Origin: Chloroflexota bacterium
Lineage (GTDB): Bacteria > Chloroflexota > Dehalococcoidia > Lucifugimonadales > JADFKI01
NCBI GenBank assembly: GCA_027623195.1
Contig: JAQBUT010000003.1
Coordinates: forward strand, 1 to 64,000
DNA length: 64,000 nt
Direction: 5' to 3'
Shown here: one piece after another, positions 1-64,000 of the stretch
How the letters are laid out: every line of letters begins with the position of its first letter
Position numbering within the stretch: position 1 is the stretch's first letter
Notes under the pieces: model-generated
What the model saw: the letters and a program-made list of their open reading frames with translations, nothing else
What the model was told of the DNA's origin: nothing
Databases searched by the model: none
Program-made: the position numbers and the translations under genes

Positions 1-78
1 TATTTCTGTCATTTTAGGAGCGGGACTCTCTCTTAGCTACCTGTCTAAAAAACCGATACCACCTCAGAGTATTCAGTT

Positions 79-133
79 GAGCGGGACAACAGTAGGCCTG
101 GGTTCAGCGCTCAGGCCTACTGTTGTCCCGCTC
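79..133. terminator. Long perfect hairpin (22-bp stem) just 3' of the aldo/keto reductase; terminator or stabiliser
   Basis: GAGCGGGACAACAGTAGGCCTG (79-100) is the exact reverse complement of 112-133. Confidence 0.5.
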
Positions 134-143
134 GAAAGTGATT

Positions 144-1094
144 CTAAATATACTCGTCGAGGTCGCCGAAGACTCGGTGCAGTCTGCCCTTGTCCGCGTC
201 GGGCAGGATGGGGTTCTCCAGGGCACGCACGTTGTCGTCCAGGTGCTTGATGCTGGACGTGCCGGTCAGGACAGTGGAGATGGCCGGGTGGCCCGCCGCG
301 AACTTATAGCCCGCGTCCACCACCGATTCCACTTCGTCGTGGATGAGCCAGTCCAGGGGCTTCTCGTTAGGTAAGGCGTCAGGTGCCACCCGGCCGGCAG
401 CCTTCCACGTGGCCACCTGCTCCTGCAACAGCTTGGGGTTGGGCAGCTTCACACGTATGACGGCCATATTGATGATGCCGACGTTATGTTTTATGGCAAG
501 GGGCAACGCCTCTTTGTCCGCATACATGTTCAGGATGCCGTACTTCAGCATGATTGCGTCCCATAGCTCCGGGTGTGATTTCAGCGCCACGGTGACGCTT
601 TTATGGTCACCCTCTCCCATGAAATGCTCGCTAAAGCCGATGAAGCGAATCTTGCCCTGCTCCTGCGCCCGTTTTAGTACCGGGTAGTGTTGCTCCACAA
701 CATCGAAGTAGTCGGCCGAGTTCAGCACGTGGAACTGCATCAGGTCGATGCAGTCGGTCTGTAGGCGGCGCAGGCAGTTGTCGATGGAGTTGGCGATGTC
801 ATCTGGAGCGCGTAGCTTGCCGTCTGGGGTCTTGTAGCGGCACTTGGTCGCCAGCACATAAGAGTCTCTGGGAGCGCCACTGGTAGCAAGCGCCCTAGCA
901 AGAATCTCCTCGCTATCCCCGTAGGCTTCTGAAGTGTCGAACAGGTTTACGCCGACGTCCAGGCAGTGCTGGACCAGATCGTCCTGTTCAGACGAGGATA
1001 GGCCGGTGTTTTGCCCCAGTTTGCTCGGCCCGCCTGACCCGTAGCTCACCAGAGATACCTTTAGGCCTGTCCTTCCCAATGTACGATACTGCAT
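144..1094 (-). CDS. Aldo/keto reductase family oxidoreductase
   Basis: MQYRTLGRTGLKVS N-terminus; FDTSEAYG, LATKC and RLQTDCIDLMQFH motifs; GGAGG SD before the ATG at 1094. Confidence 0.92.
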   Translation of the reverse strand: MQYRTLGRTGLKVSLVSYGSGGPSKLGQNTGLSSSEQDDLVQHCLDVGVNLFDTSEAYGDSEEILARALATSGAPRDSYVLATKCRYKTPDGKLRAPDDIANSIDNCLRRLQTDCIDLMQFHVLNSADYFDVVEQHYPVLKRAQEQGKIRFIGFSEHFMGEGDHKSVTVALKSHPELWDAIMLKYGILNMYADKEALPLAIKHNVGIINMAVIRVKLPNPKLLQEQVATWKAAGRVAPDALPNEKPLDWLIHDEVESVVDAGYKFAAGHPAISTVLTGTSSIKHLDDNVRALENPILPDADKGRLHRVFGDLDEYI

Positions 1095-1242
1095 CAATCC
1101 TCCGTTATTTTCGAATGGGTGATATTCGAGATGTCACCCTAAATAGGTAACTAGGTCGCGCACTCCGCTAAGGTACTCGCAGACAAAAGTGGCATCCAGA
1201 AAGAAGGCGGTCGCGCCAAAGGCCAAGACTAATAACTAACGG

Positions 1243-2280
1243 CTATACGTACGGCATAACCTCTTCGGAGAACAGCTTCATAGAAGCCAGTATCTTGCCG
1301 TGGTCCATACCGCCGAAGGAGAAGTTGCAGCCGAAATACCCGATGCCCTGCTTCTGCATCTCCTTGATCTGCGCGATGCACTGCTCGGGTGTGCCCATGA
1401 CGCTTCTGTTTTCGCGGACATGCTCGTAGGTCTGCGGCTCTTCGGTGCGAGTGTTGCGCCAGTGGTCCAGGTTCATGCCGATCTCGCTGCCCTCGGTGAG
1501 CCTGCCCCTCCACTGCAGCATATCGATCATCCACTGGAGCGATGTCTGTGTATCCTCCCGCACCTGTTCCTCCGTGGGCGCCACGTACACATGCCGGAAG
1601 AAGGGTATTGCCGTGGATGGCACGTTGAAGCCTGCTTCGGCGGACAACGAGGCGTATCGCTGGCATAACTCTATGGCAGGAGCGGTCTCCATAGTAAGAC
1701 CGACCATCGTCGGCCAGCCCTTGGAGACGGCGTATTCCAGCGTGGCCTGCGTGCGCGTTGCCGCGATGAAAGAAGGTGGGTGGGGCTGCTGGACCACCTG
1801 CGGCACCAGATTGGCCTTGTCTACGCTATAGAACTGGCCCTTATGGCTGTAATCGGCCTTCGTCCACATTCCCTCGATCATGTTGACCGACTCCTGGAAA
1901 CGCTCCTGCGTGTCGCTGGGGTCGATTCCAAAGGGTACGAACTCGTAACGGGCCGCGCCTCGACCGAATCCAACGTCCAGCCGGCCATTGCTCATCAGGT
2001 CCAGGGTGGCCGTATCTTCAGCAAGTCGTATCGGGTTGTGCAGGGGCGGGACAAGCACGGCCAAGCCCAGGCGTATGGTGCTCGTCTGCGCGGCTATTCC
2101 AGCAGCAATTAGCATTGACGAGGAGCCCAAGCCATAGCGTGTGAAGTGGTGCTCGGCGAACCATGCGCTGTCGAAGCCCAGGGCCTCGCCGTGCTGCACC
2201 TCCTTGATAGTCTCGTCCAGGACCTTCCGAGGCTCTTTGCCTTCGGGCCAGGGAAGGTGTGTCATAATCGCGAATCTCAT
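1243..2280 (-). CDS. LLM-class (luciferase-like) flavin-dependent monooxygenase
   Basis: GFDSAWFAEHHF, HNPIRLAED..TLD..SNGRLDVGFGRG, PQVVQQPHPP; start trimmed to MRFAIM with a GGAG SD. Confidence 0.93.
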   Translation of the reverse strand: MRFAIMTHLPWPEGKEPRKVLDETIKEVQHGEALGFDSAWFAEHHFTRYGLGSSSMLIAAGIAAQTSTIRLGLAVLVPPLHNPIRLAEDTATLDLMSNGRLDVGFGRGAARYEFVPFGIDPSDTQERFQESVNMIEGMWTKADYSHKGQFYSVDKANLVPQVVQQPHPPSFIAATRTQATLEYAVSKGWPTMVGLTMETAPAIELCQRYASLSAEAGFNVPSTAIPFFRHVYVAPTEEQVREDTQTSLQWMIDMLQWRGRLTEGSEIGMNLDHWRNTRTEEPQTYEHVRENRSVMGTPEQCIAQIKEMQKQGIGYFGCNFSFGGMDHGKILASMKLFSEEVMPYV

Positions 2281-2471
2281 TTTTTCGATATCTCCGCAAT
2301 AACAGGCTGGGCTAAACTGTGCGCATTTACCCATGCCCCGCACATACGAGGCGAGCATATTATTTCATAGATGTGCTCGGCTTGCTAATGGTTTAGCCAT
2401 GCTCCCGTTGACGGGCAACGTTCTGGCAAATAAACTCCGGTCACTATGACTGATCGAAGGCAGGTGAACCA

Positions 2472-3218
2472 ATGAGACTCGAAGGCAAGGTGGCGCTGCT
2501 CAGTGGCGGCGCTGGTGGCATCGGAACGGCGGAGGCCAGGCTGTTTGCGCGAGAGGGTGCCGCCGTTGTGGTGGGCGACCTGAACGAGGAGCAGGGCGGC
2601 GCTTTGGCGGAGGAGATCGTTAAGTCCGGCGGCCGCGCCGTTTTCGTTCGGCTGGACGTTCTGGACGAGGCAAGTTGGCAGGCTGCCGTGGACACTGCCG
2701 TGCAGACTTACGGCAAGCTGAACGTGCTGGTCAACAACGCGGGCATTACACGCAACGAGGGCCTGCTGGACACCACTGAGGACATCTGGGACAGCGTGAT
2801 GGATGTCAACGCTAAGGGAACGTTCCTGGGCTGCAAGCACGCCATTCCGGAGATGCGCCACGCCGGAGGAGGTTCCATAATCAACATGTCATCCGGAGCG
2901 GGCCTGGTTGGCAGTCCGCGCACAACTGCCTACCACGCGTCCAAGGGCGCGGTGCGCATATTCACTAAAGCAGTGGCCATACAGTACGCCCCCGACAATA
3001 TCAGAGTGAACTCGGTACACCCCGGCCCCATCGTGACTCCTATGTTGGCTTTTAACCTGGCCTCCGCAGAGGGTGCCTTTCCTCCAGAAGCTATGCCTAT
3101 GGGCAGGTATGGCCAGCCTGAGGAGATTGCCTACGGAGTGCTGTACCTGGCCTCGGACGAGTCTGGCTTCGTCACCGGCAGCGAACTGGTAATAGACGGT
3201 GGCAGGACCGCGCAGTAG
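2472..3218 (+). CDS. Short-chain dehydrogenase/reductase (SDR)
   Basis: GGAGGIG nucleotide-binding motif, NNAG, YHASK catalytic motif, IRVNSVHPG. Confidence 0.95.
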   Translation: MRLEGKVALLSGGAGGIGTAEARLFAREGAAVVVGDLNEEQGGALAEEIVKSGGRAVFVRLDVLDEASWQAAVDTAVQTYGKLNVLVNNAGITRNEGLLDTTEDIWDSVMDVNAKGTFLGCKHAIPEMRHAGGGSIINMSSGAGLVGSPRTTAYHASKGAVRIFTKAVAIQYAPDNIRVNSVHPGPIVTPMLAFNLASAEGAFPPEAMPMGRYGQPEEIAYGVLYLASDESGFVTGSELVIDGGRTAQ

Positions 3219-3292
3219 GCGTACGCCGTTACCGACTGACCCAAGGACAGGGCCATTCTGAGGAGAGTCATTACTCTTGATTTGTCAGGCGC

Positions 3293-3375
3293 TTCACCCT
3301 CACCTTAGTCCCTCACCCGTCAAGGAAAGGAAACTACTCCTTCCCCCCTAGGGGGAAGGTTGGGATGAGGGTGAA
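3293..3375. repeat. REP/BoxC-like palindromic element, family A copy 1
   Basis: Outer inverted repeat TTCACCCTCA/TGAGGGTGAA enclosing a CCTTCCCCC..GGGGGAAGG hairpin; between convergent genes; similar copy at 10109-10197. Confidence 0.7.
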
Positions 3376-3413
3376 AGGGCTTAGCCGAAGGCGGCTATTA
3401 TTGACCCTGACAC

Positions 3414-4886
3414 CTACCGGTAGTACACGGTATGGTCGTCCGGTAGGCTCTTGGGACAGGAGCCCTCGTTGAAGGTTGCCGCCATGGTGTCCGGCGTTAG
3501 CATCTTTAGGAAGACGTGCCAGCCTTGCAATCCGCCGGTGCCATTGGCCGACACAAAACAGTGCTCATCTGTGACAGTGCGCGGGTCGGTGAAGGAGTCA
3601 TCTTGGGGTCCTAGCTGTACGGAGACCTGCTCCTCGTTAATACGGAGGTAGCCGTCTGGCATGAGCGCAATGGTCATACCCCAGTCGGCCCTGCCGTATT
3701 CGCCCTGATCTACGTAAGGCGTCTGGAACCATCCGCCGTAAATGGAGCCAGGTACGTCGAATGAAGTATTGCAGTCGGCTTCTGCCGCACTGCCGTTAGA
3801 CCCTCCGAATAGCGCACGGTACTCGTCGCCCATGTCGCCCTCGAAGTAGTCGTAAGGGCATTCAGCGTAGAGCAGAACTCGCAGGTCTCCGGTTTTCTCG
3901 TAGCGTTCCTGGTTGGCAAACGAGTTCTGTACAGTGGTGTTGTTGAATATAAAATCCCAGCTGTGGGCCACTATAGTGCCGGTGGTGTAGCCCATCAGGT
4001 CGCAGGCCTTCACGCTTATGGAGACCTGCTTTTCAGCGTCGCGAGTGGTGTTAGCAGGTACTTCGGGAGCATATTCAGATACGCCCGTGGCTAGCTCTGA
4101 AAGATGGTCAAACCCGTACGTAACCTCGCAGCTTATACTTAGCCTTAACTCGTACTGGGGAACGTCCTGCCAGTCGCCGTTAATGTCTGGCATTGGCTGA
4201 AGGTAGTAAGTAATGCCTATAAGCTCCGAATCCGCCGGGGCATAAACCGGCACACTCGGCGCCAGGGTGCCGTATTCAGCGTCGATGTTGAGGTACGAGC
4301 GGTTCTTGTACCAGTTACCGCTTATTACAGACGGCGGAAGTATATTGCTAATGGTGTTCAGGTCGGTTATGTGCGATGTCAATACTGGCGAGGGGTCGCT
4401 TTTGCAGTTTGGTTCGCCGTAGCCGTACTGAGTGCCACCGATGTTTTTGGCCGTCGTGTCCGCTTGTTCCCCACTGGTTGGTTCGTCAGGCGAGTGCGTC
4501 GGCATTGGGGACGAGTAAAGCTTGGCCTCGGTAGTGGTCTTGGATATGGGAGGTAAATAAAGCTTTGCGTTTGCAGTTGAGGCCTCAGGCTCGGAGGCCT
4601 TGGTGGCCGTAGCGGCTGGCACCGACTTTGCCGTGAAGACAGGTTTTGGCATAGATGTTTCCGTCGGCAGGGGAGCCTGCGCCGTCACAACTGATGCCGA
4701 CGGCTTCGATGGCGTGTTGTCCAACGTGGGCTTTGCGGGGGACACAATCGCAGGTGCGTCGCTTGGTTTTGAGGCGTCGCTGCTCTCGATACTTGGTGAC
4801 GCCGGTGGCCCCGTGCATGCGACCATTACGAAAACTATCGCCGCGACCGCGATGCCAGTGATCGAAACTCTATTTAAATCCCTCAT
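3414..4886 (-). CDS. Lipoprotein with a Pro/Ser/Thr/Ala stalk and a degenerate M23-peptidase-like domain
   Basis: Lipobox MVAC; low-complexity linker; PVYAPADS, FDHL and VKACDLMGYT resemble the M23 fold. Confidence 0.6.
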   Translation of the reverse strand: MRDLNRVSITGIAVAAIVFVMVACTGPPASPSIESSDASKPSDAPAIVSPAKPTLDNTPSKPSASVVTAQAPLPTETSMPKPVFTAKSVPAATATKASEPEASTANAKLYLPPISKTTTEAKLYSSPMPTHSPDEPTSGEQADTTAKNIGGTQYGYGEPNCKSDPSPVLTSHITDLNTISNILPPSVISGNWYKNRSYLNIDAEYGTLAPSVPVYAPADSELIGITYYLQPMPDINGDWQDVPQYELRLSISCEVTYGFDHLSELATGVSEYAPEVPANTTRDAEKQVSISVKACDLMGYTTGTIVAHSWDFIFNNTTVQNSFANQERYEKTGDLRVLLYAECPYDYFEGDMGDEYRALFGGSNGSAAEADCNTSFDVPGSIYGGWFQTPYVDQGEYGRADWGMTIALMPDGYLRINEEQVSVQLGPQDDSFTDPRTVTDEHCFVSANGTGGLQGWHVFLKMLTPDTMAATFNEGSCPKSLPDDHTVYYR

Positions 4887-4962
4887 GCAAGCGACTGTAT
4901 AGTGGGAACGTTGCCATTACCACCGTGTTGACCGCTAATGTAACAGCATGAACGCCGTGGGG

Positions 4963-6108
4963 TTAGTCGTCGGCCTGCACCGCCTGGGACTGCTCGACAC
5001 TTTTGGCTCTGGATTTGGCTTGGAAATGGGGAACAACGTACTTGCCGAAGAGGCTCAGCGACTGCATAACCTCTTCGTGGGAGACAGGCCCCACCTGGAA
5101 TAACGGCATCACCTCGTCGACGCCCATGGCTTCGTACTGCTCCAGGTATTCGATGCAGTCATCCGGGGTTCCGATGGCGAAACGTCCGCCCATCTCGATT
5201 AGGTCACGAGACGAGACCTCATCTGCTCGGGCATCGTCCCGCGCCATGGCCCTTTCGTAATGCCACCTGTAATCGTCGGGCACGCGTTCGGACGGGTAAT
5301 CCTTCCACACCATGGAGTCGCGTATGCGCTGCTGTTCGCGATACCAGTCAATGAGTTGTGCGCCTCTTTCAATTGCCTTATCGCGGTTCTCGTGACAGTA
5401 TGCGACGGTGCTGCCCGATATCTGGTTGTTGACGAATTTGCCGATAGGGTTGGCCTTTTGTATGGCATCCCTATAAATTCTAACCAACATCTCCGTACGC
5501 TCGGCCCCGATGCTGGTTTGCGTCAGGCAGCCCAGGCCCTGAAGCCCCGCCTTCTCGAAAGTCTCCTCGCGAGTACAGGCCTGCCACATGGGCGGATGAG
5601 GCTGCTGCACCGGCTTGGGAATGACCTCCCGTTCCGGGATGTCGAAGTACTTGCCCTTGAAGGAAAAGGTCTTTTCGGTCCATGCCAGAGGTATGATTTT
5701 CAGGGACTCCTCCACAATGCCGGTGGAGTCCGCGAGGTCGGTTCCGAAGGGCATCATCTGGTACGGGTAGCCCGAGCGTCCTACGCCGAAGTCCACCCGG
5801 CCATTGCTGAGTATGTCCAGCGTCGCCATGCGTACCGCCGTGTGAAGCGGATGGTGTATTGGAGGAAGCACGGCCGCGATGCCCAGGCGCATGTTTGTGG
5901 TGCGCTGGCTTATGGCCGCCAACGACAGGTCTGGCGCGCTGGAGTGCGACCACTCGGACCGGAAGTGGTGCTCCACGAACCAGACGCTCTCGAAGCCCAC
6001 CTCCTCTGCGAAAACCACCTGGTCCAGCATCTGATGGAACTTTAGTGCTTCGCTACCCGCGTCCCAGGGCTTGGGAACCTGTATCTGGTAGAACATTCCG
6101 ATTCGCAT
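4963..6108 (-). CDS. LLM-class flavin-dependent monooxygenase
   Basis: GFESVWFVEHHF, TLDILSNGRVDFGVGRS, PKPVQQPHPP. Confidence 0.93.
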   Translation of the reverse strand: MRIGMFYQIQVPKPWDAGSEALKFHQMLDQVVFAEEVGFESVWFVEHHFRSEWSHSSAPDLSLAAISQRTTNMRLGIAAVLPPIHHPLHTAVRMATLDILSNGRVDFGVGRSGYPYQMMPFGTDLADSTGIVEESLKIIPLAWTEKTFSFKGKYFDIPEREVIPKPVQQPHPPMWQACTREETFEKAGLQGLGCLTQTSIGAERTEMLVRIYRDAIQKANPIGKFVNNQISGSTVAYCHENRDKAIERGAQLIDWYREQQRIRDSMVWKDYPSERVPDDYRWHYERAMARDDARADEVSSRDLIEMGGRFAIGTPDDCIEYLEQYEAMGVDEVMPLFQVGPVSHEEVMQSLSLFGKYVVPHFQAKSRAKSVEQSQAVQADD

Positions 6109-6144
6109 ATTTTGTCCTCTTGGCTATAAGTATCAGTTTGCGCG

Positions 6145-6173
6145 AGTGTAAATTGGCAAGAAGGTGCTGTCAA
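6145..6173 (-). promoter_or_regulatory. Sigma70-type promoter for the LLM gene
   Basis: Minus strand TTGACA-N17-TACACT. Confidence 0.6.
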
Positions 6174-6273
6174 CATGCTGCCAATGAGCGCCCCAATTGG
6201 CGTGACACCATTTTCCTCTAAGGAATACCATGATTTTTGGAACAAAAACAAAAAAGTTTCCGAAGGAGTCCCA

Positions 6274-8561
6274 ATGGTTCGTCAGAAACCCTACCGACGT
6301 GTGTTAATAGGGGCGATATTCGCCTTCGTTTTTGTCGCGGCTCTTGCCTGCGAAGACCTGCCTGCCGACCTTGCGGCACTGGCCACCGCGCAGCCTCAAG
6401 AGGTCGCAACGTTGCAGGCGGCGCTTACTTCGACAGTAAAAGAGGCCGTTCCAACTGCTACCGCTCAGCCTGAGCCTACGGCCACGCCAATTCAGCGACG
6501 GCTAACTGGTGCAGCGCAGTTCACTCCCACCCCTGCTCCCGACAGCGTGGAGCCGCTTGTGGACGGGCCTGATGACACGGGGTTGGTGCAAGCCAATAGC
6601 ACTTTTCCAGCACTCAATCCAGGGACTCTTCGGGGGGCAGGTTCGCCTTAACCATTAATGGCTCGGCTCCCGATCCTTTACATTCCGTGGAAAATGGAAT
6701 AATCCAGGGTGAAGTTGTAACTCAGCAACTAGGGTCGGACAATCTGACTCGGAAGCATCTTGCCACTATTTCCTACCAGCCTTTTAACATCGAGGTTGAC
6801 ATGGACATGAGCGGTCAATTTTACGAATGGATCGAAGACGCCATCGACGGCAACTCTCAAGAGGCGGATGGTGAAGTGATAGTGTTGGGGGCGGACTTCG
6901 GGGACCTGTCCACCCGTCAATTTACGGATGCCATTGTAACGAAGGTCACCTTTCCTGCGCTGGATGGGTCCAGCCGTGACGCCGCGCATCTTGGAGTACA
7001 GTTCACTCCCGAGCAAATTAACTACGATAGTGGGAACGACGGTCTCGCTGAAGTATCGGCGGGTAGGGCCAAACAAATGAAGGGGTGGCTAGTTTCCAAC
7101 TTCCGTATTGAGCTAGGTGACCTGCCAACCGACCGTGTTTCCAAAATAGACTCATTTTCCTGGGAGCAAAAAGTAGTTGAAAGCCAGGTAGGCTCCTTTG
7201 GCAATCAGACCTTACAGCCTGCAGGCGTTGAGGTGTCGAATCTAAAGTTAACCATATCCATGGCGGACATCGACGAGTGGGCCGACTGGTTCGATGAATT
7301 CGTCGTCGACGGTCACGCGTCGGATTCTGATGAGCTGTCCGGTACCCTTACCTTTCTGGCCCCGGATTTGCAGGCAGAGCTGGCCACAGTCTTGCTGGAT
7401 CACGTTGGCATTATCTCTCTAAGCTTGCCTAGCCTGGAGGCCAACCAAGACCAGGTCCAACGATTCACCGTAGAGTTGTATGTTGAGGACCTGTTCTTCG
7501 AATACATAGGAGATGGCGGCTCGGGGTCGGTCATCCCTTCGGTGCCCACGCCTACGCCAGCAGCACAACCCACCGCCGCTTCAACGTCAACTCCGGCCCC
7601 TGTTGCGGCTCCTCCGTCGCCTACAGCGACCGCGAACGCCCAGACACCGACTCCCACGTCGTCCTTGTTACCGCCGGCATTCCCTACGGCTATATCCAAC
7701 CAGCCGCCATTGGTAACAGGAAATGAGTCGCCCACGGTAGCCATCCTCTCATCTGTTGAAGATGTGGAGGGTAGCCCGGTAGTCCTGGATTATCGCCTGT
7801 CGGACTCCACCGGGGATTCCGTGTCTGTTGAAGTTGCTTACTCCCTGGATAGCGGTCGAAGTTTCAGAAACGCTTCGCCAACATCGAGGCTCGCTATAAC
7901 GCGCAACCTCGCAACTAGCGCTTCGGGGAAGGATTATAGCTTTACGTGGAACTCCGGATTGGACCTGGGCGATAAGTCGTTCGACGGCGTCCTAGTTCGA
8001 ATTACCCCGTCAGATGCGTCTGTAGGTAGGAGTGCGCAAACCCGGCCATTCGCATACAACCCGTTGAGAAACGCCGTGGCCTCAGCGTGCGGCGTCAGAG
8101 ACGGCCAATGGCTACTGGATAGCAGGAATTGGGACGTTCTGCATAAGGCGTTGCTGGTTTGCCAAAACGACCTTGTGTTGTCGATTCAGGAAGGGCTCAC
8201 AAGCATAGATAGTACCGCCAGGAGCACACGGACCCTTTCGACAACCCTAAACGATATAAGTAGCGCGCAAAAGCTTGCTTCCGTGTATGGCACGGACGCC
8301 GTCTCATTGCAGAGTGTCGCCGGCTTAGCGGATGGGGGCACGGTGTCGACCGATAAGCTTGGCGTCACCCTCGCGACGCTGGACGGTCTTGCCGCCGAAT
8401 TGGACAAGACCTTGGCGACGATGGGTGACGATTCCCAACTTATGAATCTGGACCTTCAGGGTAAGATTCAACAGCAGCAACAGACGCTGCAAACGCTGTC
8501 CAACGTGTCCAAAATGATGCACGATACCGCGATGTCTATCATCAGGAACATACGCGCTTAG
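6274..8561 (+). CDS. Frameshift-split lipoprotein: lipobox, two tail-tube (T4 gp19/eCIS-like) domains, PT stalk, Ig-like domain and a T3SS needle/tip-like C-terminal helix
   Basis: AAGGAG SD and ATG at 6274, lipobox ALAC. The tube-like sequence starts at about 6621 in the -1 frame (RDSSGGRFALTING..LHSVENG) and runs into ORF 6687-8561 (FYEWI..DG, VTFPALDG, NFRIELG, WADWFDEFVV, VELYVE). C-terminus LDLQGKIQQQQQTLQTLSNVSKMMHDTAMSIIRNIRA. Confidence 0.7.
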
Positions 8562-8588
8562 GGGACAGCAACAGCACTGTTTAAATAA

Positions 8589-8625
8589 GGGGTTGGCTGA
8601 TGCGTATACTGCATCGCCAACCTCT
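8589..8625 (+). terminator. Hairpin after the tube-domain gene
   Basis: GGTTGGC(T)GATGC / GCATCGCCAACC stem; weak U-tract. Confidence 0.35.
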
Positions 8626-8678
8626 TCGTGCTATACTTCATGCCGTATTTTATAGCTATATAGGGGCATAGGAGCGGT

Positions 8679-9677
8679 ATGACAGAGGCTAAATTCAAGG
8701 TTTACTTTATGGGCGGGGCCACGCGCGAAAGCCTTGCCGACACCATCGAGGAACTGGACAGAGTAGGGGCAGTTCTGGAGGTGCTCCCTGCATTGCAGGA
8801 TGAGGACGAGATAATCGAAAAGACGGGCGATGCCGATGCCCTGATTCTGTCGAACTCCCCTATTACACGAAAAGTCATGAGCGCACTGAAGAACTGCAAG
8901 GTGGTCCTGCGTACCGGCGTCGGCTACGACGTTATCGAGGTGCCAGCCGCCACCGACCTTGGCATAGCCGTGGTGAACATCCCCGACATGTGGACACGAG
9001 AGGTCGCCAATCAGGCTATGGCGCTGCTGATGGCGTGCAACCGTAAGGTCGTGGAACTGGACCGAGACATCAAGTCGGGCCAGTGGACACCCACACCCCC
9101 TTATAACGAAGGCCCGCTGTTTGGCGAAACGGTCGGCATCCTCGGTCTTGGCCGCATTGGCAGCGCATTTGCACGCCGAGCAAAGGGCTTCGAGTTTAAC
9201 GTTATCGCCCACGACCCCTACCAGTCTGACGATGTATTCCAGGAGTTGGGTGTGGAGCGCGTAATCTTCGACGAGCTATTCCAGCGGTCCGACTACATTT
9301 CCTGTCACACACCGCTCACCGACGAGACCCGCCATATCGTGAACGAGAGGGCGCTGCGCCAGATGAAGCCAACTGCCTACCTCATTAACACCTCTCGCGG
9401 ACCGGTAGTCGAAGAAGCTGCCGTCATCAAGGCCCTGCAAGGGGGCTGGATAGCCGGAGCCGGTCTGGACGTGCTGGAGAAGGAGCCGCCGGATGCCGAC
9501 AATCCGCTGCTGAAGATGAACAACGTAGTGCTATCACCGCATGCTGGCCACTACTCCGAGGAGTCCATGCGCATTCGGCCACGGCGGTACGGTAGCGAGG
9601 TGGCGCTGGTCCTGGAGGGCAAAATGCCTGAGAACCTCGTCAATATCGAGGTACGCGAACGGCTGCCGTTAATCTAG
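8679..9677 (+). CDS. D-2-hydroxyacid dehydrogenase (CtBP/SerA-like)
   Basis: GVGYD, GLGRIG, LINTSRG, AGLDV, SPHAG. Confidence 0.93.
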   Translation: MTEAKFKVYFMGGATRESLADTIEELDRVGAVLEVLPALQDEDEIIEKTGDADALILSNSPITRKVMSALKNCKVVLRTGVGYDVIEVPAATDLGIAVVNIPDMWTREVANQAMALLMACNRKVVELDRDIKSGQWTPTPPYNEGPLFGETVGILGLGRIGSAFARRAKGFEFNVIAHDPYQSDDVFQELGVERVIFDELFQRSDYISCHTPLTDETRHIVNERALRQMKPTAYLINTSRGPVVEEAAVIKALQGGWIAGAGLDVLEKEPPDADNPLLKMNNVVLSPHAGHYSEESMRIRPRRYGSEVALVLEGKMPENLVNIEVRERLPLI

Positions 9678-9733
9678 TAAAGAGCAACTATCGAGCTTCG
9701 TTCAAAAGCCAATTTGCTGGAGGAGCCAAAACA

Positions 9734-10054
9734 ATGTATTTGATCAGAAGGATTTATAAGACCAAGCCGGGGCAGGCAATCCGTGCTGCCACGTTAATAC
9801 AGAAGCAGGTGCAGATCTACCACGACGCAGGGCACCGAGGAGAGTTCCGTGTGGCGTTCAATGGCGCCACAATGCCGGGAGAGCAGGATGTGGTCTGCCT
9901 GGAGTGGACCGACGACAAGATTCAGTCGCCTTACCGCGGTGACAACCATATGCCGCCGGCGGCCTTAGAAATGGGCGCAAAGGTCCGGGAGCTCATCGAG
10001 AGCCAGCGCATCGAGTTCATGGAGCTGCTAACGCCGGACAAGTATCGGGAGTAG
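9734..10054 (+). CDS. Small NIPSNAP-like (dimeric alpha-beta barrel) hypothetical protein
   Basis: GGAGGAG SD; YLIRRIYKTKPG..VVCLEW pattern. Confidence 0.6.
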   Translation: MYLIRRIYKTKPGQAIRAATLIQKQVQIYHDAGHRGEFRVAFNGATMPGEQDVVCLEWTDDKIQSPYRGDNHMPPAALEMGAKVRELIESQRIEFMELLTPDKYRE

Positions 10055-10108
10055 GGTCTCCAGTTCGGGCAATCTACTTTGCTTCGGCTAACCACGGTGT
10101 TGGCGGGT

Positions 10109-10197
10109 GCCTCACCCTCACCTCAAATCCTCTCCCATCGAGGGAGAGGAGACATCCCTTCCCCCATCAAGGGGGAAGGGTAGGATGAGGGCGAGGC
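10109..10197. repeat. REP/BoxC-like palindromic element, family A copy 2
   Basis: GCCTCACCCTCA/TGAGGGCGAGGC outer inverted repeat with two inner hairpins (TCCTCTCCC/GGGAGAGGA; CCCTTCCCCC/GGGGGAAGGG); between convergent genes. Confidence 0.75.
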
Positions 10198-10227
10198 GTT
10201 TGTATTCGGGTTCTTCTGGATAGCAAC

Positions 10228-11391
10228 CTACCCCGTATACGCGTACTTCTTCAACGCATCCTCGTTTAGATCAGTTCCCCAGCCCGGGCCCTTGGGAATG
10301 GTAATCATGCCGTTGTTGATCTCTGGAAGCACAGTCACCATCTCGTCTCGCCACGGCACCTGCACCGGATCACTTTCGCTGATCTTCACGTTGGTAACCG
10401 ACGCGCAAAGATTCATGGTCTGGAATGTCGACATATGAGTGTTGTAGTTGTGCGGCGCGATGTTAATCTCAAAATGCTCAGCCATGTTGGCTGCCCTGCG
10501 AGCCGGGATGAACCCCTGCCACTGAAGGTCCAGCTTCATCACGTCCATGGCCCGTCGCTCCAGCAGCGGGTAGTAGGCGAACGGCCCCAGCTTCTGCTCG
10601 CCGGTGCAGATGGGTGTGCGGGTGGCGTCCTTCAGCATGCGAACGCTCTCGGCATCCAGGTTGTCCAGCTCCATCCACATCAACTTCAGGGGCTCCAAGG
10701 CCTGTGCCAGGCGTATGTGGCCATCTGCCTTGAAGTGCTGGTTCACGTCCAGCGCAATGTTTACCCCGTCACCGCCCTCTTCCCGGATGATGGAAATCTG
10801 TGCGTAGGCCGCATCGATCATCTGCTTGGTTAACGTCTGGTCGTGCGGACCTTCCCTGCCTTGGTCCAGTCCTTTGAACTGGTCACCCGGAAGCTGGATG
10901 TTCGTTTTGAAGCTGTCGTAACCACTCTGCACTGCCTCTTTGACGATGGCTCGTATGTCGTCGTAGGACCGGACAGGCGAGCGGCCAAGAACGTCGTAGT
11001 TGTTGGTCTGGTAGGACAGGAAATGCGACCAGTAAACTTTCTGGTGGTCGCGGGTAGGTCCGCCGACAAGTTCGTGGACCGGCATACCAGCTGCCTTGCC
11101 CTTGATGTCCCACAGCGCTAGCTCGATGCCTGCCAAAGCCTGCCAGGTGGCTCCACCGTAAGCCGACTGCACGGCGCGGGCCATGTTGATGTAGTGGCGC
11201 TCAACCGGCCGCGGGTCCTTGCCGATGATGAATGAGGACAGGTCGTCAACCAGCCCACGCATTCCCTTGGCCATCTGTCCCTGGCCGAACTCTGAATAGC
11301 CTGTGATGCCCTCGTCGGTGCGTATGGCGCAGAACAGCCACGGCCTCGACAGGCCCTTGACTACGAATGTCTCAATTCCTGTTACTTTCAT
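10228..11391 (-). CDS. Mandelate racemase/muconate lactonizing enzyme family (galactonate-dehydratase-like)
   Basis: IRTDEGITGYSE, ELALWDIKGK, ALDVN, PICTGE, IAPHN. Confidence 0.92.
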   Translation of the reverse strand: MKVTGIETFVVKGLSRPWLFCAIRTDEGITGYSEFGQGQMAKGMRGLVDDLSSFIIGKDPRPVERHYINMARAVQSAYGGATWQALAGIELALWDIKGKAAGMPVHELVGGPTRDHQKVYWSHFLSYQTNNYDVLGRSPVRSYDDIRAIVKEAVQSGYDSFKTNIQLPGDQFKGLDQGREGPHDQTLTKQMIDAAYAQISIIREEGGDGVNIALDVNQHFKADGHIRLAQALEPLKLMWMELDNLDAESVRMLKDATRTPICTGEQKLGPFAYYPLLERRAMDVMKLDLQWQGFIPARRAANMAEHFEINIAPHNYNTHMSTFQTMNLCASVTNVKISESDPVQVPWRDEMVTVLPEINNGMITIPKGPGWGTDLNEDALKKYAYTG

Positions 11392-11465
11392 TCTTCTATC
11401 CTTTTCCCCATTCCTAAGATTTTGCTACTTTGATTTTCACGAGAAGACCGCATACATACGGCCTA

Positions 11466-11528
11466 TGGTTCGACAGCCTCACCATGAACGTAAATCTAGC
11501 TTCCCGTTCGTCCTGAGCTAGTCAAAGG
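11466..11528. repeat. REP-like palindrome, family B copy 1
   Basis: TGGTTCGACAGCCTCACCATGAACG..CCGTTCGTCCTGAGCTAGTCAAAGG; related copies at 31326, 49428 and 52365. Confidence 0.7.
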
Positions 11529-11548
11529 GTAGGCCGAAAATTACCGGC

Positions 11549-12637
11549 CTACCTGTCTGAAATCATCACAGGTAGGCCGGTGCGTGCCGCTTCTTCGATG
11601 GCTAGCGTTACCTCCACTGTCAGGCGTCCCTCACGGACCGTTGTGTGCGATATGGCAGTGCCGGTGGCTATGTGGTCCAGCCACGAGCGCGTCTCGTTGG
11701 CGATAGGTCCCCAGTAATCGTTCATGGCCCAATCCCCCGACGAGTTGCTCTGCATGAACAGGGCGTTCACGTTGTGGTCCGGCACGTACGCATGTGGCAC
11801 CCCGTTGTCGGTGAACAGGAAGCTGTCCTTGTTGTCCATGTCCAGGATGATGACACCCTCGTCGCCCAGCACCTCAAAGCGAGCGCTCTGCCCGTACGTC
11901 GGGTACTTGGCTGGTAGGGCGTAGAAGATGCCCAGGTTGGCCACCGCGCCGTCCTCGAAGGTGATGATGGTCCACGTAACGTCGTCGACCGGGTAGCCCA
12001 TGCCCTTGAATACCTTGCCGTGACTGCGGGCCACCACCTCCACCGGACGGTTGCCCGCCATGAACCAGCAGGTCATGTCCACATAGTAGGTGAGGGCGTC
12101 CAAAACAGGCGTGGCCGTGGGCGAACGCTTCAGGATCTCCATCATCTGGGCGCGGGTGTTGTACACGCGGGACTGGATTCCAAGAACCTGGCCTAGCCGT
12201 CCTTGCACTACCTGTTCCTTGGCCAGCATCCAGCGTCGGTCGTGGCGACGGGAGTATCCGACTCGAAGCTCCACTCCGGTGCGTTCCACTGCCTCCACGA
12301 TAATGTCCGTGTCCTCCAGGGTTAGGGCCAGCGGCTTCTCCACGAACACAGGCTTTCCAAGCTCAATGGCCTGCAGAATGGGCTTCAGGTGCTCGTGCTC
12401 TGGCGTAGAGACGATGACTGCGTTGACGTCAGGATGGGCAATGATAGTCTCGTTGTCGCTGGACACCAGGTCCGCGCCCACCGCTTCGCCCAGAAGGCCC
12501 GCCTTCTCGGCATCAAGGTCCGACACCGCAAGAAACCGCACCGACGGGTGGCGGGAGGCCATGTTGGCACGAAGGGTTCCGATCCTCCCCGAGCCTACGA
12601 CGGCTACACCTAGCTCCTTCTTTTCAGCCTTCGCCAA
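11549..12637 (-). CDS. Gfo/Idh/MocA family oxidoreductase
   Basis: VGSGRIG, VIVSTPEHEH, VFVEKPLA. Confidence 0.93.
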   Translation of the reverse strand: MAKAEKKELGVAVVGSGRIGTLRANMASRHPSVRFLAVSDLDAEKAGLLGEAVGADLVSSDNETIIAHPDVNAVIVSTPEHEHLKPILQAIELGKPVFVEKPLALTLEDTDIIVEAVERTGVELRVGYSRRHDRRWMLAKEQVVQGRLGQVLGIQSRVYNTRAQMMEILKRSPTATPVLDALTYYVDMTCWFMAGNRPVEVVARSHGKVFKGMGYPVDDVTWTIITFEDGAVANLGIFYALPAKYPTYGQSARFEVLGDEGVIILDMDNKDSFLFTDNGVPHAYVPDHNVNALFMQSNSSGDWAMNDYWGPIANETRSWLDHIATGTAISHTTVREGRLTVEVTLAIEEAARTGLPVMISDR

Positions 12638-12719
12638 TGTCCGGCACCTCCAGATTAGTCTTCTATGTTCCAGGGCAAATATATAACATTTGCCAGCCGG
12701 GCGTTAGTAGAGGTCGAGA

Positions 12720-14036
12720 TCATGTGCTGACGGGCGGGAACGCTCTTGCCGGGAGCTTGGCATGCTTCACGCTGAAGGTCAGCGCTATGGCAACGACGTA
12801 GCACACAATGGCTGTTACAAAGATAGCTTGATATCCGTGGGTCAGGTTGAATAGCAGCGCGCCTAGGCTAGGGCCTAATCCCATGGCTGCCGTGCGGAAC
12901 GGTCCCGTAAGCCCATTCAGGGTGCCGAAAGAGGTTCTGCCGAAGTAGTTTCCCAGCATCATGCTGCCTACTACATTCATGCCGCCGGCCAGAATGCCCC
13001 AGACAATGACGACGGGATATCCGAATTCCAGGGGGTCTATCAGAAGCAGAATAACCGTCGGTATAAGTATCAGAGAGAGCGCCGTTAACGCCAGACGTTT
13101 TACCGAAGACCTGTCGGAAATGTAACCCCACAAGGGAACGGACAGCCCTCCCAGGAATATGCTCACCGACAATGCGCTGGCGGCCACAGTATTGGACATA
13201 CCGGCGTCCGATAGGAAGGGCACTATTTGAAATCCAATGGCGCCGGTTGTGGTCACGGCTAGAAACTCTGCCCACACGATAAACCAGAACGTGGGAAGCA
13301 CCAGAGCCTCACGCATACGCCAATCGAAATCACGTTCGCCGGTGGACGCCTTGACGCCGCTACCTATGGAAGCGTTTTCTAGTGGTGGCGCTTTGTCTCC
13401 GTCGGGCAGCAGGCCAATGTCCTCTGGCCGCTTGCGCATCACTATGAACAGCGGGATGGCCAGTGGTAAGGCAATAAAACCCAGCATCCGGTAGGCCATA
13501 CGCCAGTCGAGGGAGTTGGACACCAGCGTTATTATCTGGATGTTTATTGATTCGGTGATAATGCGATTTTGGGCCGTGATTCCCAGGGCCAGGTTGCGCC
13601 GCCTGCGAAAGAAATTGACGGCCACGGTGCGAGGCACCACGTTTTGCAGGTTCGGGCCCGCCACCGAGCGAAGCAGGATGTACACCACGAAGAACTGCCA
13701 CAGAGAGTTAACTCCCGACAGCGCCAGGTAGCCAAAGCCTACGATCAGGGCGGCGATTACCATCATGTAGCGCGGGCCGTAGCGGTCTGCCAGCCTGCCT
13801 ATGATGGGCATGGTCAGGCCGGATATCCAGGTGCCTGCCGTGGCCGCGAAGGCTATGGTAGTGCGGTCCCATCCCATGTCCAACGCGATGAGGTCTTGCA
13901 CGCCGCCCAGGACTGTCTGTGCCACGCCTGTGGCAATGAAAGCCCCTAGCGCGGCCGTTCCCAGCAGCAGCCATCCATAATAGAACGGAGGGTGGGGATG
14001 CCAGTCCACAAACGCCTTAATTCTGCCCATGCACAT
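12720..14036 (-). CDS. MFS transporter
   Basis: About 12 hydrophobic segments; motif A GRLADRYGPR; YFGRTSFG. Confidence 0.92.
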   Translation of the reverse strand: MCMGRIKAFVDWHPHPPFYYGWLLLGTAALGAFIATGVAQTVLGGVQDLIALDMGWDRTTIAFAATAGTWISGLTMPIIGRLADRYGPRYMMVIAALIVGFGYLALSGVNSLWQFFVVYILLRSVAGPNLQNVVPRTVAVNFFRRRRNLALGITAQNRIITESINIQIITLVSNSLDWRMAYRMLGFIALPLAIPLFIVMRKRPEDIGLLPDGDKAPPLENASIGSGVKASTGERDFDWRMREALVLPTFWFIVWAEFLAVTTTGAIGFQIVPFLSDAGMSNTVAASALSVSIFLGGLSVPLWGYISDRSSVKRLALTALSLILIPTVILLLIDPLEFGYPVVIVWGILAGGMNVVGSMMLGNYFGRTSFGTLNGLTGPFRTAAMGLGPSLGALLFNLTHGYQAIFVTAIVCYVVAIALTFSVKHAKLPARAFPPVST

Positions 14037-14166
14037 CCATCATAAATTCGAACCTGGGAGAGTGTAGCAACGTGCCGATGAGGCGGTCAACGAAAGCCGG
14101 TTTGCAAGCCGCCGCGACGAAAGCTATATTGGTGGCGCAAACGACTCGGGAGGAAATTTCATACAC

Positions 14167-14667
14167 ATGACATCGTCCTCGGATATCGACAACACCGTTA
14201 TATCGACGCTGGAAAGCCTGGGCGTGGCCTATGAGTTGATTCAGATCGATCCTGACTTCGCCGACACGGCCCAGTTCTGCGAGAAGTACGGATTCCCCAT
14301 GGAGTATAGCGGCAACACCATTATCCTTGCCTCCAAGCGGGGGGAGAAGAAGTTTTGCGCTTGTATAGTGCAGGCCTCGCAAAGGCTGGACGTTAACAAG
14401 ACGGTGCGCGGTCTAATGGGCGTATCGCGGGTGTCATTTGCATCAGCCGACGAGACCATGGAACTGACCGGTATGATGATTGGCGGCGTGACGCCTTACG
14501 CCTTACCCAACGGACTGCCAGTGTACGCCGACCACAACCTGCTCTCAGCTGAGTACGTTATCCTGGGCTCCGGCAGCCGCTCGTCCAAGCTGAAGGTGTC
14601 GCCGAGCGAGATGGCCAAGATACCGGGCCTGGAGTTCATAGAGGGGCTGTCTATGCCGGCTGGGTAA
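14167..14667 (+). CDS. YbaK/prolyl-tRNA-editing domain protein
   Basis: SFASADET..LTGMMIGGVTPY, LGSGSRS. Confidence 0.85.
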   Translation: MTSSSDIDNTVISTLESLGVAYELIQIDPDFADTAQFCEKYGFPMEYSGNTIILASKRGEKKFCACIVQASQRLDVNKTVRGLMGVSRVSFASADETMELTGMMIGGVTPYALPNGLPVYADHNLLSAEYVILGSGSRSSKLKVSPSEMAKIPGLEFIEGLSMPAG

Positions 14668-14750
14668 CGTACCTGGCGGACAGCCAGACGCTCGTTCTAA
14701 ATGAATTCAATCGATATAAGCACAAGTTTCTTGCGAAAGGGTGGGCCGTA

Positions 14751-15701
14751 ATGACAAACCAAAAAATCCCGACGGAAGCTGAAGTCATTGGCTGGATGGA
14801 ATCCCTGAAAAACTGGGGACGCTGGGGCGACGACGACCAGCTAGGCTGCCTGAACCTCATCACGCCGGAGAAGCGCAAGAGGGCCGCCGCGCTGGTTCAG
14901 GACGGCAACGTTGTGACATGCGCTCGTCCCATCACAACCGAGATGGCGCCCGACGTTAGCTTTCAGGTGCAGCGTTATATGGTAGATAGCGGAGAGGGCC
15001 GCGACACCGATTCTCCAGAGCGTCAAGCGGCACGCAGAGGCGCGGCAGAGTTCGTCGGCCTGGTGTTTCACGGGCAGACCATTACGCACATCGACGCGCT
15101 GTCCCACTACTCCTGGAACGGGATCATGTACAACGGCAAGCCCCACAGCCTTGTTACGGCTCGTGAGGGGGCGCAAAGCCACTCGATAGAGCCCACGTAC
15201 AACGGCATTGTGTCGCGCGGTGTGCTGCTGGACATCGTCAAGGTGCGCGGCGTCGATTGGCTGGAGCCAGACGCGCCGGTAATGCCAGAGGACCTTGAAG
15301 CTGCCGAGAAGGCGCAGGGCGTTCGGGTGGAGGAAGGGGACATACTGCTGGTGCGCACCGGCAACTATCGGCGACGGCTGGAGCAAGGGGCTCAGGCCAG
15401 AACTGAGCCTTCAGTGGCGTGCCAGGTGGCCTGCGTACCCTGGTTTAAGGAGCGGGGCATTGCCATGCTAGGCACCGACACGTCCAACGACGTTAGGCCG
15501 TCGCAGTACCCGACTATATCGTCGCCGCTGCACATCCTGTCCCTGGTGACGCTGGGCCTGTGGCTCATCGATAACGCCAACCTGGAGGACGTTACCGCCG
15601 CCTGCGCCGAGCGCAACCGCTACGAGTTTCTTCTGAGTCTTGGTCCGTTACGCCTGATGAAGGTAACCGGCAGCCCGGTGAATCCGATAGCGATTTTCTG
15701 A
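14751..15701 (+). CDS. Cyclase family (kynurenine-formamidase-like) metallohydrolase
   Basis: NWGRWGDDDQLG, THIDALSH, RGVLLD, GDILLVRTG, GSPVNPIAIF. Confidence 0.9.
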   Translation: MTNQKIPTEAEVIGWMESLKNWGRWGDDDQLGCLNLITPEKRKRAAALVQDGNVVTCARPITTEMAPDVSFQVQRYMVDSGEGRDTDSPERQAARRGAAEFVGLVFHGQTITHIDALSHYSWNGIMYNGKPHSLVTAREGAQSHSIEPTYNGIVSRGVLLDIVKVRGVDWLEPDAPVMPEDLEAAEKAQGVRVEEGDILLVRTGNYRRRLEQGAQARTEPSVACQVACVPWFKERGIAMLGTDTSNDVRPSQYPTISSPLHILSLVTLGLWLIDNANLEDVTAACAERNRYEFLLSLGPLRLMKVTGSPVNPIAIF

Positions 15702-15706
15702 GGGTA

Positions 15707-15729
15707 GGGTGAAGCCTCGGACTTCACCC
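15707..15729. terminator. Hairpin between convergent genes
   Basis: GGGTGAAG-CCTCGGA-CTTCACCC. Confidence 0.4.
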
Positions 15730-15761
15730 GAGGAGCCTACACGACGGAAGTTGTGACTGGT

Positions 15762-16844
15762 TTACCCGTCAACGATGTCAACATGAACATCCCAGTCAAG
15801 CTCTTTGACTATGAGCGTCTCCGGCATGCGATATTCGATTGCCATCAACTGGGTCTTAGGAGGCATGCCAGGGCATTGGATTCGCCAACACCAGACGGAA
15901 GAGTCCTCAGATTGCGAGCTATCGAGCCGGAATCTCATCTGTGACAGCCATATCGGTTCTAATAAGTTGAACAAAGGCTGATAGCTTTTTCCGCGAGCGG
16001 ACGGATTCCACGGCAGATGGAACCACTCCATTTCGTCCACGACGGGCGTCGGACTCCCACTACGCTCTGTTTGGGAATAGCGAACAGTTCTCTTGCCAGC
16101 CTGCAACATGTAGGTTGGACGGATGACGGTGTGGTTCGGATATTGGCCAATTTCAATTAAAGCGGTATCGGCTGAGGTTTCGGATAGATTGCGAATACCC
16201 AGATGAACTCCGGGTTCGATGACTCCACTAGTCGGCGTCGGATCAATTCTCAGTTCGCTTTCCCAATATTTAGTCAGACCTGCGACCAAATGCAAATTAG
16301 GTGTTGCCCCTCGTGCTTTGAGCAATTCAATTTGGTAATGCTCCATTGGCTCCGATTTATAATGGGACCGTTGATAATATCTCCAATCTGAGGCTTGATA
16401 TGCAGTGCCAATTCCCGCATCTACCTCAATGAGAAAGACAACTCTGCCGCATATTTCGATTTCGTTAATATTGAACAAACTTGAGACTGGCTTTGGTTTG
16501 ATGTTACTCGTAATCAAATTTTCGATAATTTCTTTTGTAATTTCGCCGCGGCGGTAGCCGTCTTGCTCTGAATCAAACAATGAAAGTGGTATGGGTGCCC
16601 CGCCTGTTGCAGGCGAATTTTTAACTTCCCGAATTCCGTAAATGAGGACGCCGCCATCAGAATTGAGAAAAGATGAAACGTCCTTGCTGATATCCTCTGC
16701 TCTTTTCTGGCTGTCTTTACCCTTTCCTCCCTGATTGATTGGTAGCAGGGCTCGTTTCTCTTTGTAATCTAAATGCGAGTTCTCCGGTTCTTGATCCCTC
16801 AGCATTCTAGGGAGCTCAGAATTCCAATCGATCGACGAAAACAT
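15762..16844 (-). CDS. Schlafen/AlbA_2 domain protein with an unknown C-terminal beta-rich domain
   Basis: ENSHLDYK, KDVSSFLNSDGGVLIYGIRE, YYQRS..SEPM; visibly AT-richer than its neighbours. Confidence 0.85.
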   Translation of the reverse strand: MFSSIDWNSELPRMLRDQEPENSHLDYKEKRALLPINQGGKGKDSQKRAEDISKDVSSFLNSDGGVLIYGIREVKNSPATGGAPIPLSLFDSEQDGYRRGEITKEIIENLITSNIKPKPVSSLFNINEIEICGRVVFLIEVDAGIGTAYQASDWRYYQRSHYKSEPMEHYQIELLKARGATPNLHLVAGLTKYWESELRIDPTPTSGVIEPGVHLGIRNLSETSADTALIEIGQYPNHTVIRPTYMLQAGKRTVRYSQTERSGSPTPVVDEMEWFHLPWNPSARGKSYQPLFNLLEPIWLSQMRFRLDSSQSEDSSVWCWRIQCPGMPPKTQLMAIEYRMPETLIVKELDWDVHVDIVDG

Positions 16845-16852
16845 AATTCCAC

Positions 16853-17824
16853 CTAAAACCCCGCAATCTTGTCACACACGTAAATAAACGGCTCGTTGTT
16901 GAGGAAGCGGCGCATGTTCTCGCGGAAGGCGTAGCGTCGGCCCTCGTACATCTCCGGCGTCAGCGCAGAGGCGTGCGGGGACAAGATCACGTTGTCCAGG
17001 CCCCACAGCGGGCTATCTTTGGGCAGCGGCTCGATCTCCGTGGCGTCGATGCCCGCGCCGGCCAGCTTGCCGTCGCGTATCGCGGCCGCCAGCGCATCCT
17101 CGTCCACGATGCCGCCCCGCGATATGACGAACAGGCGCGCCGTGGGCTTCATGAGGCCGATGCGTCGGGCGTCGATTAGACCCCGCGACTCTGCCGTCAG
17201 CGGCGCGGCCACCACGAACCAGTCGGATATCGCCATTAACTCGTCCAGCCGGTCCAGGCCCCACACTTCTTTCACCTGCGGCGGAGGCGCCGTCGGGTGC
17301 AGGTCCACCGCGTACACGTCCATGTCGAAGCCGAAGGCCCGCCGAGATATCGCCTTGCCGATGTCTCCCAACGCCAGAATGCCCATAGTCGAGCCGGCCA
17401 GCTCCACGAAACCGTGGTCGTACTTGGGGGTAGACCAGTAGCGTTCGTTCTGGTCTCTGGCCATCTCGCGACCCTGGTGCGCCAGCGAAATCATCATCCA
17501 CATCACGTGATCTGCCATGGGCGCGGCGTGCGGTCCACGGGCGTTGGTCAGCACTACGTCGCTATCCGTAAGCTCTGGCAGGTTCTTCATAATGGCGTCG
17601 ATGCCTGTGCCGGGGCAGTGAATCCAGCGCAGTCGGTGCGCCGCCTCCAGGACCTCTTTGCTGGACGGCCAGCCGCAGATAATGTCAGCGTCTGGTGCAA
17701 CCTCTAGCTGCTCATCGTTGCTCATTGCCAACTGGAATTCGACGTCAGGAAACTCAATTCGTAGGTTATCCACAAAATCGTCGCCAAGATGGGTGTGGGT
17801 TACCATTACCTTAAGGTTCGGCAT
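16853..17824 (-). CDS. D-2-hydroxyacid dehydrogenase family protein
   Basis: LRWIHCPGTG, ALGDIG, ISRGGIVDE, AGID..EPLP, SPHAS. Confidence 0.92.
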   Translation of the reverse strand: MPNLKVMVTHTHLGDDFVDNLRIEFPDVEFQLAMSNDEQLEVAPDADIICGWPSSKEVLEAAHRLRWIHCPGTGIDAIMKNLPELTDSDVVLTNARGPHAAPMADHVMWMMISLAHQGREMARDQNERYWSTPKYDHGFVELAGSTMGILALGDIGKAISRRAFGFDMDVYAVDLHPTAPPPQVKEVWGLDRLDELMAISDWFVVAAPLTAESRGLIDARRIGLMKPTARLFVISRGGIVDEDALAAAIRDGKLAGAGIDATEIEPLPKDSPLWGLDNVILSPHASALTPEMYEGRRYAFRENMRRFLNNEPFIYVCDKIAGF

Positions 17825-18081
17825 GTCAGGCTCCTTTCGTCGTTCTGGTTTTTGTGAGTAGGAAATAATTGGGAGTCTAAATTGGCCTTAACGGGATGTC
17901 AATTGGAGTGCCCAGGTGGGTCCGACCCACACCCTCTGCACACCTCCCGAATCCCAAAATCCACCCGATGCCAGGCCTTTGCAGGTTAAATTTAAGAGGT
18001 GCTATCACAACATCTCCGTTATCCTCGGCTCCCCATGACCGCCATGGCCATTAGATGTCGAGATTTAGGCAGATTCCACTT

Positions 18082-18444
18082 ATGACCGCAAAAACCGGAC
18101 TGGGGAGGCTGTCCCAGGTTCGAATGATTAGAGAACTCTCCTGGCACGAGGATATGGAACATCGGCCGGGAGTATTTCTACTCAGGGAAACTGTGGACGG
18201 CAACGTCAAATACGTCGGCTACTCGGATTCCGACCTGCGTGAATATATGCTGGTCAAGGAAGAGGAGCTTGTTGGTCGGCGCTTCGACTTCTATAACCAC
18301 AGGCATGCCAACGACGCCGACCATGCCTTTGAGGTGGCATGCATGTTCTACCACCAGTACAAGAAAACGCTGAAGCGGTGCCTCCATCCCGCAAGCCCGG
18401 AGGGCTCTTCACAGGGCTGCCCTGTGCACTCCTGTCCCGTCTAG
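18082..18444 (+). CDS. Small GIY-YIG-superfamily-like protein with a Cys/His tail, catalytically degenerate
   Basis: PGVFLL..KYVGYSDSDL; AFEVACMFYH; HP..P....CPVHSC; start codon uncertain (18055, 18082 or 18124). Confidence 0.55.
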   Translation: MTAKTGLGRLSQVRMIRELSWHEDMEHRPGVFLLRETVDGNVKYVGYSDSDLREYMLVKEEELVGRRFDFYNHRHANDADHAFEVACMFYHQYKKTLKRCLHPASPEGSSQGCPVHSCPV

Positions 18445-18555
18445 GCCTCCTGAGTTTGGGGCGTGCCTATCTGGGGACGCGCAATGCGAAATGTACGGAT
18501 AGGTGTCAACAAATTTTTCACCGGGTTATCTCCTAGATATTCACTTGCTCTTTGT

Positions 18556-18671
18556 AAGTTGGTTGTGTGGGCAGCAACCACTACACGCTTCGACAAATCC
18601 AAGTCACTACCCAACAAGACTTTTCTCCAAGCTGTAGCACCGCGACCGACCTTGCTGCCCACACCTCACTT
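18556..18671. ncRNA. Putative structured RNA or long irregular hairpin
   Basis: 13-bp perfect inverted repeat GTGTGGGCAGCAA (18565-18577) / TTGCTGCCCACAC (18652-18664) with nested CTACA/TGTAG, GCTT/AAGC and AAGTC/GACTT stems. Confidence 0.35.
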
Positions 18672-18890
18672 CTACTAATGGTACCCGACTAGATGAAATC
18701 GCGTATCGTCACGCCTCAGACACACGCACTTCCAACCAACCGTCCCCTCAATAGGCCTTGTAGGAGTTCCAGCCCCTTGTTATGCTGCAAATATGACCCT
18801 GGAACAACCTCGTGAGGCCATGATTCTTCCGGCGCCTAGCCGGTCATATGCTCTTGGCCGAGCGACCGCCTGATTAAAGGGCAATTCAAG

Positions 18891-20834
18891 ATGTTCAGGC
18901 GTGCGATCTCCCCAAGACTTTTGTTACTGGCATCCGTGCTGTTACTAACGGCGTCTGGATGCCTGGTAAATAACGATCCATTCACCTCGGCAGCCTTTCC
19001 AAAGCCTCAGGCGCCGCTGTTTTCCAGTCCGGAATTTCAATCCGGGTCGTTGTCCTCAGGTGACCCTGACGGCGAGTTCACTCTTATAGCCTTTGAGCGA
19101 ATGGTCCTGGAAGGTGGCAACCGGGCCGATATCAACGTAGACCTGTCCAGGTCGCCCCAGCCTGTGGAGCGTTACCTTTTCGTGATAGACCGCGCCACGC
19201 ACAATGTGGCGGTGCTGAACTCCGGCATCCAGGACATCCCCGATGACCTTGGTGATATCCATGCCAGGCTTACTCTGGAGGTCACCGACCCTGTGGCGCT
19301 GGCAGGCTACGTCACCCCCGACGAGACCGTCTTTCGATTTGCAGTCCAGTACGTGCCGGGCTTCGTGCGCATTGTCGACGTGACAACTCAGACCGATGCC
19401 GTTCTGGAACTGACCAAACTTACGGAAGGCACTCAGTCTACGCTCATCCAGACGCGGCTGGCCGGTCTTCGGGCCACATTGGCGGTCGACGTGCTGGACC
19501 TGGAACGAGACGACAAGGATACACTGGAGGAAGAGGTTGGTCCCATCTCCAGAGAGGACAAGCCCCAACAACCTCTTAACTTGGGCGAAAGCTCTGCTGG
19601 CGGCTCCGTAAACGTCAACGTTAGTTTGGAGGAGCTAGCGCCGCCCCTGGCTGTGCTTCCCCCTCCGACGGACGATATTGAGCAGCCCAAGCAGGACGAT
19701 CAGCCGCCCAAGTCTGACGATCTGCCGCCGCCGGAGACGTCGCAGCCACCGCCAGACAGTGAGGGCACGAACGATGACAATTCGTCTGGCACTAACGACA
19801 ACTCGGATACGCCGTCCCCTAGCTCGTCGCCGCAGCCCACAGACCCTGATGGCGAAAACACGGCCCCGGACAGCAGCGGCGGAGACCCGACGCTGGCCAA
19901 CGTCGACGTTATCTTTATCATAGACAGCTCCAGCAGCATGTTGTTTGACGACCCAGGCGACGACAGGCTGGAAGCGGCCCGTGTGTTCCTGCACACAGCC
20001 ATTAATGACGACCAGGTTGGGATCGTCCACTTCTTTGACAATATTATTATCACGCCCCTGACCCGCATCGTTCATCGTGGCGGTTCTATTGACTCCGGCG
20101 AGATCCGACGGCTAAAGCAGGCCCTGGATGCGGAAATCGATCTTAAGTCCGGCCTGACGCCGGCCCACTTGGGAATTACTACGGCCTGCGAACTTCTGGA
20201 CGACAACGGCAGGGTGCCTCGTCGAGCGGCAATACTGTTTAGCAATGGTAAGGTCACCAGTGGAGCTTCCAGTTACCTCGTTGGATTCCCCGAGGAGTGT
20301 TTCGTCAAAAATGGGTGGACTATCCACACAGTTGGCGTAGGCAACTATAACGAGAAGCTGTTGCGGCAGTTGGCCGACGACACGGGCGGCACATTCCGTG
20401 GTATTAACAGGGGCGACGGCGCTTTTATGATTTGCGAAGTGCAGGCAATCCGTTCAGAGATGGCCGGAGGCGGGGCCAGCACTTGCCAGGAACGTAAGGT
20501 GTCCCAAGGACAAACGATTAACTTCCCGTTCAACGTTCCCGCAGCGCAGAGGAAAGCGACCTTCAGCTTGAACTGGCTGGGAAGTGAAACGGACGTGGAG
20601 TTAAGGTTGGTGCGACCTCCGACTGCGCCTTCGCCGCGCACTGTTGCCGGGCGTGTATTCCTGCCCCAGGCTATACAGGTCTCCTACGACAGGGGAGTTG
20701 GCAAGTCTTTTGAAGCGTACAGCATAGCCTTTCCCGAAGCTGGCACCTGGGAGGTCAGCATCATAGGCAAGAACGTGCCTCCAGAGGGCGTTGAGGTCGT
20801 ATTCGGATTCAACACGGTGCCTGCTGCGAGGTAA
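18891..20834 (+). CDS. Lipoprotein with an acidic Pro/Asp stalk, a vWA domain and a C-terminal beta-sandwich
   Basis: Lipobox ASGC; DVIFIIDSSSSM MIDAS motif; IHTVGVG; LRQLADDTGG. Confidence 0.8.
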   Translation: MFRRAISPRLLLLASVLLLTASGCLVNNDPFTSAAFPKPQAPLFSSPEFQSGSLSSGDPDGEFTLIAFERMVLEGGNRADINVDLSRSPQPVERYLFVIDRATHNVAVLNSGIQDIPDDLGDIHARLTLEVTDPVALAGYVTPDETVFRFAVQYVPGFVRIVDVTTQTDAVLELTKLTEGTQSTLIQTRLAGLRATLAVDVLDLERDDKDTLEEEVGPISREDKPQQPLNLGESSAGGSVNVNVSLEELAPPLAVLPPPTDDIEQPKQDDQPPKSDDLPPPETSQPPPDSEGTNDDNSSGTNDNSDTPSPSSSPQPTDPDGENTAPDSSGGDPTLANVDVIFIIDSSSSMLFDDPGDDRLEAARVFLHTAINDDQVGIVHFFDNIIITPLTRIVHRGGSIDSGEIRRLKQALDAEIDLKSGLTPAHLGITTACELLDDNGRVPRRAAILFSNGKVTSGASSYLVGFPEECFVKNGWTIHTVGVGNYNEKLLRQLADDTGGTFRGINRGDGAFMICEVQAIRSEMAGGGASTCQERKVSQGQTINFPFNVPAAQRKATFSLNWLGSETDVELRLVRPPTAPSPRTVAGRVFLPQAIQVSYDRGVGKSFEAYSIAFPEAGTWEVSIIGKNVPPEGVEVVFGFNTVPAAR

Positions 20835-20884
20835 TTAGGCTTGGAATTTTTTAACTTTCCGATTCTGCTACGGAGAGGAAAGGC

Positions 20885-21718
20885 CTATCGGGAGAGCAGC
20901 AACCTTGGCGATGGCAGGACAGTCTTGTCGCTGGCCCGCACGAGCTCAACGGAGCCGCTGGGAACCCAACCTTCTAGCTCACCACCTCTTAACGAGAGCT
21001 TTGTCCAACTACCCCGGGAATCCAACTGCCTCGCCTCCGCTCCACTCCGCAAAGTCAACTGCAGAGCGTACTGAGGGCTGGGGCCTGTTGTGACTTCAAC
21101 CTCATCCGCGACCACAACCACATCTGGATTCAGCGCATCGGCATAAAGCCTGCTTCCTAGAGCGAAAAAGGCTGCCACCATCGGGATGCATATGAGAATC
21201 GCTACGATCTTAGCGGCCCTTTTGACGCCCTTCCGGGTCATCATGACCACCACAACCAGCGCCATGGCGAACGCAAACCAGAGTGCCAGGGTCACCAATG
21301 CCAGTTCGTCCAGCGTCAATCTCTGTTCAGTGATGTCATTCCAGAGGGCCAGAGGAGTCTCGCCATCGGATGCCCCTGAGTCCCTTGCAAGGCTGCGTGC
21401 CAGATCCAGGTTGGACTGCAAAGCTTCGTCACGGGGTGTAATCCGCTGGGCGCGACGGTAGTTGAGAATAGCCTGTCCCATCTCACCCTGGTTGTAGTGA
21501 GCGTTGCCCAGGTTGAAATACAGCGCCGCGCTGTGAGTTCCCTCCCTGATTAGCTGATCGTAGAATTCGGTGGCCTGGTCGTACTGTCCGGATTCGTACA
21601 GCTGGTTGGCCACGGACATTAGGCGAACGTCACTTGGCGACTGTGCCAGCGCCAGGGATGTCGTGGCAATGATTACCAGACACGGAATAAGGAACGCCAC
21701 CGCGATAAAACGTCTCAT
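20885..21718 (-). CDS. batE: BatE-like TPR + SH3 membrane protein
   Basis: ANQLYESGQY, LYFNLGNAHY, AILNYRRA, two TM segments, C-terminal EGWVP SH3-like motif. Confidence 0.8.
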   Translation of the reverse strand: MRRFIAVAFLIPCLVIIATTSLALAQSPSDVRLMSVANQLYESGQYDQATEFYDQLIREGTHSAALYFNLGNAHYNQGEMGQAILNYRRAQRITPRDEALQSNLDLARSLARDSGASDGETPLALWNDITEQRLTLDELALVTLALWFAFAMALVVVVMMTRKGVKRAAKIVAILICIPMVAAFFALGSRLYADALNPDVVVVADEVEVTTGPSPQYALQLTLRSGAEARQLDSRGSWTKLSLRGGELEGWVPSGSVELVRASDKTVLPSPRLLLSR

Positions 21719-23400
21719 CTGCTCATCTCCCGCTCGAGGTCGGAGATGAGCAGTTCGGCCTGGTTTAGCAGGTCGCGGCTGTTAGGGCCAGCCCCAACGG
21801 CATTGGGTGAAAAGCGGCCCGCCTCGCTGGCCGTAATGCTCAGTCGCACGCGCTCCACAACTTCTGAAGCGACGCCTCGACTATTCAGGACCTCGATCAA
21901 TTCAGTGAGCGTTAGGCCTACAACCGGTCGGCCAATCCTGTCCGTGATGTAGGTCATCAGGGCGTGTTCCACGGCTCCGTACACGTCCGCTTCATTCCGT
22001 CGGGCCCTGGCTAGGTGTCGCCTGGCCTCTCTGCTGGCCCGCATCGCGCGGTTGACCTCGGCACGCTTGTTGCTTTGCCTTCGCCAGACCTGTGCCCCGA
22101 CAAGCAGCAGCAAAGGCACCCCCCATACCAGCCAGTAGGCAGGTCGAGAGGTAGTGTAATCTGGCGCTGGCTTTAGGGAGCCGGGCACCGACTTGATGCC
22201 GAATATGTTGGGCAAGCTGACCTTCTCCGGCTCCGCCTCGATAGATATGTGTATGGGTGCAGTGGAAACGGTGACATACTTCTCTTCAGTCGGGTCGAAG
22301 AAGGTGTAATCGACAGATGGAATTGTCTGGTTTCCCGAAGCAACGGGCACCATCATGCGCTTGTAAACGCGACTTCCCGTGAGAGTGTCGTCGTCAAATG
22401 CCGCGCTTACAGCGGGCTCATTTTCGAAGGAACGCCACTGCGGCAAATTGGGCCAAACGGGATTAGGCATGGCATCTATGTTGCCTTCGCCGGCCAGCGT
22501 AACCGTCATGGCGATAGGGTCGTCGATCTTGCCCTCGCTGGCATCGGCGGAGGCGCTGATTGTAAACCGGCCTACTGCGCCCTGATACCCTTCCGGCGCG
22601 GCTTCAGGTAGAGGCTTGACCTCCAAAGTCAGCGGAGCCGTCACGAAATCCTGTGGTGGGTCGGCGGTTACGGAAGGCAAGGTTAGCAAAGCCTGGCCGA
22701 TCTGCCGTGAGCCTGCCGCCGTTGGAAACAGTATGGTTCGGGTTTCCAAAACGTTGTAAATAATCTCACCTAGCTTGACCTCGTACTCGAACCGCATGAA
22801 CTCATCACTGGTCCAGAAGCTGGTCACATCGGGAGCCCTGTACGAAGGCGCACCAGGGGGCTCGACGGCCCTATAAAATCGGAATACGAACGTTACTTGT
22901 TCGCCGATGTAGGGGTTTACATTGTCGATGGCGGACTCTACGAAGTAGTCCAGACCCTCCAGCTTGCCAAGCGCCTCTTCTGTGACGCTCACCCCGGTTG
23001 GTATGGTTCCGTCTGTTACCTCCACGTCGATGGGAGGCGTTGCGTATGGTAGGCCCTCGATGTTGACCCGTATAGAGTCGATCCGCAACTCACCCGTTCG
23101 TGTGGGTTGCAGAATGTACGTGTGGGTCACCTCTGCGGTGGACTTGCCATCGATGATGCTGATGTTCGAAGCCATGGACCTGTCTATCAGTATCAGACCG
23201 TTCAGGTTGGGCAGAGAGGGGTCTGGAAGTCCCGGTGGGCCTGACACCTCAACCTTTAGGGTTACCAGTTCTCCGATGGGCAGCAGGTCCTTGTCCACCG
23301 ACGCCTTTATGGGGAATGTCTGGGCGTGCGTCGTCGTGGTCCACATGAGACCCATCAAAAGACCTACGACGGCCAGACCAAACTTTAGCTTATTTGGCAT
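21715..23400 (-). CDS. batD: BatD family protein
   Basis: Signal peptide; repeated Ig-like modules (VKPLP..GAVGRF, GEGNI, YTFFDP); C-terminal TM segment. Confidence 0.85.
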   Translation of the reverse strand: MPNKLKFGLAVVGLLMGLMWTTTTHAQTFPIKASVDKDLLPIGELVTLKVEVSGPPGLPDPSLPNLNGLILIDRSMASNISIIDGKSTAEVTHTYILQPTRTGELRIDSIRVNIEGLPYATPPIDVEVTDGTIPTGVSVTEEALGKLEGLDYFVESAIDNVNPYIGEQVTFVFRFYRAVEPPGAPSYRAPDVTSFWTSDEFMRFEYEVKLGEIIYNVLETRTILFPTAAGSRQIGQALLTLPSVTADPPQDFVTAPLTLEVKPLPEAAPEGYQGAVGRFTISASADASEGKIDDPIAMTVTLAGEGNIDAMPNPVWPNLPQWRSFENEPAVSAAFDDDTLTGSRVYKRMMVPVASGNQTIPSVDYTFFDPTEEKYVTVSTAPIHISIEAEPEKVSLPNIFGIKSVPGSLKPAPDYTTSRPAYWLVWGVPLLLLVGAQVWRRQSNKRAEVNRAMRASREARRHLARARRNEADVYGAVEHALMTYITDRIGRPVVGLTLTELIEVLNSRGVASEVVERVRLSITASEAGRFSPNAVGAGPNSRDLLNQAELLISDLEREMSR

Positions 23401-23415
23401 CAACTCTTAGACCTG

Positions 23416-24108
23416 TTACCAGTCCTTAGGTGGCGGGCCCTGCTGGTCTATGAAGACCCTCTGCAAATGGCCGCGTAGTGATTCAGTGTTTTGGTTGACG
23501 GAGTCCAGCAGTTGCCTGGCCTGCTCCTCATTCAATATGGGCGTGTCCTCGCGTTCCACCTGGGCATCAGGTTCATCTGGTTGGTCAGGACCGGTTTCAG
23601 GCTGTTGGCTCTGCTGTGGGTCCGGCTCCTGCTGTTCGGGCGGTTGCTCCGGAGGGTTGTCTTCGTTGTTGCCCAGCGCCGTTTGGCCCTGTAGCTGGTT
23701 CAGGGCCAGCTCAAGATTGTGTTTGGCGCTCTGGTCGCTGGGGTCGATACGTAAAACCTCTTTGTACGCCTCGACCGCATCTTCGAATTGGAATGCGTTG
23801 AAGTAGGCATTGCCAAGATTGAAGAGGCTAGGTTTGGCCATATCCTCGTCCGCGCTTACCAGCACGTCTTGGAAACGTTCCCGTGCTTCCCCGAAATCTC
23901 TCTGGCGATACAGCGCGTTGCCCGTGTTGTACAGCAGTTCCATCTGGTCGGGAGCCAGGGCCTGCGCCCGTTCATAATTTCGCAGTGCGCTGCCGTAGTT
24001 GCCGGACTTGAATGCGGTGTTGCCTCCACTGTTGGCGTATACCGCGATCGGTCCGCAGGCCACCGCCAGCAACATCAGGGCTTGGACTATTAAGACCAGA
24101 TTCTTCAT
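23416..24108 (-). CDS. batC: BatC-like TPR protein
   Basis: YNTGNALYR, FNLGNAYF, AKHNLELA; Q/E/P-rich linker; EQARQLL..KDW ending. Confidence 0.85.
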   Translation of the reverse strand: MKNLVLIVQALMLLAVACGPIAVYANSGGNTAFKSGNYGSALRNYERAQALAPDQMELLYNTGNALYRQRDFGEARERFQDVLVSADEDMAKPSLFNLGNAYFNAFQFEDAVEAYKEVLRIDPSDQSAKHNLELALNQLQGQTALGNNEDNPPEQPPEQQEPDPQQSQQPETGPDQPDEPDAQVEREDTPILNEEQARQLLDSVNQNTESLRGHLQRVFIDQQGPPPKDW

Positions 24109-24112
24109 GGTA

Positions 24113-25174
24113 TTAGGCGGCCTCAAGTACTGGGTCTGGCTGTCTACGAGGCAAGCGCTCCGGTATCAGCTCACCGGCTATGAGCATAACCAGTGCTGCA
24201 AGCAGGAACCATTGGAACCGCTCGACCCTTACGATCTCGACTTCGCTCTGGACGCTGGCCTTCTCTAGTTTTCCTAGCTCGGTTATCAACGCCTCGGTGA
24301 TTCGACCCTGGCTGGCCCGGAAGTACTGTCCCCCCGTCTGTTCGGCTACGCTTCGCAACGTACTCTCTTCCAGCCTTGTCAGGATGGTCGCGCTGTCAGC
24401 GTCCTCCCTGAAGCCTGTGATCTGTCCGATTCGGTTGTAGACGGGTATAGGCTCTCCCCGGTCTGAACCAAAGCCCACGGTGTAGACGACCACTCCAGAG
24501 CGGGCGGCACGTCGAGCCGCAGCTATAGAGTCTCCTTCATGGCTTTCCCCATCGGTAAGGATCAAGAGGACTTTCTGGCCCTCGCGTTCGCCGTCGAAGG
24601 CCGTCATGGCCGTGTCGATGGCTCCGGCCATAGCCGTGCCTTGCCTGGATATCAACCTGGGATTTGCGCCCTCAAGATAGATCCGGGCCGTGGAGTAATC
24701 GAAGGTCAAAGGAAACTGTATGAAGCTGGCTCCGGAGAACAGAACAAGGCCAACCTCGTCCCCTCGCAGGCGGCTTACTAGCTCGAGCGTTTCCATCTTG
24801 GCCCTGGTCAGTCGGTCGGGCTTCATATCCTGGGCCAGCATGCTTTCAGATATGTCCAGGGCCATCATTAACTGAAGGCCCTTCTGCTCCGTAATCTTCA
24901 ATTCGGTGCCCCACTGGGGGCGGGCGATTGCGATTACGAGCATGGTTAGTGCGCAAATCCAGAGTATGGTGCGCCAGCGTCTTCCGCGAATGTTCACAGA
25001 ATCCGTGAGTCGTCCCAGCAGAGCCTGGTCGGCCAGGCGAGACAGCGCCGAACGCCGACGCACTCTGGCATACCAGAGGAAGAGAATGGCCAAGGGCACC
25101 AGCGCAAGACCATACAGGTACTGGGGCTCCCCGAAGTACCGGTAAATCATTTCAATTGTGAATAGCTGGTTCAT
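24113..25174 (-). CDS. batB: BatB vWA domain protein
   Basis: ARPQWG, ALDISESMLAQD..PDRL, LILTDGE, VERFQWFL. Confidence 0.9.
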   Translation of the reverse strand: MNQLFTIEMIYRYFGEPQYLYGLALVPLAILFLWYARVRRRSALSRLADQALLGRLTDSVNIRGRRWRTILWICALTMLVIAIARPQWGTELKITEQKGLQLMMALDISESMLAQDMKPDRLTRAKMETLELVSRLRGDEVGLVLFSGASFIQFPLTFDYSTARIYLEGANPRLISRQGTAMAGAIDTAMTAFDGEREGQKVLLILTDGESHEGDSIAAARRAARSGVVVYTVGFGSDRGEPIPVYNRIGQITGFREDADSATILTRLEESTLRSVAEQTGGQYFRASQGRITEALITELGKLEKASVQSEVEIVRVERFQWFLLAALVMLIAGELIPERLPRRQPDPVLEAA

Positions 25175-25184
25175 AGCCTATCGC

Positions 25185-26189
25185 CTAAGGTAGTCGTCTG
25201 AAGATGGAATTTCGAAGCCAGAGTTCTAACACCAACAGAAGCAGCGCCGGGGCCAGGAGCCACTTGGCCATCTCCTGGTACTTGATTATGGTTTTTACCT
25301 CTATCTGTGATGTCTCCAGGGCGTCGATTTCGACGTATATGCGCTGCAAATCCGTCGCGTCGACGGCGCGGAAGAACTGACCCCCTGTAGAAACGGCGAT
25401 TCGCTGCAGCATCTTCTCGTCCAATTCGCTGTTTTCCAGCGATACTGTGCTGCCTGTATCTGTTCGCCGTGGGACAGGCACGGTGCCGGGTCTGCCCACA
25501 GCTATGGTGTGCACCTTGATGTCCAGGGTCCCCGCAGCAACGGCGGCCGTCAGTGGGTCGACCTCGCCGGCAGTGTTTACGCCGTCCGTAAGCAGCACGA
25601 TAACTTTGCTCTCAACCGGAGAGTCCTTGAGAAGATTAGCCGCAGTGGCTATTCCCATACCAAGCGCGGTGCCGTCGGCCAGGCCCAGGTTCGGAGCCAG
25701 GTCGATCTCATCAACCAGGAAGCTAAGGACATCGTGGTCGATGGTGGGCGGGCTCTGGATAAAGGCGTCCTGTGCGAACACCACCAGGCCTATCCTGTCG
25801 TTCTCACGCCTATCAATGAATTCGCCAATCACTTCTTTGGCGGCTGAGAGTCTGTCCCGCGGATCGAAATCCAACGACGCCATGCTGCCGGATATATCCA
25901 GCGCCAGCGCTATGTCTATTCCTTCGCTCTCCACAACCTGTCTGGCCTCACCAATCTGTGGGCGAGCGACGGCCAGAACGATTAATATCAGCGCTAGGAA
26001 TCGGAATATGGGTAGGCTGCCCCGCAGAATTAGTCGCCAGTTTCGTCTCTGGTCACCGACCAGTAGGTTGTATGCGTAGCGCATGGTAGCCGGTTGCTTC
26101 GTCCACGACGCCCAAAGGGGTATCGCTGCCAGAAACGGTATTAGCATTAAGAGGGCTAGGAAGCGAGGCTCTTCGAATCCAAAATTCAT
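25185..26189 (-). CDS. batA: BatA vWA domain protein
   Basis: ARPQ, EGIDIALALDISGSM, DRIGLVVF, LLTDGVN, TGGQFFRA. Confidence 0.92.
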   Translation of the reverse strand: MNFGFEEPRFLALLMLIPFLAAIPLWASWTKQPATMRYAYNLLVGDQRRNWRLILRGSLPIFRFLALILIVLAVARPQIGEARQVVESEGIDIALALDISGSMASLDFDPRDRLSAAKEVIGEFIDRRENDRIGLVVFAQDAFIQSPPTIDHDVLSFLVDEIDLAPNLGLADGTALGMGIATAANLLKDSPVESKVIVLLTDGVNTAGEVDPLTAAVAAGTLDIKVHTIAVGRPGTVPVPRRTDTGSTVSLENSELDEKMLQRIAVSTGGQFFRAVDATDLQRIYVEIDALETSQIEVKTIIKYQEMAKWLLAPALLLLVLELWLRNSIFRRLP

Positions 26190-27154
26190 TTAGAGCCACC
26201 TTTGCCGGACCAGCTGCCCCATGGTGTCATCATCTCCACCAGTTCTCGGGCGCGCTCGGTCATTTCTCGCGCAGTGTCTGGGCCGGGCTCCAGAGCGGTA
26301 AATTTAACAAGGTCGCAGTCGCCGAGCAGGTTTATGACGTCGCGGGAGTCCTCCGTGGTTATGGCCGAACTTCGAAGCGCACGCCGGACCTCGTCTGTCG
26401 TGAGGTCTGTGGCAGCAACTTCGTAGGCGTTCTCCAGGTACCTTCGCACACTATCCGAGACCATGGTGTAGTGCTCTTTGATGAGACCTTGCCCCGGCAT
26501 ATCCAGTCTTTGAATATGCACAAGTTCGTCCTGGGCTATCTCGTAAGGTGAGCGAGTGTCCACTTTGATAGAGGCCTTGTATCTTATCGTGCGTACCCAT
26601 TTGGCGGTCATGTAGACCACCAGGCCTAGAAATGCCAGTAGTAGTGCGCCCGCGGGTATTACGGGCCATGCGACGATCCACGGCAAATTCGTCTGAGGCT
26701 TAATGTCCTTTAATTGCAGGCTTCCGGGGGGAAGAACGGGCACCACGGTCAGTGTTACAGGGGGAGCCAGCATGCTTTCGATCTGTCCGATATCGTTCAG
26801 TATGGTAATGGTGTAGTCCGGAGTCTCGAAGCTGCCGGTGCCGAACAGCGCGACCTGGATTGATTGCGTCGCCGTCTCCGAGCCATCAGGATTGGAACGT
26901 GCTGCGGTCCTGGCCTGGTTGCGCACCTCGAAGCTGCCCCATCTCTCGGGCAGATCGGGGAACAGCACCTGATAGCCAGCCGGGTAGGTGGCGGTTGCCT
27001 TTATGTTAACTGGGTCGCCTATGGTGAGCTGCTCGATTTCAGCAGTAAAGCTCAACTGAATTGGATTTGCTTGGGCGTTCACCGACGCCGGTAAGGCCAC
27101 GACCGCTACCGTTACAATAAGCACGATTATCGGCAACAGATACTTTAATTTCAT
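26186..27154 (-). CDS. Bat-operon membrane-anchored protein (BatD-like module plus TM segment)
   Basis: Signal peptide from MKLKYLL; LKDIKP; VRRYLE; DLVKF; position between DUF58 and batA. Confidence 0.8.
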   Translation of the reverse strand: MKLKYLLPIIVLIVTVAVVALPASVNAQANPIQLSFTAEIEQLTIGDPVNIKATATYPAGYQVLFPDLPERWGSFEVRNQARTAARSNPDGSETATQSIQVALFGTGSFETPDYTITILNDIGQIESMLAPPVTLTVVPVLPPGSLQLKDIKPQTNLPWIVAWPVIPAGALLLAFLGLVVYMTAKWVRTIRYKASIKVDTRSPYEIAQDELVHIQRLDMPGQGLIKEHYTMVSDSVRRYLENAYEVAATDLTTDEVRRALRSSAITTEDSRDVINLLGDCDLVKFTALEPGPDTAREMTERARELVEMMTPWGSWSGKGGSK

Positions 27155-27229
27155 GACTGTTATGCCTGGGCAAAACGCTACTCGGCCCACGAGGTGCTCG
27201 GGCCCGGTTTCCGGACGAACTGAGACCAA

Positions 27230-28117
27230 CTAGCGCGGGACCCTTCGTGAGCGTTCTTTGAAGAAGGCGGTCAATCCGGAAACGTAATCCTCCGCAGTGG
27301 TGATCTTCACCCTGTCCACATCTAAGGAAGAGAACACCTGATTCTTGGCGCTCTCAAGTCGCTGCACCCGCCTTTGAAAAGACTCTCGCCATTTGCGGCT
27401 GTTGGTGTCTACCCACGTCAGTTCACCGGTCTCCGCATCCTCCAAGGCCAGCATGCCTACCCTGGCGATGTCTTCCTCCATGGGGTCATACAGGTCTACG
27501 GCCACCACGTCATGGCGCCGGTTGGTGGAGGACATGGCTTTGCGGTAGACCTCCGGGTCGGTCAGGAAATCAGAAATCAGAAACAGCACGCTACGGCGTT
27601 TGAGAATCAGGTTTATTGTGTCCAGAGCCAGCTTAACGTCGGTGCCTCGCCCCTGGGGTTCGAACACCAGCATCTCTCGCACCAGGCGCAGCACATGGCT
27701 CCGTCCCTTGCGCGGAGGAATAAGCAGTTCAATCTGGTCTGTGAAAATAAGCAGCCCTACCTTGTCGTTATTGGTGGTGGCTGCGAAGGACAGCACCGCC
27801 ACAAGCTCGGCCGCAAGGTCTCGCTTTAACTGCCCACGGGAGCCGAAATCGAAGGAGCCGCTGGCGTCTACAACCACCATAGCGCTTAGCTCGCGCTCCT
27901 CGCGGTATCGCCTCACGAAAGGCGTGCCCATGCGGGCGGTTACGTTCCAGTCGATAGAACGTACCTCGTCGCCGGGTTGGTACGGGCGTACCTCGTCGAA
28001 CTCCATGCCCTGGCCCTTGAACACCGAGTGATAGTCGCCTGCAAAGGTGTCGGAAACCAGGTGCTTCGTGGTTATTTCGATGCGTCGAATCTTGCGCATC
28101 AGCTCCGGCGTCAGCAT
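27230..28117 (-). CDS. DUF58 domain protein
   Basis: GDYHSVFKGQGMEFDEVRPYQPGDEVRSIDWNVTAR, EEREL, ISDF. Confidence 0.93.
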   Translation of the reverse strand: MLTPELMRKIRRIEITTKHLVSDTFAGDYHSVFKGQGMEFDEVRPYQPGDEVRSIDWNVTARMGTPFVRRYREERELSAMVVVDASGSFDFGSRGQLKRDLAAELVAVLSFAATTNNDKVGLLIFTDQIELLIPPRKGRSHVLRLVREMLVFEPQGRGTDVKLALDTINLILKRRSVLFLISDFLTDPEVYRKAMSSTNRRHDVVAVDLYDPMEEDIARVGMLALEDAETGELTWVDTNSRKWRESFQRRVQRLESAKNQVFSSLDVDRVKITTAEDYVSGLTAFFKERSRRVPR

Positions 28118-28118
28118 G

Positions 28119-29114
28119 TTAAGGCACGTCAACGTGATTGAGGATGCGCTGGACGATATCGTCCGTGGTGACCTCCTCAGCCTCGGCCTCATACGTCGTG
28201 ATGATTCTGTGCCTAAGCACATCCGGGGCCAGTTGCTTTACGTCTTCCGGGGTTACGTAGGACCTCCCATTCAGGTAGGCATGAGCCCGGGAAGCGTTGA
28301 GCAGGAAAATGCTAGCTCGGGGAGACGCTCCGTAGGATATGAGCTGCTGTAGCCCGTCGATGCCCTTCTCCTCCGGGTGACGGGTAGCGATAATCAAATC
28401 CAACACGTAGTCCTTGACCTTGTCGTCGATGTAGATGCTCCTCACGGTCTCTCGTGCCTGCAAGATGCTTTCGGGATCAATTACCGCTTTGATCGGGTCT
28501 GAGGGAGGGCCTGTCATGCGATCCATGATCTGTCGCTCCTCGTCACGGCTGGGGTAATCTACCAGCACCTTGAGCATGAACCTGTCCACCTGCGCCTCAG
28601 GCAGAGGGTATGTGCCCTCCTGATCCACCGGATTCTGGGTTGCCAGAACCAGGAACAGCTTATCCAGCGGAAAGGTCGTGTCTCCGATGGTCACCTGGCG
28701 CTCCTGCATAGCCTCAAGCAGAGCGCTTTGGACTTTTGCGGGGGCCCGGTTTATCTCGTCTGCCAGGATGAGGTTGGAAAAGATTGGTCCCTTGTGGACG
28801 CTAAACCCGCTAGTCTGGGGGTTGTAGATTTGCGTTCCCAGAAGGTCTGCGGGCAGTAGGTCCGGCGTAAACTGAATTCTGGAAAATCCAGCCTGAATTG
28901 TCTCGGCCAGAGTCTTCACAAGCAAAGTCTTGGCCAGGCCAGGCACGCCCTCCAGCAGGATGTGGCCATCCGCCAAGACGCCGATCATGAGCCTCTGTAT
29001 CAGTTCGTCCTGACCAACGATGACCTTGCGAATCTCGCCCAGCAGCCGTTGCATTAAACCGGCCTCTTGGGCGACCTGCTGATTGATGTCCTGTACGCCG
29101 GAAAAATTGGTCAC
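28119..29114 (-). CDS. moxR: MoxR family AAA+ ATPase
   Basis: GHILLEGVPGLAKT, RIQFTPDLLP, LADEINRAPAKVQSALLEAMQE, ATQNP..EGTYPLPEAQVDRF; GTG start with a GAGGA SD. Confidence 0.95.
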   Translation of the reverse strand: MTNFSGVQDINQQVAQEAGLMQRLLGEIRKVIVGQDELIQRLMIGVLADGHILLEGVPGLAKTLLVKTLAETIQAGFSRIQFTPDLLPADLLGTQIYNPQTSGFSVHKGPIFSNLILADEINRAPAKVQSALLEAMQERQVTIGDTTFPLDKLFLVLATQNPVDQEGTYPLPEAQVDRFMLKVLVDYPSRDEERQIMDRMTGPPSDPIKAVIDPESILQARETVRSIYIDDKVKDYVLDLIIATRHPEEKGIDGLQQLISYGASPRASIFLLNASRAHAYLNGRSYVTPEDVKQLAPDVLRHRIITTYEAEAEEVTTDDIVQRILNHVDVP

Positions 29115-29397
29115 GGCCTCTCCTCGTGCGTTTTTAGTGTCAGCTAGTATCAGCCCCGAATTTAGCAAAACTAGGCAGATGTCTTTTGAGCGTACTTCAC
29201 GCCGCCCTTTGCTCTCTAGGGCCTGCTGGTATTCATATAAACATTTTGGCAGAGAAAATGGCCTAATAGGAAGGGCAATTTGTGGTCGTGGCGTTGGCGG
29301 AGGGTTGAGAAAATGGGCTGGCAGGGTTTCAGACAATGTTAGGACGACGTGGTATGGTTGCGACGGATTATCCCCAAGGAGGTTGAGGTCCAGGGTA

Positions 29398-29556
29398 ATG
29401 ACTGTGGTCCGTGAACGAAGCGCACAGGCTCAGCGAGAGGTATGGAACGAAAATTCCTTACTTGGTCAGATCCTGCTATACCTATATGGTGAGGATATTC
29501 CAACTACCCAGTGGGTGAAGGACATCATATCACTGCCTGGATGGCGTGACGATTAA
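29398..29556 (+). CDS. Possible 52-aa small protein
   Basis: AAGGAGG and GAGGT SD-like motifs before the ATG at 29398; MTVVRERS..SLLGQILLYLYGED..WRDD. Confidence 0.35.
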   Translation: MTVVRERSAQAQREVWNENSLLGQILLYLYGEDIPTTQWVKDIISLPGWRDD

Positions 29557-29621
29557 GATTAGTTGACATACGTGCTAACCTCGAAGTCAAATATATGCAT
29601 TAAAGTTATGAAAGGCTCCCT

Positions 29622-30278
29622 ATGACTACCGAATCCCGCACTGCGCAGGCGCCGCCAGTCACCGTTAACGTCTGGTACGACTACATTTGACCCTGGTGTT
29701 ACGTCGGCCTGTCTAGGCTCGACAAGCTCCAGGAGGAATACGACATTGATGTTCAAGGCAGGCCTTACCTGTTGCGGCCTGGCACGCCAAAAGAGGGCAA
29801 GCCCAGGGAGGCGCGCTCCGGGGAGTCGCCTGACAATCTCAGCGAGCCGCTGAAGAGCTACGCCGAGGAGGCTGGGCTTATCATGCGCCCGCCAAGCAAA
29901 ACGCCATACACCATGTACGCTCTGGAGGCCACCGAGTATGCCAAGGAACAGGGCCGTTTCGAGCCCTTTCACAGGCTTATGTACAAGGCTGTGTGGGAGG
30001 ACGGGAAGGACATCGGCGACCTGGCGGTAATTCAGGAGGCGGCTGAGGAGGTCGGGATGGACTGGCCTGAGCTTGAGGCTAGACTGGAGTCCCGGCAATA
30101 CGAGACCGTAGTTATGGATCAGTATCGACAGGCCATGGATATCGGCATCGAAGGCGTGCCTGGATTCGTAATCGGCAACTTCATGTTCACGGGCGCACAG
30201 CCTTATAGCGTCTTCCAGGACGTTGTAAACCGGGTGTTGGCCGAGTCTCAAAAAAACGTTCAGGAGGGCGAGGGTTAG
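29622..30278 (+). CDS. DsbA/FrnE-family thiol-disulfide oxidoreductase, predicted selenoprotein (UGA = Sec23)
   Basis: In-frame VNVWYDYI-TGA(29688-29690)-PWCYVG replaces the first Cys of the CPWC motif; the frame continues to GIEGVPGF..GAQP. Confidence 0.9.
29692..29733 (+). promoter_or_regulatory. Putative bacterial SECIS element
   Basis: CCTGG/CCAGG lower stem; upper stem GTCGGCCT-GTCT-AGGC(T)CGAC begins 12 nt after the UGA, with a G-initiated apical loop and a bulged U. Confidence 0.7.
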
Positions 30279-30325
30279 GTGGTAACCGCGCGCGAATTTT
30301 CAAAAAACCGTTCAAGCCAGCATTC

Positions 30326-31279
30326 ATGAAAGTTCTTATAGCAGATGGCTTCTCAGAAGGTGCTCGGTCTGACCTGAAAGACTCGGGATTCGAGGTTATC
30401 TACGAGCCGGACGTTAGAGATGACGCCTTGGAGAAAATCTTACATGACACTGGTTCGGACGTTCTGGTTGTTCGCAGCACCCGAGTCACCGAGGCTATGC
30501 TCCGGGCAAGTCGCCTGGGCCTGGTCATTCGCTCCGGTGCAGGGTACAACACCATCGACGTTGCAACCGCAACGGAGCTTGGCATCAAAGTTGCTAACTG
30601 CCCGGGCATGAACGCCAACGCCGTGGTGGAGTTGGCGTTCGGACTGATAATCGCGCTGGACCGACATATCCCCGAGAACGTCCATGACCTGCGACAGGGC
30701 AAGTGGAACAAGATTAACTACAGCAGCGCTAGGGGCCTGTCAGGGAGTACGTTAGGTCTTGTTGGCCTGGGCACAATAGGTCAGGGCATGATTCCCAGAG
30801 CCAGAGCCTTTGGCATGTCCGTCGTGGGCTGGAGCCGCTCGCTCACGCCCGAGAGGGCAGAGGCGCTTGGCATTGAGATGAAGTCGTCGCCCGTGGAGGT
30901 AGCTGCCGCGTCCGACGTGGTCAGCATTCACGTTGCGTTGACCAGCGACACTCGAAATCTTGCTGACGAAGCTTTTTTCCAGAAAATGCGAGACGGCGCC
31001 TTCTTCATTAACACGTCCCGCGCCGAGGTGGTGGACGAGTCCGCGTTAGCCAATGCGGTCAAGACCAGGGGCATTCGTGCCGGCCTCGACATCTTCGAAG
31101 GCGAGCCTGCCACGGGTACGGGCGAGGTGGACAACCCGCTGTTCCAGTTGGACGGCGTTATCGGCACCCACCACATAGGCGGGCAGACCTCGGAAGCGCA
31201 GCGTTCAATTGCCGAGGAAACGGTGCGGATAATCCAGGAGTTTCGGGATACCGGCGTGGCCCCGAACCAGGTTAACTAG
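30326..31279 (+). CDS. D-3-phosphoglycerate-dehydrogenase-like D-2-hydroxyacid dehydrogenase
   Basis: LVVRSTRV, GAGYNTID, NANAVVEL, GLGTIG, INTSRA, THHIGG. Confidence 0.9.
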   Translation: MKVLIADGFSEGARSDLKDSGFEVIYEPDVRDDALEKILHDTGSDVLVVRSTRVTEAMLRASRLGLVIRSGAGYNTIDVATATELGIKVANCPGMNANAVVELAFGLIIALDRHIPENVHDLRQGKWNKINYSSARGLSGSTLGLVGLGTIGQGMIPRARAFGMSVVGWSRSLTPERAEALGIEMKSSPVEVAAASDVVSIHVALTSDTRNLADEAFFQKMRDGAFFINTSRAEVVDESALANAVKTRGIRAGLDIFEGEPATGTGEVDNPLFQLDGVIGTHHIGGQTSEAQRSIAEETVRIIQEFRDTGVAPNQVN

Positions 31280-31325
31280 GAATTTCGAGCTAACTGCATT
31301 GCGAAAAAATGATAATGAGGCTTGC

Positions 31326-31392
31326 GGTCCGACAGGCTCGCCGCGAACGTAGGAATGGAATTCCGTTCGTCTCCGATGAGGCAGATCGAAGA
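31326..31392. repeat. REP-like palindrome, family B copy 2 (degenerate)
   Basis: GGTCCGACAGGCTCGCCGCGAACG..CCGTTCG..TGAG..TCGAAG. Confidence 0.55.
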
Positions 31393-31442
31393 ACTAATCA
31401 CTTAGACCTGGCTCGCAGACTGGCTGTCCGCCAAGTTCTCGG

Positions 31443-32294
31443 CTAACGCCTGTTCAGGAAGTCCCTGATAGTCTTCGCTAGCTCGTCGGGCTTGTGCCAG
31501 CCGATGTCGTGTATAGTCTCGTGGACCCAGTGCACACGGCTATCGGCGATGCTTTCGTTGGCCATGTCAACCATTCTGCGACGCATTCGGGCGAACTCGG
31601 AGCCTGCACGCTCGCGCATGGGGCCAGCAGGAACGATGAGGGTTGGGCAGGTAATGTCCGGCCAATCGTCCGACGCAGGGTCGCTCCACATGGCACTGAT
31701 TACCTGCGCGTGTTGCTCCGGCCTCAGGATGTCTTGCATCTGGCCGTTCTCGTCCTCGTTCACCATGGTGAGCAGTATGCGGGCGATTTCGTCGCTCCAG
31801 CACATGGATAGGTTATTGCTCATGCGGGCCAGGTAGGACTCGCGTGTGCCGGATATGTCCCTGGGCGCCAGCCGGGCCTGGAACTGCTCCCAAGTCGCTC
31901 CGGGCATAATCAAAGGGCTGAAGAAGCCACCGTCGATCATTACCAGTGAGCCGGTGCGCTCGGGGAACTTGGCAGCCACATTGACGGCAACGTTGCCTCC
32001 CCAGGAGTGGCCCAGCACTGCCGCTTTCTCTATTCCAAGGTGGTTCAGCAGACCCACAGCGTCGGCCGACACCGATGCCCAGTCGTAGCCGGACGGCGCT
32101 TGCGTGGTCTGGCCGTGGCCACGTTGGTCTGGCGCGATGATTCGGAAGTCCTTTTGTAGCAGCGGCGCAACGGTGTCGTACCAGTGGGCCGACGAGGCAA
32201 GGCCGTGTAATGCCAGCACAGGCGGGCCGTCGCCACCCCAGTCCAGGTATCGCATACGTAGGTCGCGCACATCTGCCCATAGCTCTTTCGGCAT
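31443..32294 (-). CDS. Alpha/beta hydrolase
   Basis: LHGLAS, DQRGHG, GHSWGG nucleophile elbow, HDIGWHKP. Confidence 0.92.
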   Translation of the reverse strand: MPKELWADVRDLRMRYLDWGGDGPPVLALHGLASSAHWYDTVAPLLQKDFRIIAPDQRGHGQTTQAPSGYDWASVSADAVGLLNHLGIEKAAVLGHSWGGNVAVNVAAKFPERTGSLVMIDGGFFSPLIMPGATWEQFQARLAPRDISGTRESYLARMSNNLSMCWSDEIARILLTMVNEDENGQMQDILRPEQHAQVISAMWSDPASDDWPDITCPTLIVPAGPMRERAGSEFARMRRRMVDMANESIADSRVHWVHETIHDIGWHKPDELAKTIRDFLNRR

Positions 32295-32441
32295 TCTTAG
32301 GATATCTCCGCAGTATGGTTTTCGAAATATCGGCTTGAGGGATGATATCAGAAAATTCAGTGATTTCGGCGGAGATTTAGATCCTGGAATTTTGGGACTC
32401 GGTATCTCAGAATAAGCGAAATGGATCGTGGTCGACGGCAT

Positions 32442-32470
32442 TTGACAACGTAAGAAGGCGGTCATATAGT
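32442..32470 (+). promoter_or_regulatory. Sigma70-type promoter
   Basis: TTGACA-N17-TATAGT upstream of 32565. Confidence 0.65.
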
Positions 32471-32564
32471 CCGTGCAATCTTAGGATGGCCTTTTATGAA
32501 ATGAATGAATTCGATGAAATCACTAGAAGCCATCTGAGAAATAAAGGATTAGAAGCTGTGTGTC

Positions 32565-33035
32565 ATGATTGATGCCCGTATAAGGGAAATTATCGAGAAC
32601 AATACCATCGGATTTGTAGCCTCAATTACAGCGGAGGGACGCCCCACCGTATCGCCCAAGGCGACATTTGCCGTGATTGACGACCGCACCCTGGCTTTCA
32701 GCAACCTGCGTTCTCCGAAGACTGTCAGGAACATTCAGCACAATCCTGCTGTTGAAGTGAACTTCATCGATGTCTTTCATCGGACTGCGGCGCGCATAAC
32801 CGGGGCTGCACGATACGTTCCGAAAAAAGTAGATGCAGAGTTCGAGACACTCCTGCCCGCCTTCGAGAAGTGGTCGACGCTGGTTGACCGAATGCATGGA
32901 TTCGTGGTGATATCCGTCGATCACGCGGAGTTCGTTACCTCGCCCAGTTACGACATTGGCGCAACTGGGGACGAGCTAGCCGCTACCTGGTTGGAGCATT
33001 TCACAGGTTTATTTTCAAAGGACATGCAGGTATAA
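32565..33035 (+). CDS. Pyridoxamine 5'-phosphate oxidase-like FMN-binding protein
   Basis: FVAS..EGRPTVSPK, SPKTVRNIQHNPAVEVNFID. Confidence 0.85.
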   Translation: MIDARIREIIENNTIGFVASITAEGRPTVSPKATFAVIDDRTLAFSNLRSPKTVRNIQHNPAVEVNFIDVFHRTAARITGAARYVPKKVDAEFETLLPAFEKWSTLVDRMHGFVVISVDHAEFVTSPSYDIGATGDELAATWLEHFTGLFSKDMQV

Positions 33036-33195
33036 CGAGAATTGAGGTGCTCCCGTAGGTCTTCTCATTCAACACGGGCCATAGCCAGATTGGCTGCTCC
33101 GCAATAACTACCTGCAACGTTTATTACGTCGTCTATTGACTTACCTACACAGGTAGGGCCAATCGGAACGACGCAGGCGCGGCAGGCCAGTAGTT

Positions 33196-33474
33196 TTGCC
33201 GGGAGTGAGCTTGAGAGAATATCAGCAGAGCCAACAGGGCTACGACCGCTCTTACAGAATCAGGCGGCGTCTGGGTATATTCGTCATGTTCATGGGCGTT
33301 GGAGCGCTGATAACGACTTTCCTGGGATGGCAGGTTTCTACCATGGCGGACACCAGCACTGACTTCGCCGTACCGTTTCTGGGCTCGATAGCGGGCGTGT
33401 TTATCGGCGTGATGCTTTCCGTGGTAATACTGGTGTTCTTGAACCCCTGGATGGAAGAAGAGGACTGGAAGTAG
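33196..33474 (+). CDS. Small two-TM hypothetical membrane protein
   Basis: Two hydrophobic segments; fills the gap up to the rph stop codon. Confidence 0.55.
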   Translation: MPGVSLREYQQSQQGYDRSYRIRRRLGIFVMFMGVGALITTFLGWQVSTMADTSTDFAVPFLGSIAGVFIGVMLSVVILVFLNPWMEEEDWK

Positions 33475-33479
33475 TCACC

Positions 33480-34193
33480 TTAAAGACGGGCTATTACTTC
33501 CTTCTGTAACTCGAATAGCCTGTCGATGCCCTGGCCTGCGGCAGATAGCACCTTGTCCAGATGCCCCTGTGAAAAAGGCTTACCCTCTGCCGTGCCCTGA
33601 ACCTCCACGAACTCGCCTTCCCCGGTCATGACTATGTTGAAGTCACCATCCGCCTTGAAGTCCTCGTCGTAGCACAGGTCTAGCAGCACCTCGCCGTCGA
33701 GGATGCCCACGCTAGTGGCCGCCACCGCCGAATTCAAGGGTATCTGGTCTAGCTCGTCGCGCTGAACTAGCGTATGGAAGGCCTGATAAAGCGCCACGTA
33801 CGCCCCGGTGATGGACGCTGTGCGCGTTCCGCCGTCGGCCTGAATTACGTCGCAGTCCACGGTGAGAGTACGCTCTCCCAGCTTGTCCATGTCCACCACC
33901 GCCCGAAGCGACCTGCCTATCAGACGCTGAATCTCCTGAGTGCGGCCCCTGGGCGTGGTCTCCCTCTGGTTGCGCGTGTGGGTGGCGCGGGGCAGCATGG
34001 CGTATTCCGATGTGACCCATCCCTTGCCAGAGCCTCGCAGGAATGTCGGCACGCGGTTCTCCACGCTCACGGCGCACAGGACTTTCGTCATGCCGGTCTC
34101 GATAATAACGGAGCCCTCGGCGTAGGCCTGCGCCCCCAGGGTGATTGTGGTCGACCTTAACTCGTCGTTCGCTCTACCATCGCTTCGCGTCAA
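33480..34193 (-). CDS. rph: Ribonuclease PH
   Basis: RSDGR, AEGSV, EYAMLPRATH, EIQRLIGRSLR, DCDVIQADGGTRTASITG, EVQGTAE. Confidence 0.97.
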   Translation of the reverse strand: MTRSDGRANDELRSTTITLGAQAYAEGSVIIETGMTKVLCAVSVENRVPTFLRGSGKGWVTSEYAMLPRATHTRNQRETTPRGRTQEIQRLIGRSLRAVVDMDKLGERTLTVDCDVIQADGGTRTASITGAYVALYQAFHTLVQRDELDQIPLNSAVAATSVGILDGEVLLDLCYDEDFKADGDFNIVMTGEGEFVEVQGTAEGKPFSQGHLDKVLSAAGQGIDRLFELQKEVIARL

Positions 34194-34460
34194 TGTGGGC
34201 TCCCGCTCAAAAATGCCTCGGCGAGTATACCATATGCTTTTCCGATACTTCGAATGCGACCTTTGGCTTTAACTCAATGGCATTGCGTATCAGTTCCTCA
34301 TAATCAGCTCTTAAGTCTTGTCTAATGCTAAGCAGTAGTTCTTTTAGTGGCAGAGCAATTGACCGGGTGCAGCCCGATTGCTAAACTCGCCCTTTCTAGG
34401 TGGTCACAAAATCAAGTAAACTGGATTTCATTAAATTCAAAGAACTTATAGGGATAAAAC

Positions 34461-35702
34461 ATGACAGATATGCGTTTCGGTGCGTTCCTGGCGCCACACC
34501 ACCCAATAGGCGAGAACCCAACGTTGCAAATACAGAGCGATCTGGAGTTCGTGGAGCATCTCGAAAAGTTGGGGTACGACGAGTTCTGGTGCGGGGAGCA
34601 TCACTCCACTGGTTGGGAGATCATCGCTTCTCCTGAACTCTTCCTGGCTGCCGCTGCCGAGCGCACGGGCCGGATTATGCTGGGCACCGGCGTTATCTCA
34701 TTGCCTTACCACCACCCGTACATGGTCGCTCAGCGAATCGTCCAGCTCGATCACCAGTCTCGCGGCCGCGTCATATTCGGGTCCGGTCCGGGTGCGCTGC
34801 CATCCGATGCGCACACCCTGGGCATCGACCCGATGGTCCAGCGCGACAGGCAGGATGAGGCTATCGGTATCATCCGTCGCCTGTTCGAGGAAGAGGACCG
34901 GTTCAGTTACGAGTCCGACTGGTTTACCCTGCGTGACGCCAAATTGCAGCTAAAGCCACTTCAGAAGAATATGGAGTTCACCGTCGCTTCGATTGTCAGC
35001 CCTTCCGGGATGACGCTGGCGGGCAAACACGAAACAGGCGTGTTGTCGATAGGATCGCTGTCCAAGGATGGCATCAAGGCGTTGCCGTTGCAGTGGAGCT
35101 TCGCCGAGGAATCGGCAGCGAAGCATGGCAAGACGGTCGACCGCAAGAACTGGCGAATCGTGCTCAACTGGCACATCGCCGAAACGCGGGAAGAGGCACG
35201 AGCGCAGGCGGGGAAAGGCCTGATGCGTCACAACAACGAATACACTATCGGCACGCTGGCGGGCGGCGTTGGAACGATCTACAAGACCCCGGACGAAGCC
35301 GTGGACGGCGTGGCCTTCTCCGAGGAGAGCACTGCGGTCATCGGCACCCCTGATGACCTGATCGCTAGAATACGCGAGATGATGGAGCTAACCGGCGGCT
35401 TCGGCTGTGTGATAGGTTTCGTTCACGACTGGGCTAATCGCGAGGACACGCTCCGGAGTTGGGACATGGTGGCGCGTTACGTGCTTCCTGAAGTCAACGG
35501 TCTACTGGACAACTATCGGGAGTCGAACAAATTCGTAATCGCAAATCGCGGTACATGGGAACGGGCCAACGAGGCCGTAAAGAGCAAAATCCGTGATAAC
35601 GAACGAGCTGTCGCAGCGATAGGAGAAGACGAAGCCCAGGGCAGGACGGTAATTAGGGGTGGTCTTAATCTCTCGCCCGGCGTTGGAAATACTCAGCGAT
35701 AG
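34461..35702 (+). CDS. LLM-class flavin-dependent monooxygenase (limonene-monooxygenase-like subgroup)
   Basis: FGAFLAPHH, WCGEHHSTGWEIIASPE, GPGALPSDA. Confidence 0.93.
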   Translation: MTDMRFGAFLAPHHPIGENPTLQIQSDLEFVEHLEKLGYDEFWCGEHHSTGWEIIASPELFLAAAAERTGRIMLGTGVISLPYHHPYMVAQRIVQLDHQSRGRVIFGSGPGALPSDAHTLGIDPMVQRDRQDEAIGIIRRLFEEEDRFSYESDWFTLRDAKLQLKPLQKNMEFTVASIVSPSGMTLAGKHETGVLSIGSLSKDGIKALPLQWSFAEESAAKHGKTVDRKNWRIVLNWHIAETREEARAQAGKGLMRHNNEYTIGTLAGGVGTIYKTPDEAVDGVAFSEESTAVIGTPDDLIARIREMMELTGGFGCVIGFVHDWANREDTLRSWDMVARYVLPEVNGLLDNYRESNKFVIANRGTWERANEAVKSKIRDNERAVAAIGEDEAQGRTVIRGGLNLSPGVGNTQR

Positions 35703-35753
35703 GGCTGAAGCAGGGCTGTTCTATTTGGCCTAGATTCGCCGTGTGTTCACGCA

Positions 35754-38192
35754 TCATCTTTCAGATATAAGTTCCAAGGTCTTGCCATCAGAGACAAGCT
35801 CTAGCGTGCCGTCTTCTGCTGTCACGTAGGTCCGGTCTGGCGGGAGATATTGGGAAAGCCTGTCCAGTGTTTCCTGGTGGGGATGGCCGTACCTGTTGTC
35901 TGCGCCGGCCGATATCACGGCCATAGCAGGACTGACCTCGGCCAGAAAATCGGCGGTCGTTGCGTGGCGGCTGCCGTGGTGGCCGACTTTGATCACGTCG
36001 CTGTCCAGGGGAACGCTGGCGGCGAGCAGCCGTCTCTCGGACTCCTGAAACATGTCGCCTGCGAGGAGGATGGTGCGCTCGCCGTAAGTAAGTAGCAGGG
36101 CGATCGATGCGTTGTCCACATCGGACCTGGTGCCTTCCGGAAGTCGCGTCGGGGGATTCAGGACCTGAAGAGTCACGCCATCGTCAAAGTTGATGACCTG
36201 GCCAGCCAGCGCCTCCACCTCAACCGCCTCTTCCTGCTCCACAGCACGTAACCACTCCCGATAGGTTGGGCTCTCATAGTCTAACGTCCTGTGCATCACT
36301 AAACCCACCTTGTACCTACGCAGGACCTCCACTAACCCCGTTGCGTGGTCCGCATGAGGATGCGTCAGCACAAACAGGTCAATGGTTCGGTCCTCCGGGG
36401 ACATCCGCTCACCCAGGAACTGAGCGATTCTTTGCGGGTCGGGTCCGCCGTCCACCAGCACCTGATTGCCGCCGGGCGTGACGATGAACGTCGCATCACC
36501 CTGGCCAACGTCTACGAAGTACACGTGCAGTCGCGGCTCCGGTCCCGATAGCGCGGCAACCCATAGCGCTGCTGCCAGTGCGAACAGTGGCAACGCCACC
36601 CAGGTTCGATGTCTCCGAAATATATTGCGCCTTGTGCCTGGCATTGGAGAAATTTTCGTAGCCAACCTGCTCAGGCGCTCCCGAAGGGCGTCCATGTTGC
36701 TGGCTTTTCGCAGGCTGTAGGCCAGCGTCAATGCGGTATACCAAGCAACCACGAATGGGATGGCCACCTCTCCAGTATTTACTGATGCAGTTGGGACGAG
36801 TGCCAGCAATCTCACCACACCGATGACGTAGCTTGAAAACAGCCACGCGAGCCAGCCCAGAGGCGTGCCTACTGCCGGACTAATCAGCCCGCCCAGTCCT
36901 GCCAGCGCATTGGTAATGAGGACGAAGGGCATGGCGGGCAACGTTAGCAGGCTGGCCGGAATGCCCACCAGGGATACCTGTTGGAAGTAGAAGGCTACCA
37001 GCGGCACAGTGGTGATCGTGGCTGCCAACGTCACGCCGATCGTACCCAAGATGGCTGCCTTGATAGGTAGGCCTCTCCAAGCTCCGTCCTCTCCTCGCAG
37101 GGTTCTGCCTATCGGATCTGCCAGAATGGCTATGCCTGCCATTGCGGCGAAGCTAAGCTGAAACGAAATGCTCCAGATCACCTCAGGGTCGATGGCGACC
37201 ATTACGGCCGCCGCCAACGCCAGCGCGGGCAACACGTTGCGCGGCCTGCCGGATAGCAATGCCGCCAAGTACACCGTCCCCATAATGGCGGCTCGTACAG
37301 CAGAGGGTGAGGCTCCTGAAAGTAGCGCGTACAGCCAGATAAGCGCTAAGGGGGCGATGAGGTAAAGGTGTCTGCGTCGGCCCAGGATGGCCTGGCTCAG
37401 TCCCAGGCTCATGGCCAGCAATACGCCAATGTGCAGCCCAGATATGGCCAGCAGGTGGGACGTGCCCGTGGTCCTGAAGTCCTCCTCCAGGTCGGCTGGC
37501 AGGCCGTCGCGAATGCCCAGCAGCATTGACTGTCCCAGCGCTGCCTGTGGCTCCGGCATGGACCTGGCAAGCGAGAAAGCCAACCGGTGCCGTACGCCGT
37601 AAAGCCATCCGTAAAAGCGGGACCCTCCGCCCTCGGATTGAAGGCTAGCCTTGGGGAATGACATCACGGAGCCGATTCCCTGCCTTGCCAGGTACGCCGC
37701 GTAGTCGAAATTTTCCAATACAGGCGGTGGCCTTAACTCCCCTTGAAGCATGAGTTGGTCGCCGTATCGGAAGTACGGCTGGTCTCGTTGGGAGACAATG
37801 CTAAGTGGCGCTCGTAAGTTGACAAGAACGTGGCCTGCCGCGTCTTGCCATTGGCCATTGGCGAAAATCCTCTCGACTCGGAGCCGCACCCTGGTGTACG
37901 TTCCGGTGGCCTGCGGATCGCCTGCGACCACGCCCTCCAGCATTACGCCGTTAACAGAGTGATATGTGGAAAGGTGATCCGCCTCGCCGTTGTGGGAGAT
38001 TTCGTAACGCAGCGTGCCCAGTATCAACGCCACCAGCAGCAACCCTGGCAATACGGTGCGACTACTTGCGCGCAGCCATGCGGCCAAGAGCCCGGCTCCG
38101 GCCAAGAACAGACCTATCGCCATTGGCGGAACTTCCAGCCGCCAACCGATGAGCAGGCCTGCAATGAAGGCGATGGTCAGTTTGATAAGCAT
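35754..38192 (-). CDS. comEC: DNA-uptake channel ComEC/Rec2
   Basis: HLLAISGLH, SAVRA, SFQLSF; metallo-beta-lactamase domain DVGQGDA, THPHADH, KVGHHGS, NRYGHP. Confidence 0.95.
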   Translation of the reverse strand: MLIKLTIAFIAGLLIGWRLEVPPMAIGLFLAGAGLLAAWLRASSRTVLPGLLLVALILGTLRYEISHNGEADHLSTYHSVNGVMLEGVVAGDPQATGTYTRVRLRVERIFANGQWQDAAGHVLVNLRAPLSIVSQRDQPYFRYGDQLMLQGELRPPPVLENFDYAAYLARQGIGSVMSFPKASLQSEGGGSRFYGWLYGVRHRLAFSLARSMPEPQAALGQSMLLGIRDGLPADLEEDFRTTGTSHLLAISGLHIGVLLAMSLGLSQAILGRRRHLYLIAPLALIWLYALLSGASPSAVRAAIMGTVYLAALLSGRPRNVLPALALAAAVMVAIDPEVIWSISFQLSFAAMAGIAILADPIGRTLRGEDGAWRGLPIKAAILGTIGVTLAATITTVPLVAFYFQQVSLVGIPASLLTLPAMPFVLITNALAGLGGLISPAVGTPLGWLAWLFSSYVIGVVRLLALVPTASVNTGEVAIPFVVAWYTALTLAYSLRKASNMDALRERLSRLATKISPMPGTRRNIFRRHRTWVALPLFALAAALWVAALSGPEPRLHVYFVDVGQGDATFIVTPGGNQVLVDGGPDPQRIAQFLGERMSPEDRTIDLFVLTHPHADHATGLVEVLRRYKVGLVMHRTLDYESPTYREWLRAVEQEEAVEVEALAGQVINFDDGVTLQVLNPPTRLPEGTRSDVDNASIALLLTYGERTILLAGDMFQESERRLLAASVPLDSDVIKVGHHGSRHATTADFLAEVSPAMAVISAGADNRYGHPHQETLDRLSQYLPPDRTYVTAEDGTLELVSDGKTLELISER

Positions 38193-38335
38193 ATTGTTAT
38201 CCGCTGCGCGCCGCGTCACCGTTGGCGCATCAATACCGTTGAAGGCACAAAGGTTGCGCCAAGTCTAGACCTCAAAACGGCAACGGGCAAGAGGGAAATT
38301 CAGGGATACTAGAGCGTAGAAGGCCGCCTTGAGGG

Positions 38336-38344
38336 TGCTATAAT
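38336..38344 (+). promoter_or_regulatory. Extended -10 promoter giving a near-leaderless transcript
   Basis: TGCTATAAT ends 8 nt before the ATG at 38353; no SD in between. Confidence 0.55.
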
Positions 38345-38352
38345 ACGGCCAT

Positions 38353-38748
38353 ATGAGCAGCCTAACGCGATATGCCCCACGGACATTCGCCATGTTGGCG
38401 GCGGTGGCTTTGCTTTTTTCAGCCGCTGGTTCGCTTATTGATCACCATTTCGCGGAATGGCAGCCAGGTCACCTGCATCTCGTTTCCTTCCAGCCGGAAG
38501 GTCATTCCCACTCCATCAACCGGCATTATCATGCGACATCAAATGGCACTTCCGACCAGCCTGTTGCCATTTATCGCTCCGATGCTGCCAGTTCGGCTGT
38601 GCCCTCAGTGACCGCAACCGACTTCCTGCTAGCCTCTCAGTTGTCCTTCGAGCCTTCTTCTCTCATCTTCTTGCCATTGGATGTCCGAAACGGGGCAGGA
38701 CAGGTCTTCGAAGCCCCTCCTGCTCACCCACCGCAAGTTAGCCTCTAG
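38353..38748 (+). CDS. His-rich exported leader protein with a Pro-rich C-terminus (DUF2946/CutF/CruR-like architecture)
   Basis: Hydrophobic signal; DHH..GHLHL..GHSHSINRHYH; ends FEAPPAHPPQVSL. Confidence 0.6.
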   Translation: MSSLTRYAPRTFAMLAAVALLFSAAGSLIDHHFAEWQPGHLHLVSFQPEGHSHSINRHYHATSNGTSDQPVAIYRSDAASSAVPSVTATDFLLASQLSFEPSSLIFLPLDVRNGAGQVFEAPPAHPPQVSL

Positions 38749-38828
38749 CTCCTGTTTTCGTCCCCTATCAGAAACACCTCGTAATGCTGTAACGCCCTGC
38801 TGATGGGCGGGAGAGACCTAGCCTAATA

Positions 38829-39380
38829 ATGAGACGCTATCAGTCCGCGATATTCACCTTGCTGTTGGCCTTAACGATGGCTGTCACCGCCGGGAGTTTT
38901 GGCCACGCTAATGCCAACGGCAGGGTCTTAGAGTTCGACAAACGTGTTGCCGGACCCTACGAAGTGGCGGTGAGCAAGATTCCTCCTACACCGGCGGTAG
39001 GCCCCTTACATCTGACGATGACGGTTACGGAGATCGCCACCGGGGCCTCCATGATTGGTGCAGAAGTAACGGTGACGGGCGTTGGCCCAGGCTCTGCGGT
39101 AGTTGAGGTTGGCCCTCTAACGGCAACCTCAGACCTGCAGGACCCGACGTACTACGATGTGGCGATGCATGTCGATCGAGTCGGCACCTGGGTTTTCACA
39201 GTGGCCGTCAGCACAGAGTTGGGCGACGGCGCCACAGAATTTCCCATAGAGGTAGTTGAGTCCAGCCCGATCACAGGAATGGTTACTGTGGTGGTGTTGA
39301 TTGGATTTGGCCTGGTGTTGGTTCTGGCCGTGAGGGCGTTTCTGAGAGAACGAAACAAGGGCAAACGTCGTAATACTTAG
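38829..39380 (+). CDS. YtkA/FixH-like exported Ig-fold protein with a C-terminal TM anchor
   Basis: Signal peptide; AGPYEV, GAEVTV, GTWVFTV; TM segment followed by a basic tail. Confidence 0.6.
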   Translation: MRRYQSAIFTLLLALTMAVTAGSFGHANANGRVLEFDKRVAGPYEVAVSKIPPTPAVGPLHLTMTVTEIATGASMIGAEVTVTGVGPGSAVVEVGPLTATSDLQDPTYYDVAMHVDRVGTWVFTVAVSTELGDGATEFPIEVVESSPITGMVTVVVLIGFGLVLVLAVRAFLRERNKGKRRNT

Positions 39381-39455
39381 CGGGGATTAGTCCAGGTTCG
39401 TGCATTGGTGAAGGCCATGCCACAGGGTCTGGAATGAAAAAGGAGACGACGCAAT

Positions 39456-40187
39456 ATGCTAAGAAATTCGTTAATTCGTAATTCGCTGGTCTGGTCTGCA
39501 GTTTTGATGGCGGCCATTTTGCTTGCCGCCTGCGGTGGTGGGGCTGGCCCTCAGGCCCGGCAGTTCGACCTGGATATTGAGCACGGGGCCGTTGAACTGG
39601 AGTCCGGTGTGATAAGCGTCACCCAGGGCGACCAGGTTACGTTGAATTTTTCCGCTGATGAGGACGGGATGGTCCACCTTCACGGCTATGATATAGAGCT
39701 TGAAGTGGGACCCGAAGAGCCCACGTCCTTCGAGTTTGCCGCCGATGCCACCGGTAGGTACAACTTCACCTTTCACGAAGGCGGCGGGGACCACCACGAT
39801 GCGGACATGGACATGAGCGCCGACGTCCACGCCTCTACGTTCGAGTCCGGCATTTTAGAGGAGGGCGACACTTTTGAGTTCGAAGTGCCTCTAGATATGC
39901 ACGAGGGTTCAATCCCGTTCCACAATCACATGACTTACGATGTAACTGGCCATATCATGGTCGACGAGGGGGCCGTAGACACCGGCACAGTGAGCATCCG
40001 GGTGAAAAGCGATGGGTCTTTTTCACCTATGGAGGTTGAGGTCCAGCCAGGGACTAACGTGTTGTGGACCAACCAAGGCCCAGACAGGGCCAGGATAACC
40101 AGCGGCAACCCGCCTACCGCCCCGGACGACGACCACGATGACGACGAGGAGATCGTTCTGGGAGCCTTGGAAGTCAGGCCAAGGTGA
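39456..40187 (+). CDS. Cupredoxin-domain lipoprotein with His/Asp-rich loops
   Basis: Lipobox LAAC; GDQVTL, VHLHGYD, GRYNFTFH, FSPMEVEVQPGTNVLWTN. Confidence 0.75.
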   Translation: MLRNSLIRNSLVWSAVLMAAILLAACGGGAGPQARQFDLDIEHGAVELESGVISVTQGDQVTLNFSADEDGMVHLHGYDIELEVGPEEPTSFEFAADATGRYNFTFHEGGGDHHDADMDMSADVHASTFESGILEEGDTFEFEVPLDMHEGSIPFHNHMTYDVTGHIMVDEGAVDTGTVSIRVKSDGSFSPMEVEVQPGTNVLWTNQGPDRARITSGNPPTAPDDDHDDDEEIVLGALEVRPR

Positions 40188-40212
40188 TGAGCGGATCGGA
40201 AGGAGTTAGTTA

Positions 40213-41754
40213 ATGCGTAAGCTATTGGCGGCGCTTATCGTTGGCGCTGCGGTTGGCCTTACTGCGTCGCCGGCGCTGGCCCATGCCTTCGGAGATAGGT
40301 ACGACCTGCCCATTCCGTTGAACTTCTTTCTGGTGGGAGGCGCGGCCACCGTCGCGCTGTCTTTTGTCGTCATAGGCATATTTGTGAAGCGGGGTTCCGA
40401 CACCATAGGTTACCCGCGATACAACCTGCTGGGAGCCGGGCTGCTGGGTACTGTTTTAGGCAGCCGAGTATTCATAGGCATTGTTCGGCTGCTGGCAGTC
40501 GCGATTTTCCTGCTGGTTCTGGCAACGTCGTTGTTCGGCACTGGCAAACCTTTGGGTAACTTGTCACCTACTTTCGTCTGGATTATCTGGTGGGTCGGCA
40601 TGGGCTACATCTCGGCGCTATTTGGCAACCTGTGGATGCTGGTCAACCCCTGGAAGATAACGTTCGAATGGGCTGTGGCCCTTGTAGGCGCGGGCGAAAG
40701 ACCAGGAGAATCTTCAGGCCTGTTCAGATATCCGGAAAGCTGGGGCGTCTGGCCCGCCATAACCCTGTTCGTCATATTCGCCTGGCTGGAGAACGTCTAC
40801 ACTGGAGCAGTTGTACCCGGCCAGTTAGGGAGGCTTATCATCCTGTACTCCCTGGTAACGTGGGCAGGCATGGTGGTCTTCGGAAAGCAGGCTTGGCTTA
40901 AGCACGGTGAAGCCTTCTCCGTGTTATTCGGCTTCTTCGCACGCTTTTCGCTGACGGAGGCAAGAACAGAAGGTAATCTGTACTGCCGTGGATGCGAGTT
41001 GGGGTGCAACCTGTCCAGGAACGACTGCGTGGACTGCTATTCCTGCTTCGAGAGGGCTGAACGGGGCCAGCGCCAGTTCAACATTCGACCCTTTGCGGTC
41101 GGCCTTGCGCCCGCTGAAACGGTCTCTATGTCCACCGCCGTCTTTGTAGTGCTGGCGTTGGCAACGGTGACCTTCGATGGGCTGCAGGAGACGCCCACAT
41201 GGGTAGCAGTGCAGACCGCCGTTATCCGGTCTTTTCCTTTCCTTGGCCGCAATGCCATCGAGATTATCGACAGCCTTGGCGTGGTTCTTGTACCGGCCAT
41301 TTTCCTGGGCGTTTACATGGTATTCGCCTCCGGCATCCGACTGCTCTCCCGCGACAGCGACACCGGTACAGGCGTTGCCAGGGCATTCGTGTTCTCCCTT
41401 GTGCCGATTGCGCTGGCGTACAACATGGCCCACTTCATATCGCTATTGCTGATACAGGGTCAGCAAATAATCCCTCTTTTGTCCAACCCGTTCGGATTCG
41501 GATGGGACCTGCTGGGCACGGCGGATTATCGCGTCAACATCGGAATCATCAACGCCAAGATTGCCTGGTTCATATCTGTAGGCGCAATAGTGTTGGGACA
41601 CATCATCTCGGTTTACATAGCTCATGTGGTGGCCCTTCGGCGGGTGGCAGACCACTCACTGGCCATAAGGGGGCAGTACCCGATGCTGTTGTTGATGGTC
41701 TTCTACACAGCCACCAGTCTATGGATACTGGCCCAGCCTATCGTGGTCTCATAG
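40213..41754 (+). CDS. Polytopic membrane protein (often annotated fenitrothion hydrolase/FedB-like) with a Cys cluster
   Basis: AHAFGDRYDLPIP, WWVG..LFGN.W..VNPW, SLVPIALAY..AH, QYPML..MV.YT; CRGCELGC..CVDCYSC. Confidence 0.75.
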   Translation: MRKLLAALIVGAAVGLTASPALAHAFGDRYDLPIPLNFFLVGGAATVALSFVVIGIFVKRGSDTIGYPRYNLLGAGLLGTVLGSRVFIGIVRLLAVAIFLLVLATSLFGTGKPLGNLSPTFVWIIWWVGMGYISALFGNLWMLVNPWKITFEWAVALVGAGERPGESSGLFRYPESWGVWPAITLFVIFAWLENVYTGAVVPGQLGRLIILYSLVTWAGMVVFGKQAWLKHGEAFSVLFGFFARFSLTEARTEGNLYCRGCELGCNLSRNDCVDCYSCFERAERGQRQFNIRPFAVGLAPAETVSMSTAVFVVLALATVTFDGLQETPTWVAVQTAVIRSFPFLGRNAIEIIDSLGVVLVPAIFLGVYMVFASGIRLLSRDSDTGTGVARAFVFSLVPIALAYNMAHFISLLLIQGQQIIPLLSNPFGFGWDLLGTADYRVNIGIINAKIAWFISVGAIVLGHIISVYIAHVVALRRVADHSLAIRGQYPMLLLMVFYTATSLWILAQPIVVS

Positions 41755-41831
41755 CGCTTGGGGGGAAGCTTGTCTTAATTTAAAGCTAATGAAATTGGGT
41801 GCTGGGTCCCGTATATTCGCGGGTTATTCAA

Positions 41832-41861
41832 TTGACCGCCCAACTGAATCCTGCCTATAAT
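41832..41861 (+). promoter_or_regulatory. Sigma70-type promoter of purF
   Basis: TTGACC-N18-TATAAT. Confidence 0.6.
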
Positions 41862-41896
41862 GCAATTGCCTGGAATTATTTAGGGGATGAATAACT

Positions 41897-43345
41897 ATCG
41901 TCTCTGACAAAGATTTTCCCTATCATAATAAGGCGCAGGACGCTACCGAGGATTATCCTCGAGAGGCCTGCGGCGTTGTAGGGGTTTATTCTAGAACTGA
42001 AGATGTCGCCAGGGTGGCGTTCTTCGGACTTTACGCCCTCCAGCATCGCGGCCAGGAGAGCGCTGGCATATCGGTCGGGGACGGCAACACCATAAGGCTC
42101 AGAACCTCGATGGGCCTGGTGGGCCAAGCCTTCCAGGAAGACGATCTCTCCACACTCACCGGTCACATTTCCATCGGCCACACAAGGTACTCTACCACCG
42201 GCAGCAGCAACCTAGATAACGCCCAGCCAATCATATCCAAAGGCCCAGGCGTAACATTGGCCTTGGCCCATAATGGCAACGTAATCAATGCTATGGATCT
42301 CAAGAAGGACTTGGCAGAGTGGGGCTGTACCTTCAAAGGCACCAACGACTCAGAAATTATCGCGCATCTTCTTAGCAACGCTCCGGCATCCAACTGGCAA
42401 GAGCGAATTGCATACTGTATGCGCCGCCTTGAGGGCGCATACGCCCTGACCGTCATGACGAAGAACGAGTTGCTGGGCATCAGGGACCCGCTAGGCGTAA
42501 GGCCTCTGTGCATCGGCAAGTTCCACGATGGATGGGTGCTGGCCTCTGAGTCGTGTGCGCTGGATCACATCGGGGCCCAGTTCATACGTGACGTTGAGCC
42601 CGGAGAGGCCGTACTGATAAATGATACCGGCCTGCACACTATCTACAAGCGGGATAGCGTAACTGACCGCTCCGCAGGCTGCATGTTCGAGTACATCTAC
42701 TTTGCGAGGCCGGATAGTATCCTCAGTGGCAAACTGGTCTACTCGACGCGAATGGCTATGGGTGCCGAGCTAGCTAAAGAGTACGCAATAGACGCGGATA
42801 TCGTCATAGGGGTGCCGGACTCCGCTATCGCGGCGGCGGTAGGGTATTCCCGGGAATCGGGTATTCCATTCGGAGAAGGCCTAGTAAAGAATCGGTACGT
42901 CGGCCGCACCTTCATCCAGCCTGACCAGCGTATGCGAGACCTGGGCGTTCGGCGAAAGCTGAATACCCTTCCGGAGTTGATTAAAGACAAGCGCATCATT
43001 GTCGTGGACGATAGTATTGTGCGCGGCACCACTACTCCTCACGTCGTTGACCTTCTGAAGAAGGGCGGCGCTAAAGAGGTTCACCTTCGCATCTGCGCTC
43101 CGCCGATCATTTCCCCTTGCCACTTCGGCGTAGACATGGCCACCCGCAGGGAGCTTATCGCTGCCAATATGTCTGTGGAAGAGATACGAGAGTTCGTAGG
43201 CGCCGACTCCTTGGGCTACCTGAGCCATGAGGGGCTTCTGCGAGCGGTCAAGACCTCCAAGGATCGCGTTTGTATGGCCTGCTTCACCGGGGAGTACCCG
43301 ATTCCCGTGCAGTTGGAAATGGACAAGCTGGCTCTGGAAGTCTAA
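41897..43345 (+). CDS. purF: Amidophosphoribosyltransferase (start codon non-canonical or uncertain)
   Basis: In-frame PREACGVVG (Cys codon 41969) upstream of the listed ORF; LQHRGQESAG, GHTRYST, HNGN, VVDDSIVRGTT. Confidence 0.95.
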   Translation: MVSDKDFPYHNKAQDATEDYPREACGVVGVYSRTEDVARVAFFGLYALQHRGQESAGISVGDGNTIRLRTSMGLVGQAFQEDDLSTLTGHISIGHTRYSTTGSSNLDNAQPIISKGPGVTLALAHNGNVINAMDLKKDLAEWGCTFKGTNDSEIIAHLLSNAPASNWQERIAYCMRRLEGAYALTVMTKNELLGIRDPLGVRPLCIGKFHDGWVLASESCALDHIGAQFIRDVEPGEAVLINDTGLHTIYKRDSVTDRSAGCMFEYIYFARPDSILSGKLVYSTRMAMGAELAKEYAIDADIVIGVPDSAIAAAVGYSRESGIPFGEGLVKNRYVGRTFIQPDQRMRDLGVRRKLNTLPELIKDKRIIVVDDSIVRGTTTPHVVDLLKKGGAKEVHLRICAPPIISPCHFGVDMATRRELIAANMSVEEIREFVGADSLGYLSHEGLLRAVKTSKDRVCMACFTGEYPIPVQLEMDKLALEV

Positions 43346-43561
43346 GCCACAAGCAATCGGATCTGAATCCATCGGGTATAACCTCTTTTTGTCCCGTTCA
43401 TACGCTCTCCTAGCGCTACGGCGGACTTCTCTCGGAATGACACGCATGGGTGGGCTAACGCCTTCTGCCTCCGCATGACATCTGGATTCCCAGAAATAAT
43501 CGTTCCATTGAAGCCATTTCTGTTGCATACTTAAGGTGCGAATCACGCGGCGGAGGGCGAA

Positions 43562-44182
43562 TTGCGACTGGGTGTTCTGGCGTCTCACGGCGGAACCAAC
43601 CTGCAGGCCATAATGGACGCCTGCAACCAGGGCCGCCTGGACGCAGATGTGGCGGTTGTAATAAGCAACAACTCCAACTCCACCGCCCTACTGCGAGCCA
43701 GGAAAGGCTCTATACCCGCGTACCACATCAGTAGCGCTAATCCGCAGCCGACTCTTGAAGACTTTGCCATTCAGGATGCTCTCCAGAAGCACCAGGTTGA
43801 GTTGGTGGTGCTGGCCGGCTACATGAAGATGCTGGGCCCGGAAACGCTGGTATCGTATCGCAATCGTGTGCTAAATAGCCATCCGGCGTTGCTGCCCAAA
43901 TTCGGCGGCAAGGGGATGTACGGAACTCACGTCCACGAGGCCGTAGTGAAGGCTGGCGAAAGGGTCACTGGCGTTACAATTCATCTGGTGGATGACCAGT
44001 ATGACCACGGCGCGGCTGTAGCTCAATGCATCGTTCCCGTGCTACCGGAGGACACCGTTGCTGATTTAGAGGAGCGGGTAAAGGAGCGGGAGCGCCTGTT
44101 TTGGATAGAGGTGCTTCAGAAGATTTCCTCATCCGAAATAGACCTGGATAACGTCGCAACATTAGCCGCTGAAGCGAAATAA
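43562..44182 (+). CDS. purN: Phosphoribosylglycinamide formyltransferase
   Basis: ASHGGTNLQAI, LAGYM, LNSHPALLPKFGG, YDHG. Confidence 0.95.
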   Translation: MRLGVLASHGGTNLQAIMDACNQGRLDADVAVVISNNSNSTALLRARKGSIPAYHISSANPQPTLEDFAIQDALQKHQVELVVLAGYMKMLGPETLVSYRNRVLNSHPALLPKFGGKGMYGTHVHEAVVKAGERVTGVTIHLVDDQYDHGAAVAQCIVPVLPEDTVADLEERVKERERLFWIEVLQKISSSEIDLDNVATLAAEAK

Positions 44183-44234
44183 ATGTCGAGTATGAAAGCA
44201 CTCCCGACTCTGGCGAGGGCCGGTTAGGACAGGC

Positions 44235-45248
44235 ATGACAGAGCAGACTTACAGAGCAGCTGGAGTAAACCTGGACGCTGCGCAGGACGTCAAGGAGCGC
44301 ATCGGCGCTATCGTGAAGCCTACGCACGGGCCGCAAGTGTTGGGCGGCGTGGGTGGATTTGGCGCCATGTACCAGTTGGCCGGATATCGCGACCCTGTCT
44401 TGGTATCCAGCACCGACGGCGTTGGCACCAAATTGAAGCTGGCCATCATGTTGGGCAGGTACGACACCATCGGCGAGGACCTTGTGAACGCCTGCGTGAA
44501 CGATATTATCGTGTGCGGCGCAAAGCCCTTGTTCTTTCTGGACTACCTGGCAGTGGCGGAACTGGAACAGCCTGTCGTTGAAGCTCTAATTCAAGGCATG
44601 GCCCGCGCATGCTCAGAGGTCGATTGCGCCCTAATAGGCGGCGAGACGGCCCAGATGCCTGGCCTTTACAACCGGGGTGATTTCGATATGGCCGGGTTTG
44701 TAGTGGGTGCTGTGGAGCGAGACCAGATTCTGGACGGCTCAACTATCAAGGACGGCGATGTGCTGATAGGCCTGCCTTCCAACGGACTTCATACTAACGG
44801 CTACTCGCTGGTTCGGCTTGTGCTGGGCCTGGACGAGGACCAGTCGCCTCTCTCAGAGCAGGTGCCGGAGTTGGGCAAGACGCTGGGCGAGGCGCTGCTC
44901 ATGCCCCATCCCTCTTACTACGCCGCGTTGGCAGGCGTATTGCCCTCATTGAAAGGCATGGCTCATATCACGGGCGGCGGCCTTATCGAGAATGTGCCCA
45001 GGGTGCTGCCCGATGGCGTCTCGGCTCGATTCGATACGTCTACGTGGTCCGTGCCGCCGATCTTCACCTTGCTGCAGGAGCGCAGCAGCGTAACCCGCGA
45101 CGAGATGTACCGGGTTTTCAATATGGGCCTGGGCATGGTGCTCGCTTGCGACCCGGCTGTGGCCGATGACGTCGTTCGCCAGGTGCCAGACGCCATGGTG
45201 GTAGGCGAGGTCTTTGCCTCTACCGACGACGCCCGCGTGGTTCTTTAA
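44235..45248 (+). CDS. purM: AIR synthetase
   Basis: TYRAAGV, STDGVGTK, PLFFLDY, GGETAQMPG, SNGLHTNGYSL, HITGGG, FNMG. Confidence 0.97.
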   Translation: MTEQTYRAAGVNLDAAQDVKERIGAIVKPTHGPQVLGGVGGFGAMYQLAGYRDPVLVSSTDGVGTKLKLAIMLGRYDTIGEDLVNACVNDIIVCGAKPLFFLDYLAVAELEQPVVEALIQGMARACSEVDCALIGGETAQMPGLYNRGDFDMAGFVVGAVERDQILDGSTIKDGDVLIGLPSNGLHTNGYSLVRLVLGLDEDQSPLSEQVPELGKTLGEALLMPHPSYYAALAGVLPSLKGMAHITGGGLIENVPRVLPDGVSARFDTSTWSVPPIFTLLQERSSVTRDEMYRVFNMGLGMVLACDPAVADDVVRQVPDAMVVGEVFASTDDARVVL

Positions 45249-45273
45249 TTGCTAATTCTCCTGGGGATTTGAA

Positions 45274-46809
45274 ATGAAAGCCCTTCTCAGCGTCTACGAT
45301 AAGACAGGTCTGCCCAACTTTGCCGCCGTTCTTAGCCAGAGTGGCTTCGAGTTGGTCAGCACGGGCGGCACCGCTTCGGCAATATCTAGTGCAGGCCTAC
45401 CCGTGCAAGAGGTGGCAGACCTCACAGGCTTTCCCGAGATCCTGGATGGCCGGGTGAAGACCCTGCATCCTGCGATATACGGCGGCATTCTCGCCCGCCG
45501 CGACCTGGAAAGTCACACGCAGCAGCTACAGCAGCATGGCATTGCGCCCATCCACATCGTCGTAGGCAACCTCTATCCCTTCGTGGATACGGTCAGCCGC
45601 GACGGCGCCACGCTGGAGGATGCGCTGGAGAACATCGATATCGGCGGCCCCACCATGATTCGCGCCGCCGCCAAGAATTTTCCGGATGTCATCGTAGTCG
45701 TCGATCCTGCAGACTATGGTTGGATAGGCGAGAAGCTATCCAACGTGGGTCGTTCCCAAAACGCTCTTTCCCTGGCCGAGCGCAAGGCGCTAGCTTGTAA
45801 GGCATTCCAGCACGTTGCCCTCTACGATACCGCCGTTTCTCAGTACCTTGGCGACGGAGATGTTCTCTCACAGGAAGAAATCACCCTGGGATTTAACAGA
45901 GTCAACGAGTTACGCTATGGCGAGAACCCGCACCAGAGGGCGTCACTTTACACCGCGCCTCTTTCGACGGGCGGCATCGTCCGTGCAAAGCAGTTACACG
46001 GGATAGACATGTCCTTCACGAATATTCTGGATGCTGACGCTGCGTGGAAGGCCGTCTTGGACTTCGCTGAGCCCGCCGTGGCTGTAGTCAAGCACACCAA
46101 CCCTTGCGGACTGGCCGTGCACGAAGACCAACCCACGGCTTACCAGCGCGCTTTCGAGGGCGACGCCGTTTCGGCTTACGGGGGCATCATCGCCTTCAAC
46201 CGGGAACTCAACGTGGTCACCGCCGAAACCATGCGCGGCGTGCTTTACGATATAATCATCGCCCCGTCGTACCAGAATGGCGCTCTGGATATCCTTCGTA
46301 AGCGGCGCAGGACCCGCGTGTTGCAGATTGACCCGGCATCGGGCCCTCAGGAGGGGCTGGACGTCAGACTGGTGTCCGGCGGAGCGCTAGTGCAGCTGGT
46401 GGACGACCTAGAAGAAGCCCCCGATTCGTGGAAGGTGGTAACCAGCCGAAAGCCAACCGACGCTGAGATGGCCGACCTTGCATTCGCGTGGAGGGCCGCC
46501 AAGCACATCAAGTCCAACACCATCGTTCTTGCCAAGGACAGGACGCTGGTGGGCATGGGGGCGGGCCAGCCTAACCGGGTGGTAAGCGTTCACCTGGCAC
46601 TGCGTATCGCCGAGGATAAGGCAAAGGGCAGCGTGTTGGCTTCTGACGCATTCTTTCCATTCGCAGACAGCATCGAGATGGCCGTCCAGGGCGGCATCAC
46701 GGCAATTGCCCAACCCGGTGGTTCCATCCGTGACGACGAGGTCATCGCAGAGGCGGATAAGCAGGGTATTGCCATGGTGTTCACCGGCGTCCGGCACTTC
46801 AAGCACTAG
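45274..46809 (+). CDS. purH: Bifunctional AICAR transformylase/IMP cyclohydrolase
   Basis: [51 protein letters not shown]. Confidence 0.97.
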
Positions 46810-46817
46810 GAGCGCGG

Positions 46818-47609
46818 TTGGTGAGCCAGATGCCATCGGAAGCCACAGAATCCAGCCTGACCTCCTTGGATATAGTGCTGCCTGTGCTCAACGAAGAGCT
46901 TGATCTGCCGGTCAACGCGAAAGCCCTGCACGGCTTCATGGCGGAGCACTTTCAAAAATACCAGTGGCGCATTGTTGTGGCTGACAACGGCTCCACGGAC
47001 TCCACCCTGGACATCGCGAAACAGCTCTCGCAGGAATTCCCACGAATCGACTACATGAGCCTGGAACAGCGAGGCCGAGGCCGTGCACTTCGCCGCGCCT
47101 GGACTGAAAGCACAGCGGACGTTGTCGGTTACATGGATGTTGACCTGTCCACGGACCTGGAAGCGTTGCCTGCCCTGGTCGATGCCGTGCGAGATGGGGA
47201 GTGTGATATCGCTACCGGGTCCAGGCTAATACGGGGCGCCGAGGTGGAGCGCAGGCCTTTCAAGCGAGAGGTGGCCTCCAGAGGATATAGCCTGGTATTC
47301 AGGTCCATGTTCTTTACGCAATTTCGGGACGCACAGTGCGGCTTCAAGGTTCTGAACCGGCGCACCGTAAGAGATATTGTTCCGCTAGTCAGCGACAATC
47401 GCTGGTTCTTCGATACGGAGATGCTAATTCTGGCGGAAAAGAACGGCTACGTTGTCCTTGAATTCCCTGTAAAGTGGACGGATGACCCAGACACCCGCGT
47501 TAAGATCGTCGGCACAGCCTACGAGGATGTAAAAGGCCTTTTGCGCCTTCGGTTTCGTGGTCTTGCCAAGCCTACACGAGATTCCGGCGATGCAACCCCC
47601 CACGTCTAG
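46818..47609 (+). CDS. Family 2 glycosyltransferase (dolichyl-phosphate glucosyltransferase-like)
   Basis: LPVLNEE, DNGSTD, GRGRAL, YMDVDLS, DAQCGFK, WFFDTE. Confidence 0.9.
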   Translation: MVSQMPSEATESSLTSLDIVLPVLNEELDLPVNAKALHGFMAEHFQKYQWRIVVADNGSTDSTLDIAKQLSQEFPRIDYMSLEQRGRGRALRRAWTESTADVVGYMDVDLSTDLEALPALVDAVRDGECDIATGSRLIRGAEVERRPFKREVASRGYSLVFRSMFFTQFRDAQCGFKVLNRRTVRDIVPLVSDNRWFFDTEMLILAEKNGYVVLEFPVKWTDDPDTRVKIVGTAYEDVKGLLRLRFRGLAKPTRDSGDATPHV

Positions 47610-47733
47610 CATAACCAGCTTTGACTGCTCGAGAACTGTATTGAAGTAATTCTACCGGGGGCGTTAACATATGCCTTTCAATGAATTACATTAGTTATAG
47701 GAACGTAGCTAGCTACCGCCGAGGTTTAACGGC

Positions 47734-48264
47734 ATGGCCAATGTCGTAGTTGTAATAGATATGGTCAAGGGCTTCCTTCAAGAGGGCAATAACCTGTACT
47801 GCGGTGATGACGCCAGGGGTATCATTCCCAATGTCCAGCGTCTAATCGAGCGGGAGCAGGCTGAAGGCGGCGTCGTCTTGTTCCTGTGCGACACGCACGA
47901 CCCAGACGACCTGGAGTTCGAAATGTTCCCCGTACATTGCGTTCGTGGCACCGAGGAGCCTGAGGTTATTCCTGAGCTTGCTGGTTACGAAGGCCGGATT
48001 ATCGCCAAGCGCCGGTACAGCGCGTTCTTCGAGACGGATCTGGAGAAAACGCTTCAGTCGCTCCGGCCCGAGAAGGTTATTATCTGTGGCGTTTGCACTG
48101 ACATATGCGTTATGCATACGGCGGCTGACGCGAGGAATCGCGATTACAGGGTTGAGATGCCTACGGACTGCGTGGCGTCCTTCGATCAGAATGCTCACAT
48201 AAATGCCCTGCAGCACATGGAAAAAATCCTGGGTGTGACTCTGACAGAGTCAACGCAGCCCTAG
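47734..48264 (+). CDS. pncA: Isochorismatase-family cysteine hydrolase, probable nicotinamidase
   Basis: VIDM, DTHDPDD, FPVHC, KRRYSAF, GVCTDICV; adjacent to a NAPRTase-like gene. Confidence 0.8.
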   Translation: MANVVVVIDMVKGFLQEGNNLYCGDDARGIIPNVQRLIEREQAEGGVVLFLCDTHDPDDLEFEMFPVHCVRGTEEPEVIPELAGYEGRIIAKRRYSAFFETDLEKTLQSLRPEKVIICGVCTDICVMHTAADARNRDYRVEMPTDCVASFDQNAHINALQHMEKILGVTLTESTQP

Positions 48265-48331
48265 AAAAATGCAGACCTTCCCATGCGGAGAAGCGTGGGC
48301 ACCCCGTTTTTGGGGCGTAAAGTGAAAGTAA

Positions 48332-49330
48332 ATGGTTAGTCCAGAGTTTGATATCCGACCTTCGGTACTGGTAGGCGATACCGCCGACGTGTACCTGCAA
48401 CGCACGCTGACTATCCTTCGTAATGAGGGTATAAACCCCATCGTGACCATGGAGTTCTACCCGGAACGCCGGGGAATGTTCTGTGGCATCAAAGAAGTGC
48501 GGGCCCTGCTCGCCAAGGTCCTGCCTGAGACCGGCAGCGAAGTCTGGGCCTTGGAAGAGGGCGAGATAACCGAGGGCAAGGAGGTGGCCCTACGCATCAA
48601 GGCCCCCTACAGCGCCTTTGGCCTATACGAGACCACAATTTGCGGCATACTGGCGTCGTGCAGCGGCTGGGCAACCGCCGCCCGCGATTGTGTTGACGCT
48701 GCCCAGGGCATCCCGGTGGTTGGCATGGCAGCTCGCCATGTTCACCCCAACGTCGTTGCCATTATCGACTACTCGTCTGTTGTAGGGGGATGCGTCTCGG
48801 TGTCCACCGTGCTGGGCGCGCGACTTTCCGGCATTACACCAGCCGGTAACATGCCCCACGCTCTGCCGCTGCTGATGGGCGACACTGTGAAAGCCATCCA
48901 GTCCTTCGACCGGTACATGCCCCAGGACGTGCCTCGAGTTGCGCTGGTGGATACCTTCAAGGACGAGGCTGAGGAAGCGTTGAACGTGGCTCGGGCTTTT
49001 CGGGGGAAGCTGCGCGGCATTAGCATCAACACGCCCGAAGAGCGCGGTGGGGTTACGCCAGAACTGGTCAACGAGGTTCGAGGTAGACTGGACCAGGAGG
49101 GTTTCCGCCACGTCGGGATATTTGTAACGGGCAATTTTGGACCAGAAAAAATTCGCCATTTTGTGGAGATAGGCGCTCCGGTAAATGGCTTTGGAGTGGG
49201 TTCTACGATATCCAACTCACCCCCCAATAACTTCTCGGCGGACATACATGAGATCGGCGGCAAGCCGGTGGCCCGCAGAGGCCGTACGCCTGGCATCACC
49301 CCCAACCCACGTCTCGACCGCGTCATGTAG
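48332..49330 (+). CDS. Nicotinate phosphoribosyltransferase-like protein (short type, partly degenerate)
   Basis: TADVYL, GLYET, ARHVHP, GNMPHA, LVDTF, TPEERGGVT, FGVG. Confidence 0.8.
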   Translation: MVSPEFDIRPSVLVGDTADVYLQRTLTILRNEGINPIVTMEFYPERRGMFCGIKEVRALLAKVLPETGSEVWALEEGEITEGKEVALRIKAPYSAFGLYETTICGILASCSGWATAARDCVDAAQGIPVVGMAARHVHPNVVAIIDYSSVVGGCVSVSTVLGARLSGITPAGNMPHALPLLMGDTVKAIQSFDRYMPQDVPRVALVDTFKDEAEEALNVARAFRGKLRGISINTPEERGGVTPELVNEVRGRLDQEGFRHVGIFVTGNFGPEKIRHFVEIGAPVNGFGVGSTISNSPPNNFSADIHEIGGKPVARRGRTPGITPNPRLDRVM

Positions 49331-49427
49331 TTTTCTGGGTGTTTTGGAAAGAAAGCTAGGGGCACGGGTTTTGGCGGAGGTTCACACTTCCGTGCTGGCT
49401 TGTGAAACAAAATGTTCTGAGGCGTGT

Positions 49428-49490
49428 AGTTCAACAGGCTAACCAAGAACATTACCTTAGTGTCCGTTGTTCCTGAGCTTGTCGAAAGAT
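49428..49490. repeat. REP-like palindrome, family B copy 3
   Basis: AGTTCAACAGGCTAACCAAGAAC..CCGTTGTTCCTGAGCTTGTCGAAAG. Confidence 0.65.
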
Positions 49491-49532
49491 CACGTAATCA
49501 GATTTGGCATTCTATTTTCAAGACTCTACTGT

Positions 49533-50963
49533 TCAGTCGCCAAGGGTGAACTTCACTAGCAATTTGCTGTCTTCCTCACGACCTACCTTGGCCCATTCGG
49601 CTATGCGCCAGCCTACCACCCACGCGATGCCTTTAGGCGTCATCAGTAGCGGAACGCCGTCCCGCTGTTCTCTGGGTATCTTGCAATCCACCATGAAGTC
49701 CTGAAGCTTCTTCTGGTGTGCCATTCCTAGCGGTTGAAAACGGTCCCCAGGCCTTCGCGACCGCACCCATACTCGATCCCCTAATGCCTCTGAAGATAGC
49801 AAGGCAGCGTTGTCGGACTGTGCCACAACCTCCTGCGCGCTAGAGAACCCTACGCCTACCTTCCAGCCGGGTACGAAAGTTTCTCCAGGTATAAGAATCT
49901 GGTGACAGCCTTCAAAGGTATGCACGGGGGGCAATGCAGGCCCGCCTTTACTAAGGGATGCCTCGTGGTACCCTACAGTGAACTTTACGCCCCCAGGCAG
50001 GTCCAGCGACTTGCCCACGGGCCCCGATGCCAGTGTAACCATGTCCTCTACGTGGTTCTGCTCTACATCTTCCAGGTCGCCCTTGACTCGAAATACCGCG
50101 TTGCGTAACAAATGCCGCTGTAGGGCGGGGTGCAGTTCCTGAAATACGCCCAGGTCAATGGTCATGCCGCCGCCCTTTGCCGTGCAAACCCTGTTCCAAA
50201 CTGCGGATATCTGTTGCTGCATGTAATCCATGTCCAGCGAGGCGTTTCTGGCCAAGCGTACTAGCCCCTGTTTGATCGCCGGGTTGTAAGACTCCAGCAC
50301 AGGTAGCAGGTCCGTCCGCACGCGGTTGCGTGTTAGGTTGGAATGGTTGTTCGTCTCGTCGCGCCGAGGTGACAGGTTTAACACTTCGCAGTAGGCTTCG
50401 GTCTCCTCCCTGGAAACGTTCAGGAGGGGGCGGAGAAGGACCGCATGTTCTTCACCTACGTTCCGCTTGCTCACCGTTCGCATGCCTTGAAGGCCGGTTA
50501 GCCCGGAACCCCTAATCAGGTGCATCAGTACGGATTCCGCCTGGTCGTTGGACGTGTGGCCCAGGGCGATGGCTGCGGCCTCTTGCTGCTTGGAAACGTT
50601 AGCCAGAAATGCGTACCGCACCTCGCGTGCCGCCTCTTCTAATGAAAGGCGGTTGGCTTTTTGAAATCCAGTCACGTCCCCGCTCTCAATGGTAGATTCG
50701 ATGCCCAGTTCCAAGAAGGTTCGGGCCACAAATTCTGCATCTTGTTGAGACGCTTCCCCTCGGAGTTGGTGGTCCAGGTGTGCGCCGTGCAGAGTCAGGC
50801 GTAGCTCTTGCCGCAGGCTGTGAAGCGCGTGAAGTAGTGCCATGGAGTCTGGGCCGCCCGATACGGCCACCACCAACTTCTGGCCCGGCATTTGCGCGTC
50901 CTCTAAATCTTGGCGGACACGTCGGTGGATGAGCCGGACCTCTGGGTTATCTTGCCGGTTCAT
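49533..50963 (-). CDS. tilS: tRNA(Ile)-lysidine synthetase
   Basis: AVSGGPDS, EEAAREVRY, GHTSNDQAES, RPLL, RNRVR, RRPGDRF, KKLQD. Confidence 0.96.
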   Translation of the reverse strand: MNRQDNPEVRLIHRRVRQDLEDAQMPGQKLVVAVSGGPDSMALLHALHSLRQELRLTLHGAHLDHQLRGEASQQDAEFVARTFLELGIESTIESGDVTGFQKANRLSLEEAAREVRYAFLANVSKQQEAAAIALGHTSNDQAESVLMHLIRGSGLTGLQGMRTVSKRNVGEEHAVLLRPLLNVSREETEAYCEVLNLSPRRDETNNHSNLTRNRVRTDLLPVLESYNPAIKQGLVRLARNASLDMDYMQQQISAVWNRVCTAKGGGMTIDLGVFQELHPALQRHLLRNAVFRVKGDLEDVEQNHVEDMVTLASGPVGKSLDLPGGVKFTVGYHEASLSKGGPALPPVHTFEGCHQILIPGETFVPGWKVGVGFSSAQEVVAQSDNAALLSSEALGDRVWVRSRRPGDRFQPLGMAHQKKLQDFMVDCKIPREQRDGVPLLMTPKGIAWVVGWRIAEWAKVGREEDSKLLVKFTLGD

Positions 50964-52278
50964 TGCTCTCGCTATTGGAATCGGACTTGTTGTCTTCGTT
51001 AGGCTCTTCGACCTCTTTCAAGGTTACACGTATCGTTTCGACCTTTAAGTCGCGCATTTCCGTGACGCGAATAATTAAGTTACGGTGCTCAAATTCTTCG
51101 CCTTCTTCTGGAATGTGCCCCAGCACATCCAGGATAAAGCCCGCCACCGTGTCGAACTCGCCCTGGGGCAACCCCAGAGAAAGCTCTTCATTGGCCTCGT
51201 CGATACTCATGCCGCCTTCCAGCTGGAATGTGTTGGCGTCGATCTCCCGGTACTCCTCCTCGGGCCCCTCGCCTTCCTCGCCTACGGCGCCTACGACCTC
51301 CTCAGTGAGCCGCTTTAAAGTCACGACACCTGCCAGTCCACCGTACTCGTCCACAATCATAGCCATCTGGGTTCCTGACTTTCGCATCTCGTCAAACATC
51401 TCTGCAACCCGCTTTGTCTCGGGAACAAAAAGGGCGTCGCGGATCACATCCGTCACCGAGTCGGTGTAAGCGATGCTCCGGCTTGCCATGGCTTTCAGCA
51501 CATCCTTAGCCGAGATTATGCCTATGATATCGTCAACAGAGTCCTTATAGACTGGGAATCGCGTGTGCGAGTTTAGGTTGTAGATATCGAGAAACTCCCG
51601 CAAAGTCGCGCCCCGTTCCAGGGCCACTATCTCAGGACGGGGTGTCATAACTTCATGCACCTGCCTGTCGCCAAAGCGGAACACATTCTCCAGCATCTCA
51701 GCTTCAGACGCTTCGAATGTCCCTTCTGCCTCGCCTATGTAGATAAGGGTTCTCAGCTCGCCCTCCGTAATGGACCGCATGTGGCGGCGGGCGTCCGAGC
51801 CTCCCACCACGTTTTGTACCCGGTGGGTCATCCACTGCAGGGCGATGACCAGTGGCCAGAGAGTCAATTCGATCGTCTTTAGGGGGCGGGCATACAGAAA
51901 CGAAATTCGTTTGGAGTTGTGTACGGCGATGGTCTTAGGGATGATTTCGCCGAAAATCAGCACCACGATGGTGCCCACTACGGTAGCGACCAGCACCGCC
52001 TCCCCCTGGTCCTCAAAGAAGGAGATGGCGAGAACGGTGATAACAGCCGTGAAGGCGATGTTCACCAGGTTATTTCCCAGGAGTATGGTGGACAGTAACC
52101 TCTCTGGGTTTGAGACCATGTCTGAAACGCGCTTTGCTCCGGGAACGCCGGTGTTCACCAGGTGCATTAGAGTTACCCGCTCCAGCGAAAGATATGCCGA
52201 CTCGGAGCTGGAGAAGAAGGCAGAGAAAGCCAGCAGCACTATGATAACGACGAGATTTATCAGCTGTCCTTCGGGCAT
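50947..52278 (-). CDS. CNNM/HlyC-CorC family transporter (DUF21 + CBS pair + CorC domain)
   Basis: SAFFSSSE, LSTILLGNN, GEIIPK, VMTPR, HTRFPVY, VDEYGG, FDTVAG. Confidence 0.93.
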   Translation of the reverse strand: MPEGQLINLVVIIVLLAFSAFFSSSESAYLSLERVTLMHLVNTGVPGAKRVSDMVSNPERLLSTILLGNNLVNIAFTAVITVLAISFFEDQGEAVLVATVVGTIVVLIFGEIIPKTIAVHNSKRISFLYARPLKTIELTLWPLVIALQWMTHRVQNVVGGSDARRHMRSITEGELRTLIYIGEAEGTFEASEAEMLENVFRFGDRQVHEVMTPRPEIVALERGATLREFLDIYNLNSHTRFPVYKDSVDDIIGIISAKDVLKAMASRSIAYTDSVTDVIRDALFVPETKRVAEMFDEMRKSGTQMAMIVDEYGGLAGVVTLKRLTEEVVGAVGEEGEGPEEEYREIDANTFQLEGGMSIDEANEELSLGLPQGEFDTVAGFILDVLGHIPEEGEEFEHRNLIIRVTEMRDLKVETIRVTLKEVEEPNEDNKSDSNSESNEPAR

Positions 52279-52364
52279 TAATTTTCCTCCTGCGTCCGGC
52301 GTGTTCGCAGACGCACGTATTCCGTTGTTGGGATGGCTTTGGACGAAAAATCGTTAAGAGGCGC

Positions 52365-52431
52365 GTGGTTCGACGGGTTTACCACGAACGTAGGTATAAA
52401 AGTCCGTTCGTGGTGAGCTTGTCGAAGGACG
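52365..52431. repeat. REP-like palindrome, family B copy 4
   Basis: GTGGTTCGACGGGTTTACCACGAACG..CCGTTCGTGGTGAGCTTGTCGAAGG. Confidence 0.75.
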
Positions 52432-52530
52432 GCACACTTAGCATCGGCGCTTTTTTCCCAAGGTACTGCCAGGGTTCGTGGAAGTTTAAAAAATAAATGT
52501 GGACTAGGAGGTTCGGACTTGTTGGAAGAG

Positions 52531-53073
52531 CTAGGCATGATAAAAGCCCCCCGATCTATCGGGATTATGGGGGTACGTGGTGTGGGAATTAGCGGACTCG
52601 CCTTCTTGCCTGTCGAATTCAGACCAGAGTCTGGTTACGGCGGCCCGGCTAACGGACCCGCTGAATCCCCTTCGCCGCAGGTGGCCCCCAAGTCGGGCGC
52701 TGAATTTTTGGAAATCGACATCGTACAGACGCCGGGTGAACTTTTGGCCAGCTCTATACGCAGCGTCGGTATCATCCACGTTGGCCACCGCTTGCGAGGC
52801 TAATTCTTCTTCCACGCCTTTGGCCAGCAGTTCCCGCCTTATGAGGAATGCGCTACGTGGTCTGTGGGTGTCACGGCTCTGTTTCCAGAGGAGGGCGAAT
52901 TCAGAATCGTCTATGAGGCCTTGCCGTGTGAGGTTTTCAAGAACGAGGTTAACCACATCGAGGGGGAATCGCCGAAGGAGACGTGTTTTGACCTCTGCCT
53001 CGCTTCTGGCTCTGTAGGAGAGGAAGCTATGTGCAGCGGAGGTAGCTCGTTGGAATGGTTCGCTGTCGTTCAT
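52531..53073 (-). CDS. recX: Regulatory protein RecX
   Basis: LSYRARSEAEV, LIDDSEFA, IRRELLAKGV, LRRRGF; directly downstream of recA. Confidence 0.9.
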   Translation of the reverse strand: MNDSEPFQRATSAAHSFLSYRARSEAEVKTRLLRRFPLDVVNLVLENLTRQGLIDDSEFALLWKQSRDTHRPRSAFLIRRELLAKGVEEELASQAVANVDDTDAAYRAGQKFTRRLYDVDFQKFSARLGGHLRRRGFSGSVSRAAVTRLWSEFDRQEGESANSHTTYPHNPDRSGGFYHA

Positions 53074-53179
53074 GGGGCCGCAGTAACGCCCTACTTTTGC
53101 CACGTGGTTTATTAAGAAAAGACGCTCGGAGCGACCCATTTTAGCGAGTCGCTCCAACTGCATATCATCTAACTATATC

Positions 53180-54277
53180 TTAGTTGGTTTGATCGGAAGA
53201 AGCCACTACCACCAGGTCAGATTCGTTCATTTCCATTTCATCTTCAGTGGCGTCAGGCTCTTCACGGGCTACGGGCTGAGTAGACAGCTTGGCCCGTACT
53301 AGTTTCTCGATCTGCTCTGAAATCTCTGGATTTTCTTTGAGGAACTGCTTGGAATTCTCGCGGCCCTGACCGAGGCGTATGTCACCGAAGGAGTAGAAGG
53401 CGCCGCTCTTCTTCACCACTTCTTGATCGGAGCCTATGTCCAGCATTTCGCCGAATTTGCTGATGCCCTCGCTGTACATAATGTCGAACTCGGCTACCTT
53501 GAACGGAGGCGCAACCTTGTTCTTCACCACCCGGGCACGGACGCGGTTGCCCAGGATGTCGGTGCCCTGTTTGAGGGACTCCAGCCGCCGAAGGTCGATG
53601 CGTACAGAGCTGTAGAACTTCAGAGCGCGACCGCCGGGTGTTACTTCGGGATTGCCGAAGACGACTCCTATCTTTTCACGCAACTGATTAATAAATATCA
53701 CGCATGTGTTGGAACGGCTGATGGCCGATGTTAGCTTTCTGAGGGCTTGGGACATGATTCGCGCCTGCAGGCCCATGTGGGTGTCGCCCATGTCGCCTTC
53801 AAGTTCGGCCTTGGGCACCATAGCCGCAACGCTGTCTATGACTACGATGTCGACGGCCCCGCTACGCACCAGGTATTCGCAGATCTCCAAGGCCTGTTCC
53901 GCAGTGTCCGGTTGGGATATCAGAAGCTCCTTCGTGTCTACGCCGCACTTCGCCGCATATCCTGGGTCCAGTGCATGCTCGGCGTCGATGTAGGCCGCGG
54001 TGCCGCCGTTTCGTTGGGCTGAGGACATCACGTGATACGCCAGCGTCGTTTTGCCTGAAGATTCTGCGCCGAACACCTCTATGACACGCCCTCGGGGTAA
54101 TCCGCCCACGCCTAGTGCGACGTCCAGGGCGATGGAGCCGGTGGATAGGGATTCCACCTGGGTATTCTTTATGGCTTCGCCCAGTTTCATGACCGCGCCA
54201 CTACCGAAGTGGCGGTCAATCTGTCCTATGGCTAGCTCCAGTGCCTTGGCTTTGTCGTTTTTCATGTCATTCTTCAC
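53180..54277 (-). CDS. recA: Recombinase RecA
   Basis: [53 protein letters not shown]. Confidence 0.99.
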
Positions 54278-54326
54278 GGCATATCTCCTGGCTTGATTAT
54301 CTGTAATGTCTGGTCTGTTTGAGGGA

Positions 54327-54367
54327 ATATTATCAGTGGAAAAGGCATTTGTAAATACATTTGTTCT
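54327..54367 (-). promoter_or_regulatory. recA promoter with an overlapping LexA-box-like site
   Basis: Minus strand TTTACA-N17-TAATAT with a TG extension; AGAAC-AAAT-GTATT (54354-54367) resembles GAAC-N4-GTTC. Confidence 0.55.
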
Positions 54368-54467
54368 AAAAAATTGACTGATTACGAAATGGTCTTATTT
54401 TATGATTAATTTCTTCGAAATATGACCATTCCATTAGGAGGTAGACCGCTTTACGGGCTGAGACAAC

Positions 54468-55016
54468 TTGGAAAAATTGGTGTTACTTATTAATATGATG
54501 AAATTCTCTGCTTTTCAGCGAGAAGGACTCATCCGGGCAATGAAAGTTATGGTGGTCCTCGCGGTTCCAGCGCTCCTGGCGGCCTGTTCGATTATACAGC
54601 AAGACGTCTTTCTTGAATCACCGGAGGGTTCCGAGGAGCCTTCCCAAAAGTTATTTTCAGTTCAGTTACCTTCTGGTTGGGAGGCAACATATCCTCAGGC
54701 TGGCGGAGACTCTTGGAGCGGTTCGCTTTCTGGAGATGGCATAACCCTCAATTTCCTGGGGGGGCCGTACGCTACCAGTGAGATTTACAGGACTTTGAAG
54801 GGTGGTGGAGATCAGCAGATGGAATTGAGGCACGTTAATTTTGGCGAGGAGATTAACGGCCAGCAGGGTACTCTGGTGCGCCCGCGGACTGGGCAGGACG
54901 GACTCACCGGCTTGGTGCTGGATTTGCCCACCCGGAGGCTCGTGTTTACGGCGGAGGGCCTCTCTGAAGATGAACAGAAGGTAGCCTTCAAGGTGTTTCG
55001 CAGTATTTCGCCATAG
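54468..55016 (+). CDS. Hypothetical lipoprotein
   Basis: Lipobox LAAC; FSVQLPSGW motif typical of PsbP/DcrB-like folds; true start probably further downstream. Confidence 0.6.
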   Translation: MEKLVLLINMMKFSAFQREGLIRAMKVMVVLAVPALLAACSIIQQDVFLESPEGSEEPSQKLFSVQLPSGWEATYPQAGGDSWSGSLSGDGITLNFLGGPYATSEIYRTLKGGGDQQMELRHVNFGEEINGQQGTLVRPRTGQDGLTGLVLDLPTRRLVFTAEGLSEDEQKVAFKVFRSISP

Positions 55017-55196
55017 GTAGGTTATTTTCGGTATGGCGTGAGGTCTCCGGCGGGGCATCGTACCGCCGAATCGGCAGTCTGCACCGACTGTTATTAGTCT
55101 TCAACTCTTACTAACTTCGGTCTGTCATAACCCCCTGTGTTACCATATCGCTCCAATTTTATTGATAACAATAAGCTATTCAAAAGGAGCGAAATA

Positions 55197-56549
55197 ATGC
55201 AGGGCGAACCTACGTCGTATCGTGTCGGGGACCCGGGTATTCGGGACCTGCTTTCGGAGGCATCGCGGCTGCAGGCGTGGTTGGATGTTGAGGTTGCCCT
55301 GGCGCAGTCCCAGGCCGAACTGGACATCATCCCTCAGTACGCCGCAGACGAGATAACGCGCAAGGCCAAGTTCGAAAACCTTGACCTGGATAATATCCAC
55401 GCCGCCCTGGCCCGCACCGGGCATCCCATCGTACCCCTGGTTTGGGAATTGGACCGCATCTGTGACGGCGACTCCGGGGGGTACATCCACTGGGGGGCGA
55501 CGACGCAGAATATCACCCAAACGGGCAGACTGCTGGTTATGAAGCGGGCTCATGCTATCTTTCTGGGGCAGTTGGCCGACCTTTTAATCGAGTTGGCTGA
55601 TCTTGCCGAACGGACCAAGGACATGGCCCTGCCCGGTAGGACCCACGGTCAGCACGCTGTCCCGGCGACCTTCGGATACAAAGTGGCCGTTTGGATCGAC
55701 GAGCTGTGTCGTCATATCGACCGACTGCGTGGATGTGAAGGCCGGGTCTTCGTGACTATGCTGGGCGGCGGCGCAGGCACTCTTGCCTCTCTGGGCGAGA
55801 TTGGCCTGGAGATTCAAGACAGGATGGCGGTGAAATTGGGTATGGCCTCTATGCCGATGCCTAGCCGCACTATCGGCGACCACATGGCGGAGTACGTCTG
55901 CCTGTTAGGCATGCTGGCTGCGACTAGTAGCAAGATAGGCCGCGAGGTCTACACGCTCATGAAGGACGAGTTCGGTGAGGTTGAAGAACCTGTGCCGGAG
56001 GGCACCGTGGGTAGCAGCACCATGCCACAGAAACGCAATCCCAAGCTTGCTCAGGACATCGTGGCAGGGGCCGCACAGGTTCGTGCTCTGGTTCCTCTGG
56101 CGTTGGAGGCCATGCAGACGGAACACGAGGCAGACCGTACGACTAGCGTGATGATGGACAAAGCAATCAACGAATCGTGCGCCCTTACGGGTGATATTTT
56201 GCAGCGACTGGTAAATCTTTTCGGGGGCCTTCGGGTCTTCCCCGAGAGGATGCGCAAAAACCTGGACCTGTCCGGTGGGCTAATAATGGCTGAGGCTGTC
56301 ATGCTGGAGTTGGGAAGGGAAATCGGCAGACAAAGCGCCCACGATGCTGTTTACGATGCTGCACAGGCTTCGTTCCTGGAGAACAGGCCCTTCACGGACA
56401 CGCTGGCCGAAGTAGGTGAGGTTTCCAGCCGGTTGTCCCCTGAGCGCATTACGGAACTGCTGGACCCAACGCGCTACACGGGCGTGTGCAGCGTGTTCGC
56501 TGAACGAGGGGCCAAGCAAGCCCGAGAGGTGGCCGGTTCACTGAAATAA
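55197..56549 (+). CDS. Adenylosuccinate-lyase/3-carboxymuconate-cycloisomerase family lyase
   Basis: HWGATTQN, GRTHGQHA, GSSTMPQKRNP fumarase-superfamily signature; AAGGAG SD. Confidence 0.9.
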   Translation: MQGEPTSYRVGDPGIRDLLSEASRLQAWLDVEVALAQSQAELDIIPQYAADEITRKAKFENLDLDNIHAALARTGHPIVPLVWELDRICDGDSGGYIHWGATTQNITQTGRLLVMKRAHAIFLGQLADLLIELADLAERTKDMALPGRTHGQHAVPATFGYKVAVWIDELCRHIDRLRGCEGRVFVTMLGGGAGTLASLGEIGLEIQDRMAVKLGMASMPMPSRTIGDHMAEYVCLLGMLAATSSKIGREVYTLMKDEFGEVEEPVPEGTVGSSTMPQKRNPKLAQDIVAGAAQVRALVPLALEAMQTEHEADRTTSVMMDKAINESCALTGDILQRLVNLFGGLRVFPERMRKNLDLSGGLIMAEAVMLELGREIGRQSAHDAVYDAAQASFLENRPFTDTLAEVGEVSSRLSPERITELLDPTRYTGVCSVFAERGAKQAREVAGSLK

Positions 56550-56566
56550 ACCTGGCCTCAGCTTAA

Positions 56567-57046
56567 TTATGATTTGAAATTAGGATTTTCGTTCAGGCAG
56601 ATGCGAATGTAAAGCTCGCCGTACTGGCTCTTGAACGATGTCAGGATTTGCACTCCTTGTAATGTGGAGATCCTGCTTCCCGACGGTTCTATTATCAGGG
56701 GCGGGCTGATGTCGCATTCGTAACCTTTAGACGACAGTTGAGTGGCGGCATTCCCGGTAATCATGTTGGCCAGTTCGCCCAGCGCGGACATGGACATGTC
56801 ATCTAGTTCCGTTACCGTCTCGCCTATCATGGCGCTGGCGACTGCCAGACCGGTCCCGCCAGCGAAACCGTAGAGGACGTTGCCCTGTAGCTGGCCACTG
56901 ACGCCTAAGATTGCCGTGAGGTCTTCGGTGGTGTACTGATGGGTAACAGCTTGTGCTCCAACGAATTCAAGAGGTGTTTGAAGCTCTTTTTCCCAGACCA
57001 TTTTGGCCGGTGCTAAGAACGCGTTTACGTATTCTTCTTTCATCAC
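56567..57046 (-). CDS. cheX: CheX-family CheY-P phosphatase
   Basis: EYVNAFL, GVSGQLQG, SALGELANMITGNA, DISPP. Confidence 0.88.
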   Translation of the reverse strand: MMKEEYVNAFLAPAKMVWEKELQTPLEFVGAQAVTHQYTTEDLTAILGVSGQLQGNVLYGFAGGTGLAVASAMIGETVTELDDMSMSALGELANMITGNAATQLSSKGYECDISPPLIIEPSGSRISTLQGVQILTSFKSQYGELYIRICLNENPNFKS

Positions 57047-57506
57047 TGCCCCTGAGAAATTTCTGATTCTTGCTCGTCTTAACGGGCCAACAGTTTGGAG
57101 TACCTGGAACCCACTGTATAGGCCGTTTCAATATCAAGAATCTCACGATGAACAAGAATAAGTAATATGGCTTTTACGGTATTGCCTGAGTATTCCTACC
57201 TAATGAAATCGCATGCTTTTTGTAGCTAATTCGCGGCACATTTGTCGTTTTTTGGAGGGATCGGTTACTAGATTCCAAGAATCTGGTATGCCTACAGCAT
57301 ATTTCTTGCGAGAAACTACTGCTTGGGGACTAGGTTGCAGGTATGTGAATGCCTTGGATCCGTGACATTGCGCCAGGTGACATATGTAGGAACATCGTGG
57401 TTGGTCAGAAGGCTAGGGGCTCTCAGATATACCGTTCCTGGACTTGAGCAGTCCTGGCCCGACTGCGAATGCGGTCATAATATGTTCCCCTAAGGCTTAC
57501 CTGGAT

Positions 57507-58100
57507 TTACCATCGCCTCTTGGATGGGAGCGACAGCCCTATTACAGAGGTGACGCGAGTCTGGTATTTGGCAAGAGCACTGGCCATGGAAGGTAGGTCA
57601 TCCGCCTCAGTAGGCCCACCATTCATCGAGGATTCTGCCAGGCCTATCCTAATGTTAAGCTTCCCCACATCACTGTCGAATGCTGCGATTATCTGGACGC
57701 CCGGAAACTTGGTTTCGTTACCAGTCCCGTCGATGGAAATACTTGGAGGAGTAATGTCACATGTGAAGCCTTGCTTTTCGAGGTTAGCAGCGGCGTTACC
57801 TGTGATCATGTTTGCGATCTCGCCCAGGGCCGATATGGAGACTTCATCATGAACCAGTAGGCGTTCGGCCATCATGGAGCTGGCGACGGCTAGGCCGGAG
57901 CCTTTCCCGAATTCGTATCGTACACTGCCTTTTAGTTGGCCGCTTACACCAACGACTGCCGTGACATCCTCTGGCACATCACTCTGGGACGCCACCCACG
58001 CTCCAGTTAGCGTCAAAGGTTGGCTTAATTCGCTTTCCCATACTAGTTTGGCAGGAGCCAGAAAGGCATTAATGTACTCTTCCTTCACTATTTCACCCAT
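57507..58100 (-). CDS. cheX: CheX-family phosphatase paralog with a C-terminal extension
   Basis: EYINAFL, GVSGQLKG, SALGEIANMITGNA, DITPP. Confidence 0.85.
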   Translation of the reverse strand: MGEIVKEEYINAFLAPAKLVWESELSQPLTLTGAWVASQSDVPEDVTAVVGVSGQLKGSVRYEFGKGSGLAVASSMMAERLLVHDEVSISALGEIANMITGNAAANLEKQGFTCDITPPSISIDGTGNETKFPGVQIIAAFDSDVGKLNIRIGLAESSMNGGPTEADDLPSMASALAKYQTRVTSVIGLSLPSKRRW

Positions 58101-58443
58101 CGTAGTTTAGTTCGTCCACTGTCCAAGTCCGTAGTCGGTAACTGGAGTTGATGTGGATATCAATTGCAGTGAATTTGAAATTGATGGATTCATTTTCTCA
58201 GACGTTATCGGATAACGGTACCTAGCCAATACGGGGGTTTTGCAAATGGATACCCATATCACATGGTGGTGTACCGTCACAAAAAATTAAGGGGCGAATT
58301 CACGGCCAATTGAATCTCGGTCCCAGAGGAGACGCGTTGTCCATTATTTAATACTTGTCCAATTTCTCCTTGAGTGTCCATGCCGACGTGTGATAAAGCT
58401 AAATTGATAGTTTCCAAACCTAACCTGGAATAACGAGAGCGTC

Positions 58444-59415
58444 ATGCGTATTCTCTTAGCGATAGCTGGTGTCCTTGTCCTTACCACCGCGGCCTGCGGC
58501 CCTCCGACGCCGTCCATCTTCTTCGCGTCAGACAGGGACGGCAACATGGAAATCTACTCCATAAACGCCAGTTCTGGTGAGGCTGTGAACCTCACAAACT
58601 CCACTGTGAACGAGTCTAACCCTGTGGTTTCGCCAGATGGGTCGCTTGTGGCGTTCCAAGCCGGGACCGATGTGAACAATGCCATTGAAGTGATAACTAT
58701 GGATGGCAAGACTCGCACGCGGATGACCCAAAGCGGCGGCGGTCATAAGGACCATCGTTGGTCACCCAGCAGCAGCAGGCTGGCATACGTGCTCCAAAAC
58801 GGGCAGGAACCTACCATTTACGTCGCGAACACCGACGGTTCCAATCCTGTGAAGCTTACCTCTGTTCCTGGCGACGACGTGGGCGGCTGGTCCGGCGACG
58901 GCAACTCGGTGGTGTTCGTAGTGCGCGATGTCGAAGGGCAGGGGTTATACCTTCGTAACCCTGACGGCGTGAACGAACGTCGCCTCACCGACACGCCCGA
59001 CTACGGACCTGTCTGGTCACCCAATTCGCGAAAGCTGGCATTCCTGTCGACGCGAGATGGCAATCCCGAGATATACGTCATGAATGCCGACGGTTCCGGA
59101 CAGGTACGCATTACCGAGACCGATGAGGCCGAGTTCAGCCCGACCTGGTCTCCCGATGGCAGGAAACTGCTGTTCGTGTCTGAACGCGATGGCAACGCCG
59201 AGATCTACGTCAGCGATGCCAGGGGTACCGACGTTCAGAGGCTTACCCAGAACGGCGCAAAGGACGTTCAGCCTGTCTGGTCTCCCGATGGCAACCAAAT
59301 TGCTTTCGTCTCCTACCTGGATGGCGATGCAGACATAGTCGTCATGAACACCGACGGCTCCAACCAGTCTCGCCTGACCAACAACAGCGACCAGGACATC
59401 CAGCCCTCCTGGTAG
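58444..59415 (+). CDS. TolB-like PD40 beta-propeller lipoprotein
   Basis: Lipobox TAAC; repeated P.WSPDG..IAF.S.RDGN.EIY. Confidence 0.9.
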   Translation: MRILLAIAGVLVLTTAACGPPTPSIFFASDRDGNMEIYSINASSGEAVNLTNSTVNESNPVVSPDGSLVAFQAGTDVNNAIEVITMDGKTRTRMTQSGGGHKDHRWSPSSSRLAYVLQNGQEPTIYVANTDGSNPVKLTSVPGDDVGGWSGDGNSVVFVVRDVEGQGLYLRNPDGVNERRLTDTPDYGPVWSPNSRKLAFLSTRDGNPEIYVMNADGSGQVRITETDEAEFSPTWSPDGRKLLFVSERDGNAEIYVSDARGTDVQRLTQNGAKDVQPVWSPDGNQIAFVSYLDGDADIVVMNTDGSNQSRLTNNSDQDIQPSW

Positions 59416-59576
59416 ACTCTGGTAGGCTCTGGCAGGCCTGCCCGGCAGGTCCCGATTACAGCCACGGCCCATTTTCTCATCCAGCCACTCTTATCGTCGC
59501 TTGTTGGCATCTGCGCACCACTGATATAATGAGTTTCTGTAAAACGTCGTGCACCCCTTGATATTGAGGCCCGTAA

Positions 59577-60752
59577 GTGTCGGCACAGCGCCAAACAGCT
59601 TCAACAGATGACCCTGGTTCCCACCGGCGGAGCCATACGTCCTATCAGCGCATCGTAGTCAAAGTGGGTACCAGCCTGCTGACCGGCGGCACTGGGCGCT
59701 TGGATCCGGCGATAATGGCTGGCCTTGTGGGGCAGATAGCCGCGCTTCATTCCCAGGGTAAGCAGATGCTGCTAGTGTCGTCCGGAGCCGTTGCGGCTGG
59801 TCGCCACGCCTTGGGCATAACGCAGGAGGACAAGGACCTACCTCTGCGACAGGTGTTGGCGGCCGTTGGTCAAAGCCACCTGATGCACGCCTACGAAGAG
59901 CTATTCGCCGCCCACGACATCTCCGTGGCCCAGGCCCTGCTCTCCCGTCGTGATTTGACTGACCGTCTTGGTTACTTGAACATCCGCAATACCCTGGAAG
60001 GCCTCTTGGAGCGCAAGGTGGTGCCTATCATCAACGAAAACGATGTGGTGGCGGTGGAGGAGTTAGCGGGCGAGGCGTTCGGCGATAATGATACGCTGTC
60101 CGCCCTGGTGGCTAACCTGGTGGATTCGGACATGCTGGTGATGCTGGGCGAGGTGGAAGGCCTCTATACGGCGGACCCATTTATGGACTCATCGGCCTGC
60201 CACATCCCTGTCGTGGAGCAGCTGACAGAGGAAGATGTAGAGCGGCTAGGCGGCCCTTCATGGGGGTCTCGTGGCCGTGGAGGCATGAAGACCAAGTTGG
60301 GGGCGGCGCGTTTGGCCACGGCCTCTGGCGTCGATGTGGTTATCGCGGGCGGCCGCATCCCAGGTGTCATTGAAGGTCTGGCCGCTGGGAAAAGCGCGGG
60401 GACGTACTTCCCTACATCAACAACCAAGCTGGAGAGCCGCAAACGCTGGATGCTGAGCGGCGTTTCCACTCGCGGGGAGATAGTTGTCGACTCAGGAGCC
60501 GTACGCGCACTTCGCATTAACAATCGCAGCCTGCTTCCTGCCGGTGTAACCAGCGTTAAGGGAACTTTCGAACGCGGAGACATCGTGTCCATACTCGACA
60601 GCGACGGCTCTCAAATGGCCTGTGGCATAAGCAATTATGGGTCTGATGACCTCTCCGCAATAAAGGGCGAGCACTCCCATAGAATATCCGAGATACTGGG
60701 GCACCACTACGGTGATGATGTGGTTCACCGGGACAACATGGTCATCGTGTAG
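59577..60752 (+). CDS. proB: Glutamate 5-kinase
   Basis: IVVKVGT, VSSGAVAAG, AAVGQ, INEND, FGDNDTLSA, GGMKTK, PUA domain. Confidence 0.96.
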   Translation: MSAQRQTASTDDPGSHRRSHTSYQRIVVKVGTSLLTGGTGRLDPAIMAGLVGQIAALHSQGKQMLLVSSGAVAAGRHALGITQEDKDLPLRQVLAAVGQSHLMHAYEELFAAHDISVAQALLSRRDLTDRLGYLNIRNTLEGLLERKVVPIINENDVVAVEELAGEAFGDNDTLSALVANLVDSDMLVMLGEVEGLYTADPFMDSSACHIPVVEQLTEEDVERLGGPSWGSRGRGGMKTKLGAARLATASGVDVVIAGGRIPGVIEGLAAGKSAGTYFPTSTTKLESRKRWMLSGVSTRGEIVVDSGAVRALRINNRSLLPAGVTSVKGTFERGDIVSILDSDGSQMACGISNYGSDDLSAIKGEHSHRISEILGHHYGDDVVHRDNMVIV

Positions 60753-60753
60753 T

Positions 60754-60815
60754 TAGTTGCTAGTGCTTAGTATTTAGCGCTAATAACCAAACACCAATAA
60801 CTCATAACTGGTAAC
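60754..60815. repeat. Degenerate 7-bp tandem repeats in inverted arrangement (STRR-like)
   Basis: TAGTTGC TAGTGCT TAGTATT, then TAATAAC CAAACAC CAATAAC TCATAAC TGGTAAC. Confidence 0.5.
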
Positions 60816-60832
60816 GGTCCGAAGGACTATAC

Positions 60833-62107
60833 ATGCAATCTGTTGCAGACGAGCTTGAATTAAAGGCCGGCGCCGCGCGTAAGGCATATCGCGTACTGGC
60901 TAACCTGACCAGTGATGTAAAGAACCGCGCCCTATTAAAGATAGCTGACGGTCTTTTGGCTAATCAGGCCGAGATTTTGGACGCCAATGCCAGGGACATC
61001 GCGGCGGGCCGGGATAACGGCCTGGCGGAGCACTTCCTGGATAGACTTTTGCTGAATCCAGAGAGGTTGGAGGCCATTGCCGCAGACGTTCGCAGTGTGG
61101 CCGCCTTGCCTGACCCCGTGGGCGAGGTCCTGGAGATGCGAACCATGCCTAACGGCCTCAAGATCGGCAAAAGGCGGGTTCCGCTGGGCGTCATAGGAGT
61201 TATCTACGAAAGCCGACCCAACGTTACCATCGATATATCGGTGCTGTGCCTGAAGTCTGGCAACGCGGTCGTTCTTCGTGGCGGCAGCGACGCCATCAAC
61301 TCCAACACCGCCCTTGCAGCCTTGGTGAAGCGTTCCATTGCCGATGCTGGGGTGCCAGCGGATGCGGTGCAGGTTATGGAGTCCACCGACAGGGACCTGG
61401 TGGGGCGCATGCTGAAGGCCCGGGGCATGATCGATCTGCTCATTCCCAGGGGAGGGAAGGACCTAATCGATCGTGTGGCCCAAGAAGCCACTATGCCATC
61501 CATTACCGGCGGCGTGGGCGTGTGCCACACTTACGTCGATAAGGCGGCGGACCCGAAGATGGCTGTGGATATTGTGGACAACGCCAAGGTCTCTCGTCCC
61601 TCAGTTTGCAACTCGCTGGACACCGTTATCGTTCACTCGGCCGTGGCTCCCGCGTTCCTGCCGGAGTTGGCCCGTAGGTGGGTCAAAGCAGGCGTGCAGA
61701 TGCGCTGCGACTCCAGGGCTTTAAGCATGGTCGGAGCAATCAAGGGCATTTCCGCTATAGCAGCGGTAGCCGAGGACTGGGATACTGAACATCTGTCTCT
61801 CAGGGCAGGCGTCAAGATAGTGGACTCGCTGGACGAGGCCATGGAGCACATACAGGAACACGGTTCCGGCCATTCCGAGGCCATAGTTTCCGAGGATTAC
61901 ACCGCTGCCATGCGTTTCATGGACGAGGTGGACGCGGCAGCAGTATTCATTAACGCCTCCACGCGCTTCAACGACGGAGGCCAGTTCGGCCTGGGCGCAG
62001 AAGTGGCAATAAGCACCAACAAAATGCACGCCAGGGGTCCTATGGGCCTTAAAGAGCTTACGTCCTATAAGTGGACCGTTATGGGCAATGGCCAAGTGCG
62101 TTCTTGA
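60833..62107 (+). CDS. proA: Gamma-glutamyl phosphate reductase
   Basis: VPLGVIGVIYESRPNVT, LRGGS, PRGG, SVCNS, HSEAI, NASTRF, KMHARGPMG. Confidence 0.97.
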   Translation: MQSVADELELKAGAARKAYRVLANLTSDVKNRALLKIADGLLANQAEILDANARDIAAGRDNGLAEHFLDRLLLNPERLEAIAADVRSVAALPDPVGEVLEMRTMPNGLKIGKRRVPLGVIGVIYESRPNVTIDISVLCLKSGNAVVLRGGSDAINSNTALAALVKRSIADAGVPADAVQVMESTDRDLVGRMLKARGMIDLLIPRGGKDLIDRVAQEATMPSITGGVGVCHTYVDKAADPKMAVDIVDNAKVSRPSVCNSLDTVIVHSAVAPAFLPELARRWVKAGVQMRCDSRALSMVGAIKGISAIAAVAEDWDTEHLSLRAGVKIVDSLDEAMEHIQEHGSGHSEAIVSEDYTAAMRFMDEVDAAAVFINASTRFNDGGQFGLGAEVAISTNKMHARGPMGLKELTSYKWTVMGNGQVRS

Positions 62108-62142
62108 TTATCAACAACAGTCAGATTGGCAGGTGGTAGCGT

Positions 62143-62463
62143 ATGGCTGAGTTCGACTTTGAGCGAGAGTGTCGGACTCCAAACTCCGAGTGCTACACCG
62201 TACTGGACAGCGAAGAACGTAATATTGGCAGAATAGATATCCACTTCGCCGACGCCGTCATACACGCCACGCTCAGTGTGGACGAGAGCCTTACCACGGA
62301 CGAGATTCAGGAGATGATCGAAGTCATAGACGAGGAGCTTCTGGATTCCGTTGGCATTGTCCGGCAAGAGGTAATCATTCACGTGCACCAGGGCCGCGAC
62401 CTAGGCGTCTACAGCACCAGGGACTTCGAGGGCAACGGCAGCGGCTACCAGTTCATGAGCTAG
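62143..62463 (+). CDS. Small acidic hypothetical protein
   Basis: GGTGG SD-like motif; compact ORF FERECRTPNSE..GRIDIHF. Confidence 0.7.
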   Translation: MAEFDFERECRTPNSECYTVLDSEERNIGRIDIHFADAVIHATLSVDESLTTDEIQEMIEVIDEELLDSVGIVRQEVIIHVHQGRDLGVYSTRDFEGNGSGYQFMS

Positions 62464-62662
62464 GCTGCATCTCTCGGATATAGGTCACTTCCGAGCCCGA
62501 ATTGTCCGGCGTACCTCCCCACAAATTATCTGATCACTACGCTCCGCGATACTATTCGTTCCATGAACCCTCCTTGCTCCTGCATCTGCGCTTGTTAGGA
62601 AACCCTTGTTCCTGTAGCATGTTGCCGACAATTAGGCCAAGAGACATGCTAGGGAGAGAACA

Positions 62663-63844
62663 ATGGTATCTGCAGACTGGGGCTCGATCTACAAGGAGCT
62701 TGGGGCGAAGCCCATAATCAACGCCACGGGCAGCGTGACCTTGCTGGGAGGCTCTACGCCTGTCCCGGAGGTCCGGGAGGCCATGGAAAGGGCTTCGGAG
62801 GCCTACATACCCCTCATGGAGCTTGAGGAGAGGGCCGGTAAGTACATTGCCGACCTGACCAACGTTCCTGCTGCGTACATCACCTCTGGCGCCGGCTCAG
62901 CGCTTACGCTGGCTACCGCCGCCATCATGGCCGGTGACGACGATGACAAGATTCAGCAGTTGCCGGACACCACCGGGATGAAGAACGAGATACTCATCCA
63001 AAACCGGCAACGATACATGCAGCACTACTGGTACGACCGATGCTTGGAGCTTGCTGGGGCCAGGTTGGTTGACTTCGGCAGCGAGGAGCGCACAACACCA
63101 CAGGACCTGGAAGATGCCATCGGGCCTAACACTGCTGCGGTGCACTACTACGCGGTGGAGCAGAGCCTCGACCCGCTAGCATTATCTCTTGAGGAGACCA
63201 TCGAGATTGCCCACGGCAAGGGCCTGCCTGTTACGGTGGATGCGGCAGGGCAGATATACCCTCTGGAGAACTTCGGCAAGTACGTGCGCATGGGGGCCGA
63301 CTTCCAGTGCATAGCTGCCAAATACCTGGGCGCATCCCAGTCGGTTGGCCTGGCTTTGGGTACCGAGGAGATGATATACAAGCTTGGCTTGCAGGCCTTT
63401 GCCTCTTACGAGGGCAGGCGTGTGCGTGGCGTGGGCAGGCCCCACAAGGTGGACCGGCAGGAGATGATTGGCTGCGTCGCGGCCGTAAAGCGCTGGATGA
63501 CCATGAACCATGAGGAACGCCTGGCCGTCGCAGAGACTCGCTCACAGACCATTGTTTCTCGCCTGAACAGTGTTCCCGGCTTGCGGGCTGAAATGCTTGA
63601 AAACATCATTGGCCACCAGCCCTTTGGCCTGAACCTCTGGGTAGACGAAGGCGTAACGGGCATGACAGCATTGCAAGTAGTGGACAGGCTAAAGGCTGGC
63701 GATCCGCCTATCTGGACGCGGGTCCGCGACTGGGAGGACTTCATCACCATTCACATGTTCGGCCTGAATGAGGGCGAAGAGCATATCGTCGGTGATAGGA
63801 TTGCCGCGCTGTTCGAATATCCTGAGTTCTCGAACAATAGTTAA
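62663..63844 (+). CDS. SelA-related PLP-dependent enzyme (DgaE-like)
   Basis: INATGSVTLLGGS, ITSGAG, VDAAGQ, AAKYLG, GVGRPHKV. Confidence 0.85.
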   Translation: MVSADWGSIYKELGAKPIINATGSVTLLGGSTPVPEVREAMERASEAYIPLMELEERAGKYIADLTNVPAAYITSGAGSALTLATAAIMAGDDDDKIQQLPDTTGMKNEILIQNRQRYMQHYWYDRCLELAGARLVDFGSEERTTPQDLEDAIGPNTAAVHYYAVEQSLDPLALSLEETIEIAHGKGLPVTVDAAGQIYPLENFGKYVRMGADFQCIAAKYLGASQSVGLALGTEEMIYKLGLQAFASYEGRRVRGVGRPHKVDRQEMIGCVAAVKRWMTMNHEERLAVAETRSQTIVSRLNSVPGLRAEMLENIIGHQPFGLNLWVDEGVTGMTALQVVDRLKAGDPPIWTRVRDWEDFITIHMFGLNEGEEHIVGDRIAALFEYPEFSNNS

Positions 63845-63847
63845 ATG

Positions 63848-63880
63848 AAAAAGGGTCCGTCTTGGCGGACCCTTTGGTTT
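63848..63880. terminator. Probable bidirectional rho-independent terminator
   Basis: AAAAAGGGTCCGT-CTTG-GCGGACCCTTT. Confidence 0.75.
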
Positions 63881-63966
63881 AGCCGGTTCATACGCGCCAC
63901 CAGATATATTCGGAGGTCTGCCAGAGCACTCGTCTGGTTTCGGTTTAGGCCGGTGCCTGGCTAGGC

Positions 63967-64000
63967 CTAGTAGCTCTGGAAGAGCTGGCCCCAGTCAGTT
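63967..64000 (-). CDS. Possible 3' end of a gene entering from the right edge (..TDWGQLFQSY*)
   Basis: Short open frame converging on the terminator; too short to identify. Confidence 0.3.
   Translation of the reverse strand, partial: TDWGQLFQSY

Follow-up and report, generated by a model that had tools for sequence, protein, structure and literature searches.

What does a predicted lipoprotein built on tail-tube domains do in a bacterium in which no injection machine was detected? The question is raised by a gene in a 64,000-nucleotide stretch (the window) of the Chloroflexota genome G000. Tail tubes and the needle subunits of type III systems are components of machines and are not known to carry a Sec or Tat signal. 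The initial annotation described an orphan, lipid-anchored tandem tube protein ending at 7510. Its lipobox, its A/T/P linker and its two beta-rich tube motifs are all present in the sequence, and its start stands (ATG at 6274, preceded by AAGGAG); however, the gene really extends to 8561, 350 residues further (Table 1). The C-terminal needle-like tail, the link to myxobacterial eCIS, the Tat- or Sec-exported orphan relatives outside Chloroflexota and the broken allele had been missed.

Table 1. Features of the lipoprotein gene, in window coordinates (residues are those of the intact protein P0001)
Feature	Position	Strand	Basis
Whole gene	6274-8561	+	ORF reading of the 64,000-nt window
Predicted lipoprotein signal peptide, lipobox ALAC (Cys26)	6274-6351	+	Sequence; Cys in homologs; Lgt and signal peptidase II in genome
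Linker 1, low complexity (51% P/T/A/S), predicted disordered	6352-6600	+	pLDDT <50 at residues 1-122
Frameshift; one base is missing relative to the open allele, and frame 1 stops at 6651	6601-6602	+	X1, X2, X3, X5, P0001
Tail-tube (gp19-like) domain 1, residues 121-253	6633-7031	+	PF06841, Foldseek, VIA-align
Tail-tube domain 2, residues 270-412	7080-7508	+	PF06841 E 3e-5 alone, below cut-off; Z 9.5-10.6 against single CIS tubes
Linker 2, low complexity (72% P/T/A/S)	7512-7718	+	Composition, model
Ig-like beta-sandwich domain, residues 483-598	7719-8066	+	Model; without Pfam match
Helical domain, two conserved Cys and two Trp	8067-8354	+	Alignment; low-confidence model
Conserved C-terminal helix, residues 695-762 (68 residues), weakly T3SS-needle-like	8355-8561	+	Profile matches

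Alleles, domains and relatives of the gene

The window copy is split by a one-base frameshift. The first frame (6274-6651) encodes 125 amino acids, and the second is open from 6600 to 8561 (653 residues) and contains both tube motifs. An intact database protein of 762 amino acids (P0001), from a different contig, is identical to the window copy save at the junction. Run X1 shares the frameshifted allele, and runs X2, X3 and X5 (two studies) have one extra base at 6602 that leaves the frame open, so the gene is intact in 3 of the 4 runs, X1 being possibly the source of the window DNA and not independent of it. Since X1 shares the break while X2, X3, X5 and P0001 are open, the frameshift looks like a strain allele; an assembly slip is disfavored by the X1 contigs, which carry the same allele and may be the source. 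The window allele would yield only a stub of 125 residues and possibly a downstream product without the signal, and it is probably inactive. The runs are aquatic or estuarine. No RNA dataset is among the listed holders of the gene sequence, and a scan for promoters and terminators around the gene stayed at chance level.

The N-terminus has the features of a bacterial lipoprotein, namely a basic n-region, a hydrophobic h-region and the cysteine of the lipobox, followed by the A/T/P-rich linker, and both Lgt and signal peptidase II (LspA) are encoded in G000. The lipobox cysteine is kept in all 7 full-architecture homologs with a whole N-terminus (two read by eye as SLAC). The AlphaFold model of P0001 has a mean pLDDT of 58, with the tube part mostly at 65-90. 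Its Ig-like domain gives a middling match to the carbohydrate-binding module 8wae (Z 8.9, rmsd 3.2, 101 residues aligned), and the Ig-like and helical part together has no named structural look-alike (best 0.76). The tube module is strongly acidic, with a net charge of -34 on 294 residues, compared with a median of -5 in eCIS tubes (n = 14).

About ten database proteins share the whole architecture at 42-63% identity, and homologs are labeled Chloroflexota. Among 60 relatives searched, strong matches were found in 5, with the whole fusion in 2 (G001, where both ends lie at contig edges, and G004); the other 7 of the 12 matching relatives were left uncounted, their matches being weak (E 3e-6 or worse) and on P/T linkers. 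A signal-bearing tandem tube alone is found in G004 and G028, the Ig-helix-tail unit without tubes in G034, and the tail alone in G054. The tube-less sibling in G034, which is split by a transposase-like ORF, and the lipoproteins P0010 and P0153 carry the Ig-helix-tail unit behind a PKD-type domain. G002, of the same genus, lacks the gene and also the flanking orthologs, and is therefore uninformative on deletion. In a survey of the class, 2 of 401 genomes matched at E<=1e-8 (at most two candidates scored per genome), one being G000 itself and the other a weak Ig-only match. Among the 15 listed members of the P0004 cluster, 14 are fragments, ending at residue 297 or beginning at residue 330 or 373; the remaining one spans the region.

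Gene order is kept in G001, where the flanking proteins are 84-92% identical and this protein about 60%; in G004 the neighbors of the fusion gene differ from those in G000. Among the differences between alleles, 8 of 12 are synonymous, against 25% of sites that are synonymous (P = 0.003). In the comparison with G001, the Ig-like, helical and tail domains show dN of 0.23-0.33 at dS of 1.5-2.3, and two neighboring genes show dN of 0.05-0.10. The gene is thus under purifying selection, yet it is rare, fast-evolving and repeatedly broken.

The tandem tube module and its origin

The T4 gp19-like identity proposed in the initial annotation is borne out by both family and fold. PF06841 matches P0001 with an E-value of 2.2e-14 (53.8 bits, cut-off 28.2) in two stretches, 6639-6989 and 7098-7490, and the two domains align with each other at 16% (E 0.001). 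Foldseek relates the tube part to CIS and T4 tubes at E-values of 3e-6 to 1e-4, with TM-scores by target of 0.59-0.74. Single CIS tubes give Z of 9.4-10.6 and come second to the trimeric tandem tubes of siphophages, which are the best structural matches (Z 17.0-17.4, rmsd 4.1-4.6, 264-278 residues aligned, 4-11% identity); the alignment with T5 pb6 spans residues 108-597 of P0001. The best hit of a PDB sequence search is a Streptomyces CIS tube at E 0.11. Both long stacking hairpins have the length found in eCIS tubes (25 and 27 residues).

The trimer, or pseudo-hexameric ring, that had been suggested for this protein was modeled with three copies of the tube module and scored 0.74, compared with 0.00 for the best control. 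Domain 1 of one copy packs on domain 2 of the next, contacts agree by at least 88% between runs, and pLDDT is at least 80. In the calibration, which is unlike the present case, 20 of 30 solved pairs and 1 of 23 single chains passed the threshold. The model supports a head-to-tail trimer of tube modules, and its pass may reflect memory of, or likeness to, solved tubes. The available part of PMC10034513 describes tube rings of P74-26 as trimeric, with loops driving their stacking and two rings as the first stable state.

No machine to which such a ring could belong was detected in G000, which is 87% complete. Outside this gene, no gp19 match was found in the genome. The sheath (PF04984; control positive in 3 of 14), the OB-fold spike (PF04717) and baseplate J (PF04865; controls positive for both) gave no match, in agreement with what had been seen near the gene, and ten eCIS queries gave one chance-level match (E 0.008). 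The type III export protein FlhA/SctV (PF00771) likewise gave no match in the genome (control positive in 4 of 14), and no paralog of the tail was found there. Two DUF4157-type proteins are encoded in G000. The neighbors are metabolic, as initially annotated: a monooxygenase-like gene is divergent and a dehydrogenase-like gene lies downstream, both named from ORF reading without a family scan. GC3 is 0.54-0.61 in this gene and 0.59-0.78 in its neighbors. A prophage remnant is rejected, as tblastn against 50,697 phage records gave no match and no tail PHROG was matched.

The tandem tube is not confined to Chloroflexota. A scan of species genomes yielded 64 tandem-tube loci, in 15 of which a sheath adjoins a tandem tube of about 300 amino acids that occupies the main-tube slot of a myxobacterial-type eCIS. 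These loci run in the order Pvc16, sheath, tandem tube, small conserved chaperone-like ORF, sheath, single tube and then, where reached, baseplate genes; 12 carry myxobacterial names, 2 are named 'delta proteobacterium' and 1 'Proteobacteria'. By a simple heuristic, none of the 15 sheath-linked tandem tubes has an export signal. The 48 sheath-less loci (L084 was dropped as partial) contain 51 ORFs, of which 19 are Tat-like, 12 are Sec-like, 18 have no signal and 2 are cut. Two Tat patterns of this heuristic were added by hand after viewing; of the Sec calls, the one for L050 is probably false and the one for the second copy in L078 corresponds to a membrane anchor. Hosts of the orphan tandem tubes belong to Nitrospirota, Acidobacteriota, Verrucomicrobiota, Actinomycetota, Armatimonadota, Bacillota and Chloroflexota. 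Of the 28 signal-bearing genomes searched, which are incomplete, 7 contain a sheath at some locus and the other 21 show none.

By sequence, the module of P0001 lies close to eCIS tubes. Its closest relatives are copies without a signal at 45-52% identity, one of them named Kofleriaceae; a Nannocystineae eCIS tube is 48% identical to it, and most orphans are 22-35% identical. A rapidly built tree of 75 rows, rooted at its midpoint and without a clade test, places 7 of the 9 fusion rows together with one orphan and two eCIS tubes, L028 and L029 (SH-aLRT 95); P0005 and P0008 fall nearby but outside this group, so that the fusion is not recovered as a single clade. From these sequences we infer that transfer ran from an eCIS main tube to Chloroflexota. 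P0001 shares the fold and family score of eCIS inner tubes (Afp1/Pvc1/Cis1 and Afp5/Cis5; PF06841, TIGR02241), but differs from them in having two domains per chain, a lipoprotein signal, 350 additional C-terminal residues and strong acidity, and its genome, unlike eCIS of the Afp/PVC/AlgoCIS type, has no detected sheath, spike or baseplate. With the tandem tubes of siphophages (T5 pb6, P74-26 TTP and the SH-Ab15497 major tail protein) it has two tube domains per chain and the predicted ring geometry in common, and T5 pb6 likewise follows its tandem tube with a further C-terminal domain; in contrast to them, P0001 is predicted to be lipid-anchored, has metabolic neighbors (kept in G001) and shows no sequence kinship to phages. 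Because its module is by sequence a contractile-system tube, the duplication in P0001 looks independent of that in siphophages.

The C-terminal tail

The last 68 residues of P0001 match 1,388 cluster representatives at E<=0.001, and their motif (GDD.QL.N.DLQ...QQQ.LQ..SNVSK..HDTA...IR) is located at the very C-terminus in 133 of 136 pattern-matched top matches. The scaffolds that carry this tail are unrelated and include small helical proteins, PKD-Ig lipoproteins, archaeal-type exported proteins and truncated housekeeping genes, and a signal-like start is found in 52 of the 145 top tail matches. Among 61 tails the mean identity is 85%, a value inflated by motif-based retrieval, and four-fold sites give 0.34 against 0.31 expected (1,791 pairs). 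These sites are near saturation, so the tail is conserved at the protein level, and the idea of a mobile cassette that recently spread the tail as DNA is rejected.

Filament and tip proteins of type III secretion systems include EspA, SseB and Bsp22, and the needle subunit is SctF. The helix of P0001 ends in ...D....IIR.I and has weak profile matches to this group. The needle family PF09392 matches P0001 at E 0.11 (13.1 bits, below the cut-off of 29.4); among the 145 tail proteins, the lowest E-value is 7.9e-5 (P0054) and the best score 23.2 bits, also below the cut-off. The tail profile matches the needle-complex chain 7y6c_F at E 0.006, and atlas leads to needles reach 0.86. These results suggest a weak but consistent likeness of the tail to type III needles. 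P0001 differs from needle, filament and tip proteins in scoring below the family cut-off, in being fused to a Sec-exported lipoprotein and in belonging to a genome in which no FlhA/SctV was found.

A signal-less parent tail protein has a second conserved helix, and its gene is flanked in a cassette by two SycD/LcrH-like genes (E 9e-26 and 2e-29, slightly below the cut-off). It shares only the tail with P0001 (65 columns, probability 99.8). Its model is a long helical hairpin with Z of at most 8.8 to many coiled coils, and Foldseek found no match at E<=0.001, with EspA at E 1.1. In 80 metagenome tail loci, most of them on short contigs, SycD-like flanks are found in 5 and any cassette partner in 13, and no type III export gene was seen. 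eCIS-bearing myxobacteria were rejected as the donor of the tail: alignment A3 matched 2 of 50 of their genomes, with few candidates scored in each. With similarly few candidates per genome, A3 matched 10 of 401 genomes across the myxobacterial phylum, 1 of them strongly and as a signal-bearing orphan, and no cassette partner was found in 301 sampled genomes of that phylum. One tail sequence has the NCBI label Myxococcota.

What the fusion may do

Combining sequence and models, we give a probability of roughly one in three to the reading that a tethered tube ring displays needle-like helices and serves as a decoy for, or jammer of, the injection systems of predators. Export and lipidation place lipoproteins outside the membrane, and the intact allele would yield a lipoprotein on the outer face. 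Its tube module would derive from a myxobacterial eCIS main tube and its tail from a filament or tip protein of type III type. Three copies would pack head to tail via the tandem tube domains, in the manner of trimeric phage tail tubes, giving trimers or perhaps stacks of two or a few rings. The linker that ties each chain has about 95 residues, which makes a long upright tube unlikely, and the long filament or conduit put forward in the initial annotation is doubtful, as every subunit would be lipid-tethered. From such a ring, held by lipid anchors and flexible linkers, three Ig-helix-tail arms would project. The tail could then add to or cap the type III filament or tip of a predator, and the ring could bind incoming tube subunits or tube cargo. 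Because siblings swap the tube for a PKD-type domain, the tail may be the part that does the work.

The decoy is favored because the conserved modules come from different injection machines, neither of which was detected in the host, and because both also exist as separate exported orphans; the joining of the two in a cell with neither machine detected counts in its favor. So do the contrast between the signal-less tandem tubes of sheath-linked loci and the 31 of 51 sheath-less copies with Tat- or Sec-like starts, the nearness of the P0001 module to eCIS tubes, the conservation of the tail on unrelated scaffolds and the trimer model. Fast evolution, patchy spread and repeated breakage fit a conflict gene. 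The available part of PMC11937823 reports high expression of gp19 eCIS genes in marine Myxococcota and speculates on predation. According to what is available of PMC12075869, a type III-like system without needle and translocon acts in prey lysis by Myxococcus; lacking a needle, it gives no help to the idea of needle capping. Several results speak against the decoy. The needle link is weak, staying below the Pfam cut-off and resting on one PDB chain (E 0.006); 18 of the 51 orphan tubes have no signal; SycD-like genes flank few tail loci, and the cassette was not found in the sampled genomes of the myxobacterial phylum. The tree is a quick one that does not unite the fusion rows, and the identity among tails is inflated. 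The acidity of the tube module could block its mixing with eCIS tubes. Furthermore, eCIS particles arrive assembled, so that it is difficult to see how a subunit would jam them.

Nearly as likely as the decoy is a structural surface protein, domesticated and unconnected to predators. The trimer or a short stack of rings would space and multimerize an Ig-like adhesin and a C-terminal helix that associates with itself, with adhesion, cell-cell contact or a surface coat as possible jobs. As a PKD-type domain replaces the tubes before the Ig-helix-tail unit in P0010, P0153 and G034, the tube looks like an exchangeable spacer, and the trimer model, the eCIS length of the stacking hairpins and the C-terminal domain of T5 pb6 agree with such a role, to which strong acidification at an exposed surface is suited. 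The scaffold does not account for the origin of both most conserved modules in injection machines, nor for the high identity of the tail on many unrelated scaffolds, and the match of the Ig-like domain to a carbohydrate-binding module is only middling.

The remaining explanations fare worse. It is unlikely that the gene is horizontally acquired debris on its way to loss, a shuffled product that was once useful or never was. The frameshift, the pieces in the P0004 cluster, the transposase-like ORF in G034, the narrow spread among relatives and the lower GC3 could all be read as decay; against this, synonymous changes are in excess between alleles and dN is well below dS in the comparison with G001, where the gene order is the same, the whole architecture is kept among homologs, and three of the four runs are intact. 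Quite improbable is a role of the acidic ring in binding or capture, with peptides, cations or other cargo in its lumen, for uptake or sensing rather than defense. Hcp rings bind effectors, solute-binding proteins are similarly anchored as lipoproteins, and the charge and the trimer model are compatible with capture, but no transporter or sensor gene is linked to the gene, which stands alone among metabolic genes and has other neighbors in G004, and the tail would be left unexplained. Least probable is that the protein anchors to the membrane, nucleates or forms the conduit of a contractile or tubular structure encoded elsewhere, as the initial annotation had also considered: G004 does have a sheath and single-domain tubes on another contig beside the fusion, some signal-bearing genomes contain a sheath, and G000 is incomplete and encodes DUF4157-type proteins, but no other gp19, sheath, spike, baseplate or tail paralog was found in G000, none turned up in G001 either, and CIS tubes are put together in the cytoplasm, whereas a lipoprotein lies on the opposite side of the membrane.

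Evolved Hcp and VgrG proteins of type VI systems also add C-terminal domains to a tube-fold subunit. They are cytoplasmic, machine-fired and toxin-carrying, whereas P0001 has a lipoprotein signal, no machine and no detected toxin domain. An architecture of this kind was not found described in the open-licence literature, which leaves out most subscription papers, a motif-based search of papers yielded nothing but unrelated text, and such proteins are not mentioned in the available part of PMC12210884.

Tube and needle-like parts behind an export signal have been fused and kept by selection in a cell with no detected machine, and each is also found as a separate exported orphan across phyla. 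As a by-product, the loci point to a subtype of eCIS in which a tandem duplicate serves as the main tube gene, which predicts a three-fold tube inside a contractile machine. Slightly more tentatively than for this one protein, many bacteria and some archaea might have captured the most conserved weapon parts (eCIS tubes, the helix of type III filaments or tips, short VgrG/Hcp motifs), and might display them behind lipoprotein, Sec or Tat signals to act as decoys or as dominant-negative jammers. If such a class exists, it would be an undescribed anti-injection defense, in which the present protein would be a two-in-one form aimed at both eCIS and type III systems. Whatever its job, the protein lies outside the eCIS, phage-tail and type III needle systems tested, and if it is a decoy, it would represent a testable defense of prey against injection-based predation.

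The C-terminal tail outside the window

The 68-residue helical tail of P0001, the intact form of the window's lipoprotein, recurs in a cassette whose conserved order is a SycD/LcrH-like (SycD-like) chaperone gene, X, (Y), the tail-bearing protein, a large helical protein and, on the opposite strand, a second SycD-like gene. No type III genes other than the SycD-like ones were seen within reach of the five cassette loci, two of which are close to trigger factor and clpPX-like genes. The tail is also found behind truncated or unrelated genes, its upstream partners being tRNA-synthetase-like, an exonuclease piece, a prolyl oligopeptidase N-terminus, DUF6884 and a peptidoglycan-binding domain. Misassembly may be the source of some of these fusions.

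Another set of exported proteins consists of strings of short VgrG, Hcp, gp19 and DUF4157-like motif pieces, some of these motif names being presumptive. Several of these mosaics end in the P0001 tail, and one cluster carries the name Nitrosopumilus.

Features collected (G000, the window's own genome; G028, a relative's; C, contig; L, locus; P, database protein)
Feature	Location	Strand	Remark
Tandem-gp19 eCIS loci	L024, L026, L028, L034, L064; L208:3265-8442		first five: around match
HELTHVVQQ-motif proteins (n=2)	L087:5921-7546 (G000 C11); L088:6025-9495 (G000 C19)
Additional gp19-like pair	G028:C34:2876-3688		interrupted by internal stop
Tail cassettes	L098:7794-13861; L100:746-7388; L139; L145; L167
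Tail fusions	P0070, P0077, P0087, P0090, P0176
Exported mosaics	P0013-P0018, P0059, P0103, P0145, P0158, P0161, P0202; L069, L080, L084
Second lipoprotein-like gene	window 3414-4886	-	P/T/S linker
ORF in low-GC dip	window 15762-16844	-	GC 48-51%

Other genes of the window and related genomes

The second lipoprotein-like gene has no Pfam match; in the relative G001 it lies in synteny but is broken into two ORFs. The ORF in the low-GC dip differs in kind from its metabolic neighbours, and from its sequence we take it to be a putative AlbA_2/Schlafen-type domain protein. Both HELTHVVQQ proteins, which we take to be DUF4157-like by this motif, are encoded in G000, where no contractile injection system was found in the genome; one adjoins a recombinase-like gene and the other lies near a transposase-like gene. 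Besides its interrupted gp19-like pair, G028 has an intact, signal-bearing tandem tube.

Tandem tubes in myxobacterial injection systems

It was also observed that a tandem gp19 gene, encoding two tail-tube domains in one chain, occupies the main tube slot in a myxobacterial subtype of extracellular contractile injection system (eCIS). A three-fold tube is therefore predicted inside a contractile machine.
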